DNA of 64,000 nucleotides from Pseudovirgaria hyperparasitica (lineage: Eukaryota). The stretch lies in NCBI GenBank assembly GCA_010093815.1, contig ML996567.1; one strand, 5' to 3'. The position numbers were made by a program, and so were the translations under genes. Every line of letters begins with the position of its first letter. Position 1 is the stretch's first letter. Under the pieces are notes generated by a model, which saw only the letters and a list, made by a program, of their open reading frames with translations, searched no databases and had not been told where the DNA came from. Below, in pieces: positions 1 through 64,000 of the stretch.

Positions 1-3000
1 CGGGACTGCGCCAATCTTCAGTAGCTCATTGTCTTCCAATGATGACAAAGTCAGTCTAAGCCTATCTCTTCTCTTGACTTCTTTTAGTAAATGGGTTTGC
101 TGATGGTCATAGAATCTACCTAAGGTTTCGGTCTTGGTACCTCCTTGCACAAGAGCCATAAACGGTGAAGTCAGGCAAGATCTCTTCGTTTATGTCAAGA
201 GGTCTTCTGACAACACTTATGCTGAGGTCCAGCTGGCCATACAACCTCGCAAGAGACGACATGACCCCCAGCAAGTGAAACCTGAGCGCTCGGAGAAGCC
301 ACTATACGCTATGCAGCCTGTCAAAATAGCCGACAGGATCGTTGAGGGCCCTCTGGATTTGGTGAAGGTCGTAGATGGCCCTGTATCCCGCCTTATCAGT
401 CTAGGAACAAGCTCGGACGGGGGGATCAGCCTTTCTCTATACCCCAGTGGGATGCGTCATCTGCCAGTGTTGCTACCCCTAAGTCATCTACGACTATTCC
501 ATCCCTACGATATTCACGGCTCGTCACCTTCAACAAGAAAGACTGCTGGGCTCAAAAGGACGCTGAGCATACCAAATGCTATCCATGGGTTCTCTCATTC
601 TGCGTCCGATGGTCGCTTTAATATTGTAGATGCCGAGGGAGTGCACCATAGATTAAGCGTAGAACTTACACCTCACGACCAACTGCTCAATACTATTATC
701 GACTTGCTACGGTTTGTTCTACCCGAGCATGGAGCGGATCTCATTCTGTCGATCTGGTGGAGCGCAGCTCAGTCCGCCCGCAAGCGTAAAGCAGGCGATG
801 TACATTGGATAGCGCTGGCTGCCGCGCTATTCAGTATACCACTGGTATTTGTCGAACATCGAGGCACAAAAAGTGGATCGGACCGCAACGATAACGATCA
901 ACACGCAGTGCCACGTACTGGAGCCAAAGACGGAACTTCAGAGCTTTCCTGGGATACAATGATTTTTGTCGAAACAAAGTCGAACGAATCAGATCCAGTA
1001 GTCGAGGCGTGCTGGGGATGGACAGATCGTCTGTCTCCTCCACAAGATGATTCGAACAAGCAGCAAGCGTTTCGAAACTACATCCCTACGAGCATACAAA
1101 TCGCAAGAGAATTCAATGATTCTCCACTCGGTAAACAGGCTAATGAACTGTGGAGAGACATGTCAGTTGATAGAGACCGAGACATACGTAGTGTATACTT
1201 GCCCAGACTGTTTGTTGCTTTGCATTTGCTTTGCGAGGAGCAGAAATTGAACAAAGTTGCGGACCGTGAGTCTCATTCCGGTCCAAAGTATCTGACAGCT
1301 GTTATTGCGCAAATAGGCCATTGGCTTGGTTGGGACAGGTGGGGAGTTGATGATGATAGTTACTATGGCTTGGACGAGATCGTGCTTGCGGACTGGTATT
1401 TCGAAACTTGTGAGTCCAACGATTCCCTGTCTACACCCGCGGAGGAATCAGTGTGTGTGGTGCTAGTTTAAACTAACGACTTCAAGCAAACCTCAATTTA
1501 GTTGGCATACCATGTTCGCCTTGGGAGTCTCCTCCGTCCATATTGTCATGGATCGAGAAGGTATCCTCTATGCAGAGTTTTGTGCCGTTTCCCCTACTCG
1601 ATAAGCTTGTTGACGATATTCCGGAGGAGGATCCCTGGGAATTCACACAAACTAGTATTGCCAAAATAACGCCTCGAACTCACGCCTTGTCTGGATTCTT
1701 CCGCAACGCGCACGCAGAGCGCGCAAACGACTCTACGGAGCGGGTCGAGCTTTTGATGCGTAATGGTATCGATACTAAAATGCTTGAAACTTTGCCCGAG
1801 TGTGCAGTCGCACCTTTGAGGGAGGCGATAGTATCGTGTCAATCAGCTCCGCCAACAACGTGGTCCAACTCTCTCCTTCATTTGATCGGCAGGGATGATC
1901 TTGGAAGTATCGCCACAATCGAACGCGAATGGAAGCACAGCCAGCCACCGATTCCAGTAAGCCCTGCATCGCTGAAGATGTCGGAATACCTGCTGATCTT
2001 TATAGGAATCGTCCAAAGACTATCATACAATATGCCACCATGCTGAGCAACATGTAACGGCTCACAGCTCTCCTGAACACGAAAGAAGTCATGTCTCTAG
2101 ACTGATATTCCGTGAGGATCGTCGGTTGGCAGAAGCTGCCAAACTTCTCGAACCTCTGAAACAAACTGTTGCTGAGTGTATTCCAGAACCAGGTTGGTCT
2201 GAATCTGAATACCTTGATGCCCAGAAAGGCGTCATGCAATGGGTCATGTTGCGAACATTTGCTTTACCACCGGGGAACGCCATGATTAGCTACAATCTTC
2301 GGAAACCACTTCTGACGGAGAAATACCCCTTACATGGCTTCACAACTTCGTGCTTGATGAAACCGATGAACAACATAGTTACGGCGGATCGGTCTACTTT
2401 TACGGAAGAAAAGTTCGGGTGGGCATTCTTTCATGCGGGAGTCTTCGCAGGTTTGACAATTTCCAAAGAGGCCAAAGGTATTGACACGTCATGGATCGTT
2501 TTCAACAAACCATCGGAGTTGACCAACAAGCACGCCGGCCTCTTACTCGGCTTGGGTCTCAACGGTCATCTCCGAAACCTTGCCAAATGGCTCTCATTCA
2601 AGTATCTGACGCCGAAACATGCTATGACCACGGTTGGACTATTACTAGGCCTTGCTGCTTCGTTCATAGGGACGATGGATGCACTTGTAACACGATTGTT
2701 ATCGGTCCACGTTACAAGAATGCTACCACCGGGTGCAGCAGAACTCAACCTATCGCCTTTTACCCAAACTACAGGATTGATGGGGATCGGCCTTCTATAC
2801 TATAATACCCAGCATCGACGCATGAGTGAGATTATGCTCTCAGAGATAGAGCATTTTGAGGTCACAGATCCGTCTGAGCCTCCGGACACACTCCGTGACG
2901 AGGGCTACAGACTCGCTGCTGGCTTCGCGCTGGGCCTGATAAATCTTGGACATGGAAATGATATGCATGGTCTTCACGACATGCGAATAGTGGAGCGTCT

Positions 3001-4438
3001 CATGGCTGTCGCTGTGAGTACCAAGCCTGTTGATGTGATCCACGTACTAGATCAAGCAACTGCTGGCGGAACCATTGCAGTGGCTCTCATCTTCATGAAA
3101 ACCGAGAACGAAGCGGTCGCGCGAAAGGTCGATATTCCGGACACTATTCCTCAATTTGACTACGTACGACCTGATATCTTTCTTCTTCGGACACTGGCCA
3201 AACATGTGATTATGTGGAGGCAGATACAACCTGAGCAGCGCTGGGTAGTGAAGAACCTACCTCACGAGTACCAGTCACAGTACAGTCTTCGAACGATCAA
3301 AAAGCTCCGAAGTGAGCACATGCCATTCTACAATATTGTAGCTGGGCTATTGTGGGCAGTTGGTCTCAAGCATGCCGGAACTGGTGACGTTGTGGCGCGG
3401 GACTTTCTACTTAGGTACCTTGACCAATTTATACGTATTTGTCGACTTCCTGCTCTCCGCTACGACGCCAAACTGGCCAGAAACACGGTGCGCAACTGTC
3501 AAGACTTAGTAGCTTTGTCGGTGGCGACGGTGATGGCAGGAACAGGAGACTTGGAGGTTTTCCGGCGACTGCGAGCTCTTCACGGTCGCGTTGGCCCAGA
3601 CACTCCGTATGGGTCTCATCTTGCAGCGCATTTCGCACTTGGTGCCCTCTTCATGGCAGGCGGAACATATACCTTTGGCACGTCAAACCTCGCCATCGCC
3701 TCGCTCATCTGCGCATTCTACCCGCTCTTCCCTGTGGATGTGCTGGACAACAAGGCCCATCTCCAGGCCTTCCGCCACTTCTGGGTCCTAGCCGCCGAAC
3801 CTCGTTGTGTTGTTGTGCGCGACGTCGACACTCACAGGCTTATCACTCTTCCGGTCGTTGCACGCATGAAGAATGGTACAGAACGAGAGTACTCGACGCC
3901 TTGCCTTTTGCCCGAGCTGGATAGCATCGCCTCTCTACGTACCGTAAGTATGGATTACTGGCAGGTCACACTTGACTTTGTGCACAATTCAAAGCATCTG
4001 TCTTCGTTTAGAAAGAACCAGACTATCCGCGTGCGTCGTCGGCCAGCACAGGAATCACACAGCTCAGTCTTCAGCTCGACATTAGCAGCGCTGAACGAAT
4101 CACAAATGTGGAGCCATTCAGGGGTGTTGCTCAAGTGGAGCTGGATCTTTGACCTGCATGCCTTTGCGGAGTTTGAGAAGGCTGATATCGGCTTGATCTT
4201 ACCGCCGGATGGCAATAGTAGTGTGCATACCGAGGCACATGGTACGGTTCTCGATGATCGCCTTGTTCTGAATGCAGCGGCTAGGTCCTGGAATCGGACA
4301 GATTTGCAGAATGTGAAGGCTTTGTTTGCTTGGGCGCAGAATGCACCGCAAGGAAAGCAGTTGAAATGGTTGGGCATGGAGGTTGTGGAGAGGTTGCGAG
4401 GGGTGATTATGGAGCGGAGTAAACATATGCGCGCCTAA
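1..4438 (+). CDS. APC1: Anaphase-promoting complex subunit 1 (BimE/Cut4 homologue), 5'-truncated by window edge; introns 50-112, 1410-1486, 1957-2005
   Basis: Three ORFs join in frame across GT..CTRAC/GCTGAT..AG introns. PC-repeat region motifs seen: WAFFHAGV, HAGLLLGLGLNGHL, YRLAAGFALGLINLG, HLQAFRHFWVLAAEPR. Confidence 0.93.
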
Positions 4439-4937
4439 CATTAGGCAAAGGATGAGTTTTTATGTTGACGCCTACAATATATTATGATATCTCATGATTA
4501 GTCAGTCAGATTGAAAGGTTGAAAGTGAATTACAAGCCACAGATCCCTGAAGCGGAAACGTAGGGGTCATCCATGATGACCCGTGCATGACGTAACATGC
4601 ATATAGAAACTTACAGGTCAACTCTTTTTCGTTTTATACATTACCAGATCTGGATGCTGCTACACTCGACTCGTCCCTTTGATGCTCAAACAACGACAAA
4701 GACCTCGGGAATCCTAGCTACGTAGAACACATAGATAGATTGAAGGTGCCTTGAACCTTGAAGCCCCCCAGAGCCTGCATTTGCGTCGACCCCACCCATC
4801 ACCTGAGCACGCATCAGCCATCGGACAGCAAGGGCATCCTGAGATAAAACGACTATCTATTTAGTACCTGGCTGTTTCTCTTGTCTTGCTTTATTCCTCA
4901 ACAAAACAGTCTCCAATAGCCCTCTCCACCAGCTACC

Positions 4938-5752
4938 ATGGGACGCCCCGAGTTCGACCGAAAGACTGCATACATCAAGAAAGGTGAAGTCTGGGTACTC
5001 AACTCCACCTGCTGCATGTCGATATACCGCTGACTTCAACCCAGTTCGACGATGGCCGCGAAGAAGCGCTCGTCTCGTACATCAAATCTCACCCACACGC
5101 CGACTCCTTCCAGAACAAACCACACATCATCCTCTCCGTCATCGACGAGTTTGCCCGCACCAAGGACTTCATGATGACTGTTGGCCAGTACAAGGGCGCC
5201 GTCGTCACCGATCTCATCGCAAAGGAGCGCCCGCAAACGATTGTGGAGATGGGTGGGTACACGGGGTATTCTGCGCTGCTGTTTGGGAGTGCGTTGAGAG
5301 ATGCTTGGAACGGAGTGGAGGGTGCCAAGCCACGGTACTACAGTCTCGAGATGAGTGAGAAGTTCGCGGGCATCATCAGAGAGTTGGTCAAGCTGGCCGG
5401 GCTGGACCATGTTGTCACTGTGGTCACGGGCAAGGCGGAGGATGGGCTTCGCGAGTTGAGGGAGGACTTCAAGCTCGAGACGGCAGATATGTTCTTTATC
5501 GATCACTACAAGCCGGCGTATGTGGGTGATCTACAACGTGCGGAGGATTTGGGCTTGGTACGTAAGGGCACGTGGGTTGTGGCGGATAATGTGGTGTTGC
5601 CTGGGGCGCCGGGCTATCTGGAGTATGTGCGTGGAACGGCAAAGGGTGAGGGCATTAGGAAGCATGTTTATGAGAGCAGATTGGAGGAGAGCTGGGAACC
5701 GACCGGCGAGGAGGATGGACTTGAGGTTTCGAAGTGTATCGAGGTGAGATGA
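4938..5752 (+). CDS. Catechol O-methyltransferase family SAM-dependent methyltransferase; intron 4995-5044
   Basis: Spliced N-terminus MGRPEFDRKTAYIKKGEVW|FDDGREEAL. SAM motif VEMGGYTGYSA plus FFIDHYKPAY and VVADNV. Confidence 0.88.
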
Positions 5753-6120
5753 ATTCGACTGGGGTACGGGCTCATTCACTTATGAAGGCGTGTCCCTTTC
5801 TACTACTATGCTATGAGCTGTAGACTTATGATATCAGATGGATGCCAGTCTAGGTCCCGACGAGTATGAGGCCACTCTAGACCTAGGCTATCACGGCTCT
5901 GAGAACAAACTGGTATACCAATTCGAGAACACTGAATCTTCTGAAAGGAAACGAAATGGTAAAGACAAGTTAGACCACGTTCTTGTAGTTGATTATGGAG
6001 GTATACTCAATGAAATGGGTGAACGGCTACCATCTCAGTACGCTATTCGTATTGTACGCAGGTCACAACAAGGGAAATCCAGTCCGGGTATCCTACACTG
6101 CATTATCTTATCCTTGCTCT

Positions 6121-7832
6121 TCACTTCGACGCTAATACTCCAGACATTGTTCCTACAATTCTTCCAGCCAGCTCCTGCAGCCACACCGGCCCAATTCCAC
6201 TCCTCCAAGAGCCCACGGCAATTGCGAACAATGCCAATACCAGCGTATACTTCTTCCAACCCCCTCCTTCTCCTGGCATCTTGATAACCTGGTCTTCGAT
6301 TCCCTCCCCTCTCTTGAACCCCAGCGTGTTCTTCTTCTCCACCCTCTTCCGATTCTTCTCCATATCGTACGGCGGGTATCTGAAACCCATGACTTTGTCT
6401 AGCCAGTTGGGCAGCTGCACAACGGCACGCTTGTGCGTGAAGGCTTCCACGCCGTACTTGCCATGATACGAGCCGGATCCGGAGTCGCCGACGCCGCCAA
6501 AGGGGACGCCCGGTGTGCCAGCGTGGACCATGCAATCGTTTATCGTTACACCACCAGTGAGGGTGTGAGATAAGACTATAAAGTAATTAGCGAAACGGCA
6601 GATCGGGGTAGAGGAAAAGAGGGTTGCCACATACTGTAATCAATCTCCGGCCTCGACTCGCTGAAGATGTACAGACTGAGTGCATGTGGTAGTCTCGCCA
6701 TCTCGCGGACTGCTTCATGGTAGGTCGCCCTTATGACAGGCAGTATTGGCCCGAAAAGCTCCTCCTTCATGAGCGAGTCGTCAGTCGTGACATCGTCGAC
6801 AATGGTAAGCGGAATGCGCAGATTCTCGCGCACAAACTCACGCCCATTCGTCAACTTTTTGCCCGCCGACTTATCATACGCCCCCTTCAGCCGGTCATAA
6901 TTCCGCTCATTGATGATATTCGTCATCTCCTCATAATGCTTGTCGCCCTGACCATTAAACTCCCCCACCCAGAAGTTCAGCCGCCGCACAAACTCAGTAT
7001 GCACCGTCGGGTCCACAAACACATGGTTCACGCTCAGACAGATCTGCCCGGCATTCATAAACTTGGCCGCCAGAATCCGTTTCGCCGCCAGATCCACGTC
7101 CGCCTTCGCCGTCACAATCGCCGGGCCCTGACCTCCGAGCTCCAGCACCGTCGGCGTCAGATTCTTCGCCGCCGCAAGCGCAACATGCCTCGCTACCCCG
7201 GCCGAGCCCGTAAAGAAGATATGGTCGAACCGCTGTGCAAGGACAAAACCTGTCTCCGCCGGCCCCCCCGTCACAACCGCATACGCCTCCGGGTCTAGAT
7301 ACTTGGGCAGCAGCTCCGCCAGCAGCGCCTCTGTCCGCGCCGCCATCTCCGACGGCTTCACCAGCACCGTACACCCGGCCGCCACGGCCGCAACAAGAGG
7401 CTGCACAACCAGCAGCAGCGGAAAATTCCACGCCCCAATCACAAGCACCACACCTCGCGGCTCCTTGCGCACCACCGCGCTGCCCACATGCCTGAACACA
7501 AAGCCCGCATCCGCAGGCCGTTCGTCCGCCGTCCAGGCCTCAAGATTAGCAATATGCAGCAGGATGTCCGACTTGCAGCCCGCGATATCGCCCGCTAGCG
7601 TCTCAAACTCGTGCTTGCCCAGGTCTGCCGCGAGGGCCTTTGTGATGTCGAATTCGTGGTCTTCGATCAGCCAGTAGAGCTGCTTGAGCTGCCACTTGCG
7701 GTACTTGAGGTTCTTGGTGCGGCCGCTGGCGAAGGTGCGCCGCAGCGTCGCGAGCTTGCTGGTCACTTCGTCCGGAGTCGAGTATGTGCGCGAGGCGCCG
7801 CCGTCGCCGCTGCCGCGGGTTGTGACTGTCAT
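6121..7832 (-). CDS. Aldehyde dehydrogenase, ALDH3/HFD1-like fatty aldehyde dehydrogenase with C-terminal hydrophobic anchor; intron 6634-6576
   Basis: Motifs IGAWNFP, VKPSE, FFTGS, LELGG, AGQIC, EELFGP, PFGGVGDSG. C-terminal YTLVLALFAIAV segment. Confidence 0.92.
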
Positions 7833-8361
7833 TGTGAGCTGGTGAGATTTGTTTTCAGGCACGTCTGCGGATATTTGGGGGAAGTTAGGGAGTGCAGATG
7901 CAGGTGCTTGGAAATGCTGTGGCCGGGAAGTAAATATATATTTGTATATATATACACGGACCGATCCGTAAGGGGTAACATCCCGCCGGGTGGTCTCCCA
8001 ACATCCCGGGTCCCGGGCTGGGTCTTGATTGGCTGGGCGCCAGGTTCTCCGCCCCTCGGGATGGATCCTCACACTGCAACTTCTGGATTCGTGCCGGCTG
8101 GCATACTGCGGCGTATAAAGGTGACACAAATGGAGCTATTTTCATCCCGAATCCCACACACGTGGCAACTCTCATAATGCCTACCCTGGACATGGTTCGC
8201 CAAGAACATCGAATTGAGCTCATGCTGGAAAGTGTGTGCTGCGCTCTAGGTGAACTTTATGTATGATCGGAGATTATCTCCGCAGAGCTTGCAAGGGTCG
8301 TTCATATTAAGCAGTTGAGAATCCGAAAACTAACTCATCGAACCTACAGTCAATCGTGTAA

Positions 8362-11079
8362 CTAGCATATTCTACCCACAAACCCCTCGAGTCCAGCAAC
8401 TCCTTTCTCTCCGCGCTCAGTGCCGCTAGTCAAACCAGGACCACCGCCAGGCATAACGAGCACCTGCGCGCCAGGTTCAACGAATTCTCTCGAAGCTAGA
8501 AACTGAAACGAGATCATAGTAGATTGAGTTTTGGCTTCATCGCTCACTGACTCATCATGGTCAAAGCCGAAGCCGAAACTGTCCTCTTCGTCGAGTCCCC
8601 GTCTAGAGATGTCTTCGCGCAATCCTGCAGACTTGGAGACGGCGACGACTTTGGCGCTAGCCCGTACACTTGCAATGTAGACCACGACGACTGTTCCTAT
8701 ACTCATTCCACTGACCTGATGCCTGAAGAACACATCAAATACTCTCGTTGGTGTGGGTGCACCGCCTTCGCCAGCGCCAGTCAAGACCATTCCTTTCCTG
8801 ACCCTCGACATTTCCGAGGCGCTGATGGGCTCTTCCGGAAACACAGGCTCGATACCAATAGTGCCAACTTGGTCTTGATGTAAAATCCGGACTGGAAGTC
8901 GGAGATTACGGAGCGATACAATGCGGACACGAAGCCAAGGAACACATGACCCGCAGCGAGCACGGAGTGTGGCCGACTTACGGAGCGCCCCGGGAAATGA
9001 TCGCGAGCTCTGGACGTCGCTGAGGCCTCCATTGTGCGGCTGGCGAGGCGAACTCAGGCTGTCAGTTTTATCTGGACTATGTTCTTCAATCTGCTCCGTC
9101 GCGAATGGCCCAAGGTATAGCTCGTCGCCTAAACGGAACGTACCGGTACGAAGGTAGCCGCTTACTATAAAACTCCGGGTGACCGAGGTCACGGAGCCGG
9201 GAGTGTTCGATACTGCCTTATTGTACACATCTTCTATATTGAACAAGGGGATTGGACCTCTGCTTGTTGAGCTTCGATCATGTTGGACTTGATCAGCGGG
9301 TCTAATGGGAAGCTTACGTAGAAGAGCGTGAAGTTTCCCAATACCAGTGCCTTTGACCGCACTAGTCATAATAATGGGAACAGTAGCTAAAGGGTCGTCC
9401 TCACAAGCTAATATGACTTTTCTGACAGCATCAATGTCTTTTATGGGAATGCTCTTGAGATGTGCCACGGCAGTCACCGAGGCTGTGTCTGGAACGATGC
9501 TTGGTCGCTTTCCGGCTGCTTTCAGTGTAGACAAAAGCTTGGACAGAGTTTGTCTGAGACCTTGCTTCGACGCCAAGTCTAACTTCGTTATTACTATCAC
9601 CAAAGGTAGACCAAGTCTTAAGCAAAGTTCTAAATGGGCCTGAGAGAGATCTACATCCACCGTGCTTGTGCCCAGCACCTCCTGAGGCGGAGGAGTGCTT
9701 CCGCTCTTTCCAGAAGTATCTTCGACGTTGTCTGCAGGTACACATAAGAATGTCCAGTGAGGCGCCCAGCCAACAAGACCACGCAAGGTGGTTCGATGAT
9801 ACCGAGGATGTCCAGCAGAATCAGATAGAAATGCCAGTCGGCCATTTGCCGATCGCTCGTGTATGTCCGTCCACGCTGAAACGTTGTCTGAGGCGTAGTT
9901 GACGACCTGCACAGGCCCGATGAATGCAACCTCCTCAAAACCATCGGTTGTATAGCCTACGAGCTCCTGGGTTATGGAACTGGTCATCCCAGAGGCAATC
10001 TCATGCCTGTGTTTGAGCAGGCTAAGCCGACTTTTTCCTCTGCCATTGTCTAAAGTAGCAGTCGATAAACTTCCCAGTAGACTTGACTTGCCTGACATAG
10101 TTGCCCCTGTAAGTGAGACTCGAAGTTGCTCGGTCAGAGAATGACCATTAGTCAGGCTTGAGTCCACAGCGATGCTGAGAGCTGAAGCAGATGTAGCAGA
10201 TGAGGCTTCAATGGTGGTGATCTGAACACCAGCCGGCTTGACAAACGCTTCGGCCACCCATAATTTTCCAGATCTCAGGTCGCTGCGTACCTCATCTCCA
10301 TTGCGCACAGTCTCATACCACATGCATTCACCAACTGTCGCTTTGCGCAACAATTGTACGACGCAGCCAAGACTAGCAGCCATAGCTCGAAGATTCATGA
10401 GACTTTCCTCAAGCTCGTCCTCTGCAAGACCCACAATCGTGCCATCATCTGAGACGCCGATCTCGTAAAGTGCCCCTTTACTTTCTTCTAAGCCCGGTAC
10501 AAGACTGCCGGGAGTGGCAGCTGGGACGAGCTGGGACGAAGACGATTCAGGAAGTTGAGGAATGACCAAGTTGTTTGCCGCCGAAGAGTGATAAGGGGAA
10601 GACTGTTGCAGTCGCCATAATAATTGGGTTGTCAGCTGTTCTAGGCGATGTTGGCGGGCTTGTACGGACGCTGCGACCGAGGCAGGCGACGCTACCATAT
10701 GTTCACCTGTCAGCGCAGAATCAGACGCTCTGCGAGCTGCCAACGCCGGGGGTGTCAAGCTTTCAGCCCGTTCGCGGTAGGTCCCCGGAACATGCTGACT
10801 GGTGTTTCGTACGAACGAACGTCTCGGGCGCAATAGTAGATGTAACTTGTATTCGGTTGGTCCCTCTTGCGGCTCAGCTTCGAGCTTTGTAACACTTGGA
10901 TCTATTTCTGTTCGCTCTGCGAATTCCCCGGATCCTGATTCTCCCACTATAGCTGAGGAGCCTTGGCTTGCTAGCAAGAATATATTTGATGCTGGGTCTC
11001 GCGGTGTCGATGCGCGGGGTGTAGACCATGGGGAGGAGATCCTTGGCGGATCTGGGTCGTACGTAAAAATGGACGCCAT
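8362..11079 (-). CDS. GTPBP1/GTPBP2-like translational GTPase (fungal type), single exon
   Basis: N-terminal EPQEGPTEYKL and ALYEIGVSDDG. G1 GATMSGKSS, KHRHEIASGMTSS, G3 DSAGH, G4 TKLD. EF-Tu-like C-terminal domains. Confidence 0.85.
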   Translation of the reverse strand: MASIFTYDPDPPRISSPWSTPRASTPRDPASNIFLLASQGSSAIVGESGSGEFAERTEIDPSVTKLEAEPQEGPTEYKLHLLLRPRRSFVRNTSQHVPGTYRERAESLTPPALAARRASDSALTGEHMVASPASVAASVQARQHRLEQLTTQLLWRLQQSSPYHSSAANNLVIPQLPESSSSQLVPAATPGSLVPGLEESKGALYEIGVSDDGTIVGLAEDELEESLMNLRAMAASLGCVVQLLRKATVGECMWYETVRNGDEVRSDLRSGKLWVAEAFVKPAGVQITTIEASSATSASALSIAVDSSLTNGHSLTEQLRVSLTGATMSGKSSLLGSLSTATLDNGRGKSRLSLLKHRHEIASGMTSSITQELVGYTTDGFEEVAFIGPVQVVNYASDNVSAWTDIHERSANGRLAFLSDSAGHPRYHRTTLRGLVGWAPHWTFLCVPADNVEDTSGKSGSTPPPQEVLGTSTVDVDLSQAHLELCLRLGLPLVIVITKLDLASKQGLRQTLSKLLSTLKAAGKRPSIVPDTASVTAVAHLKSIPIKDIDAVRKVILACEDDPLATVPIIMTSAVKGTGIGKLHALLRKLPIRPADQVQHDRSSTSRGPIPLFNIEDVYNKAVSNTPGSVTSVTRSFIVSGYLRTGTFRLGDELYLGPFATEQIEEHSPDKTDSLSSPRQPHNGGLSDVQSSRSFPGALRKSATLRARCGSCVPWLRVRIVSLRNLRLPVRILHQDQVGTIGIEPVFPEEPISASEMSRVRKGMVLTGAGEGGAPTPTRVFDVFFRHQVSGMSIGTVVVVYIASVRASAKVVAVSKSAGLREDISRRGLDEEDSFGFGFDHDESVSDEAKTQSTMISFQFLASREFVEPGAQVLVMPGGGPGLTSGTERGEKGVAGLEGFVGRIC

Positions 11080-11549
11080 GTCGTGATAGGCACCCCCGAA
11101 TTAGGTCTGACTGTAACCCCTTGTGTTCGACTCAGCAATGCGTTCGTGTGATACCCAATTCACCGTATTACGAATGTGGAATGTGATTTTGCTCGCATCG
11201 ATCGTGTATTGGTATGGAGGTAGTGGAGCCGGAATAGTTGAGATAGTGGACGTAGCATCTTGTCGGTAGTGAGGGGTGCGTTTCTATCGCTGTACGTTCA
11301 AGAGATTGATCTTAGGAATGATATCCCAGAAAGTCGGAGGTCAATTACAGAGTAGTTGACATCGTGAGCCGGTATAAGAAGATGCTGAATAGAGTATTAT
11401 GTCGCAGCCAAAGACATTGATCCTATGTGAATAGATTGCCCGCTGTAGATCAATGTGTATTCCCAGGACATGCGAAGTTTGTCGATGATGCAGAGAGATG
11501 ACGGCGGCGAGGGTCGCTGGTCTGGAAGTAATGCCTTTGCCAAGACGTC

Positions 11550-11556
11550 TGAGTCA
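11550..11556. promoter_or_regulatory. Gcn4/CpcA-type site TGAGTCA (overlapping ACGCGT) upstream of the GTPBP gene
   Basis: Exact TGASTCA consensus about 470 bp upstream of the ATG at 11079. Single short motif. Confidence 0.3.
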
Positions 11557-14500
11557 CGCGTCACTTGACTGGGAGACTTTCTGACTCGTTACTACTCCTT
11601 CACGACCCCTTTAAGTTGTGTCATTACTCCAGTCGCAAACGTTCTCAATATATAGTCACGTACGATGCCTAGCCTACCACATCCTAGAAACTATGCGCCA
11701 AGAGTGCTGTTGTCGTCACATTCAGAAATCGCATTTGAGAGGTAACGACATTCAATATATACTTCGATACCTTCTTGAAGAGGATTGTTCCTGCGAGAGC
11801 TATAACGTCAAGATATCAGCTGACAACCGCAAGCAGACTACTGACCTTAGATTTCTGCCTTCGAAAGCGCTATCAAATGTAGGAGAAATCGTGGCACAAT
11901 CTACTCTGTAGATAAATACTGACTTCTTGTCAGGCGCCTAGTGCGGTAACTTGAGGCTGAGGGTTTCTTAGGGGCTGTGCACCTTGAAGAGCAGAATGCT
12001 ATCCAGGACACACGAGGTTGACACTAGGACACACTCGCATGCCCTCGACACACGCACAAGTATTTTGGCGTGGCGGCTGTTTATCTATAAATGGAATAGC
12101 TTTATCAGGCATCATAACTAAGTCTTCGGAATGAGCTAACTAAAGCTTACCCCACGGCAGCATCATCTCGCCTGCTGTTGATCAGTACAAATCGGCTCGC
12201 TATCACTGGAGCTATCTTCAAAGCAGCCAGTGGCTGCTCTACTAGCTTTTATCGAGCCCGCGCAAGCGATTCTCCCAAGCAGCTGGAGTTGAGCACATGG
12301 TGACCCGATATGTCGGCTCGTCGCCCCCACAGTCATGCTGATTCGGTATATGACTTGACCTCTTCAAGCAATTGTACTTGGCCCACTGTGTATGGGAATC
12401 TATAAGCCCGGGGTCGAAAAGGTAAAATTCGACGGAACACAACCCCATATTATCCAGAATCAGGCCATGCTAATGGCAGATGCAACGAGGCAGACAAGCC
12501 TCGGTGATTGTTTAAATGGCCCCGTTTTACCCAGATTGGCGTCATCAAACTTGTCTGTGCAACCATACAAGTATGGTTGGAAGATAAATGAGTAAGTCGT
12601 TAAGGTGTCTCGGATGTTTGTTACCGTTGCCACAGGGCTTGTAATAGTCAAGTCGCTTCCCTACGGCTACGTGGACAACCAAATGAATAAGAAATGCTCG
12701 GCCGAAGAGTGCACATCTCATCTGGAACCACGGCTCTCCAAGATTTGCGATCGTGAGCCATGACCCGTGGGCATGGTCACCGATTTGCGGCTAGTACTTT
12801 GCAAACCTGTCCTCTGAGTTGTGTGGTTACTAGTAACCCTTTTGCTCCCAGCCTCACCAAGCTCTATTGTGCTCAAGGGCAATGCTTGCTGCCCGGAGCT
12901 ATCTTGAAACATTGATCTGGGATATAGAAATGTAGGCCAGCATTTTCGGACCGTTTACCGTCCCTTGCAATTTATTCAGCAGGACCGGTCGCGATCCATA
13001 ACGGGCGCGCATGAGAAGGGTTTCCTGGGTCATGGCGAGGGAGCCTCCCTCCCGTGCACGCGATTCATTGCACTGCATAAATTCGCGCCCACTCGGCGAC
13101 AATTTGACGCATACAGCTTTCCCTTCTCCTCTAGACAGCACGTAATTATGCCGACTGTGCGTAGAGTGGTCAAACGCATGCGCCAAGAAAGCATCTACCA
13201 CTGATCAGACCAACAACAAGCCTCAGCGGCTTCAGGCCGTTCCAGAATAGGCAAAAATTGCTGCATGGAAGCGCCCCTGATCTACGCGCTTGTTGTATGC
13301 TTGCTGTAGCTTGTCCTGCAAACATTGAGAGTGAATCTGCACTGCCGATTCTAACAACCGGTTCTGGAGCCAGGCGTTAGATAATACGGTTGTGTAACGT
13401 GTTTCACGGACTGTACATATATATCGCAGCAGCAAAGCTCTCTCTATGACCCTCTGCAGTGTGTTCGGGCTTCTGCACAACATACTGTGGAGGATATTAG
13501 AAAGGGGAGTTGTCGGCTTGAGCGAGAAAGGGAGTCATATACAACTGTGCTTCGACCTTGGTAGGGCCGAATCACACACAATACACGTCATGTCGTATCT
13601 TTGGGAGAGGGAAAGAGAGTCTTATAACGTAGAAAGTGATATCTTGTCTTGTGTGAGTCTTACGCATTGCGCGCAGACGATATCGTTGTCATACCTTCTC
13701 TCTCCTGGTAACCTCCTTCATAGCGAAGTCGGGTGGTCTGAGACTCTTACTGCTCGCCGCGCTCGGCGGTCATTCTTTGCTACCATCAGCATGCCATCTG
13801 GTTAACAGAGGTTGGTTTCGAAGTTGATGACCGGCTCCGCTGGTGACGTACACGTAGCGATGCATTGGGCGCGACACAGTCTGTCGCTCTAATCGAACGG
13901 GGCAAAAGTGCCACGCAGATTCCCTGCTCGGACCGTGATTCTCGACCATCTTGAAATCCGAATGAATGGTAAAATGGTAGGTCCTCCGTCTTTACGCACG
14001 GGGCACGCTTGAGCCGCGAGTCCTTCCCGCCTGGCCATGTGCCGTGTTGATGCTCCGAAACGTCAACAGGCCCTGCCTGTACCATGACAGGCACAGGCCT
14101 GCGTCGCGAACACCGGCATCGGCAACCGCGACCGGCAAGCTAACCAGTCGAATCCGATCTCTTTGACATGTCTCCGTGAGAGTCCTCCGGTGGCCGTGCG
14201 GCACAGTCCCGGCGTGATGAATAATCAGAAGTAGGTGTTGCTTGGTACGAAGAAAAGCTGCCAAGTTTCAGTCCAAGGAATACCTGGCATCAAAGTGCAC
14301 GCTCAGATTTCTTATCATCACTCCATACCGTGCTTCTACTCGTTACAGTACTTATATTGATACATTCGGACTTTCATTAGTCAGTCTGTGCCAAGGGCGA
14401 GGCGATGGTGACAGCCGCCGCCGCCAAACCTACGGGTCCTTCCCTCGCTCCTTATTCCTACAACGTTTCCCCCACACGCCGCTCCTCCATCCTTCCCGTG

Positions 14501-17500
14501 AGCGTTCGTTCACAACATAGCCTTTGATCCTCTACAAGAATCATCGAGAGGCGAAGCTGGAGCTAGCTTTACCATCTGCCACAGTGGCTTCAGGCCACAC
14601 CGCGTGGCGGAGTATGATAACAGTTGGTTTCAACTTCCCAATTGTCAAGCGGTTGGTGTATCGTCATCATTTCCTGTCTTAGGCGAAGCACGTTGGGATC
14701 ATAAGCGTAGAAACCAAGCCTCTTTCAACAGATTCTTGCGCCGCAAGCATTTGGGCACGAGCATCTACCAACCACATCAAAGTGGTGGTAGCCAGCCAAT
14801 CAATGTTGCATTGTTTTGACGAAATCAGTCGCACTAAAGTATGAGAAAACCTCGCTACTCGAGGCTTCTCACAGCATCCAGCATTTCTGAAGCCTTTTGA
14901 TCTTTGAAACTGTAGATTTATGCAGCTTTCAACATCGAGCTGTTGCTCATAACATTGCCTAAAGGACAGATAATAGTTGGCAAGAATAGATTGAGGACGA
15001 GACAGGCGGCCCCCCTGTCGAACGGGAGGATCCAGTGTTCCACGTGCGTTGTAAGATCCTTCTCGCCTGTCTGCCCGCCCCAGCACCCAGCCTCATTTGT
15101 TTAATTATGCTAAATTTCAGCTTATCTGATTTTACGCCTTTCGATAAGTGCGGCCACGCCAAGATTCATCTACGCATTAGCATGATGATGGAGGTGCAGA
15201 GTACGTATGTACCTTCGCTTCGCTTCCGCGCATCGCATCGGGAAATTGGTAACAATGGCGCTTGCGTAGACTGAAGATGTGAATACGTAGCCTGGCCTGG
15301 AAGTGCGGCTGTGGGCGGCATACACATAAGCAACATGCATTCCAGACGTCGATTGGATTGATCAGCAACTTCCCGTGTGAGACCCTGACGGGTCCTTGCG
15401 TGGCTTGGCTGGCGCCTTTGCAAAGGGTAGTTTATGCGAAGTGAAGGGGGCCAAGACTTAGACGGAATGCCATTAGCGGTACCCCGAGACTCAATTAAGT
15501 GTTTGTGCGGTCGCTGCTATATTCAGTATTAACGCTGCGACTTCAGACGGGCTCTGGCAGCAATATACACACCAAGACTCCAAGAGCCTCAAATCAACGC
15601 TCAACTTGTATCTCTAGGCCGTGCTTGCGCAGTATCATTCTCATCGAAACAGAGTCGTCCTGACGAATTATGAGTCAAAAGCGCAAAGGACAACCTCGGA
15701 AGATGAAAGCTGCTGAAACATCACAAAACATCCATGCAACCACTTCTCCGAGAGCAAAGTCACAACATCAGCTTCATCTGCTGGACAGTTGAAACCTCAC
15801 CATTCGCTCACAACACACCAACATCACCATTGCACCACCAATCGCAGACCCCAAGCACTACGTATATACTCATTAGGCGAAAAGTACCCCGATCCCCACA
15901 CGAGGGATTCTCAATGCAGCTCATTTAACCATCATTTACCCCTGCATTTCTGCGCCATCTCTCCACGTGCCAACCTGCATCCTTCCCCAGTGCGCGCTCA
16001 GCAGACTAGGGAGTCAGGGAAGCAAAGCCAGGAGATACGTGGACGTGGTCAACTCTTTCCCTGAAGGCGAATCAACAAGTCAAAAAAAAATGCTTGCATG
16101 GCATTGCATGCATGCAAGCCAAGCGAAACATGCGTCGCATTCTCACCCAACCAGCTTTGAGCACCGGCCACCCAACTGTTGACCATCTCAGTATATCTCG
16201 TTTCATAATTTTTTTTTACCAGGCCGCCACTATTCTTAGCTACACATAATGTGCAGAAAGAGGCTTGGCGTTGCACGTTTGCCCATGTGCGGTGTGCGCT
16301 CAAGATAATCAATCTATCTCGCCTCATCCCCACACGCTATGACCGCCCTGTACCTATGAGGTGTTGCAAGTAGGCGTGCGACATGATATCCCTATTTCCC
16401 TCCTATCAATTATTGGTTATAGATAGAATCGTCAAAAAGGCCGAAATATCACAGCAAAAACGAAGACCCCAAATTCCTATAACCACCAACCACGGCCGAA
16501 TTCAGCCCCCCCCCCTTCTTCTAGCTTAGCTAGTTAATTAGTCCATCTTCCGTCATTGCATTTCTCACTGGACTGGTAGCGAGAGATCGGCCTGCAGCTT
16601 CGGGACTGGGCAAAAACGTGGGCATCCCATCTATCTATTGTCTCGGCCGGGGGTGGCTGATGGATCTCCCCTCCCCCTCCCCCCTACCGAGAGGCTTGTG
16701 CGCTGCGTAAAAGCCCTTTTGTCTGTGTGTGTGTAGGCTGCTTGATCGACGTCGCGCGAGTCCGTTTTGAGTAGATGGACAAAGCTCCTTGCACATGGCC
16801 CTAGCGTGATGCTGAGTGCTGCCCTGCCCTGCTTGGCTGTCTGGCTGGCTGCTGAGCTGTACCTATCGTGACAGGGGGGAGATGCGCGGTGCTGGTGCGT
16901 GCGAGTGTCAGACCAGGGAGGGGTGATGGTGCGGCTGGTATGTTGCTTGCATTGATGAAAGGGACTATTTACCGAGCTGCTCGTGGTACTGCTTAACGGT
17001 AAAAGAGTCTCAAATTTGCATGATGAAGTAGATGGACGGGTATGATCTAGTATGAGTGTTTTCATTCTCGTTCAACATACAGAGGGGAGACGGTGTGCTC
17101 GACCCATAGAATACATATGTGGTATGCATCCGCGCTCGCAAGTAACCTCGAAAAACAGAGATATGCAGGAGGACAAATGGGCGCTCAAGTACAGCAAAAA
17201 AACAATGATGCTAGAATGAAAATGACAAAGGGTGACTGCGCTTTCACTTCCTCCTGTACTCAGCAGTGGCTCCTCTTGGTGAGCTCAATGCCACGAGTAC
17301 CAGGCACGATTTTTCCCTTGTTCGACGAAAGCAGAAAATGGTGATGAACGCCGGCCCGTATGCAGTTCCCTTGATGCACAAGTCGCGCTTATTCCCGATT
17401 TTGATAGAGTGTGTGGTGAGTTTCGTGAGATGAGACGCGGCTGATGAAGGTCGGGTGCAACCCCCTTCCCTCCACGTCAGCGTCCGTATTTTAGTGTCGT

Positions 17501-17604
17501 GCTTATTCAGAATCCACCACTCGCCCCAATCACGTTCGTCGTACTCGCAACCCTCGTAAAGACTCAGTTTCGCGTCATCAGCATCATCATCCACAACAAC
17601 AACA

Positions 17605-19122
17605 TCAACTGGCATCCGACGTCCTGCGCGGCTTGCACTTGTCGTTGTTCATATGGCCCTTCATGGCCGTGGTGCGCGTGAATTCGGCACCGCATCGGGG
17701 GCAGTAGCTCTTGCCCGCAGTGCCGCTCTTCTCGCGTTGGTGTCGTAATAGATTGCTGAAGGTGCTGAATTGCCGCCCGTTACAGCCATGCTCCCAGCAT
17801 TGCGGCTTGGGGCGAGAGTTGATAACGCGGACGTTGCGTGAGGCGTCCATGTTGGGCATCGAGGATTCGGGCATGCTGCTTTGCGCATATTGCGGCGAGT
17901 AGGCGGATGCGGAGGCTGAAGATGCGTACATACTGTGTTGTTGGGCGGAGGATGAGGGTGCGATGCCGTATGTGCTGGAATAGTCACCGCTGGTGGTGTA
18001 TGATTGGTGTGGTCTAATGGTTGTCAGCAGTGAATTGTAGGGGGAGAGACCTAATGACTTACGGCGGGTAGGTGGAGTAGCTGAGCTGGCTCACTGGTTG
18101 CGAAGGAAGAGGGTGCACTTGTGAGTAGCTAGGCATTGACGACGGGTTGATGTTAGGGTTCTCTGATTTCAAGGGAGGACTCGTTCGTAGACTCGAACTG
18201 TGATGAGGTTGGTACGGGCTTCGTTGATAAGGTGCGAGCACTTCGCGACCGCCTGAAGCCCGACGGTCGAGGCTTTGCGGACTTGTCAACATGCCAGGAC
18301 TCGGGAAGGATGGAAGGTAACCAGGTGAAGGACCAGACGAAGGAGTAGGTAGCACAGGTTGATTGCTAGAGTGGTGGTGGTTATTCATCATGAAGGCTGT
18401 GGGTGGGGTCAGTTGGGTACAACAACGGTAGCTTTATACGAGCGGCTCAGGCTTACGGGAGGAGTCCAAGTGCGAGCCGTAAGCCGGCTCCAATGGGGCG
18501 AAGTGGTGCGCAACGCCACTCATGTATCCAAGTGTGCTTAGACTATGTTAGAGAATGAGTTGATGACACAAGGGTACAGTGCTCACCTCATATTTTGTGG
18601 AAAGTCGGCTGTTGGTTGTGAAGCCTCAACCTCGAACCTAGGCCCGGGGGAGTGTGTCCAGTTAAACTGGTCTTCGGTCGAGGATGGGGCCTGAAGAGTA
18701 AGATAGGGACTTGGCTCCGAATTCGCACGGAGACCAAAGTGAGTCGGGGTTGGGGTAGAACCAACAGGCTGAGAAGCTGGGTCCTCGTTATGTGTTTGAG
18801 CTGTATTGTGAGGTACCAGTTCAAAGGATTGGGAGTCTAAAGGCCTTTGCACAATGGCTGAAGGGTCCTCGACGATAGTGCTAAGACCCGAGTCTGCTTT
18901 TGGCTGTCGATGTTGTGTAAAGGCCTCAGTGGACTCTTCGGGAAATGGCCAGGTTAAATCCTCGCGCTGCTGTTGTTGGGAAACGCCGCGTGGTGGACGA
19001 AAGCGAGATACTCGCTTCACACGAGTTTGTATTGTAGGCTGAACGGCGATTTGAGGATGTGTTTGAGTTCGAGATCTATTCCGGCGTGAGACTGAAGAAG
19101 TGCGAGAGGGACGATGGGTCAT
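17605..19122 (-). CDS. C2H2 zinc-finger transcription factor, 4 exons (19122-18587, 18542-18457, 18396-18063, 18013-17605), about 454 aa
   Basis: Three canonical introns keep the frame. C-terminal [24 protein letters not shown] and [17 protein letters not shown] fingers. Ser/Pro-rich remainder. Confidence 0.82.
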
Positions 19123-21329
19123 GATTCAACAAAAGGCAGAATCGACACCATTGGGAACCTCAGTGTCGGGAGACTCTTACAGTGGGATAACTCAAAAAGG
19201 AAAAATTTGGTGTCTTTTGTGAACGCCCACCTCGTGCGAGCGGGAAGGGTGGTGGTCTAATAGTAATATGCAACTGCAGTGTTGTGGGCGGTTATGCTTG
19301 CTCGAAACTAAGATAGATTGAGAAGTCTGGCGATTATCTGCGCCTTGCCCAGGGGAACTAAGAGGTCATATAGCAAACCTAATAGCAGTTTACTGCGGAT
19401 GAACATACCAACTGATTTTCACCCCCTCCCGGGACCTTGTATGGGGAGGTCGGTGCCTTGAAGGATGATACCCCTGTAAGCGGCCCTGGAGCAGAGCACG
19501 GGCGGACCGTTATTTTGGCAGCCATGGGACATGTTGCCAAGATGGCTCGGTCCCTTTCCTCGGAGGGATAGACTGGAACTTTTGGTAAATATCGGGGCCA
19601 CGCGAGCTATACCGCTCTCAGTAGTGCCCAGGACGGTACTTCGTTTGCTATGGCCACATTCCCTGGAGGATGAGGATCGTTCTCGAAACATGTAGCCGCA
19701 AGAGTAAACACATTTGCCTTCTACACTCTGCTGTTATTGCTCGTCTCGCGTTCTGGCTATTCTGGTGTTCGTCCGTCAGGACGAGGACAGCTAGATTAGC
19801 GCGTGAGCGGTCGCAGTCATTCTGACCAAAACGATGAGCCTCAGAAATTGGGGGCCACTTTGACGGCATGGCCGCATGCTAAACCCCCCTCTAACTGAGG
19901 GGCGAGAGAACGCTGATTGCAAGAATCGAAAGAGGGATAGTGGTATACAACACCACAAGCGGCTGCTCAGTGGCTTCAAGAACCAACAAACCAAGTATAG
20001 AGCATAAGTCATGGAGACTGTTGGTGGCGCGGGGGGTGATTATAGAGTGTTCTTGGCCCTGTCATGAGCCATACAAGACGGCGGGCCTTGCGAAGGCGGC
20101 TGATGATAGCGATGTGGTCGCAGGGCAACATGTTCTCGTGCTCATGATGTGGCTGTTGTCGAGTGCGGCTGGGGGCTTTTGAAGAAGAGAAAGCGAGGAT
20201 GTGAATGGCTGCATCGGGCATTTGTAAGCGATTGGGCCGTATGAGAAAGACCTCGGGCGAAGTTTGCTTCGGGACACACCAGAACGGCCACGGCGGCTAA
20301 GAGAAGAGCTGGTCTGTGCTTAAAGATCTCGGGGCCACCACGTTTAGTCCCACGTCCCTGTGCATGGCATCGAATGTATGAATCACTGCTACCGCCATGA
20401 ATATGCACACTTACATGCCATCGTAGACCTTTCCCTCTCTTGACCAGATCGCAGTGTTTGATGTGCAATCCCGATTCCCCGTTTTGAGTCTCTCGCCTGC
20501 GCAACGATCATCAGATACGAGCCGCGTAGCCACCCTCGGTATTATGCATCTTGCAATCCCGAATGGATATCTATCTTGGGCTGCTTAAACAGTGAAGACA
20601 AGGGCTGTGGTCGGATATGCGATTACACCGATTTGCCGTCCCTTCTCGAAGCTTCAATCCTTGCCTGTGCTCATATGTTTTGACAGTATGTAATATAGAT
20701 AGGGCTGGAAGGACATAATTCTCTATGCTTAAGCCTGCAACGAGGCTGAGTTCTCATGCCGCCGTTGTACTCGTTAGGAGCTTCATAGTATACTGATCCA
20801 CCACCATTGTCTGGTGTCTGTAACCTTACCCTGACCCAGTCATGCCTTATATCTGACTGTCGTTGTCAGTTTGTGTAACCAGATTCAAATTGAGGGAGTC
20901 CCCTGACATGTTTGACAAGCTGCCACGTCAGAAATTCGCTCGTACGACGCCTCCAAATAAGCATTATGGTAAGCATTGTATCGCTGCACCTACTGCTTGG
21001 TAAGTCTGTAGAATACTGACCTTTCGAGGGCGTTTGAATCCTCACATTGTTACAGTAAGGGGGTGTTTGCCGTCGCGGCTGCGCATTCAATCCTCCACTG
21101 GGGGCGTACATCAATGGAAGCTCACCTGGCCGCCCACAGTCTATGCCAATATGACGGGCCATTGAATGCTTCGCCCTTCCAGCGAAGTTACTAATAACTG
21201 GATTGGGGGCCGTTAAAGAACTTAGCTGCCGCGTCACAGCCGTTCAGATCACAGTTGGACTCAGGGTATTACCATGCATAGAGCTAGCCGAGTGTTATGA
21301 TAGTCATGGCTTTGGCTTTTGTGACGCCA

Positions 21330-21359
21330 GAATAAGCCAAGTGAATAAGCCAAGTGAAT
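21330..21359. repeat. 13-bp direct tandem repeat (GAATAAGCCAAGT x2), each copy with GCCAAG
   Basis: Read directly from the sequence. Confidence 0.8.
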
Positions 21360-23157
21360 GAGTCGTGAAGCCTGTTGGGGTTGCAGCCCGTAGGATAGTC
21401 AACGGTCATCTGCCTCGTAACAGCCATAGTATTATGTGTCTGCCTTGCCTGAACGACATTTTCTATATCGATGGCTAGGTATCTATCTCTAAGGCGTGTT
21501 GTTAGTGTAATTCAGTCCCCATTTGCTCGTCTGTGTGTTCTGTTGATTCCCTCGCCCTTGTGCTGGTACCCAAAGACATGACAGCTCTAGGGGTCTGTCA
21601 GCTCATACCCTGCCTGGTGATGCGAGATACTTGCGAGCTGACCCAACTCTACCAGCTCGTTCGGAAGATAATCGTTCTACTAGTTGTGCAAGACAATGAA
21701 TGAGTAGTTTATTTACATATTGTCCACTACAGCAGCCAGGTTCGTAACTATAGCACGCAGGCAAAGAGTGCTAGGTGGCTATCTTCGAGCAGGCATTAAC
21801 TAAACTTTCGTCACATACTACTGTTGACGGAGGACTTATAGCTGCACTCGATGCCACTGACTCCTCGCGATGTATAGGGGCTATGAGCTTCAGCCTCTGC
21901 ACTCAATAATAGACACCCTTTTGTGGCATTTCCAAACCAAAGGACAACCCCATGGCGCCAGTAAGACCTATAGATAGTGAGACCAAGGCTGGGAGTCATT
22001 TGCCCTCGTTCACTGCCACGTGATCACTCTGCATACACCAACCATGTAGGGGTAGGTTTCCAATCGTCGGTGACTGAGTCGTGGGCGACGCTTTAGCGGC
22101 TTTGGCACCGTTGGATTGGTAAGTGAGCGCCTATCTAGAAGGTTGATCAAACGAAGCCTCAGTACAAGGAAACAGAGGTGGCAGATTACCAATTCGAAGC
22201 CTTGAAGCGGTATACCATTTGGTCTGCATCGTGTTCAGTACTCCGTGAAAGTACTAGCAATATAGCTTGTTCCTTCCGGGGCTTGCTGTAGAAAAGCCAC
22301 AGTATACAGGACTTCGGTAATATTTGCGAAGCACGAAATCGTAATAACGAAAGATCAACCAAAAAGATATCGTTCATGAACCAAAAAAAGATTTCGGCCG
22401 AGACGTACTATGATCAACTGCCCCCAATCTCAATCATAGCTTTGACGGCAGGGAGAGTTCCGTAGACTTCGGGAATCATCCCAATGACTATTTCCAGTAG
22501 GTTTCTACGTTCTGCGAGGGTTTAGTTGGGGGTTGGACTTTATGCGCCGAGCTGTCCAATGGTTCAGTCCCGCCGGATCCTTCGGGGACGTTTGCGCCCC
22601 CATAGTCTACCCAGTAAATAGCATGATCTATAACATCGTCAATCGCGTTGCTGATCTGACGATGGACGTGATTTGTGGGATAACAGTCAGGCTAATAGAC
22701 CAAGGTTGCTTCTTCTCTAACTCGAATTAGGGCCGTTTGCAGAGTGTATCATGTGTATATTTAGGATCATCTAAAGATAGTAGGGGCGTTGGTGTGCACA
22801 TTGACCCAAGGACAGGTGTTGCCTTCACTGTGTGTATTGGGTCACTACTTGAAAGGTTCTCGTAAGCATGGACAAATTTAAATGTTCGCACGTGAAATTC
22901 GCATTTGAACCAGCTTCCGTCAAAGTCACAAGGCAGTGCAGGGTGCATGACTGGGAGGAATTATTGTTAGAATGCGATGAAGGCAATGTTGGAACAAAAG
23001 CATGTGGCCGGGTACAATTGTGGCATTCATGATATGATCCTTCACGATCCGCAGTATTCCTGACTACAGCCTTGAGAACTTTAACCGCATCTTGTCATGT
23101 CTCTTAATTTAGATAGACGAGTAGAAAACTTATTTGTTACATGGCTCTTTTGTTGAC

Positions 23158-25365
23158 TTATGCGGCGATTGCAGCCAAAGCACGCCGGAAGGTTTCAACA
23201 AGCTCGGCTTTCTCTTCAAGTCCGATGCTGAATCGCACAAGATTTGAGTCTACCCCAAGTGAAGCGGCCTGGACTCGTCAGCAATCTGTTACACACATGC
23301 ATGATGAGGACGAAGACTTACCCAATCCAACTCACCATAGTGCGCCAGGATGACATACGGGGAACTGATGTGTCGTTAGTAAAGTAGAGCTTAGGACTGG
23401 ATCGTCACCCAGAGCATGTTTGCATATCTAATTCCAGCAATACTAGCATTGAGACCCATGGAACATATTGACATACCTCAAAGTAAAATTAGTTCCGAGA
23501 CTTGGTCCTTTTGCTGTGTCTAGATGGTCGTAGAAAGCGATCGCATCCTCTGTCGCATAGAATGTTGCTGATAAAAGCCCACCATAGCCACCCTTGGGTA
23601 GACGGCAGCGATCATAGTACTGTCGAGTTTTGCTGTACTTGGGGTAGTTGACTTGCTTGACTAGACAATCTTTAGTATTGGAGGCAGACGGCATTGTTAG
23701 GTTCTTGTATACTTTTGGGATGCTCACGAAGCAAGTCGCAGACAGCTTCGGCATTGCCGTTAATTCTCTCGATACGGGATACAAAATCACGACTATTTCT
23801 CTCCAAGACAATGGCGTCTTCAGACCAAACATTATCCTCATATTCAGTGTCCCACGTCTTCTTGAGCAGGTCGTAATTTTTGCCTTTAGGATTCAGGATA
23901 GCGCTGACTTTGTCAGCGCGCGACTTGAAGACTGGGCTGGCGAATACACTCACCTGCCTCCCATGACATTACAGTCACCACTAAATATCTTTGTAAGACT
24001 GCTGACCACAACATCCGCGAACTGTAGTACATCGACGTTCAAAAAATTGCCAATGGTTTCGTCGACTACCACCATGAAATCGTACTGGTCTGCTAGTCGG
24101 TGGATTCTTTCTAGATCAGGGCACTTTAGAAGCGGATTGCCTGGAAATTCACAGAATAAAGCTAGATATCGTTCGCCGTCTGCAAGCCGCTTTTCCAGAT
24201 TGTCGAGATCCTCTGATTCGCCAAATCCGTAGAATAAGCAGCCAGGACCGAATTTCTCCAGAATCTTCAGCGAATCCACATAGGGAAAGCTGTCTCAGTG
24301 TCAGTCAGAGTCTTCTAGTAACCGCTATGTAGGCCTCACCCGAAGCTTATACTTTTGATCTCTCCTCTGGCAATTCTCATGTTTCGATGTGTATTATATA
24401 TCGCATTCATGCCATTTGGAAAGAGGTACACGTCGTCCTCAGAGAATCCAGTCATCAGTCTTGTCGTCTCATCGTTCTTGGCTAGTATTATGGCCTCAGA
24501 GAGTTCGACATCTGCGGTAAGATTACCAGCAATTCGGCGTTTGACAGCCAGTTTTGCATTCGGGGCAAGTGACATCCCCAAGTGACGTCCAAACCGCTCT
24601 TCTACAAACTGCGTTGAGTCTTGGGTATCTGCTGGATCACTGGTCTCATTCACATCATGTCCATTCGTGTCAGAGGACTGGTCTATCGACATTTTTTTCT
24701 GGTAACGTTTGGGACCCTTGATAGACCGACACATCCCCTCAGCTTTAGCCTTATTGACCATGACTTTCTCATCATACAGTTGATGACAGTACTCTGCCCG
24801 TCGGCTCGAGAGTCCACACCCCGTGTGCTGCCAGAATTGCTTAGCCACGCTGAACTTTTCTTGTGGGTAGAGTACGGCGCTGAATTTCGGGGGCATTTTG
24901 CGATCCGCTAGCTTGTGTTCATAGTCCGGACACAGAACAAAGTCAATTACTTGCACATCATGCAGACTGAGATCTTGAGCTTTCCGAAATAGAAATTCTT
25001 GACATTGTAGAGCGTTGGTATGAGAGGGAAAGAGCATCGCGGTCTGCTGCGGGAGTGCATGGTCTGCTACTATTGTTTCTGCGAGACGAGCAATTGACTT
25101 ATGAATAAAGAATCTACTCAGATTGTTAGAAGGTCTCGCGCGTAACTGCTGGATAGCCAGGTACCTGGGATATCCTGTTTTCATGGCGTCTACAACCCAT
25201 CGCTCGCCTTCTTCATAGCCTACATTCGCACGCCATGTAGGAAGCGAAACACTAACAGCCTATCCGAACGTCAAGTTCATGTCCCGATAACCTCTGTCAA
25301 GCATAGACACTCACATGTGCAGTTAGCGGCGGGATGGTCTCGCCCACTTCAATAGCGACTGCCAT
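23158..25365 (-). CDS. STR2: Cystathionine gamma-synthase (STR2/met-7 type), multi-exon
   Basis: [57 protein letters not shown] lysine motif [29 protein letters not shown]. Exons separated by GT-AG introns. Confidence 0.92.
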
Positions 25366-25459
25366 GTTTATGTATGCAATTGAGGAGCAGTGAAATAAGA
25401 AGAAGTTTCTTTCGTTAAGGTAGGGTATAAGAATATAAGGTACAGGTCTATAGAAGTTG

Positions 25460-25466
25460 TGAGTCA
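25460..25466. promoter_or_regulatory. Gcn4/CpcA-type site TGAGTCA in the short divergent STR2/UTP22 promoter
   Basis: Exact consensus 95 bp upstream of an amino-acid biosynthesis gene. Confidence 0.5.
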
Positions 25467-25643
25467 ATCATGCTGTCCGGATTCGATTTTCAAACGCCGA
25501 GATATTTCGTCAACTCAGAGCTTTGCTCCGAGCTCGGCGGGGGCCTGCGCCACAGCCGACTTCTTTTCCGGCTTGTTGTGGCGCGCCCGCGACAAAATTT
25601 CGTGTCAGTTGCAAGTCGCTACAACACCACGAGCGAATTCGTG

Positions 25644-28600
25644 ATGGCTGTTCCTACTACAAAACGACGGAAATTGAGCCACAGCCCTACTCCAGAGAGC
25701 GAAGATGTATCATTCTCGCCAGCATCGCCGCCAAATGCTCATGCGTCTGGGAGCTCGCAGGACAGCGACTTTGATGACGAAGAGAGTCCAGACAACGCGC
25801 GTGATGACTTTGGCATGAGCGAGGAAGAAAGCAGTGAAGAGAAGTCTGCAGACGAGACAGACAACACCGATCTTGAAGACGATGCTCAGACATCTGCGAC
25901 GCGAACAGACGGACACAAAGACCAAGCCTCCAAAGCGCAAAAGAGTCGTGAGGGGAAGAGGAAGCTTATGCATAACCCGTTGTTGGATGGAGGAGTCTAC
26001 AATGGCGAGATATACAAATCAAACATCTTCAAACTGCAATTGGACCGACTGCTACGAGATTCCAGGCAGAAGTCAAGCGCAAGGGTGGAATCGATAGACA
26101 AGGCACTGCGTATGGTAAAACAGATTATCGAGAACGCTTCGGATACTCCGCCGGTCTCTATCATCGATGCAGAAAAGGAATTGAAGAGGAGCCATGGAGT
26201 CGCCATACCATTTCCCAGTCCTCGGCCGCCCAAGGACGCAAAATATAAGTTGGAATTCAGGAAGCCTTCTCACATCAACGTTATCGGTAGCTATCCCGCT
26301 CAACTGGCCACCCAGAAGAATGGGCAGATCTCAGTCGATCTCATGATATCGATGCCAACTGCGCTCTTTCAAGACAAGGACTTTCTGAACTATCGCTATT
26401 TCTACAAGAGAGCGTACTACCTTGCTTGCGTCGCAGCGATCCTGAAGGGCGACAAGACTCATAAGCTACAAGTATCTTATGAGATGCTCCATGGCAATCA
26501 GTTGCTGCCAGTTGTAATAGTACACACCAATGAGACATCTGCACCCGCTGGGTTTTGCATTCGAATACTCCCATCGATTGCGGAATCCGTTTTCTCGGCG
26601 GAGAAGACGCAGCCCGACAGGAATTGTGTTCGACCGCAGCCTGGTCTTGATTCAGAGAAGCATAAGCTTGAACCTACACCATTCTATAATGCATCTCTTC
26701 GCATAGATAGCTCGATGACACATTATCTCAAGCTGATTCACCGAGCGTCCACGATTTGCGATGGATTCAGGGATGCCTGTAGCCTTGGGAGATTGTGGTT
26801 ACAGCAACGCAATTTGAGCTCCGATATACACAGCATTGGCTTTGGCAACTTTGAATGGGCTGCTATTGTGGCTACGCTATTGCTGACAGAGAAGTCCCCA
26901 AGTGGCGTGTCACTGTCCCCAGGGTATAGCAGTTACCAGTTATTCAAGGCAACGCTTCAATTTCTGTCGTCACGAGACATCAGCCGAAACCCATTTCTGA
27001 CATCGAGACTGGAATGTAAGTTCCCGAAAAATGGAACTCCCGTTTTCTTTGACAGCCAAGCTGGCATCAACCTATTGTTCCAGATGTCACCGTGGTCTTA
27101 TAAGACATTACGGGACGAAGCGGCGCTCACAGTGAAAATGCTTGGAGACAACATTCACGACAATTTCGAAGCAACTTTCAAAATCAAGGTCGACCCGCTA
27201 CTACTGAAGCACGACATAGTCATGAATGTACCTGTCGGTGCCCTGTCAAAGGCTGTCAATAGCAGCAGTCTAGATCCTCTCCCTCATCTATTCATCCACA
27301 AAGTCTATAGTCTGCTTGTAAGGGGATTGGGTGACCGTGTGTCATCTATTGCGATATATCCGCCCCACCCTTCACCATGGACGATCGACTCCGCGCGAGT
27401 CCAACAATATGTGAACACGACACTTGATGTTGGGTTCTCTGTACATCCAGTGCACATTGCAAGGACAATAGATCGTGGGCCATCCGCTGAAGACAAGCAA
27501 GATGCTGCAGCGTTTCGAAAATTCTGGGGCGAAAAGGCCGAGCTTAGAAGATTCAAAGATGGTAGCATCGTTGAGACACTCGAATGGTCAGCCAAGCCTG
27601 AAAGTGGTACGATTCTTGAGCAAATCGTGTTGCACATCCTTGAGAGACATGTTGGCAAGACTGTGGCAACGGAAGTGAAGTTCTCTGGGGAGAATTTTGG
27701 TAAGCTTCTGCCAGGTAGTGCGCCGCACCCCAGTATTGCTCCATTCAAGCCCATCATGACAGCCTTTTCGACACTAGAACGTGATCTGCGAGGCCTAGAT
27801 GAGCTCCCCCTGCAATTCAGACATGTGCTCGCGGCGTCGTCGGGTCTCAGCTATAGTTCCGTGATGGCACCGCTGTCTAAAGAGCACGACGTAGCCGCGC
27901 AGCCACTGGATGTGATTATAGAGTTTGAAGGGTCTGGAAGGTGGCCTGACGAAATTCCAGCCATCCAGAAGACGAAGATTGCCTTTCTTCTGAAAATTGG
28001 TGAGCTGTTTGAGCAGAAAGCCGATGGGACGACGACACGTCTTGGACTGGATAATCAAGAGAACAACATGCTAAACCAAGCATATCTGGACATAATCTAC
28101 TCGACGTCTGCTGCATTCCGCCTCCGTATCCGTCTCGATCGAGAACAAGCCACCCTGGAACGAGTCAAGGCCAACAAACTGACGGACGCAAAACAACGTG
28201 AGATATACTCTCAAGCATTAGCAGTATACAAGCGCCATTCGTTGGTCAGTCCGTCGCACGTGCAGGCACTCCAGACTCTAAGCACACGTTATCCAGCCCT
28301 GTCGCCATCCATCAGACTCGTCAAGCGGTGGTTTGCGGCCCACTTGCTCACATCTCACATTCCTGAGACTGTGATAGAGCTGCTTGTTGTGCGAGCATTT
28401 CTCCAGCCGTTTCCATGGGACACGCCTTCGAGTGTATCCACTGGCTTCGTGCGAACGCTGTACTTCCTTTCCCGCTGGGACTGGCGCGAAGATCCACTCA
28501 TCGTAGACCTCTCTGGAGACATGACCAGCGATGAATTCGAGGCAATCGAAGCAGACTTCAAATCGCTTAGAGCCAAGGACCCATCGATGAATAAGGTAGT

Positions 28601-29210
28601 GTTGTTTGCTGCTTCGAGTGTGGATCGAGCTGGCACCACGTGGACCGATCAAGGGAGCCCTCCCCGAGTGGCAGCGTCACGCATGACAGCTCTTGCGAAA
28701 GCAGCCACGCAAGCCGTTCTAGACCCACTCGTGAAGCTCAACGTGAAGTCTCTCTTCACCTCGTCTCTCAAGGACTACGACTTTGTCATCCACCTACACG
28801 CCAAATACACGCGCGCAGGCCGGGAAAAGAGCGTGACTCTCGCCAACGGCCAATTCAAGAATCTCCAGCTGCAGGCCGCCAGTCTGCAAAACACCAAGAA
28901 CATTGGCTACGACCCTGTCGCCGCGTATGTGGAAGATCTCAAATCCCTCTACGGGAGCTGTGCCGTTTTCTTCCACGACAACAGCAATGGTGGGAGGGTC
29001 ATTGCGGGTCTCTGGAACCCGGCTGTGGTGGGCAGAAAACACTGGCGAGCCATGATGCTCTACTCTACCATCCCGAAGATACCGAGGGATGACGAGAATG
29101 GGATGAGTTCGTCTGTCAACGTGGAGGCTATATTGAGTGAGATGGCAAGGCTGGGTGGGGATATGGTTAGTAAGATAGAGCAGCAGAAGACCTTTGCTGG
29201 CGTTGAGTAG
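25644..29210 (+). CDS. UTP22: Nrap protein / U3 snoRNA-associated protein 22, single exon (an in-frame upstream ATG at 25470 also exists)
   Basis: Acidic N-terminus. Motifs YKSNIFKLQ, INVIGSY, KDFLNYRYFYKRAYY, FWGEKAELRRFKDGSI, FEGSGRWPD, IAGLWNP. Confidence 0.95.
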   Translation: MAVPTTKRRKLSHSPTPESEDVSFSPASPPNAHASGSSQDSDFDDEESPDNARDDFGMSEEESSEEKSADETDNTDLEDDAQTSATRTDGHKDQASKAQKSREGKRKLMHNPLLDGGVYNGEIYKSNIFKLQLDRLLRDSRQKSSARVESIDKALRMVKQIIENASDTPPVSIIDAEKELKRSHGVAIPFPSPRPPKDAKYKLEFRKPSHINVIGSYPAQLATQKNGQISVDLMISMPTALFQDKDFLNYRYFYKRAYYLACVAAILKGDKTHKLQVSYEMLHGNQLLPVVIVHTNETSAPAGFCIRILPSIAESVFSAEKTQPDRNCVRPQPGLDSEKHKLEPTPFYNASLRIDSSMTHYLKLIHRASTICDGFRDACSLGRLWLQQRNLSSDIHSIGFGNFEWAAIVATLLLTEKSPSGVSLSPGYSSYQLFKATLQFLSSRDISRNPFLTSRLECKFPKNGTPVFFDSQAGINLLFQMSPWSYKTLRDEAALTVKMLGDNIHDNFEATFKIKVDPLLLKHDIVMNVPVGALSKAVNSSSLDPLPHLFIHKVYSLLVRGLGDRVSSIAIYPPHPSPWTIDSARVQQYVNTTLDVGFSVHPVHIARTIDRGPSAEDKQDAAAFRKFWGEKAELRRFKDGSIVETLEWSAKPESGTILEQIVLHILERHVGKTVATEVKFSGENFGKLLPGSAPHPSIAPFKPIMTAFSTLERDLRGLDELPLQFRHVLAASSGLSYSSVMAPLSKEHDVAAQPLDVIIEFEGSGRWPDEIPAIQKTKIAFLLKIGELFEQKADGTTTRLGLDNQENNMLNQAYLDIIYSTSAAFRLRIRLDREQATLERVKANKLTDAKQREIYSQALAVYKRHSLVSPSHVQALQTLSTRYPALSPSIRLVKRWFAAHLLTSHIPETVIELLVVRAFLQPFPWDTPSSVSTGFVRTLYFLSRWDWREDPLIVDLSGDMTSDEFEAIEADFKSLRAKDPSMNKVVLFAASSVDRAGTTWTDQGSPPRVAASRMTALAKAATQAVLDPLVKLNVKSLFTSSLKDYDFVIHLHAKYTRAGREKSVTLANGQFKNLQLQAASLQNTKNIGYDPVAAYVEDLKSLYGSCAVFFHDNSNGGRVIAGLWNPAVVGRKHWRAMMLYSTIPKIPRDDENGMSSSVNVEAILSEMARLGGDMVSKIEQQKTFAGVE

Positions 29211-29909
29211 GTAGGGCAATACGTATGCTAAGACACAGCGCTGTTGCCGTTCACTGGTCTGCTTCCATGTCAAGTGCCCTGTATAGAGCAGAGCTGCGAT
29301 GAGGTGGACGAGCCAGACGGAGTTCGTTCGAGAGTTTGGGTGACTATTGTCTAGATATCTATTCCCAGGGCAGCGCGTATTTTCGTGGAATCATATAAAT
29401 CATTCCCCAGCCTTAAGCCTTAAATGGTGGAGCTGCGCAAGCTAACCGGATGTGTTCTAGACGAGATATGGCGTTACTTCGGATGGATTGGGTATATGTT
29501 GGTATCCATTGCAGTTGTCGATTCGATGAATCTCTCCATCACATCCCATCAACTATAATGACAATATATGTGAATGATATCTTCAAAGTTATATCACTGA
29601 CGAGTATATAGCCGTCATGTGCTCTGTTTAGCGTCTCTTACGACTAAGGCATAGCAAAAATCCCAACGCGCATGATTAGCCTTATTCACCTCTCTAACAG
29701 AAGGCATCCAATATACACACACACATACATGCAAACCCAGCCTACTGACACCGTATCCGTACAAAGCGAACCATCTCACCGTATGCCTACCACCACTGCC
29801 ATAAGTCCAACACCAACTAACCCTACCTCACAGCTGCTAACGTGATTTACATCGGCGTCAATCATACCTACTATCCAATCACTCCTACAAACACCCCCAA
29901 AAATCCCCA

Positions 29910-30365
29910 ATGGCAACAAAAGCAGCACCCCAAACCTACCGCTTCCTCACCACAGCGCAGGTAAACCAGCTCCACCGCGTGGCCCTGCACCCGCGCAGCA
30001 CCAAGCCCACCCAGCCCACAATGCTGGCATCCGCCGTCGCGTCGCCCGTCAACGTGCACCACTACGAGCGCGACAAGACCGTCTTCCAGCTAGCTGCCGT
30101 GCTGGCGGAGAAGCTGATGTTGAACCATGCGTTTCAGGACGGGAATAAGCGCACGGCGCTGCTGGCGGCGGATATGTTTCTGCGGGTGAATGGGGTGAGG
30201 TTGGGGTTAGGTGTGGATAGGGATGGGGAGGGGGTGTATGGGTTGAGTAGGGCGCAGGTGGATGTTACGACGAGGCGGTGGGGGGTGGATGATTTGGCGC
30301 GGTATTATGGGGGGATTGCGAGGCCTGTTGGCGGGGAGAAGGAGGGGGAGGAGAAGGAGGAGTAG
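29910..30365 (+). CDS. Fic/Doc (death-on-curing) family protein, 151 aa, intronless CDS
   Basis: Doc-type Fido motif HAFQDGNKRTA (30126-30158) followed by FLRVNG. Upstream LH..LASAV.SP pattern is typical of small Doc proteins. Confidence 0.9.
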   Translation: MATKAAPQTYRFLTTAQVNQLHRVALHPRSTKPTQPTMLASAVASPVNVHHYERDKTVFQLAAVLAEKLMLNHAFQDGNKRTALLAADMFLRVNGVRLGLGVDRDGEGVYGLSRAQVDVTTRRWGVDDLARYYGGIARPVGGEKEGEEKEE

Positions 30366-30448
30366 GAGGAGTTAGTAGAAGACACGTCGTGAAGTGTTGA
30401 GTGGAGTGGAGTGAAGTGGGCATACAGATGCTCTTTCGGTCGCGCGTG

Positions 30449-31240
30449 CTACATATCCTTGAGCTGCTCGAGGCATGGTCCGAGTTCGCGGATGGAGTCG
30501 CGGAGATGGCGTGTGAAGGTCTCTGTACAAACTATTAGCGAATCTCTCGTATAAAGCATTCATTCTCCCCTCAGTAAATACGCACCGTCTTCCGTCCCCG
30601 TGAGCACAAAGGTATGCGATCGCCCATACATATACAACGCCGCCGGACTCGTGCTCGTCGCATTCGCATTCCTCTGTCGCGGCAAGTCGCGCGGCAGGAT
30701 AAGTTGTGGCAGCGCCGACGAAGCTATTTCTGAAATCTCAGAAACTGTCCATATATGAAGAGATGCTTCGCGAGATCATACAACCCGTATGCCGTGTCCC
30801 CCCAAAAGAAGTACAAGAAAAAAAAGGAAAAATCCGTACATACCATGCGCAAAATGCCGCGTATCATGGTAGAACACCAGGGGCAGAACACCAACATCAA
30901 CATCAACATCAACATCAGTATCCAAACCATCCGCCTGGCCCCCAGCAAGCGGGAAAACGGCATTCCGAAATGCGAACCCGATGTCTGACGGGACGATGGC
31001 GAGGGCCTGATGCGGATCGCCCATGAAGACGTCTACGCCTGTGCGCACTGGGGTTCCCTGGCGCAGCGTGAGGAATTGGGCGTGTTGTTCCTGTTCCTGT
31101 TCCTGTTGTTGCTGATGTTGGCCCTCATAGGAATGAGTAGACGTCCATCGTCGCGTCAATATAGATATACGCGCATGATGTCCACGAGCACGAGCAGCGA
31201 GATGGCTTCGCGCGAGACAGCAGCGTGTGGGGACGAGCAT
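30449..31240 (-). CDS. Hypothetical protein, 3 exons (31240-30844, 30723-30586, 30522-30449), about 202 aa, with possible mitochondrial presequence
   Basis: Introns GTATGT..TAG and GTGCGT..GCTAAT..CAG both keep the frame. Reads ...LPLVFYHDTRHFAH|ASSALPQLILPRDLPRQ...VLTGTED|ETFTRHLRDSIRELGPCLEQLKDM*. An alternative in-frame acceptor lies 6 nt upstream of exon 2. Confidence 0.72.
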
Positions 31241-32579
31241 TGTCGTCGATGATGAATCAGTCAAAGAGCGGACGGAATGACTCGATGAATGGATAACCAC
31301 AGCCGCTGATGAAGCATCGGGGCCGAAGCACAAAGAATGAATGAATGAATGGATGAATGAATTCCTGGATGGACAAAAGATTGAATCCATGATACAATCC
31401 CCGACACGACGTCGCAGATCAAACAAGTCCCCTCGCCCTCACCCGCCACGCCTTGTGCCTGATCTGCGCCCCCCTCTCTCTCCTCTCCTCACCCTGCCTT
31501 GCCGGCTTGCTTTACCCCCCTGGATCTGCACACCAGTAAGACACTATAAATAGCCCTCGCATTCTCAGGTTGACCGGTTTAGTGAGAGCGAATATGTAGC
31601 CATGCGGTGCGGTGCGGATTGTGATGCGGTGTAATTTGCGGCGCTCAGCATGCGACGCGGTGGTGATTCGTCCAAGGGTCTGTCTGTCTGTCTGTCTGGG
31701 GTAGAAGTATTAGTTAGACGCCTTGTTAGATAGGATAGGATCAGCCCGTCAACAATAAAGAGACCGTCAAAACTTGAAAAGAGAGCATAAAGGCGGATGT
31801 GTGATGGTATGCGTGGCATGGCATGGCACGCCGAGTGAATGCACACACACACACCACACCCCCCTTCTGCCTGGATCAACATCAAACAGTAGTCAGAGCA
31901 TCGAGTTTTGGATGCGCGCGGCCCCAAGAAGCCTTGCGACGCGGTGGAGGAGGATGCGACAGTTCTTATACGGTCTTGGCGTGTGTCAGGTTGAAGGCGG
32001 GAAGTTTGATGATGATGATGATTGGGGAGAAAAAGGCAAAAATATGAGGGCGGCGGAAAAAACACCGGAAAGAGGGGAGTGATAAAAATGTATATATGTG
32101 TGCGACGCGCGGGTTTGGTGATATTTTCTTCTTTGGTGAATTTTTCTTCACGATTTTTTTTCCTGGTGTGACTATTCTTGTATTGTCTACTACTAATATT
32201 ATATCCATCCATATTCTGAAGGGCGTTCTGGGCGCGCGCTCTCGGCTTACAGGCTTGCTTGTATTGACGACTAGAAGCTGAAGTGAAAGAGAAGGACCTC
32301 CCCTCCGATAATATCTCACACGGGCTTTAACGCAGGCTGAGCATCACTGAACGCTGGATCGAGTCGCTCGTTTACATCCTACGAAACCCAGAATTATCCT
32401 GGTCTTTGTTCGCGCCGCAAGACACCGCCGCTCGCTCGCTCACTCATTATTTACCCGCCATACACAGCCGCGCGCGCGTGAGCGGATCGTCAGTCTTACT
32501 ATACGCCCCTGTGCCACAGCGCATCCCCAATCATTGTTCCCACTACCCATATATCAACCAGCCAGCCAGCCAGCCAGCC

Positions 32580-33644
32580 ATGGCACAACCACTGCATCTC
32601 TACCCCACAGGTTCCCGTCGCATACCCCCATACGCGACACCCTCACAGCCGGCGCCTGTATTCGCAGCCCCAGTCATGAACCTAGGAAGCAATATGACGA
32701 GAGCGGCGAGTCCGAGCTACAACTATCGCGTCCCGAGCAGAGATCTGGGATTTGACAAACAGGACACTTTCGGCGGTGGCATCAAGACGATGCATTTGGT
32801 ACAACAGTATCGGTATGACGAGCCATGTGTGGATAGGTATGCGAGTGGGAACGGTATGGAAGAGCGACCGCCGGTATATGCGCAAAGTGTGGAGAGCGAG
32901 GAACAGATGCGGGCGTTGAATGGACGAGATCAGGTACGGCCTTCCCAGCATCTCCCAGATACCAACCGACGAAAGGTCCTAACCACCATATCCTAGCGTC
33001 TCAAACGGCACATCCGCGTCCTACGCTTCGTATCACGCATCCTCGCCTTCGTGGTGTCCGTTCTCGTGTTTGTGCCCATCACCATAACCCTCGTCACCTT
33101 CCTGCGCACCAACGACATCAGCCGCGTCGTCACCATCGCCAGCCCCGGCACCGCGCCTCAGACCGTCTCCCGCACTGCGTGGGCGCAGAACAGTACCACG
33201 TGGCCGACGTACATGTACTTTGGCACCGCCGCCGTGTCCCTGCTTCTCAACCTCTTCATCATGATCGCATATCTCCGCACCGACGTGCGCACTGCAAACC
33301 GAACAGCCTATGTCGCCACCACATTCAGTTGGGTCGTAATGGTCGGCAATGCGGTCGTATGGGCCGTGGCTGCGAGTCTGTATCGCCAGCAGAAGAAGAA
33401 CGATGACCTGTGGGGCTGGACTTGCAGCTCGGCCGCGCAGGCGATCCAGAAGGTGTTTGAGAATGAGGTCAAGTTTGAGCAGCAATGTAATATCCAGAGT
33501 TTCAGTTGGTATGCGGGAATAGTACAGGCGTTGTTGGCCATCTTGACGATTGTGGTGTTGGTGCTGGTTGTACGGAGGAGGGAGACGAAAAGGGGGCTGG
33601 AACGAGGCGATAGTGCAGAGGTGCTGTTGGCGGATAAGAATTAG
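32580..33644 (+). CDS. Fungal integral membrane protein with about 4 hydrophobic segments; intron 32934-32996
   Basis: GTACGG..CTAAC..TAG intron joins two ORFs in frame. Hydrophobic helices and a DLWGWTCS motif. Confidence 0.8.
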
Positions 33645-33825
33645 CTGTTGGTAGAATACAACGCTGCGCATGGTGTGGCAAACGGCGTTAGGTGTGTTGT
33701 CTTCTGTACTTCTTAAGCACCTGCTGTCGTCGATCTGCGACAAAGTCGCGATCTGCAACGTGTAAAGTTAGAATGCTGAGCACGACTGCGACACTAATGA
33801 AGGTCGTTTGACCCCGTTGCTCCAT

Positions 33826-35187
33826 TCACATGATCATGCATCCTTCATCAAAATGCTCCCCGTATTCGTCCACACCAGCTTGATACTCATTGCTCTTCTG
33901 CTTGGCCTTGACCTCATTCGGAAAGTATTCCTTTAGAAAGTTGCTCAGTGCTGGATCGATGTTGTCCGTGTTGGCTTGCAGCAACACCTTCTCCCTGCAC
34001 AAGGGGCACATGGTCTTCTTTTCGTTTTGCATGACGACTAGGCAGCGAATGCAAAAGACATGCGAGCAAGCTAGCCTCACAGGCCGCCAAGTAATATCGC
34101 AGCACACTGGACACAGATAGTCATCAAGCTGCGGCACAATCGCCAGAAGATCTGTTGTGACCTGAAAACACACGGCTTGGGCGATATCGCGGGATAGTGT
34201 CTTCGCAGGCGGTGCGAGTGCAAACGTCCCGTTGACATTGAAGGAGGTGCGCTTGTCAAACTTCTTGAGGATTTTCATGAGTGCCATGTGATTCAGCTCC
34301 TGGAAACTGAGAGTCTTTAAGATTTCAGAGTTGATGGCGAAGAAGCGCTCGAGTGCCTGGACGCTTTCCTTTTTGCGGAATTGCGACGCAAGACCGGCAT
34401 CTTTAACTTGCTTTACGAAGAGCTGATAGTTTTTACTGGCCTGTGCATAAGAGTGCGCACCGTGGTCTTGTTCATGCGTCGCAAAGAAGATCTGGCTCTC
34501 GAGGTAGAGCTGGAAGATTTGTCGCCACTGATTGATGTCGGATTTTGCGATCTTGCGACTGGGTCTGGCGACTTTGGACACAGCTTTGCTCAGGTCATGT
34601 ACTTCAGACTGCAACGAGGTTTCTTGCTCAGTCTGCAGTGATTCGAGAGCATTCAGCTCTTTATGAAGGATGTTGAAAAACTCCGAGTCCGACGTCAGTG
34701 CTATCTCCACCATGCGATGCGGCTGAGCTTCACCGCGATCGTAAATCGAGGGAGGCTGAACAGCACCATCCGGTGCTGTATCTACAATCTTGACCTCGGT
34801 CAACTTCTGAAGGACAGCCTGCTCGTGAAGGTATTGGAGTGTTTCGGGAGTGAATCCAAAGTCTAATGGCTCGCCCGTCGCATCGTCGACGGCTATGAGG
34901 AGTTTTGGATGAAACGGTGTCTCTGGAGGCCTGCTAGAGATATTGTCGTCATGCCCGTCGTTGAGAGAGTATTGGACCTGTCTGTCCTTCTGCTGCACAC
35001 TCCGAGTCTTCTCTGCACTCTGTAGTAGCCGTTTCAGCGTCTCAATGTCCAGGCCGATCTCTGCTAGTTCCTTCTCGACACGCTTGATGACTTTCTTGAG
35101 CTGCCGGTAGGATATGGAGGTGTCGATCCAGTGTTGGGGATAGCCATCATTCTCAAGGTGGTCCTGATAGACCCGACCGAACTTCAT
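33826..35187 (-). CDS. SPX + C3HC4 RING E3 ubiquitin ligase
   Basis: SPX motifs MKFG, ISYRQLKKVI, KILKKFDK. RING CPVC..RLACSHVFCIRC..CPLCR. Ends in CMIM. Confidence 0.92.
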   Translation of the reverse strand: MKFGRVYQDHLENDGYPQHWIDTSISYRQLKKVIKRVEKELAEIGLDIETLKRLLQSAEKTRSVQQKDRQVQYSLNDGHDDNISSRPPETPFHPKLLIAVDDATGEPLDFGFTPETLQYLHEQAVLQKLTEVKIVDTAPDGAVQPPSIYDRGEAQPHRMVEIALTSDSEFFNILHKELNALESLQTEQETSLQSEVHDLSKAVSKVARPSRKIAKSDINQWRQIFQLYLESQIFFATHEQDHGAHSYAQASKNYQLFVKQVKDAGLASQFRKKESVQALERFFAINSEILKTLSFQELNHMALMKILKKFDKRTSFNVNGTFALAPPAKTLSRDIAQAVCFQVTTDLLAIVPQLDDYLCPVCCDITWRPVRLACSHVFCIRCLVVMQNEKKTMCPLCREKVLLQANTDNIDPALSNFLKEYFPNEVKAKQKSNEYQAGVDEYGEHFDEGCMIM

Positions 35188-35720
35188 GATGATGATAGGC
35201 GCACCACCACCACCACCTGTCTGTGCACGCGTAGGGCTGAGTCGGAGATATGTAGGGGGCTGCCTAGTTCGCCCACGTGGAGGGGTAGAGATCAGGGACA
35301 AAAATAGATTTGGCGGAAAACTGTGCGATCAAGGAAATGAAAACCTGGGGTATATGCGCAAAGGACGAAACAGAAAGCCCGAGAGAAGTGGAGAGGGCAT
35401 AGCGCGCCAGAAGGAGAGTGTGAAGCGGGCGGAGGGAGTGTTTTTGTAGACTTTGATCGCGAAAGAGCTGGACCGGCCGAAATCGCCACAGAAAATTTCT
35501 GGCCCCGGGCGGTCACGATGAAAACCCTTGTCTGCCCACATGACACACGGAATGGATGTCATTTTCCAGCTCTGACTCGACGCACGATGAGATTTATAGA
35601 GGATATGGCGAGGAGGCGGACGAGTGTAGAGTGATATTGTTGGTAAGTGATGTCGTGTTGTTGTTGTTTTATATGGCACAGGGACTTCGGGTGGAAGATG
35701 GAAGATCGTATTGAAACCTC

Positions 35721-35815
35721 AGGCACCAAGGCACCCAGGCACTAAGGTAGCCAGGCATCAAGGCATCATGGCACTAAGGCACTAATACACTAAGGCATCA
35801 AGACACCAGTACTAA
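35721..35815. repeat. Degenerate 8-bp minisatellite, about 11-12 units of AGGCAYYA
   Basis: aggcacca aggcaccc aggcacta aggtagcc aggcatca aggcatca tggcacta aggcacta atacacta aggcatca agacacca. Confidence 0.85.
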
Positions 35816-38304
35816 ATGATTAGTCAGCCGCACACCAAGCTCCCAGTCTACAATTCGCTTCACCCACCCATATTACCTCGTCTGCCCACGCGTCAACAAC
35901 ACTTGAACACACGCCGGTATGCTCGTCAACGACCATGCCAAGGTCAGGACGTATCAGCGTCAACGATGAGTCCACAGAGCATGTCGCTGATCACTTCACT
36001 CGCTAGACGCTGACAAGTTGACGGACGGCTCTCACAGCTCGAACACGTCCCCAGTGGTCTTTACTACCCCCTCTACAGACCACGCAGAGACGGACATCTT
36101 CTTGATCAACTCAAGCTCTGACATCATGCCAAATCTCGCGCCGCAGCTCATACACCCTCCCCATAGTCATACATCGTGTGCCGCAAAGCGAGGGTGGAGC
36201 TGACAGCAACAGTGCTGAAAGATCCTGGAGTCAGTCAATCGGGCTTGAAAGATGCAGTAGAACACCCCTTGAGGTAAGATAATCTTTAGACTTGTGTGAA
36301 AAATTGGCGGGGGCAGAGCGGAAGATGATTAGAACTCGGCCTCCGACGAGCGTTATGATAGATCTTCAGCCAAGAGTCTACTTCTCGAGATTCGCAAAAT
36401 GCATCTCACAGCATTACGACGACTTATCTGCGGCTGATACAAGTTCTATCTCACGGAGCGGCTGGAAGAGAGACAGCACAGACATCCGGATATTCAGAGA
36501 CATGCCTGATTTCTAATCTGTACATCATCTGCAAGTCGCCCAAAAAGCTACTGCTAAAGACGTCTTTCTTTTCTTCTGTCCTGCCGCCAACACGGCTGAA
36601 GACTAGGAAGATTGTGACGCTCACTGGTGTCGTATCAGGGTTCTTACCAATACATCCCGTGTCTCACGCGTGCACGGCTGGCTGGCTGGCTAGCCCCACA
36701 GGAGTCCAACTGAATTGCCAACATGTGGTGATGTGCTTCCACTTGGCTCACAAACCTCGGCCGGCTGTGATGAGTTTGGAGTCACATTTCTACTCCGCAC
36801 ATTTCCAAGCATGTTGTGGGGCATGGACGTAACTTAACCATGGGACTCTAATCACCGAGTCGGCGAGCATAGCCACCGCCAAGCATCTCCGCCAGTTTGT
36901 ACTAGAACCGCTAAGTGAGCCTCGTAACGGCATTGTGGGACTGCCATGGCCGGCGCATCGAACAGGTGCGTACAAAGCTGTAATGTGACATACATCTGGT
37001 CTGGGAGCGGTGTAAAGGCCGAGATTGCTATTACACGCGATGAACGGAAGATAATTGTACTGCAGCTGCCCGACTGCTGCATGATACCATCGTGGTCTGG
37101 ATCGCTGCCAGCCCGCAGGAGGTTGAATGCATGGTGCATCGTTGGGCTGAAAGGAAACAGGTCATGCATCATCCAGATTGCAGAGCAGTACACACTGTCG
37201 ACGACATGGATCGGTGCAGGAGAATTAAATGTCACGATCGAAATCGCAATTTTCAGGCCCTCCGAAGCGCCGAATCTGATCTTATCAGACCCGACATCTC
37301 CGCAAGACCATCCTGACTGCCCGCCCGCCCGCCACTTAACCAAGCGAAAAACGCCTCTCCCACGATGTTCGCTGCACGTTCGCATCAGCTTATCTTGCAT
37401 AGCTGAAACCAATCGACTGGCAGTAGCAGCATCACCACGGCACAAAAACAGCTTACGTGCCGAGCGAGACCCACCACTATGGATTCCTCGCGTTCCGCCA
37501 GTTGGGCCTTCCTCCTCTCCGCGCCCAGCATAACGCCAAGTCTGGGCATCCCGCTCGGTCAGAAAGCCAGGATCTTCCCTGCCTCGTAAGCGCCAACCGT
37601 CTTGGCAGCCTCATCTCATTCCCTTTCTTGATCGCTGCTGGGGTCTATGGTGGAAGAGGCGCCTTTTCCGTCTGGAACAAGGCGCCTCTTGGGATCCCGG
37701 CCGGGAGGGCGTCGTCGATCCCGCCAAACAACTTTGAAAGTTTCCCCTTCCTCTTTTTCCCTCCCCCCTTGCAATTGTCTGCCACATCTATATCCATATG
37801 TATTACAACCGTCAGGTCGTCTTCCAAAGGATGCCCTAAACCACGCCAAGGCTCCCTTTCCTACCCTTGCACATTGTTTCGCTGTGATTATGATGCATCC
37901 ATCCTAGTCGACTATATACTGCGTCCCACCACGCATCTACTGTAATTAAATGTCTTATCGGGTGATGGATGAGAATCAGGGAGCGCGATGCGGACCCGGC
38001 TTGCTCCGCGCCAAGACAAAGGAAGATTCCTCCCCCCCAAGGCCCCTTTCGGCTGGTGGAATTTCCGAGTTGCAAGTTGGCAATATTAATCTTCCTATTA
38101 GCCGGCGCTGCTTATGGTGACGTATCGATTTCTTGGTGAGGAGCAAGCAATACTGTATGTACAGAGACAGACAGCCCTGGTGCGAGCGCATGATTAGCTG
38201 CCGCTGTAGCTGTAGCTGTAGTCGTCGCGGTCTGTCGCCTCGTGTAACGGACTCGGGTCTAGAACAGCCAGGTCACTCTGTTGTACTAGGTATGGATAGA
38301 TGGA

Positions 38305-38370
38305 TATGTGCATGTGTGCATGTATGTATGTATCTGTGTATGAATGTATGTATGTGTATATGCATACATG
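38305..38370. repeat. Degenerate (ATGT)n / purine-pyrimidine microsatellite
   Basis: tgtgcatgtgtgcatgtatgtatgtatctgtgtatgaatgtatgtatgtgtatatgcatacatg. Confidence 0.7.
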
Positions 38371-39128
38371 CGAGCCAGCCCTCACAGCCCAACGCATATT
38401 ATTCCAGCACAGTACGAGTATCAAACAGCTCGGTCCTGGTCTTGGTTTGGGCTGGCTTTGGGGACGCTGCACGACGGGGACCCCCCGCGACGATAAATTA
38501 GTCGGTTTGCTAAGATTATAATGGATCATGACGTGGCGCTGGGCAAAATCTAGGTATGTAGCGGCTTTGATCTGAGAATATATTACATGTGTAAGTAGTA
38601 GTCGGCAATGTCGCACGTGCAAATTGTTGGGTTGGGGGACGGATGGATGTCGCACGTGGGGCGGTAGATGATAATACGAAATTAAAGATAATCATCGTTC
38701 GAAACGGAGAAGGGAAGTGAAGAGTTTGTCCAAAATAACGCGCGATTGAAATGCGTCTATGCTATGTATGTATACTAACTAATCCGAGATCCATCTCTCT
38801 ATAATGAAGCTCGATTCGTGATGCAATGTCTAGACCTGCTACTGCCCTCATTACCACCAGTCAACTAGACCAGATAGCTGACTCTCTCCATATATCTGCT
38901 AGAGCCAGAGCAAACACAGAAATCTCCCAAAGAAATAACTCCATTCCAGACCTGACCTGAGAACCTTGAGAACACTTCCTAGTTCCAGTCGTATAATGCA
39001 TCCCTGCCGATCCAACGGCTTCGGTAAATTCGTGTATCCCTTTCCCTCAAACGCCCATACATCCAGAGTTACAAATGCTCGGAATGCAACGTAGAAACCC
39101 AGTATCCAATGCGCGGCCGTTTGTCGTA

Positions 39129-39162
39129 ATGATGATGATGATGATGATGATGGTGATGGTGA
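39129..39162. repeat. (GAT)n microsatellite just 3' of the MFS gene
   Basis: Read directly from the sequence. Confidence 0.8.
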
Positions 39163-39173
39163 CCGAAATGCCG

Positions 39174-41032
39174 TCATGCAGCGGCTTCAAGGTGTCGTCG
39201 GTTGTGGTTCGTGTTCTCCGTCGTCTCATCCTCGTCGTCCTTGTTCTCCTCGTCGACCGATCGGCGTGGAGTCTGCACAGCAGTGAGCGTGCCGCTGGTC
39301 ATGGTCATGCTCCTGAGAACATTCGGATGGCCCTCGACATCGTCGCCGACGATGGCTCCCTCGCTCAGCTTCCTCTTGCGAATTTCGCCGTTAAGGAACC
39401 AGCGGGACAGGCCCATCAGCAGTGCGGAAAGCACGAAACAGACGCCGGCCCAAAGCTGAACAGTTAGGTAGTCGTTGAAGGATTGGACGAGAGCGCCGGC
39501 GGCAATGGGCCCGATGAGTGACGGGATTGCCGCAGCGGTATACATCATGCCGACCCATTGCCCGAGACGGGATTGCTGGGCGCCGGACTGCTCGAGGATG
39601 TAGGCTGTGGAAGCTGGGGGCAGGCCGATGACTGTGCCTGAGAAGATGCCGAATATGACGACGAAGCCGATGGCGCCGGCTGTGTTGTTGATCAAGGTCC
39701 AGAAGCAGAGGACCAAGATGGCGATGACAGATGTAGCGACGATGTGCAGGTTCAGAGCGCCCATCCTGCATGTGTGTTAGTATAACATCATAAAGCACGC
39801 AGAGTTAGAGACATACCAATCACTCAGGAATGCAGCTCCAAGACGTCCGATCGTGCTAGAGGCATTCATGACTGCCAGAAGATAGAAAGTTCGGATGGCA
39901 TCGCCAGCAACCTCTTCTTCACCCAGGTCGATATTTTGAAATCCACCTGGAACTCTGTCCTTGACACCAAGTCCTTCTGAAGCGGCCCACTACACAGTAC
40001 GTTAGACTGTAACAGTACTTGACAGTTGCAGAAAACTCACCTCCTCGAGATTGAAGAATACTGGATAAAATCCCAGAAATAGCATAGAGATCGACGCCGT
40101 AAAGAACACGTACGACCTGTTCTTGAATGCATTCTTGTCCACCCAGACCTTGCTGTCAGTCCAGCGCTCGGGCTTGCGCAAGTGCCAAGCAGGATTGGGT
40201 CGAGCGAAGATGAACGAGAAGAGCAGCGTCGCCGCAAACACGGCGGCGACATAGCGCACAGCATTGTTGAAGCCGACCTGGATCAGGAGTTCTTTGATCA
40301 TAACAGGGTAGATAAGACCAGCTGCATGTGGCGGTCAGCCCTGAGCTTGGCAAATGATAAAGAATGCAGCCATTGCTTGGCGTACATCACAGACTTTTTT
40401 TCTTGGGGATGCCAGGAAGGAAAGAAGATGAGGCTAGGACTTACAGATACTGGCTCCTGACGCCACAATACAGATAGCAAGACCCTTCATGCGCGGGAAC
40501 CACGTTGAGCAAACTGTAGAGCGAAGTGTATCAGCATCCAGTCAGACCCGTGGTCGGGAAGAAGGAACTTACTCTGTGAGCTTGAGACAAATAGACAGCC
40601 CATCCCACACCCGGCGATGAAGCCTTGGGTGAGCCATACGAGACCGTAGTTACCCTCGTTGTATCCGTCCCCGCCTACGAAGCCGAGAGTGAGCATGCCA
40701 ACGAAAGTGAGCAGTCCGCCAACGCCGAGAAGTTGTCGGCTGTATCCTGCATCCAAGAGTCGGCCAACGATTCCGGATAGACCAAGCACACAAAAGCACT
40801 GTGTTGCACCGATGAGATTTTGAAGTATGTCATTCGAATCTGCTAGTAGATGTTGCTTGTAGTATGAGAGGTAGGTTCCGGTGGCATTGACATTGCCCCA
40901 GCTGTTGAACATGAGGAAAAAACACCCGGCGAGACAAGCCCAGGCTCGCCATTCTCTAGGGATCTTTGGCTGGTCTTCGATAGCAACATCACCCCTCGGT
41001 GTGCTTTGCTTCTCATTGTCCCCTCGAGACAT
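39174..41032 (-). CDS. MFS transporter, monocarboxylate (MCT/MCH) family, multi-exon
   Basis: AWACLAGCFFLMFNSWG, GRLLDAGY, MNASSTIGRL, LIGPIAAGAL. ORF pieces separated by GT-AG introns. Confidence 0.88.
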
Positions 41033-41694
41033 GATCGATGGCGACTTTTGTGCAGCAAAGAGCGTGGTATAATGTCAAGCGACGCGTAGTATGTGACAAA
41101 TTCGGGAGTCGATATAGAGACGACGGGGAAGAAGTGGGTATGGAGAACGTGGGTCGAAGGTTAGTCCACGGAAAGGGAAAAGTGACCTCCTTTATTTATG
41201 AAGAGCCAGATCTTGGGACACCAAAGGAATGAGTAGTCTTTGCTGGCCTCAATACCACCATTAACTAGCCCAGCATTTGCCCTGTTCAACATGGCCAATT
41301 AGACAGCGAAGATACTGACGTGTGGGGTGCGACAAGCTCTGCGTCAGCGGTGCTTTTCACCGTGCGCCCAGAGATCCAGGACTCGTCGCCGATTGTTGAC
41401 ATTAGGGCCAAGGCAGCAAGGAGGCAAAGCGATCTACAGCGCCAAGATGTGCCAAGCAGTTCTCGCTGAGTTTCGGGACATTCAGGTCCACGCTGAGAAA
41501 GAGGCACAACAGGACCCACGGTGAGCAGTACCGAAGAAGCATAAGCTCGGGATTTGGATTGTCCATCACTCAGCATATCAAGAGGCTTAGATATCCATTT
41601 CAGGCGGGACGGACTGACGAAGACTCTCGAATCCTGATAAGCAGGGAGCAGACAGATCCGTCCGGACGGAAGAGGGACCTCCCGCCCACGCCCA

Positions 41695-41760
41695 TCAAGC
41701 CGCAAGCCTTGTTGTTGCACAAGCCTTGTTGTTGCACAAGCCTTCAAGCCTTCAAGCCCT
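41695..41760. repeat. Nested direct repeats: 17-bp CAAGCCTTGTTGTTGCA x2 plus further CAAGCC(TT) copies
   Basis: Read directly from the sequence. Confidence 0.8.
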
Positions 41761-44537
41761 GGCGGCGTCGACAGTCGAGCCGAAGTTTAAGCAACCCCAG
41801 CGCACCTGGCTAGGCCATCTTCGAGGGAGTATGGACCGAAGAGCCATAGTGCTCCGTACCAAGAGCAGGCTATAATATAGCAGTTGCAGCATTCGGCCGA
41901 ATGATGTTTGTATACCTGGAGTAGTGTGCTGCACGAAGACGCGGGGTTTGGTGTTGAGGTCTTCAAATTCATTTTGGGCAGTGGAGCGGACAGACTTGGC
42001 AACGCTCCACTCTGGAGTCTGATCTGACTCGGTCAGCTCCCCGCTTACAGCAGCAGATGAACATGCATGAATGTGCCGCAGAGGGTGGAAGACGATTTAC
42101 ACGCCTACCGACGGGTCGCACGTAAGCCCGACTTATCTTTCCCGCACCCCGGGTTGAAACCACAAGACGATGCTTTGGGCTACCTGGCAAGTCTCTGTGG
42201 TCATGAGCCGTGGCCTCGTCGCGGAGACCTTGACAGCAGGAGTACCGAATGTCGCTTGGTCACTACATCCATAGTAGCTGCTCGTCACCCCAGTCGTTTC
42301 TCCAGGAAGTGCTATGTCCGACTCTGGGTCTAGACATTGCGCTGGCGGCCGAATCTGCGCAGCGGGATCTCATCACGTTGGGGGCGCTCTGATAGAACGT
42401 GTTTCACAACATCGGCCAAGGCGGCTATGCTGTTTGAGCTACGCAATCGGGCTGGAGACTGAGTGAGATTCGGCTCCTCTGACTTCCGCCGATGTGTGTC
42501 GATGACCAGTGCCGCGAGTACCTTGGCGCTGCTCACAAATGTTTACCCCTTGGCAGCGGACAGGCAGCCGGGCAGCCGTGCGCCGTGCCCATACACCATC
42601 ATATAGTACACTCCAGCTTGCACACACCTCCAGGCCAATGACGAGCAGGAGAGTACTCATGCATGGACCGTGTTGTTGCTTTTGCTGCAACGTGAGCGCT
42701 ACCCAACATGTATTTGAATCCTGCCCAATCTTTGTGACCTAGGACACGTCAATCAGTACCATATGTTCTGGAACATTGCTCAAAAGCAATGAAAGCTGCC
42801 CCTGGCTTTTGCCAATGTAGGACTGGTATAATATCGTGGCGGCGATAGCTTATCTCCATGTTTGACCTTTCAAAGCAGTTTCAGAGCAGGCCGAAATCCC
42901 GAAGCTGGAGCTGCCGGTGATATGATCAAGACGGTGATATGAGTCCAATCCAATGATTTCGTCATAGTGACTCCAGTGACGCGTGCCATAGGCGCCTTGG
43001 CAACAGGACGAAGATATGTACTAAATGTAAAAGCAATCTGCACGGACTTACCTTGATAACCACTTGAACCTGCTCTTGTTCTCAACTAATTATGGTACGT
43101 TTACTTTTGTCTCAAATTAGGCAAGGCTTAATGGTCACTGTGCCATACCTCCACAATGTCGTCGCGTTTCCAAACATATGCAGCCATGAACGAATCAATG
43201 ATTGCAGATGACGGTGCCATGGAGAAAACAAAGGTATCCATGGTGTTATTACGCCGTCTGGACAGCCAGTATTATATCCATTCTGCATACAGGAGTGTGG
43301 CTGGTGGTATAGGGTGCATTCCGTCCAACCGACGCCACACTGTGACGATTTCGGAGCTTTTGAAGGCATGATGTCATCATAAAGAACTCACGAGCTCCAG
43401 TCATGAGCAGTGCAGCAGCCTCTCTTATGTCAAAAAGGTTGTAATTTGTCGTCGTGCCATTGTGACTAGAGGTCTTCACGAAGCGACAGGAACAGCGCAG
43501 TAGGTTTCCCGGACAGTAATAAGCACGGAGCGGCTGACCGAAATCGGCAAACATTCCCTCAGCAATTGCCACCGACCCAGGGCAGAGGCAATTTGACGCT
43601 GAAGCAGTGGGCGAACGCGTGCGATTCGTTGCAAACAAGAAGAACAGGAAATCTATTCTCCTCCATCGTTGAGTGTCGCGAGAGAACATTTTCCGTTTTG
43701 AGCGATGTGAGGGACAGACACATGGACCGAAAAAGGGAAAAGCCAACACAGCCAGCGGCAGAAAACTGGGGGCGTTGGGGCCTCGCCGCCTCCCAGACAC
43801 CGGCGACGAGCTAAACACCCTCTCTCTCCCACTCTGCTTTCGCGGCAGCATTTTCCTAACTCGTCTTATAGGAGGTTTGTGTCGCCCCTTGTTTCCCAGA
43901 ACAATCGTCGTTCATGAGTCCAAGTTGTGGGCCGTGGGACAGGCACAACCGAGGATGGCGCTGTGCTGTAAGCCCGAGCTGCTCAGTCTTGTACCGTACC
44001 GCGTGTGGAGCGGCGTCGTGGCAGATGATGGAGACGCGGCCGCTGTGCATATTCGTGGGAACAGACGAGCCTGAAGCATGATGTAGTCAATTCCAAACGG
44101 AGAGTGAAGTTCAATGAGGATGTCAAGTTGGACTTTGCTGAGAAGCTTCATTGGGATTTCCATTGACCTGTCTTCTGTGCGATCTTGCTTACGTAGCAAA
44201 GCGTAATCTAACCTTACGTGATCAGAACAGGTAATCTATTCACCAGTATCGTTAGACTGCCCAGTCTGGCATCGAGCTATCATCATCATCGTCACCATTA
44301 TCACCAACATCATCTTCATCGTCGCTCTCTCACAGACGCTCCATCACTTGAGGTAGGCAGGTGATTCAGATTTGATCTCTACCAGTCTTCTCTCGCCAAC
44401 CAATCTGCTGGCTCAAACCATCCGTCACAGTAATCGAGTCTGGAACGATACCAACTCATCCGCCACAGTCCCCACATTGTTGAAGCATACACATCCACAC
44501 ACCGTCCGGGTTGCTTTAATTTAACATTCGGGCTAGC

Positions 44538-46367
44538 ATGACGAGCATTGTGCGGCTGGAAACTCTACCGACTGAATTGCTCGAGAGCATCTTTTCTTAC
44601 TTGCCTCCAGAGTCAATTTTGGCATTCCAGTATACCTGCAAACGAATAGCGTCAATAGGCAACGAGCCAAGTCTATGGAAACGTCATTGTGAAGAAGGCT
44701 GGCGCTATTGGCATCCAAAGCATGACATTGTCTCGTTGCTACGAGCCCCAGTAGACACCGTAGACTGGAGGGCCTTGTTCCGGCGGCGAAAGGAAACCGA
44801 TCGCTTCATTTCCCAGACTCTGAGCAGCATACTCGCATCGCAGCAGGCTAGAAGTCTGAATACTAAGAAGATCGTTGAACTTGGCTATGACGCGAAAGAG
44901 GAACTTCTTCGCCAGTGTAAGCCGCCCATTGATTCAGAGGATTTTTTAGCGAGGAAGTACTATAGCTCGGCGGCTCTAAATTGCATACATCGCTCTGTTG
45001 CAATCCAGGAATGGCTCAAGCTACGCAACGCGTGCGACGTCCCTTTGGAAAATGCTCTGGCTGCATTCGACATGTTCGTCCTAGGCAATGAGAGCGCCGA
45101 TATCCAGGAAGTCGCGCAAACGCTCGACAGCCTCGCCGCTGAGTTTCGCACCATACACCCGGATCATGGCGAGTTGAGCACACGACAGCGAGCAGTCACC
45201 CTGGCGAACTTTCTTCGTTTGCAGAGTTTCTGTGGGGTCAATGATGAATCTTACAAGAACATGGAGAACAACTTTATCGGTCTCGCCCTGCGCGATCCAC
45301 AGCACGAGGCTCTTCCACTGATCACCGTTGCGATCTTTTGTGCTGTTGCTAGACGTCTTGGCCTCGATGCATCCTGTTGTGGCTACCCATTTCATATATA
45401 CGCCATAGTCAGCGCGCCAGACGAACAAGACCTGGATGGCAAACAAACGAATCGTTCAGACGCCAAGCCGATCCGCCCGAGAATATACCTGGACCCCTTC
45501 CGATCGGACGTTGAGATATCCGAGCACCAACTCAGGCGTACCTTAGACTCAATGGGTGTCCGAAGCTGGAACCACGACGAGTACCTCAGCCCAGCAAGCG
45601 TGACGGAGATGGTCCTCCGCTCAACACGCAATCTGCAACGCGCTGTGCAGGAAGCTGAGATGCCCGCATTCGACGCTGTCCCTGTACCGGGAATACCAAA
45701 CCAACTGCAAGCGTGGTACAGCGTGATATGGGCAAATGTCACTCTCACCACCGGGCTCAGCGATGGCGAGGCGTTCGCCACAAACGAGCTACACTTACGC
45801 CAGACTGTATCCCTCTTCACTTCGCGCTTCCAGCCGGACCAACCCTGGGACCTCAGTCTGATGGAAATGCACCTTCTCCCCCTGTTTAAAGATCTCCCCG
45901 GCGAAGAGGAACTAGAAGATTTCATCCGCGTCACCAACGATGTGGACAGCATGCCGAAAAGACCTATTCGACGTACAGCCAGCAAGGTCGTCACTTACAA
46001 AGTCGGACAACTGTTCTCGCACAGAAAGTATGCGTACGAGGGCGCCGTTATCGGATGGGATCCGGTATGCGAGGCGGGAGAGGACTGGATCCAGAGGATG
46101 AAGGTCGACACTACGTTGTCGAGAGGACGACACCAGAGTTTCTACCATGTCGCGTAAGTACGTCAGTCACATATGAGATACATGAGCTGACCTCGTGGTA
46201 GCGTGCGCGATGGAAGTATCCGATATGTCGCCGAAGAGAACATCAACCCGTCGGAAGGGCCTCCATCGGAGCGCATGTTGAGCCTTGCTGGGCGGTGGTT
46301 CAAGCGCTGGAGCGACGAGCACAACGTGTTTGTCAGCAATGTGCGGGACGAGTATCCAGATGACTGA
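44538..46367 (+). CDS. F-box protein with transglutaminase-like (SirB1-type) and YccV/HspQ domains (FBXO21-like); intron 46154-46201
   Basis: F-box LETLPTELLESIFSYL. GYPFHIYAIV..IYLDPF. YKVGQLFSHRKYAYEGAVIGWD, QSFYHV, RYVAEENI, C-terminal EYPDD. Confidence 0.9.
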
Positions 46368-46743
46368 ATGGGCGGGGCATCTAGGTTCAAGCTACTGTCT
46401 AAAACAAGGCACTTATGACACCGAAATAACATGTGGCTTGTCTGCGCATGTTGGGTGGATAATGAGATCACGCTGGATGAATGGAACGAGCTTCATGTCT
46501 ACCTAGACGGCCTAACGTCCTAAAAATCTATCTTCTTGACGAGCCATGACTTCAATTGCACTATGCGCCATACCCATCGAATCGGCGGTGATGGGTTTGC
46601 TGTACACATTCCTGTCCTTTTTTCTCACTTGCATCATACGAACACATGCTTCTCTCCACGCATATCTAAAACGTATCCAATCACATATATTCCCTTACAC
46701 GCACACCAACTACCCCGTACACACAAACCCCAACCCAACAACC

Positions 46744-49248
46744 CTAAGACCCATACCCAAACCCCCCCTGCCCAGGCCACATCCCCTGCGTCCCCGTCCC
46801 CATCCACTCCACCCCCGGCGTCTGACCCCCAAACTCCCCCGCCGCCGTCCCATCCGTCCCAGGCATATAAATCCCATCCATCGGCTCCCCAGCACCAGCA
46901 CCACCAGCACCACCACCACCCATCAAATCCACACCACCATGCCGATACCCCGCATCAGGATACGCACGAAGCAGCGTCTCGAGCTCACCACCACCCGGCC
47001 TCGCCGCGTCATCCCACTGAATCATAATATCCCTATCTGCACGGCCGTCGTCGAGGACGGAGAGATTCTCCCCGCTACTGCCGCCGAGACGGGTTGCGAG
47101 AGGGGTGCTGTGGGGTTGTTGTTGTTGGAGGAGGGGCGTGGGGGTGTGCGGGTGGGAGGAGGTGGAGGAGGAGGAGGAGACGCGGCGGAGGGCGGAGAAG
47201 CGCTCGAGGGCGGATTTGAGGGCGTGTAGGATGATGCCGCTGCGTTGGTGGAGGGGGAGGGCGTAGCAGTGGCCGAAGACGTGGGAGATGAGGGTGCTGA
47301 TGCGTTTGAGGTCTTGCGGGGGGATTGCGGATTGGGATGTGGATGAGGGTGCGGATGAGGGTGTGGATGAGGATGTGGATGGGAGAGGGGGCGAGCCGCT
47401 GCGGTAGGTTTCGCAGAGGAGGAAGATGATGTCGGAGTATTGCTGGAAGGCGCCTGCGAACCAGGCGAAGGGGGCGTAGTCCGGGTGGGTTTCGAGGGTG
47501 GCGGCGATTTCGAGGGTGGTGAGGGCGGGGGGGATGAGGATGTCGCGGAGGCGGGATTCGGAGGGGGAGCGGGCGGTTTTGGGGAGGAGGCGGGAGAGGA
47601 GCATAGTGTCGCAGCGGGCCATGAGGAGTTTGAGGACGAGGCTGGCGTAGCGGTGGGTGGGGATAAGGGGGTCGAGGAGGGGGATGTAGGTGCTTGAGAT
47701 GCGGGCCTTGTGGGCTTCGACGTTTGATTTGAGTTGGTGGAGGGTGAGGGCGTTGTGGGAGACGTCGATGGAGCCGCGGAAGATGAGGCGGTGGAGCTCG
47801 TTGCATTCGAAGCGGATGAGGGCGAAGGTGGTGTCGGTCCATGCGCGGACCGAGAGGGCTGTGAAGGAGGAGGGCACGTCGAGGAATGTGTCGTCGGTGT
47901 TGAGGGGGAGGGGGACGTCGAAGTCGTCGGCGCGGATGAGAGGTTGCACGCCCATTGCTTCGGCCGTTTTGACGTCGAGTATGCAGATGTTGTACCATAG
48001 GAGCGACCGCGTGTGTCGGTGCAGCTGGTTCAGGGATGATGCAGAGGCGTTGTGATGGATGCCGATGCCCTGGGCAAGGCGGATGAGAGCGCCGACAAGA
48101 GCGGAGTGAGAGCGGAGGACTTCGGAACGGCATTGTGCGATCTGTGGATGTGGATGTTAGGTAGGGATTGCGAATGTAGCTTGGTATGCTTACCAGATAT
48201 ATAGTGAGTGCTTGTAGAGTCGTGATGCTAGAGGTAGCAAGGCAATTCGCCTGTCTAAGAGCGTTTTCCGTGGCGTCTTGTAGAGACCTTACTAGGTCAT
48301 CGAGTGATGTTTGGAAGTGGAGCATGACTTGCATCGAAGGCATGCTCATGCCTGCGGACATACACACGGCCCATATCAACGCAGAGCTGGATTCTGAATT
48401 ATGCCTTCCTGTGGATTGGTTTGACCAAAACTCGTCAAACATGCGTTTGAAGCTCGGCATATGAAGCACATGTGCAACAGGATTCACGGCCTGCACATAC
48501 TGGTCATACAGAACTTGGGCATGAGCTCTGGACAGGTTCAGACCTTTCGTTGGCCGCGAAGACATGGCACCATAGCTCGAACCGTCCAGCAATCGCGATC
48601 CATTGGACGAGTCCAGGCTGGCATAAAAGGGGACATGTGAGGCAGGAGTCACAGTGTTCGGTACAGAAGGGTCTCTATAGTCCAACACTCTCCCAAGCTA
48701 CCCATCCAAGAGTCAGGCAATCCAATTGATTCAGAACTGAGGAGGGCAGACGTTACATCTTTTGCGTAATGGGCGAGTGATACGCCATCTATCCTCTGCG
48801 TGACTACCAGCTTGCCATACTTGAAGACCATATCTAGCATGGATTCTCCGTCGTCGCGCTCATCCTGCGGCGTGTCCTCACGTGTGTGTGTATCGAGACT
48901 TTCGTACAGGTCTCGATCCGGCACGACATCTTGCTGGTAGGATTCCCATTCGAAGTCTCGTGGAGGAGTGGCTTCTTGGTCGGAATCTCTGTTCTTGCCA
49001 TGGTTGCCATTCGAGCCATGGGAGATGGGGCTCGTGGCATGCGAGTGTGTCCTCTTGCGGTGCTCGGTCTCGACGGTGTCCTTGATGAAGACACAGTCTC
49101 GTCCGTATGCCACGCAGCTTTCGCAAGGATAAGTCTTACTACATTTCGACTTTCGCTCACGACACTCGAGACATGAATTGATGGCGCGGGGATTCCGTCG
49201 ACGAGCTGGACGAGACGAGGGCGTCTGTTGAGAGTTTGCATGTATCAT
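46744..49248 (-). CDS. Zn(II)2Cys6 fungal transcription factor with middle homology region; introns 48756-48698, 48193-48142
   Basis: CLECRERKSKCSKTYPCESC..C. VHVLH-like VAHVLHMPSF and DVPLPLNTDD. Introns restore the frame. Start could be 49257 (GTG) or 49248 (ATG). Confidence 0.88.
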
Positions 49249-50148
49249 CGCCGCCAAACCGCTGCCACAGCCCTTGTATATAACTCGACGTCGTGAGGGA
49301 CGCAGAAGGACACAATTGTTGTAAATTGACGCTCATAACATCTGGACTTGTTTCGAACATTCTTGACCCACTCCGAGTGAGGCTTACGAAGCTGAGATAT
49401 AGCACGTGACTTGTAAAGAAGAGGGAAGATTGGCCCATTGAGCGGTCGGAAAGATAAAAGTACAAGTACATTCGAGAAGAAGATGCCGTAGATTATAGAC
49501 GTGAAACTTGAGGAAGTAAAGGATAACGACGAGGCTGATGATAATGATGAGGCTGCGATCGAATGTACTGGGAATGAGGCACGTGATGTCGATGAACGTC
49601 TAAACAACCGCGCCGCCCACTCTCTCATCCCTTTCTCTATCAAAATCACCAGAATTCACAGCAATATAAACATCATCTAATCCTCGCAGACAAAAAGACT
49701 TGAAGCTATGCACACATCTCAGTCCACCCAACTCATTGAAAGATGCATATGCCAAGCTATGACCCGTTCACCACCATGGCCGACGTAGAAATTAGCGCAT
49801 TGATATATCTGCATTCAGGACTCTTTCACCCTCCGCACAGCTAAATGTTTCTCTCGGTACCACCGGGCTTTCAGCCTTGCGAAACACCAATTTCATGTCC
49901 TACATGTTGAGAGGCGCACAAGAGTTACAAGACTGAGCCGGGAATCCCAGCTTGTTCTCGATTAACGGCCGCTCTCAATCTTATCGCTTTTTTCGCCGAT
50001 GACCCTCATTTGCTACTCCACAAAGAACCCTTGTCCTCCTATGCAGATGGTTCATCGACCTCAAGAGTGAACGAACTCGGGACGCGTACGTCTTTACCGA
50101 GTAGTGGCCAGAAACAGCACACGAACTCCAGTAATAGCGCTATTCATC

Positions 50149-61119: not shown

Positions 61120-62760
61120 ATGTCCTCCAATCCGTTCCGCCGCTCCCAGCTCCCATCTGTGACCAGTGCGCCTCCAGTAACATTCAGAACCGGATCTCCG
61201 GAAGTAGATGGGTCTCTAGATGGTATGACGGAGATCCATTCAGAGCAACTGAGCTAACTGTTATAAGCTGGAAGAACATCATTACCGTCTGATAAGAAGA
61301 AGACAGTCCGCATCAACTCACCCCCGCAATCGCCGCCCACGGCCACACAAGCATACCAAGATGCGTTATCGGATCGGATTCCACGAAGCTCACACGAAGG
61401 GTCGCCTCCTCCGCAGCCGTTTCTCGCTAGATCCGATCCACAACGAGGCGAAGCGGTCGATCCGTTTGAGCGCGATCTCTCCGACTCTGAGTTGGCGCAG
61501 GAGAATGATGAGACGACATTGTATGCAAGAAGGAGCTCTTCACCAATATCGCACCCAGCCGAGCCAACAGCTGGAGCTCCACTCAATCCATTCTCCAAGA
61601 CTTTGGCCAACATAGAACCGGTCGGATTGAACTCCACCCAGAAAGAGACTCAGGTCGATAGGAAGCCCACAGAGAGGATGAGAGCATCGCTAGATGTTGA
61701 TGCGTTCAAGAGACTCCTAATGACAGGTAGTGCTGTACCAACATCGTCTGGTACACCACCTCGTACACAATCCCAACTTGGAACCGTCGCAGAAGCGGGC
61801 GACACCTCGGAGGACCAATCGCTGTCGAGACAATCGACAGCCAGCTTGCACTATGACCTCGTGCGGGAGGAGTCTCCTTCAACAGCCCACCAAGATGATC
61901 TAGTCTCGGAGAGCAAGGATCGTGCAGACTCCGTCAACGAGAGCAAGAAGCCAGAAAAAAAGAAGCCTCCTCCACCAAAGCATCGCCATGGCAAGCCTGT
62001 CGGGCCACGCGCTCCGCAGACAGTCTCCTTCTCGGACTTCACATTATCCATGACCACCGAACATGAACCCGTGACCTTCACCAGCGGTCCCTCCACAGAT
62101 CTCAACAAACCGCTTCCGCTTCCACCTGTTCCAGCCGCATCCACCAGAACCTCCTCCTCTCGCGAAACCACCGATTCCTTGGACCAAAGTCCGCAAACAA
62201 GCACCTCCGCCTTACCTACAATAACCACAGAACCCACATCGCAGAAGAAGGCTCCTCCTGCCCCTCCAATAACCCGTCGTCATTCCCAGCTCCGCACCGC
62301 GTCCAAGCAACCAGAAACCCGCTCCCGCTCCAACTCAAACCTCACAATCTCCTCTCAACACTCCGACACACCCTCCACATCCATGACACACAAGACAGCT
62401 CCACCTCCGCCTCCACCCACGCGCCGTCCCGGCGCAGGCGCAAGCACATCTTCAGACATCCCCCGCTCGTCGCGCTCGTCCATACATTCGATACAGGCCT
62501 CTGGGTCTCTTCCACCCGCTCCCCCACCGCGGCGCGGCTCCAGTAGAAGCAGCATGGACGTGGTGCGTCCGAGCGTCGAGGCCTTGGCAGATGCAAGGCG
62601 TGTGAGCAGCGACAGCAAGCGGTTCAGTCGAAGCTCGATTGACGAGGATGCAGCTGTAGATGGGAGGTCTGAGAGCGTGGACATCTTGGCTGAGATGGCG
62701 CGGTTGCAGGCGGAGGTAGATGCGTTACGACAGGGGATTGGGCGCGAGCATAATAAGTAA
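61120..62760 (+). CDS. Pro/Ser-rich hypothetical protein with C-terminal coiled coil; intron 61223-61267
   Basis: MSSNPFRR start and in-frame intron. LDVDAFKRLLMTG, KKKPPPPKHRHGK, DILAEMARLQAEVDALR. Confidence 0.8.
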
Positions 62761-63423
62761 GCGCCTGAGATATTGGCGCTGCATTCCAACGTGGAGCAAT
62801 TACGATTTGGCGGAGGGATCTAGTGGGCTTGTACGAGGAATCCTTTAAGCCTTGATCATTGCGATGTGAATATGGAGCATGGTGTTTTTTTGTTCCTCGC
62901 GTGGATTTTCGGTATATAAGCGTCGGAATCTGTGGTTAGTTACATAGATCGCTATATTAAGGAGAACCGAGACTTTCTCGATATGGTGAACACATCACAG
63001 ACACAGTGGGATGGGCTTTACTGTAGGTACCGATCGCAGGCGAGACATGCTTGGGCACCCATTGAAACAGGTTCTATTCACATATTCAACCACCTATCAT
63101 AGGCCTACCATTTGTGTGTATGAAAGTCTATAGATGCATAGATACTGAGCCGCCTGGTACCTTCTATCCAGATTAACAGTGTCTACGGAGATCTCTAGTC
63201 TCGGTGTGTGCTGATTGCTCAAGATGACTTTATTGAAAGAGTGGTTTTAACAGGTTGTGCAGCTGGACAGTCTTATGGAGCATAAGACTGTCGATCACGT
63301 TAGGGGCAACACATATGTTTTGCTCTCACAATCAGGTGCGGACAACACGGTCAATGAGTTTGGAGTGCCACTACCTACTAGAGTAATCCATCTAGGACGG
63401 ATGATAGGGATTGTATGAATTGT

Positions 63424-64000
63424 TCAGGCCAGCAGCGTCTCGACTTGCTGCTGACTCAACCGGCCACTTGACCCTCCTGAAAATTGCGGCCTGGCTGGTG
63501 GTCTCTTTGGGCGTTCGGCCTGCTTCGGTGCTGTGCTGAGTTCCTGCTCGATGACCGGCACTGTGCGTCGCCTTGCTCCGGTCACGGGTCTTTTCGTTGG
63601 ATCCTGCTCCACTGCCGCATCTGCTTCAATGTTCTTCACGAATTTCGCGATTGACATGCTGTATCCTCCAATCCACTCGCCCCAGCTCTTGTTCTCAGTG
63701 TGTTCTGAGGTCCAATTAGATGACAGGACGTGTGACATGGCACAGATCGACATACCATTCATGCCTCCTGATGACTCCGTGTTTTGGTTTGATCGGGACC
63801 GCTGCTCTCTCCTCGAATCAACGATGCCCCTGGCAATCTTGTTCGCCGAGTTGATGCCGCTCTGAATTGTCCGCACATCGTCCAAGCTAATATTGGCTGG
63901 TAATGGGATTCGATAGTTGCCTGTCAGCGTCACAGCCTTACCTGGGCCGGCGATAAGCTCTTCTACTACTGGTTCACTCGCACAAGGCACGTCTTCTGCG
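63424..64000 (-). CDS. 3' end of a hypothetical protein (5' part outside window); probable in-frame intron 63755-63705
   Basis: Open frame to the window edge. GTATGT..CTAAT..CAG 51-nt intron. Protein-like KSWGEWIGGYSM segment. Confidence 0.65.
   Translation of the reverse strand, partial: AEDVPCASEPVVEELIAGPGKAVTLTGNYRIPLPANISLDDVRTIQSGINSANKIARGIVDSRREQRSRSNQNTESSGGMNGMSICAMSHVLSSNWTSEHTENKSWGEWIGGYSMSIAKFVKNIEADAAVEQDPTKRPVTGARRRTVPVIEQELSTAPKQAERPKRPPARPQFSGGSSGRLSQQQVETLLA

Follow-up and report, generated by a model that had tools for sequence, protein, structure and literature searches.

A Doc-type gene and an unnamed neighbour gene family in filamentous ascomycetes: a possible two-gene module

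Doc-type enzymes and their described partners

Toxin–antitoxin modules are usually regarded as prokaryotic, and the toxin-binding tails of classical antitoxins are mostly disordered. Among systems built on the Fic fold, VbhT–VbhA represents the type in which a class I Fic toxin is checked by a separate small inhibitory antitoxin encoded next door; the inhibitory helix motif of class I Fic antitoxins is (S/T)xxxE(G/N). In the Phd–Doc system of phage P1 (structures 3K33, 3DD7 and 3KH2), a Doc-family enzyme with the motif HxFxDGNKR is encoded beside a small partner gene; according to PMC7180214, the lysine of this motif makes Doc a kinase of Thr382 of EF-Tu. Fungi have poison–antidote elements of their own, Spok and wtf (PMC12693581, PMC5478263), in which both poison and antidote come from one gene. 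Doc-like sequences have also been noted in fungi, viz. in Aspergillus fumigatus and Coccidioides immitis under the category ‘Doc bad poisons’ (PMC2446400, published in 2008) and in ‘a few fungi’ for fic/doc sequences (the 2009 Fido paper, PMC2686095).

The locus described here lies in a 64-kb stretch of DNA from the fungus Pseudovirgaria hyperparasitica (the window), where a Doc-type gene stands tail to tail with a second gene, here called X. Like Phd–Doc, it combines a Doc-family enzyme, complete with the kinase-type lysine in its motif, and a small adjacent partner gene. The X protein, however, is unrelated to Phd/YefM or other known antitoxin families (no Pfam or NCBIfam match) and is predicted to be a folded α/β domain with a basic leader and no evident DNA-binding part; moreover, the fungal genes are separate intron-bearing transcription units of varying order and orientation, rather than an operon with the antitoxin upstream. 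The likeness to VbhT–VbhA lies in a Fic-fold enzyme with a small protein encoded next door, inhibition being putative in the fungal case, but the enzyme is Doc-type and not an AMPylating Fic, and the inhibitory motif is not conserved in X: just 6 of 76 members have it, and the alignment columns in which it falls are scattered. With Spok and wtf, eukaryotic elements whose harmful product has to be inherited along with its antidote, X has in common that some genomes hold several copies of it (Penicillium salamii has four X clusters) and that its distribution is patchy, but Doc and X are two genes and have no sequence kinship to either element. Lastly, the Doc-like genes of PMC2446400 and PMC2686095 are solitary in the sections of those papers that mention them, with no partner gene described, whereas here the neighbouring family is conserved.

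The reading that we prefer, at a probability of about one half, is that in filamentous ascomycetes (Pezizomycotina) Doc and X make up a module, conserved and coupled in function, in which X most likely restrains or counteracts Doc. That X and Doc are adjacent in other fungi as well, and that the introns are spliced, makes a two-gene module of Doc and a partner a fair reading of the locus.

The locus in Pseudovirgaria hyperparasitica

Contigs of two public runs (X1 and X2, runs of a kind not on record, from one sample of one study) carry the exact joints 29780->29834, 30723->30844 and 30522->30586, and from these three canonical spliced joints we infer that the contigs originate from transcripts. 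The Doc gene (29910..30365, plus strand), defined by translation and profile matches, codes for a Doc-type Fic-fold protein of 151 amino acids in a single coding exon, from the ATG at 29910 to the TAG stop at 30363–30365. Its product matches Pfam PF02661 (Fic/DOC) with 51.9 bits against a cutoff of 24 (E = 1.4e-13) and NCBIfam TIGR01550 (DOC_P1) with 54.4 bits against a cutoff of 38.65. The catalytic motif, HAFQDGNKR (H73–R81; 30126..30152, plus strand), has the lysine that is typical of Doc, where Fic AMPylases carry glycine. Of 86 aligned fungal Docs, 85 carry a motif of the form H-x-[FY]-x-[DN]-[AGR]-N-K-R, with H73, G78, N79, K80 and R81 invariant across the alignment, and a profile made from these 86 sequences matches the three P1 Doc structures named above and also 9VZC. 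With its catalytic motif intact, the fungal enzyme looks active, as judged from sequence. The first of the three joints removes a 53-nt GT..AG intron from the 5′ UTR of Doc (29781..29833, plus strand); as an in-frame TAA (29838–29840) follows downstream of the acceptor, Doc has no N-terminal extension, and the window Doc itself is without a leader. The preliminary description of this DNA had reported no Phd-like ORF upstream, and none of the four ORFs upstream of Doc matched a Pfam family at E ≤ 0.1.

Gene X (31240-30449, minus strand) is convergent to Doc and codes for 202 amino acids in three exons. Exon 1 (30844..31240) holds the leader (residues 1–38), a Q/E-rich stretch (residues 39–52) and the opening half of the conserved domain, along with a DVDVDV loop (residues 105–117, nt 30890–30928) that is particular to this species. 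It is followed by intron 1 (30724..30843; 120 nt, GTATGT..TAG), by exon 2 (30586..30723), with the conserved motifs LP(R/Q)L.IP.DLPRQ, TSPA(T/A)L and L(D/T)GT.D, by intron 2 (30523..30585; 63 nt, GTGCGT..CAG) and by exon 3 (30449..30522), which codes for the end of a long C-terminal helix (...LEQLKDM) and includes the TAG stop, all on the minus strand. Both introns are of the GT..AG class and correspond to the joints 30723->30844 and 30522->30586, so that the two-intron model first drawn from the letters alone is borne out to the nucleotide. An alternative acceptor for intron 1 at 30730, giving 204 amino acids, is ruled out, the public model and the contigs both using 30724. That public model, ‘hypothetical protein EJ05DRAFT_497297 [Pseudovirgaria hyperparasitica]’, is identical in sequence, and the gene was thus not hidden, as had been believed. 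The positions of intron 1 (after HF.H) and intron 2 (after DGTxD) are kept in two of the metagenome loci described below (L002 and L005), which argues that fungi have long had X and did not take it up from bacteria in recent times.

The start of X is less certain. An alternative in-frame ATG (31388..31390, minus strand) lies 50 codons upstream of the annotated start, within an open frame (30776-31438, minus strand) and, with contig cover reaching at least 31500, within the stretch that the contigs cover, so that the start codon may be at 31390 or 31240 and the reading of the N-terminus is uncertain accordingly.

The two convergent stops are separated by 83 bp (30366..30448), a distance given earlier and confirmed by the sequence, and the spliced contigs run unbroken across the gap. 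Two contig records are continuous across 30333–30423 by their own coordinates, and a single spliced contig spans both Doc and X with introns of both strands, which implies that the transcripts of the two genes overlap or abut. One contig of run X2 is 5597 nt long, but just 1465 nt of it lie rightward of 29740, and it probably extends over Nrap, the gene upstream, as well; judging from this contig, merged contigs seem to be ordinary in the compact P. hyperparasitica genome.

Doc and X as neighbours in other fungi

The preliminary description had proposed a search for X homologues beside Doc genes in other fungi, and such pairs do exist, in metagenome loci, in named assemblies and in a merged gene model. 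Five metagenome X loci (L001–L005) were fetched blind, through a scan with a four-sequence X alignment, and in three of them (L002, L003 and L005) a Doc gene lies within 1 kb of X; in L001 and L004 the flank is too short. In L002 the genes follow one another in tandem, X->Doc, at a distance of ~610 bp; in L003 they converge, their coding ends ~360 bp apart, and in L005 they diverge, their starts ~350 bp apart. Among the five assemblies with positional gene identifiers, three have X and Doc under consecutive identifiers: Emergomyces (AJ78_03523/AJ78_03524; OJD16311.1 and OJD16312.1), Microsporum canis (McanMca71_004701/McanMca71_004700) and Penicillium malachiteum, which has two separate pairs (KAJ5715408.1/KAJ5715409.1 and KAJ5731811.1/KAJ5731812.1). 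In Trichophyton interdigitale a single gene model, KAF3901318.1 (255 aa), merges a Doc domain (Pfam Fic, 6.3e-12) with an X domain; other strains in its 90% cluster have Doc-only models of 127–136 aa. The remaining two assemblies lack the adjacency: in Tolypocladium ophioglossoides the sole listed Doc, TOPH_07132, has neither of the X genes (TOPH_07252 and TOPH_03133) as its neighbour, and in Penicillium canescens X (N7499_003359) lies 336 tags from Doc (N7499_003695). Unlisted paralogues may lie behind both exceptions. The list of Docs also has many entries from Fusarium, Diaporthe and Xylaria, genera from which the list of X proteins has none, so that many Docs may be without an X.

Considering the arrangement of these pairs, Doc and X occur convergent, divergent and in tandem either way, and the flanking genes are unrelated. 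A tblastx comparison of the whole window with the five loci gave matches at 29916–30317 (Doc) and 30662–31060 (X) only, the flanks including Nrap in the window and eIF2A in L005. This variety bears on the earlier proposal that overlapping 3′ UTRs exert antisense control, i.e. that convergent transcripts overlapping at their 3′ ends pair with each other and so tune the expression of Doc or X, which we consider very improbable. While the 83 bp between the window stops and the one spliced contig that covers both genes are what such overlapping or abutting transcripts would give, merged contigs of this kind seem ordinary in this compact genome, and only two of the five loci of known orientation are convergent (the window and L003), L002 and Trichophyton being tandem and L005 divergent; even in L003 the coding ends are ~360 bp apart. 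With an orientation that changes from locus to locus, antisense overlap cannot be the general mechanism, and it is set aside as a conserved one.

Adjacency is seen in Dothideomycetes and Eurotiomycetes, and also in contigs whose nearest named relatives are hypocrealean. Another possibility is that the two genes are neighbours by inherited or hitch-hiking synteny from an early ancestor of the Pezizomycotina, close by chance or through shared chromatin and with no direct interaction. Two of the five assemblies with positional identifiers being without the adjacency would suit this idea, as would the correlation between the Doc and X distance matrices (r = 0.69, with 65 of 5000 permutations as high; Mantel, 8 pairs), a figure which does not discriminate, since shared species history alone would give the same. 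Yet the window shares flanking genes with none of the five loci, there are four different Doc–X arrangements, the taxonomic spread is as wide as just described, and one genome, that of P. malachiteum, keeps two diverged pairs that are both adjacent. Moreover, a fungal genome has ~10,000 genes, at which number the chance of finding a given family as the neighbour is roughly 1e-3 or less, and synteny of this passive kind seems to us quite unlikely. In the preferred reading, selection would keep the pair linked because the two products have come to depend on each other.

The X family and its possible action on Doc

X belongs to an unnamed family of ~165-aa proteins found in Pezizomycotina. A phmmer search with X against 1.84 billion representatives gave 88 matches at E ≤ 1e-3 (24 of them at ≤ 1e-10), and a profile search gave 96 proteins; eight long proteins (412–2809 aa) that match query residues 92–142 only were set aside as presumed low-complexity matches to the DV repeat. 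Every organism name given by the source for an X member is that of a Pezizomycotina fungus, with four classes confirmed by taxonomy look-up. An exon-1 word-index search that returned only the self-match had suggested that X is an orphan, which the phmmer homologues overturned. Fungal Doc, for its part, is likewise spread across Pezizomycotina, in many genera. Pfam has no family for the window X (P0005) or for 25 other X members, fusion artefacts aside, NCBIfam and PADLOC gave no match for any of six members tried, and nothing was found in the ESM Atlas for P0005 or P0215; searched by sequence against the PDB, X had a best E of 0.72. In the open-access literature, neither a partner of fungal Doc nor the X family turned out to have been described.

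Two structure models of X are confident (pLDDT 81 and 87). In the AF2 model of the window protein, confidence is low for residues 1–36 but mostly exceeds 90 within the domain, and the leaders are of low confidence in both models. For each of the two models, the best Foldseek match in the PDB was the FMN-binding protein 2IML (E 0.073 and 0.075, TM 0.20–0.27), and in a wide VIA-align search the top Z scores, 4.0 and 3.8, stayed short of 5. By these models, the X domain is a ~135-residue α/β domain of a so far undescribed family, and its fold may be new, a point on which such nulls fall short of proof.

How X relates to the kinase may be approached through its conserved residues. S158, T161 and T176 are nearly invariant (each in at least 90% of 76 sequences) and lie on conserved motifs, as would suit a protein that is the physiological substrate, adaptor or downstream effector of Doc. 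X might, for instance, be phosphorylated by Doc, or it might guide Doc to the target or compartment where Doc works, giving a kinase–client unit with no toxin–antidote logic. The linkage evidence applies to such a unit too, a domain predicted to be folded over 135 residues is unlike the toxin-binding tails of classical antitoxins, and the differing predicted locations of X and Doc suit a client better than an inhibitor. Kinases and their substrates, on the other hand, seldom stay neighbours in eukaryotic genomes, so that adjacency on these grounds would be rare, and tight linkage whatever the orientation classically marks out pairs with one member that does harm by itself. X also diverges faster than Doc (25–39% against 44–54% identity to the window proteins), as antidotes more commonly do than conserved clients. 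We therefore hold the client relationship to be unlikely, and keep to X as a restraint on Doc.

As to how that restraint might work, Doc would be a Doc-type Fic-fold kinase of bacterial ancestry, and X would act on it at the protein level, either through binding to it or by reversing or shielding the modification that Doc makes, as a functional counterpart of the Phd antitoxin that is unrelated to Phd. By analogy with P1 Doc, the fungal enzyme may phosphorylate a translation elongation factor, and should X turn out to carry a genuine presequence as its leader, mitochondrial EF-Tu becomes a candidate target.

The leader of the window X (31127..31240, minus strand) comprises 38 residues with 7 Arg, no Asp or Glu and the cleavage-like site RRW-TS at residues 30–34, as the preliminary description had noted and as the sequence agrees. 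Across the family, leaders have a median of 30 aa with 6 R/K, and D/E is absent or occurs just once in 61 of 75. Presequence cleavage sites have Arg at −2 or −3, in the form R-x-(F/Y/L)-(S/A/H), and a conserved AR(Y/F)(F/L)H stands at the boundary of the X domain; the motif R-x-[FYL]-[HSAYF] is found in 63 of 76 X proteins against 6 of 84 Docs. The basic leader as such discriminates weakly, 46 of 84 Docs likewise starting with 20 residues that contain at least three R/K but lack D/E, and the hydrophobic-moment z score for an amphipathic helix (0.54 for X, 0.38 for Doc) does not discriminate. The leader of X thus looks like a presequence, and a mitochondrial location of X is possible, its basis being the basic leader and the R-x-aromatic motif only and the start codon in P. 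hyperparasitica being uncertain.

A bolder version, which we offer tentatively and think rather doubtful, is that filamentous ascomycetes domesticated a bacterial Doc and invented an intron-bearing antidote of new fold, the two forming a toxin–antidote pair, amplified in some genomes, that perhaps acts on mitochondrial translation. The pair would stay linked through selection against the parting of poison and antidote. Doc would then phosphorylate the bacterial-type mitochondrial EF-Tu, and X, imported by way of its leader, would protect or restore EF-Tu. Were X imported into mitochondria and the leaderless Doc not, a simple binding antidote, as in the preferred reading, would be harder to picture. 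If the bolder version were true, the pair would be a real chromosomal toxin–antidote module native to eukaryotes.

A partner family beside Doc in at least two fungal classes, with orientation and context changing around it, makes of what was an annotation curiosity a system of two genes that can be tested. X is at once a candidate for a eukaryotic protein that regulates a Fic-fold kinase or acts as its antidote, and a new protein domain with no detectable solved relative. The pair may also connect a toxin of bacterial translation with the control of mitochondrial or cytosolic translation in fungi. As several genera of medical and agricultural importance have the family, a role in the response to stress or drugs may have practical interest; the Doc gene of T. 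rubrum appears in a table of PMC6963840 as down-regulated under terbinafine.

Doc and its convergent partner in the window

The plus-strand gene Doc (29910–30365) translates to a 151-aa protein that scores above the curated cutoffs of both Pfam Fic/DOC and NCBIfam TIGR01550 (DOC_P1), and a profile built from 86 fungal Doc homologues matched the phage P1 Doc chains 3K33, 3DD7 and 3KH2, as well as 9VZC. Its catalytic motif, HAFQDGNKR, is found in 85 of the 86 aligned fungal Docs, and because it is nearly invariant the enzyme is, judging from sequence, probably active and in need of restraint. The window Doc shares the motif lysine by which, according to PMC7180214, the kinase Doc is told apart from Fic enzymes that AMPylate. 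When the Docs from pairs were aligned, many fungal members ended in a conserved tail, EYR..A.EY; the window protein ends instead in the acidic EKEGEEKEE. A 5′ UTR intron (29781–29833, plus strand, 53 nt, GT..AG), absent from the gene model of the preliminary description, is joined in contigs of two public runs, and an in-frame TAA at 29838–29840 means that Doc carries no N-terminal extension.

The partner, gene X, lies on the minus strand (31240–30449). It had been drawn as a three-exon gene with two canonical introns and a 202-aa product, and the sequence and the public model agree with that drawing: exon 1 at 31240–30844, exon 2 at 30723–30586 and exon 3 at 30522–30449, separated by intron 1 (30724–30843, 120 nt) and intron 2 (30523–30585, 63 nt), both GT..AG. 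Both introns, until then only predicted, are skipped exactly in contigs of the two runs, which come from one sample of one study, of unrecorded kind, and differ from the window in no other letter; since three canonical introns on two strands have been removed, we take these contigs to be transcript assemblies. Pseudovirgaria hyperparasitica, which taxonomy look-up places in the Dothideomycetes, has a public ‘hypothetical protein EJ05DRAFT_497297’ identical throughout to this product, and the window is fungal. Contig cover extends over an alternative in-frame ATG (31388–31390), 50 codons upstream of the annotated start, so that the start at 31240 and the N-terminus of the window protein are uncertain, and over the start codon (31315–31317) of an out-of-frame upstream ORF beginning at 31317.

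The stop codons of Doc and X are 83 bp apart, as the preliminary description had it, and one contig spans both genes unbroken, which means that the two converging transcripts either abut or overlap. The proposed 3′ UTR overlap is given little weight, since contigs that merge genes seem to be common in this region. Of the 5597 nt of the longer contig (from run X2, one of the two runs), only 1465 lie to the right of 29740, and it probably also covers the gene directly upstream of Doc, a single plus-strand open frame (25431–29210) whose 1259-aa product contains all six Pfam Nrap domains (1–6) and is a UTP22/Nrap-type nucleolar protein; that the contig is long enough to reach this gene suggests overlapping or read-through transcripts.

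A Pezizomycotina protein family

A word-index search with exon 1 returned its own protein only, and X found nothing in the ESM Atlas. The resulting view of X as an orphan was overturned by running phmmer exhaustively against 1.84 billion representatives, which gave 88 proteins at E ≤ 1e-3 (24 at ≤ 1e-10), mostly of 140–180 aa and aligned to query residues ~53–202; eight long proteins matching residues 92–142 only were set aside as DVDVDV-repeat matches. A profile search extended the family to 96 proteins, and every name given by the sources is from the Pezizomycotina. With one genus per class confirmed by taxonomy look-up, these include Eurotiomycetes (Penicillium, Aspergillus, Emergomyces, Blastomyces, Microsporum, Trichophyton, Coccidioides and Histoplasma), Dothideomycetes (Massariosphaeria, Zopfia, Elsinoe and Phyllosticta), Leotiomycetes (Cadophora, Bisporella and Scytalidium) and Sordariomycetes (Epichloe, Tolypocladium, Hirsutella, Ophiocordyceps and Pyricularia). 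The family has no match in Pfam, NCBIfam or PADLOC. Its conserved motifs are PL.F.HD(S/T).HF, YPRL.IP..LPRQ, TSPATL, LDGT.D and a C-terminal LKDM, and the intron positions are common to the window gene and two metagenome loci, L002 and L005.

Two features make the window protein atypical for the family: an N-terminal part of 55 residues, which includes a Q/E-rich insert, and a possible upstream start. Two coding microsatellites are absent from other members, QQQQEQEQEQ between leader and domain (residues 42–52, ~31085–31117, minus strand) and DTDVDVDVDV in a low-confidence loop (residues 105–117, 30890–30928, minus strand). X is multi-copy in some Penicillium, with four distinct clusters named Penicillium salamii and at least two pairs in P. 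malachiteum. Among the matches listed, Fusarium, Diaporthe and Xylaria have many Docs and no X. One 298-aa protein, P0158, joins a domain of the mitochondrial inner-membrane protein Aim19 (Pfam, E = 5e-4) to an X domain; two adjoining genes of that genome have probably been run together in this model, which makes merged models alone weak evidence of function.

Two AlphaFold models, made from a 76-sequence alignment with either the window or the Emergomyces protein first, were confident, with mean pLDDT of 81.0 and 86.7 and pTM of 0.70 and 0.78, respectively, with the domain mostly >90. Each predicts a core of beta-sheet, a single inner helix and, at the C-terminus, a long helix. Foldseek found no solved relative (best E 0.07), and against 48,161 chains VIA-align gave best Z scores of 4.0 and 3.8, below the tool's stated background.

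Action in mitochondria had also been suggested. X leaders are short (median 30 aa), basic and acid-poor, and a conserved AR(Y/F)(F/L)H closes them where they meet the domain; the presequence-cleavage rule R-x-(F/Y/L)-(H/S/A/Y/F) is matched by 63 of 76 X proteins vs 6 of 84 Docs, a pattern which would fit a cleavable presequence. Against the mitochondrial idea, simple charge and amphipathicity measures did not separate X from Doc, and Doc lacks a leader. Should the presequence prove genuine, the bacterial-type factor EF-Tu of mitochondria would be an attractive target, although this is speculation.

A 2008 listing of Doc ‘bad poisons’ already included Doc-like genes from Aspergillus fumigatus and Coccidioides immitis (PMC2446400), ‘a few fungi’ were credited with fic/doc sequences in the Fido paper (PMC2686095), and a transcriptome table has the T. 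rubrum Doc gene TERG_02161 down-regulated with terbinafine (PMC6963840). Full-text searches of open-access articles turned up no account of a gene partnering fungal Doc, nor of X as a family.

Linkage of Doc and X

The expectation that X homologues adjoin Doc in other fungi was borne out in three of five metagenome loci and three of five assemblies with positional identifiers, in a census that is small and opportunistic. The loci were obtained by scanning with four X sequences, and Doc was sought by tblastn with 55 Doc proteins. In L002, X (4216 to ~4855) and Doc (5464–5892) share a strand; in L003, X (245–856) and a Doc C-terminus cut by the contig end (1353–1219) are on opposite strands and convergent, as in the window; and in L005, X (from 4576) and Doc (from 4223) are divergent on opposite strands. 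The other two have flanks too short to judge, the L001 contig stopping 11 bp and the L004 contig ~370 bp past X.

Consecutive identifiers place X beside Doc in Emergomyces pasteurianus (AJ78_03523, OJD16311.1, and AJ78_03524, OJD16312.1) and Microsporum canis (McanMca71_004701 and McanMca71_004700), and consecutive accessions do so for two pairs in Penicillium malachiteum. Among the matches listed, X is not adjacent to Doc in Tolypocladium ophioglossoides (TOPH_07252 and TOPH_03133; Doc TOPH_07132) or Penicillium canescens (N7499_003359; Doc N7499_003695), making four of seven X genes Doc-adjacent; there may be further Doc paralogues beyond those matches. A 255-aa Trichophyton interdigitale model is Doc joined to X, its same-cluster relatives being Doc only, which implies a tandem Doc→X arrangement. 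Weaker hints come from Doc and X fragments in ENA, each on a 3918-bp contig, and from Cadophora, each on a 141,246-bp contig, the sameness of the contigs resting on equal size.

What persists across these loci is the linkage itself, the signature expected if parting the two genes does harm, as it would for a poison and antidote. With Doc probably active and needing restraint, we favour, at a probability of about 0.5, that X would restrain or counteract Doc at the protein level. That X is a client or adaptor of Doc, for which the same linkage could serve, appears considerably less likely. Linkage without interaction is unlikely: inherited synteny is hard to fit to four arrangements with unrelated flanks, direct adjacency in at least two classes and the presence of two diverged pairs within a single genome. 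By tblastx, only the Doc and X segments of the 64-kb window match the five loci, and the pair's neighbours differ (Nrap in the window, eIF2A in L005). Control at the RNA level, which the preliminary description had offered as antisense overlap and which the overlapping or abutting window transcripts would allow, is very improbable, since the four arrangements and unrelated flanks rule out such overlap as a conserved mechanism. A shared promoter as a conserved feature is ruled out by the same four arrangements.

The pair is classed as a gene of Doc toxin type whose partner is unrelated and specific to eukaryotes. Divergence is faster in X than in Doc (25–39% vs 44–54% identity to the window proteins). 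The correlation of their distance matrices (r = 0.69) is of little further use, being what common descent would produce. The L002 pair, with DRNKR for DGNKR in Doc and an X without the LPRQ motif (NLGHAKGK), may be co-diverged or decaying; upstream of it, at 3270–4115, lies a weak MuDR-transposase-like ORF (E = 0.016).
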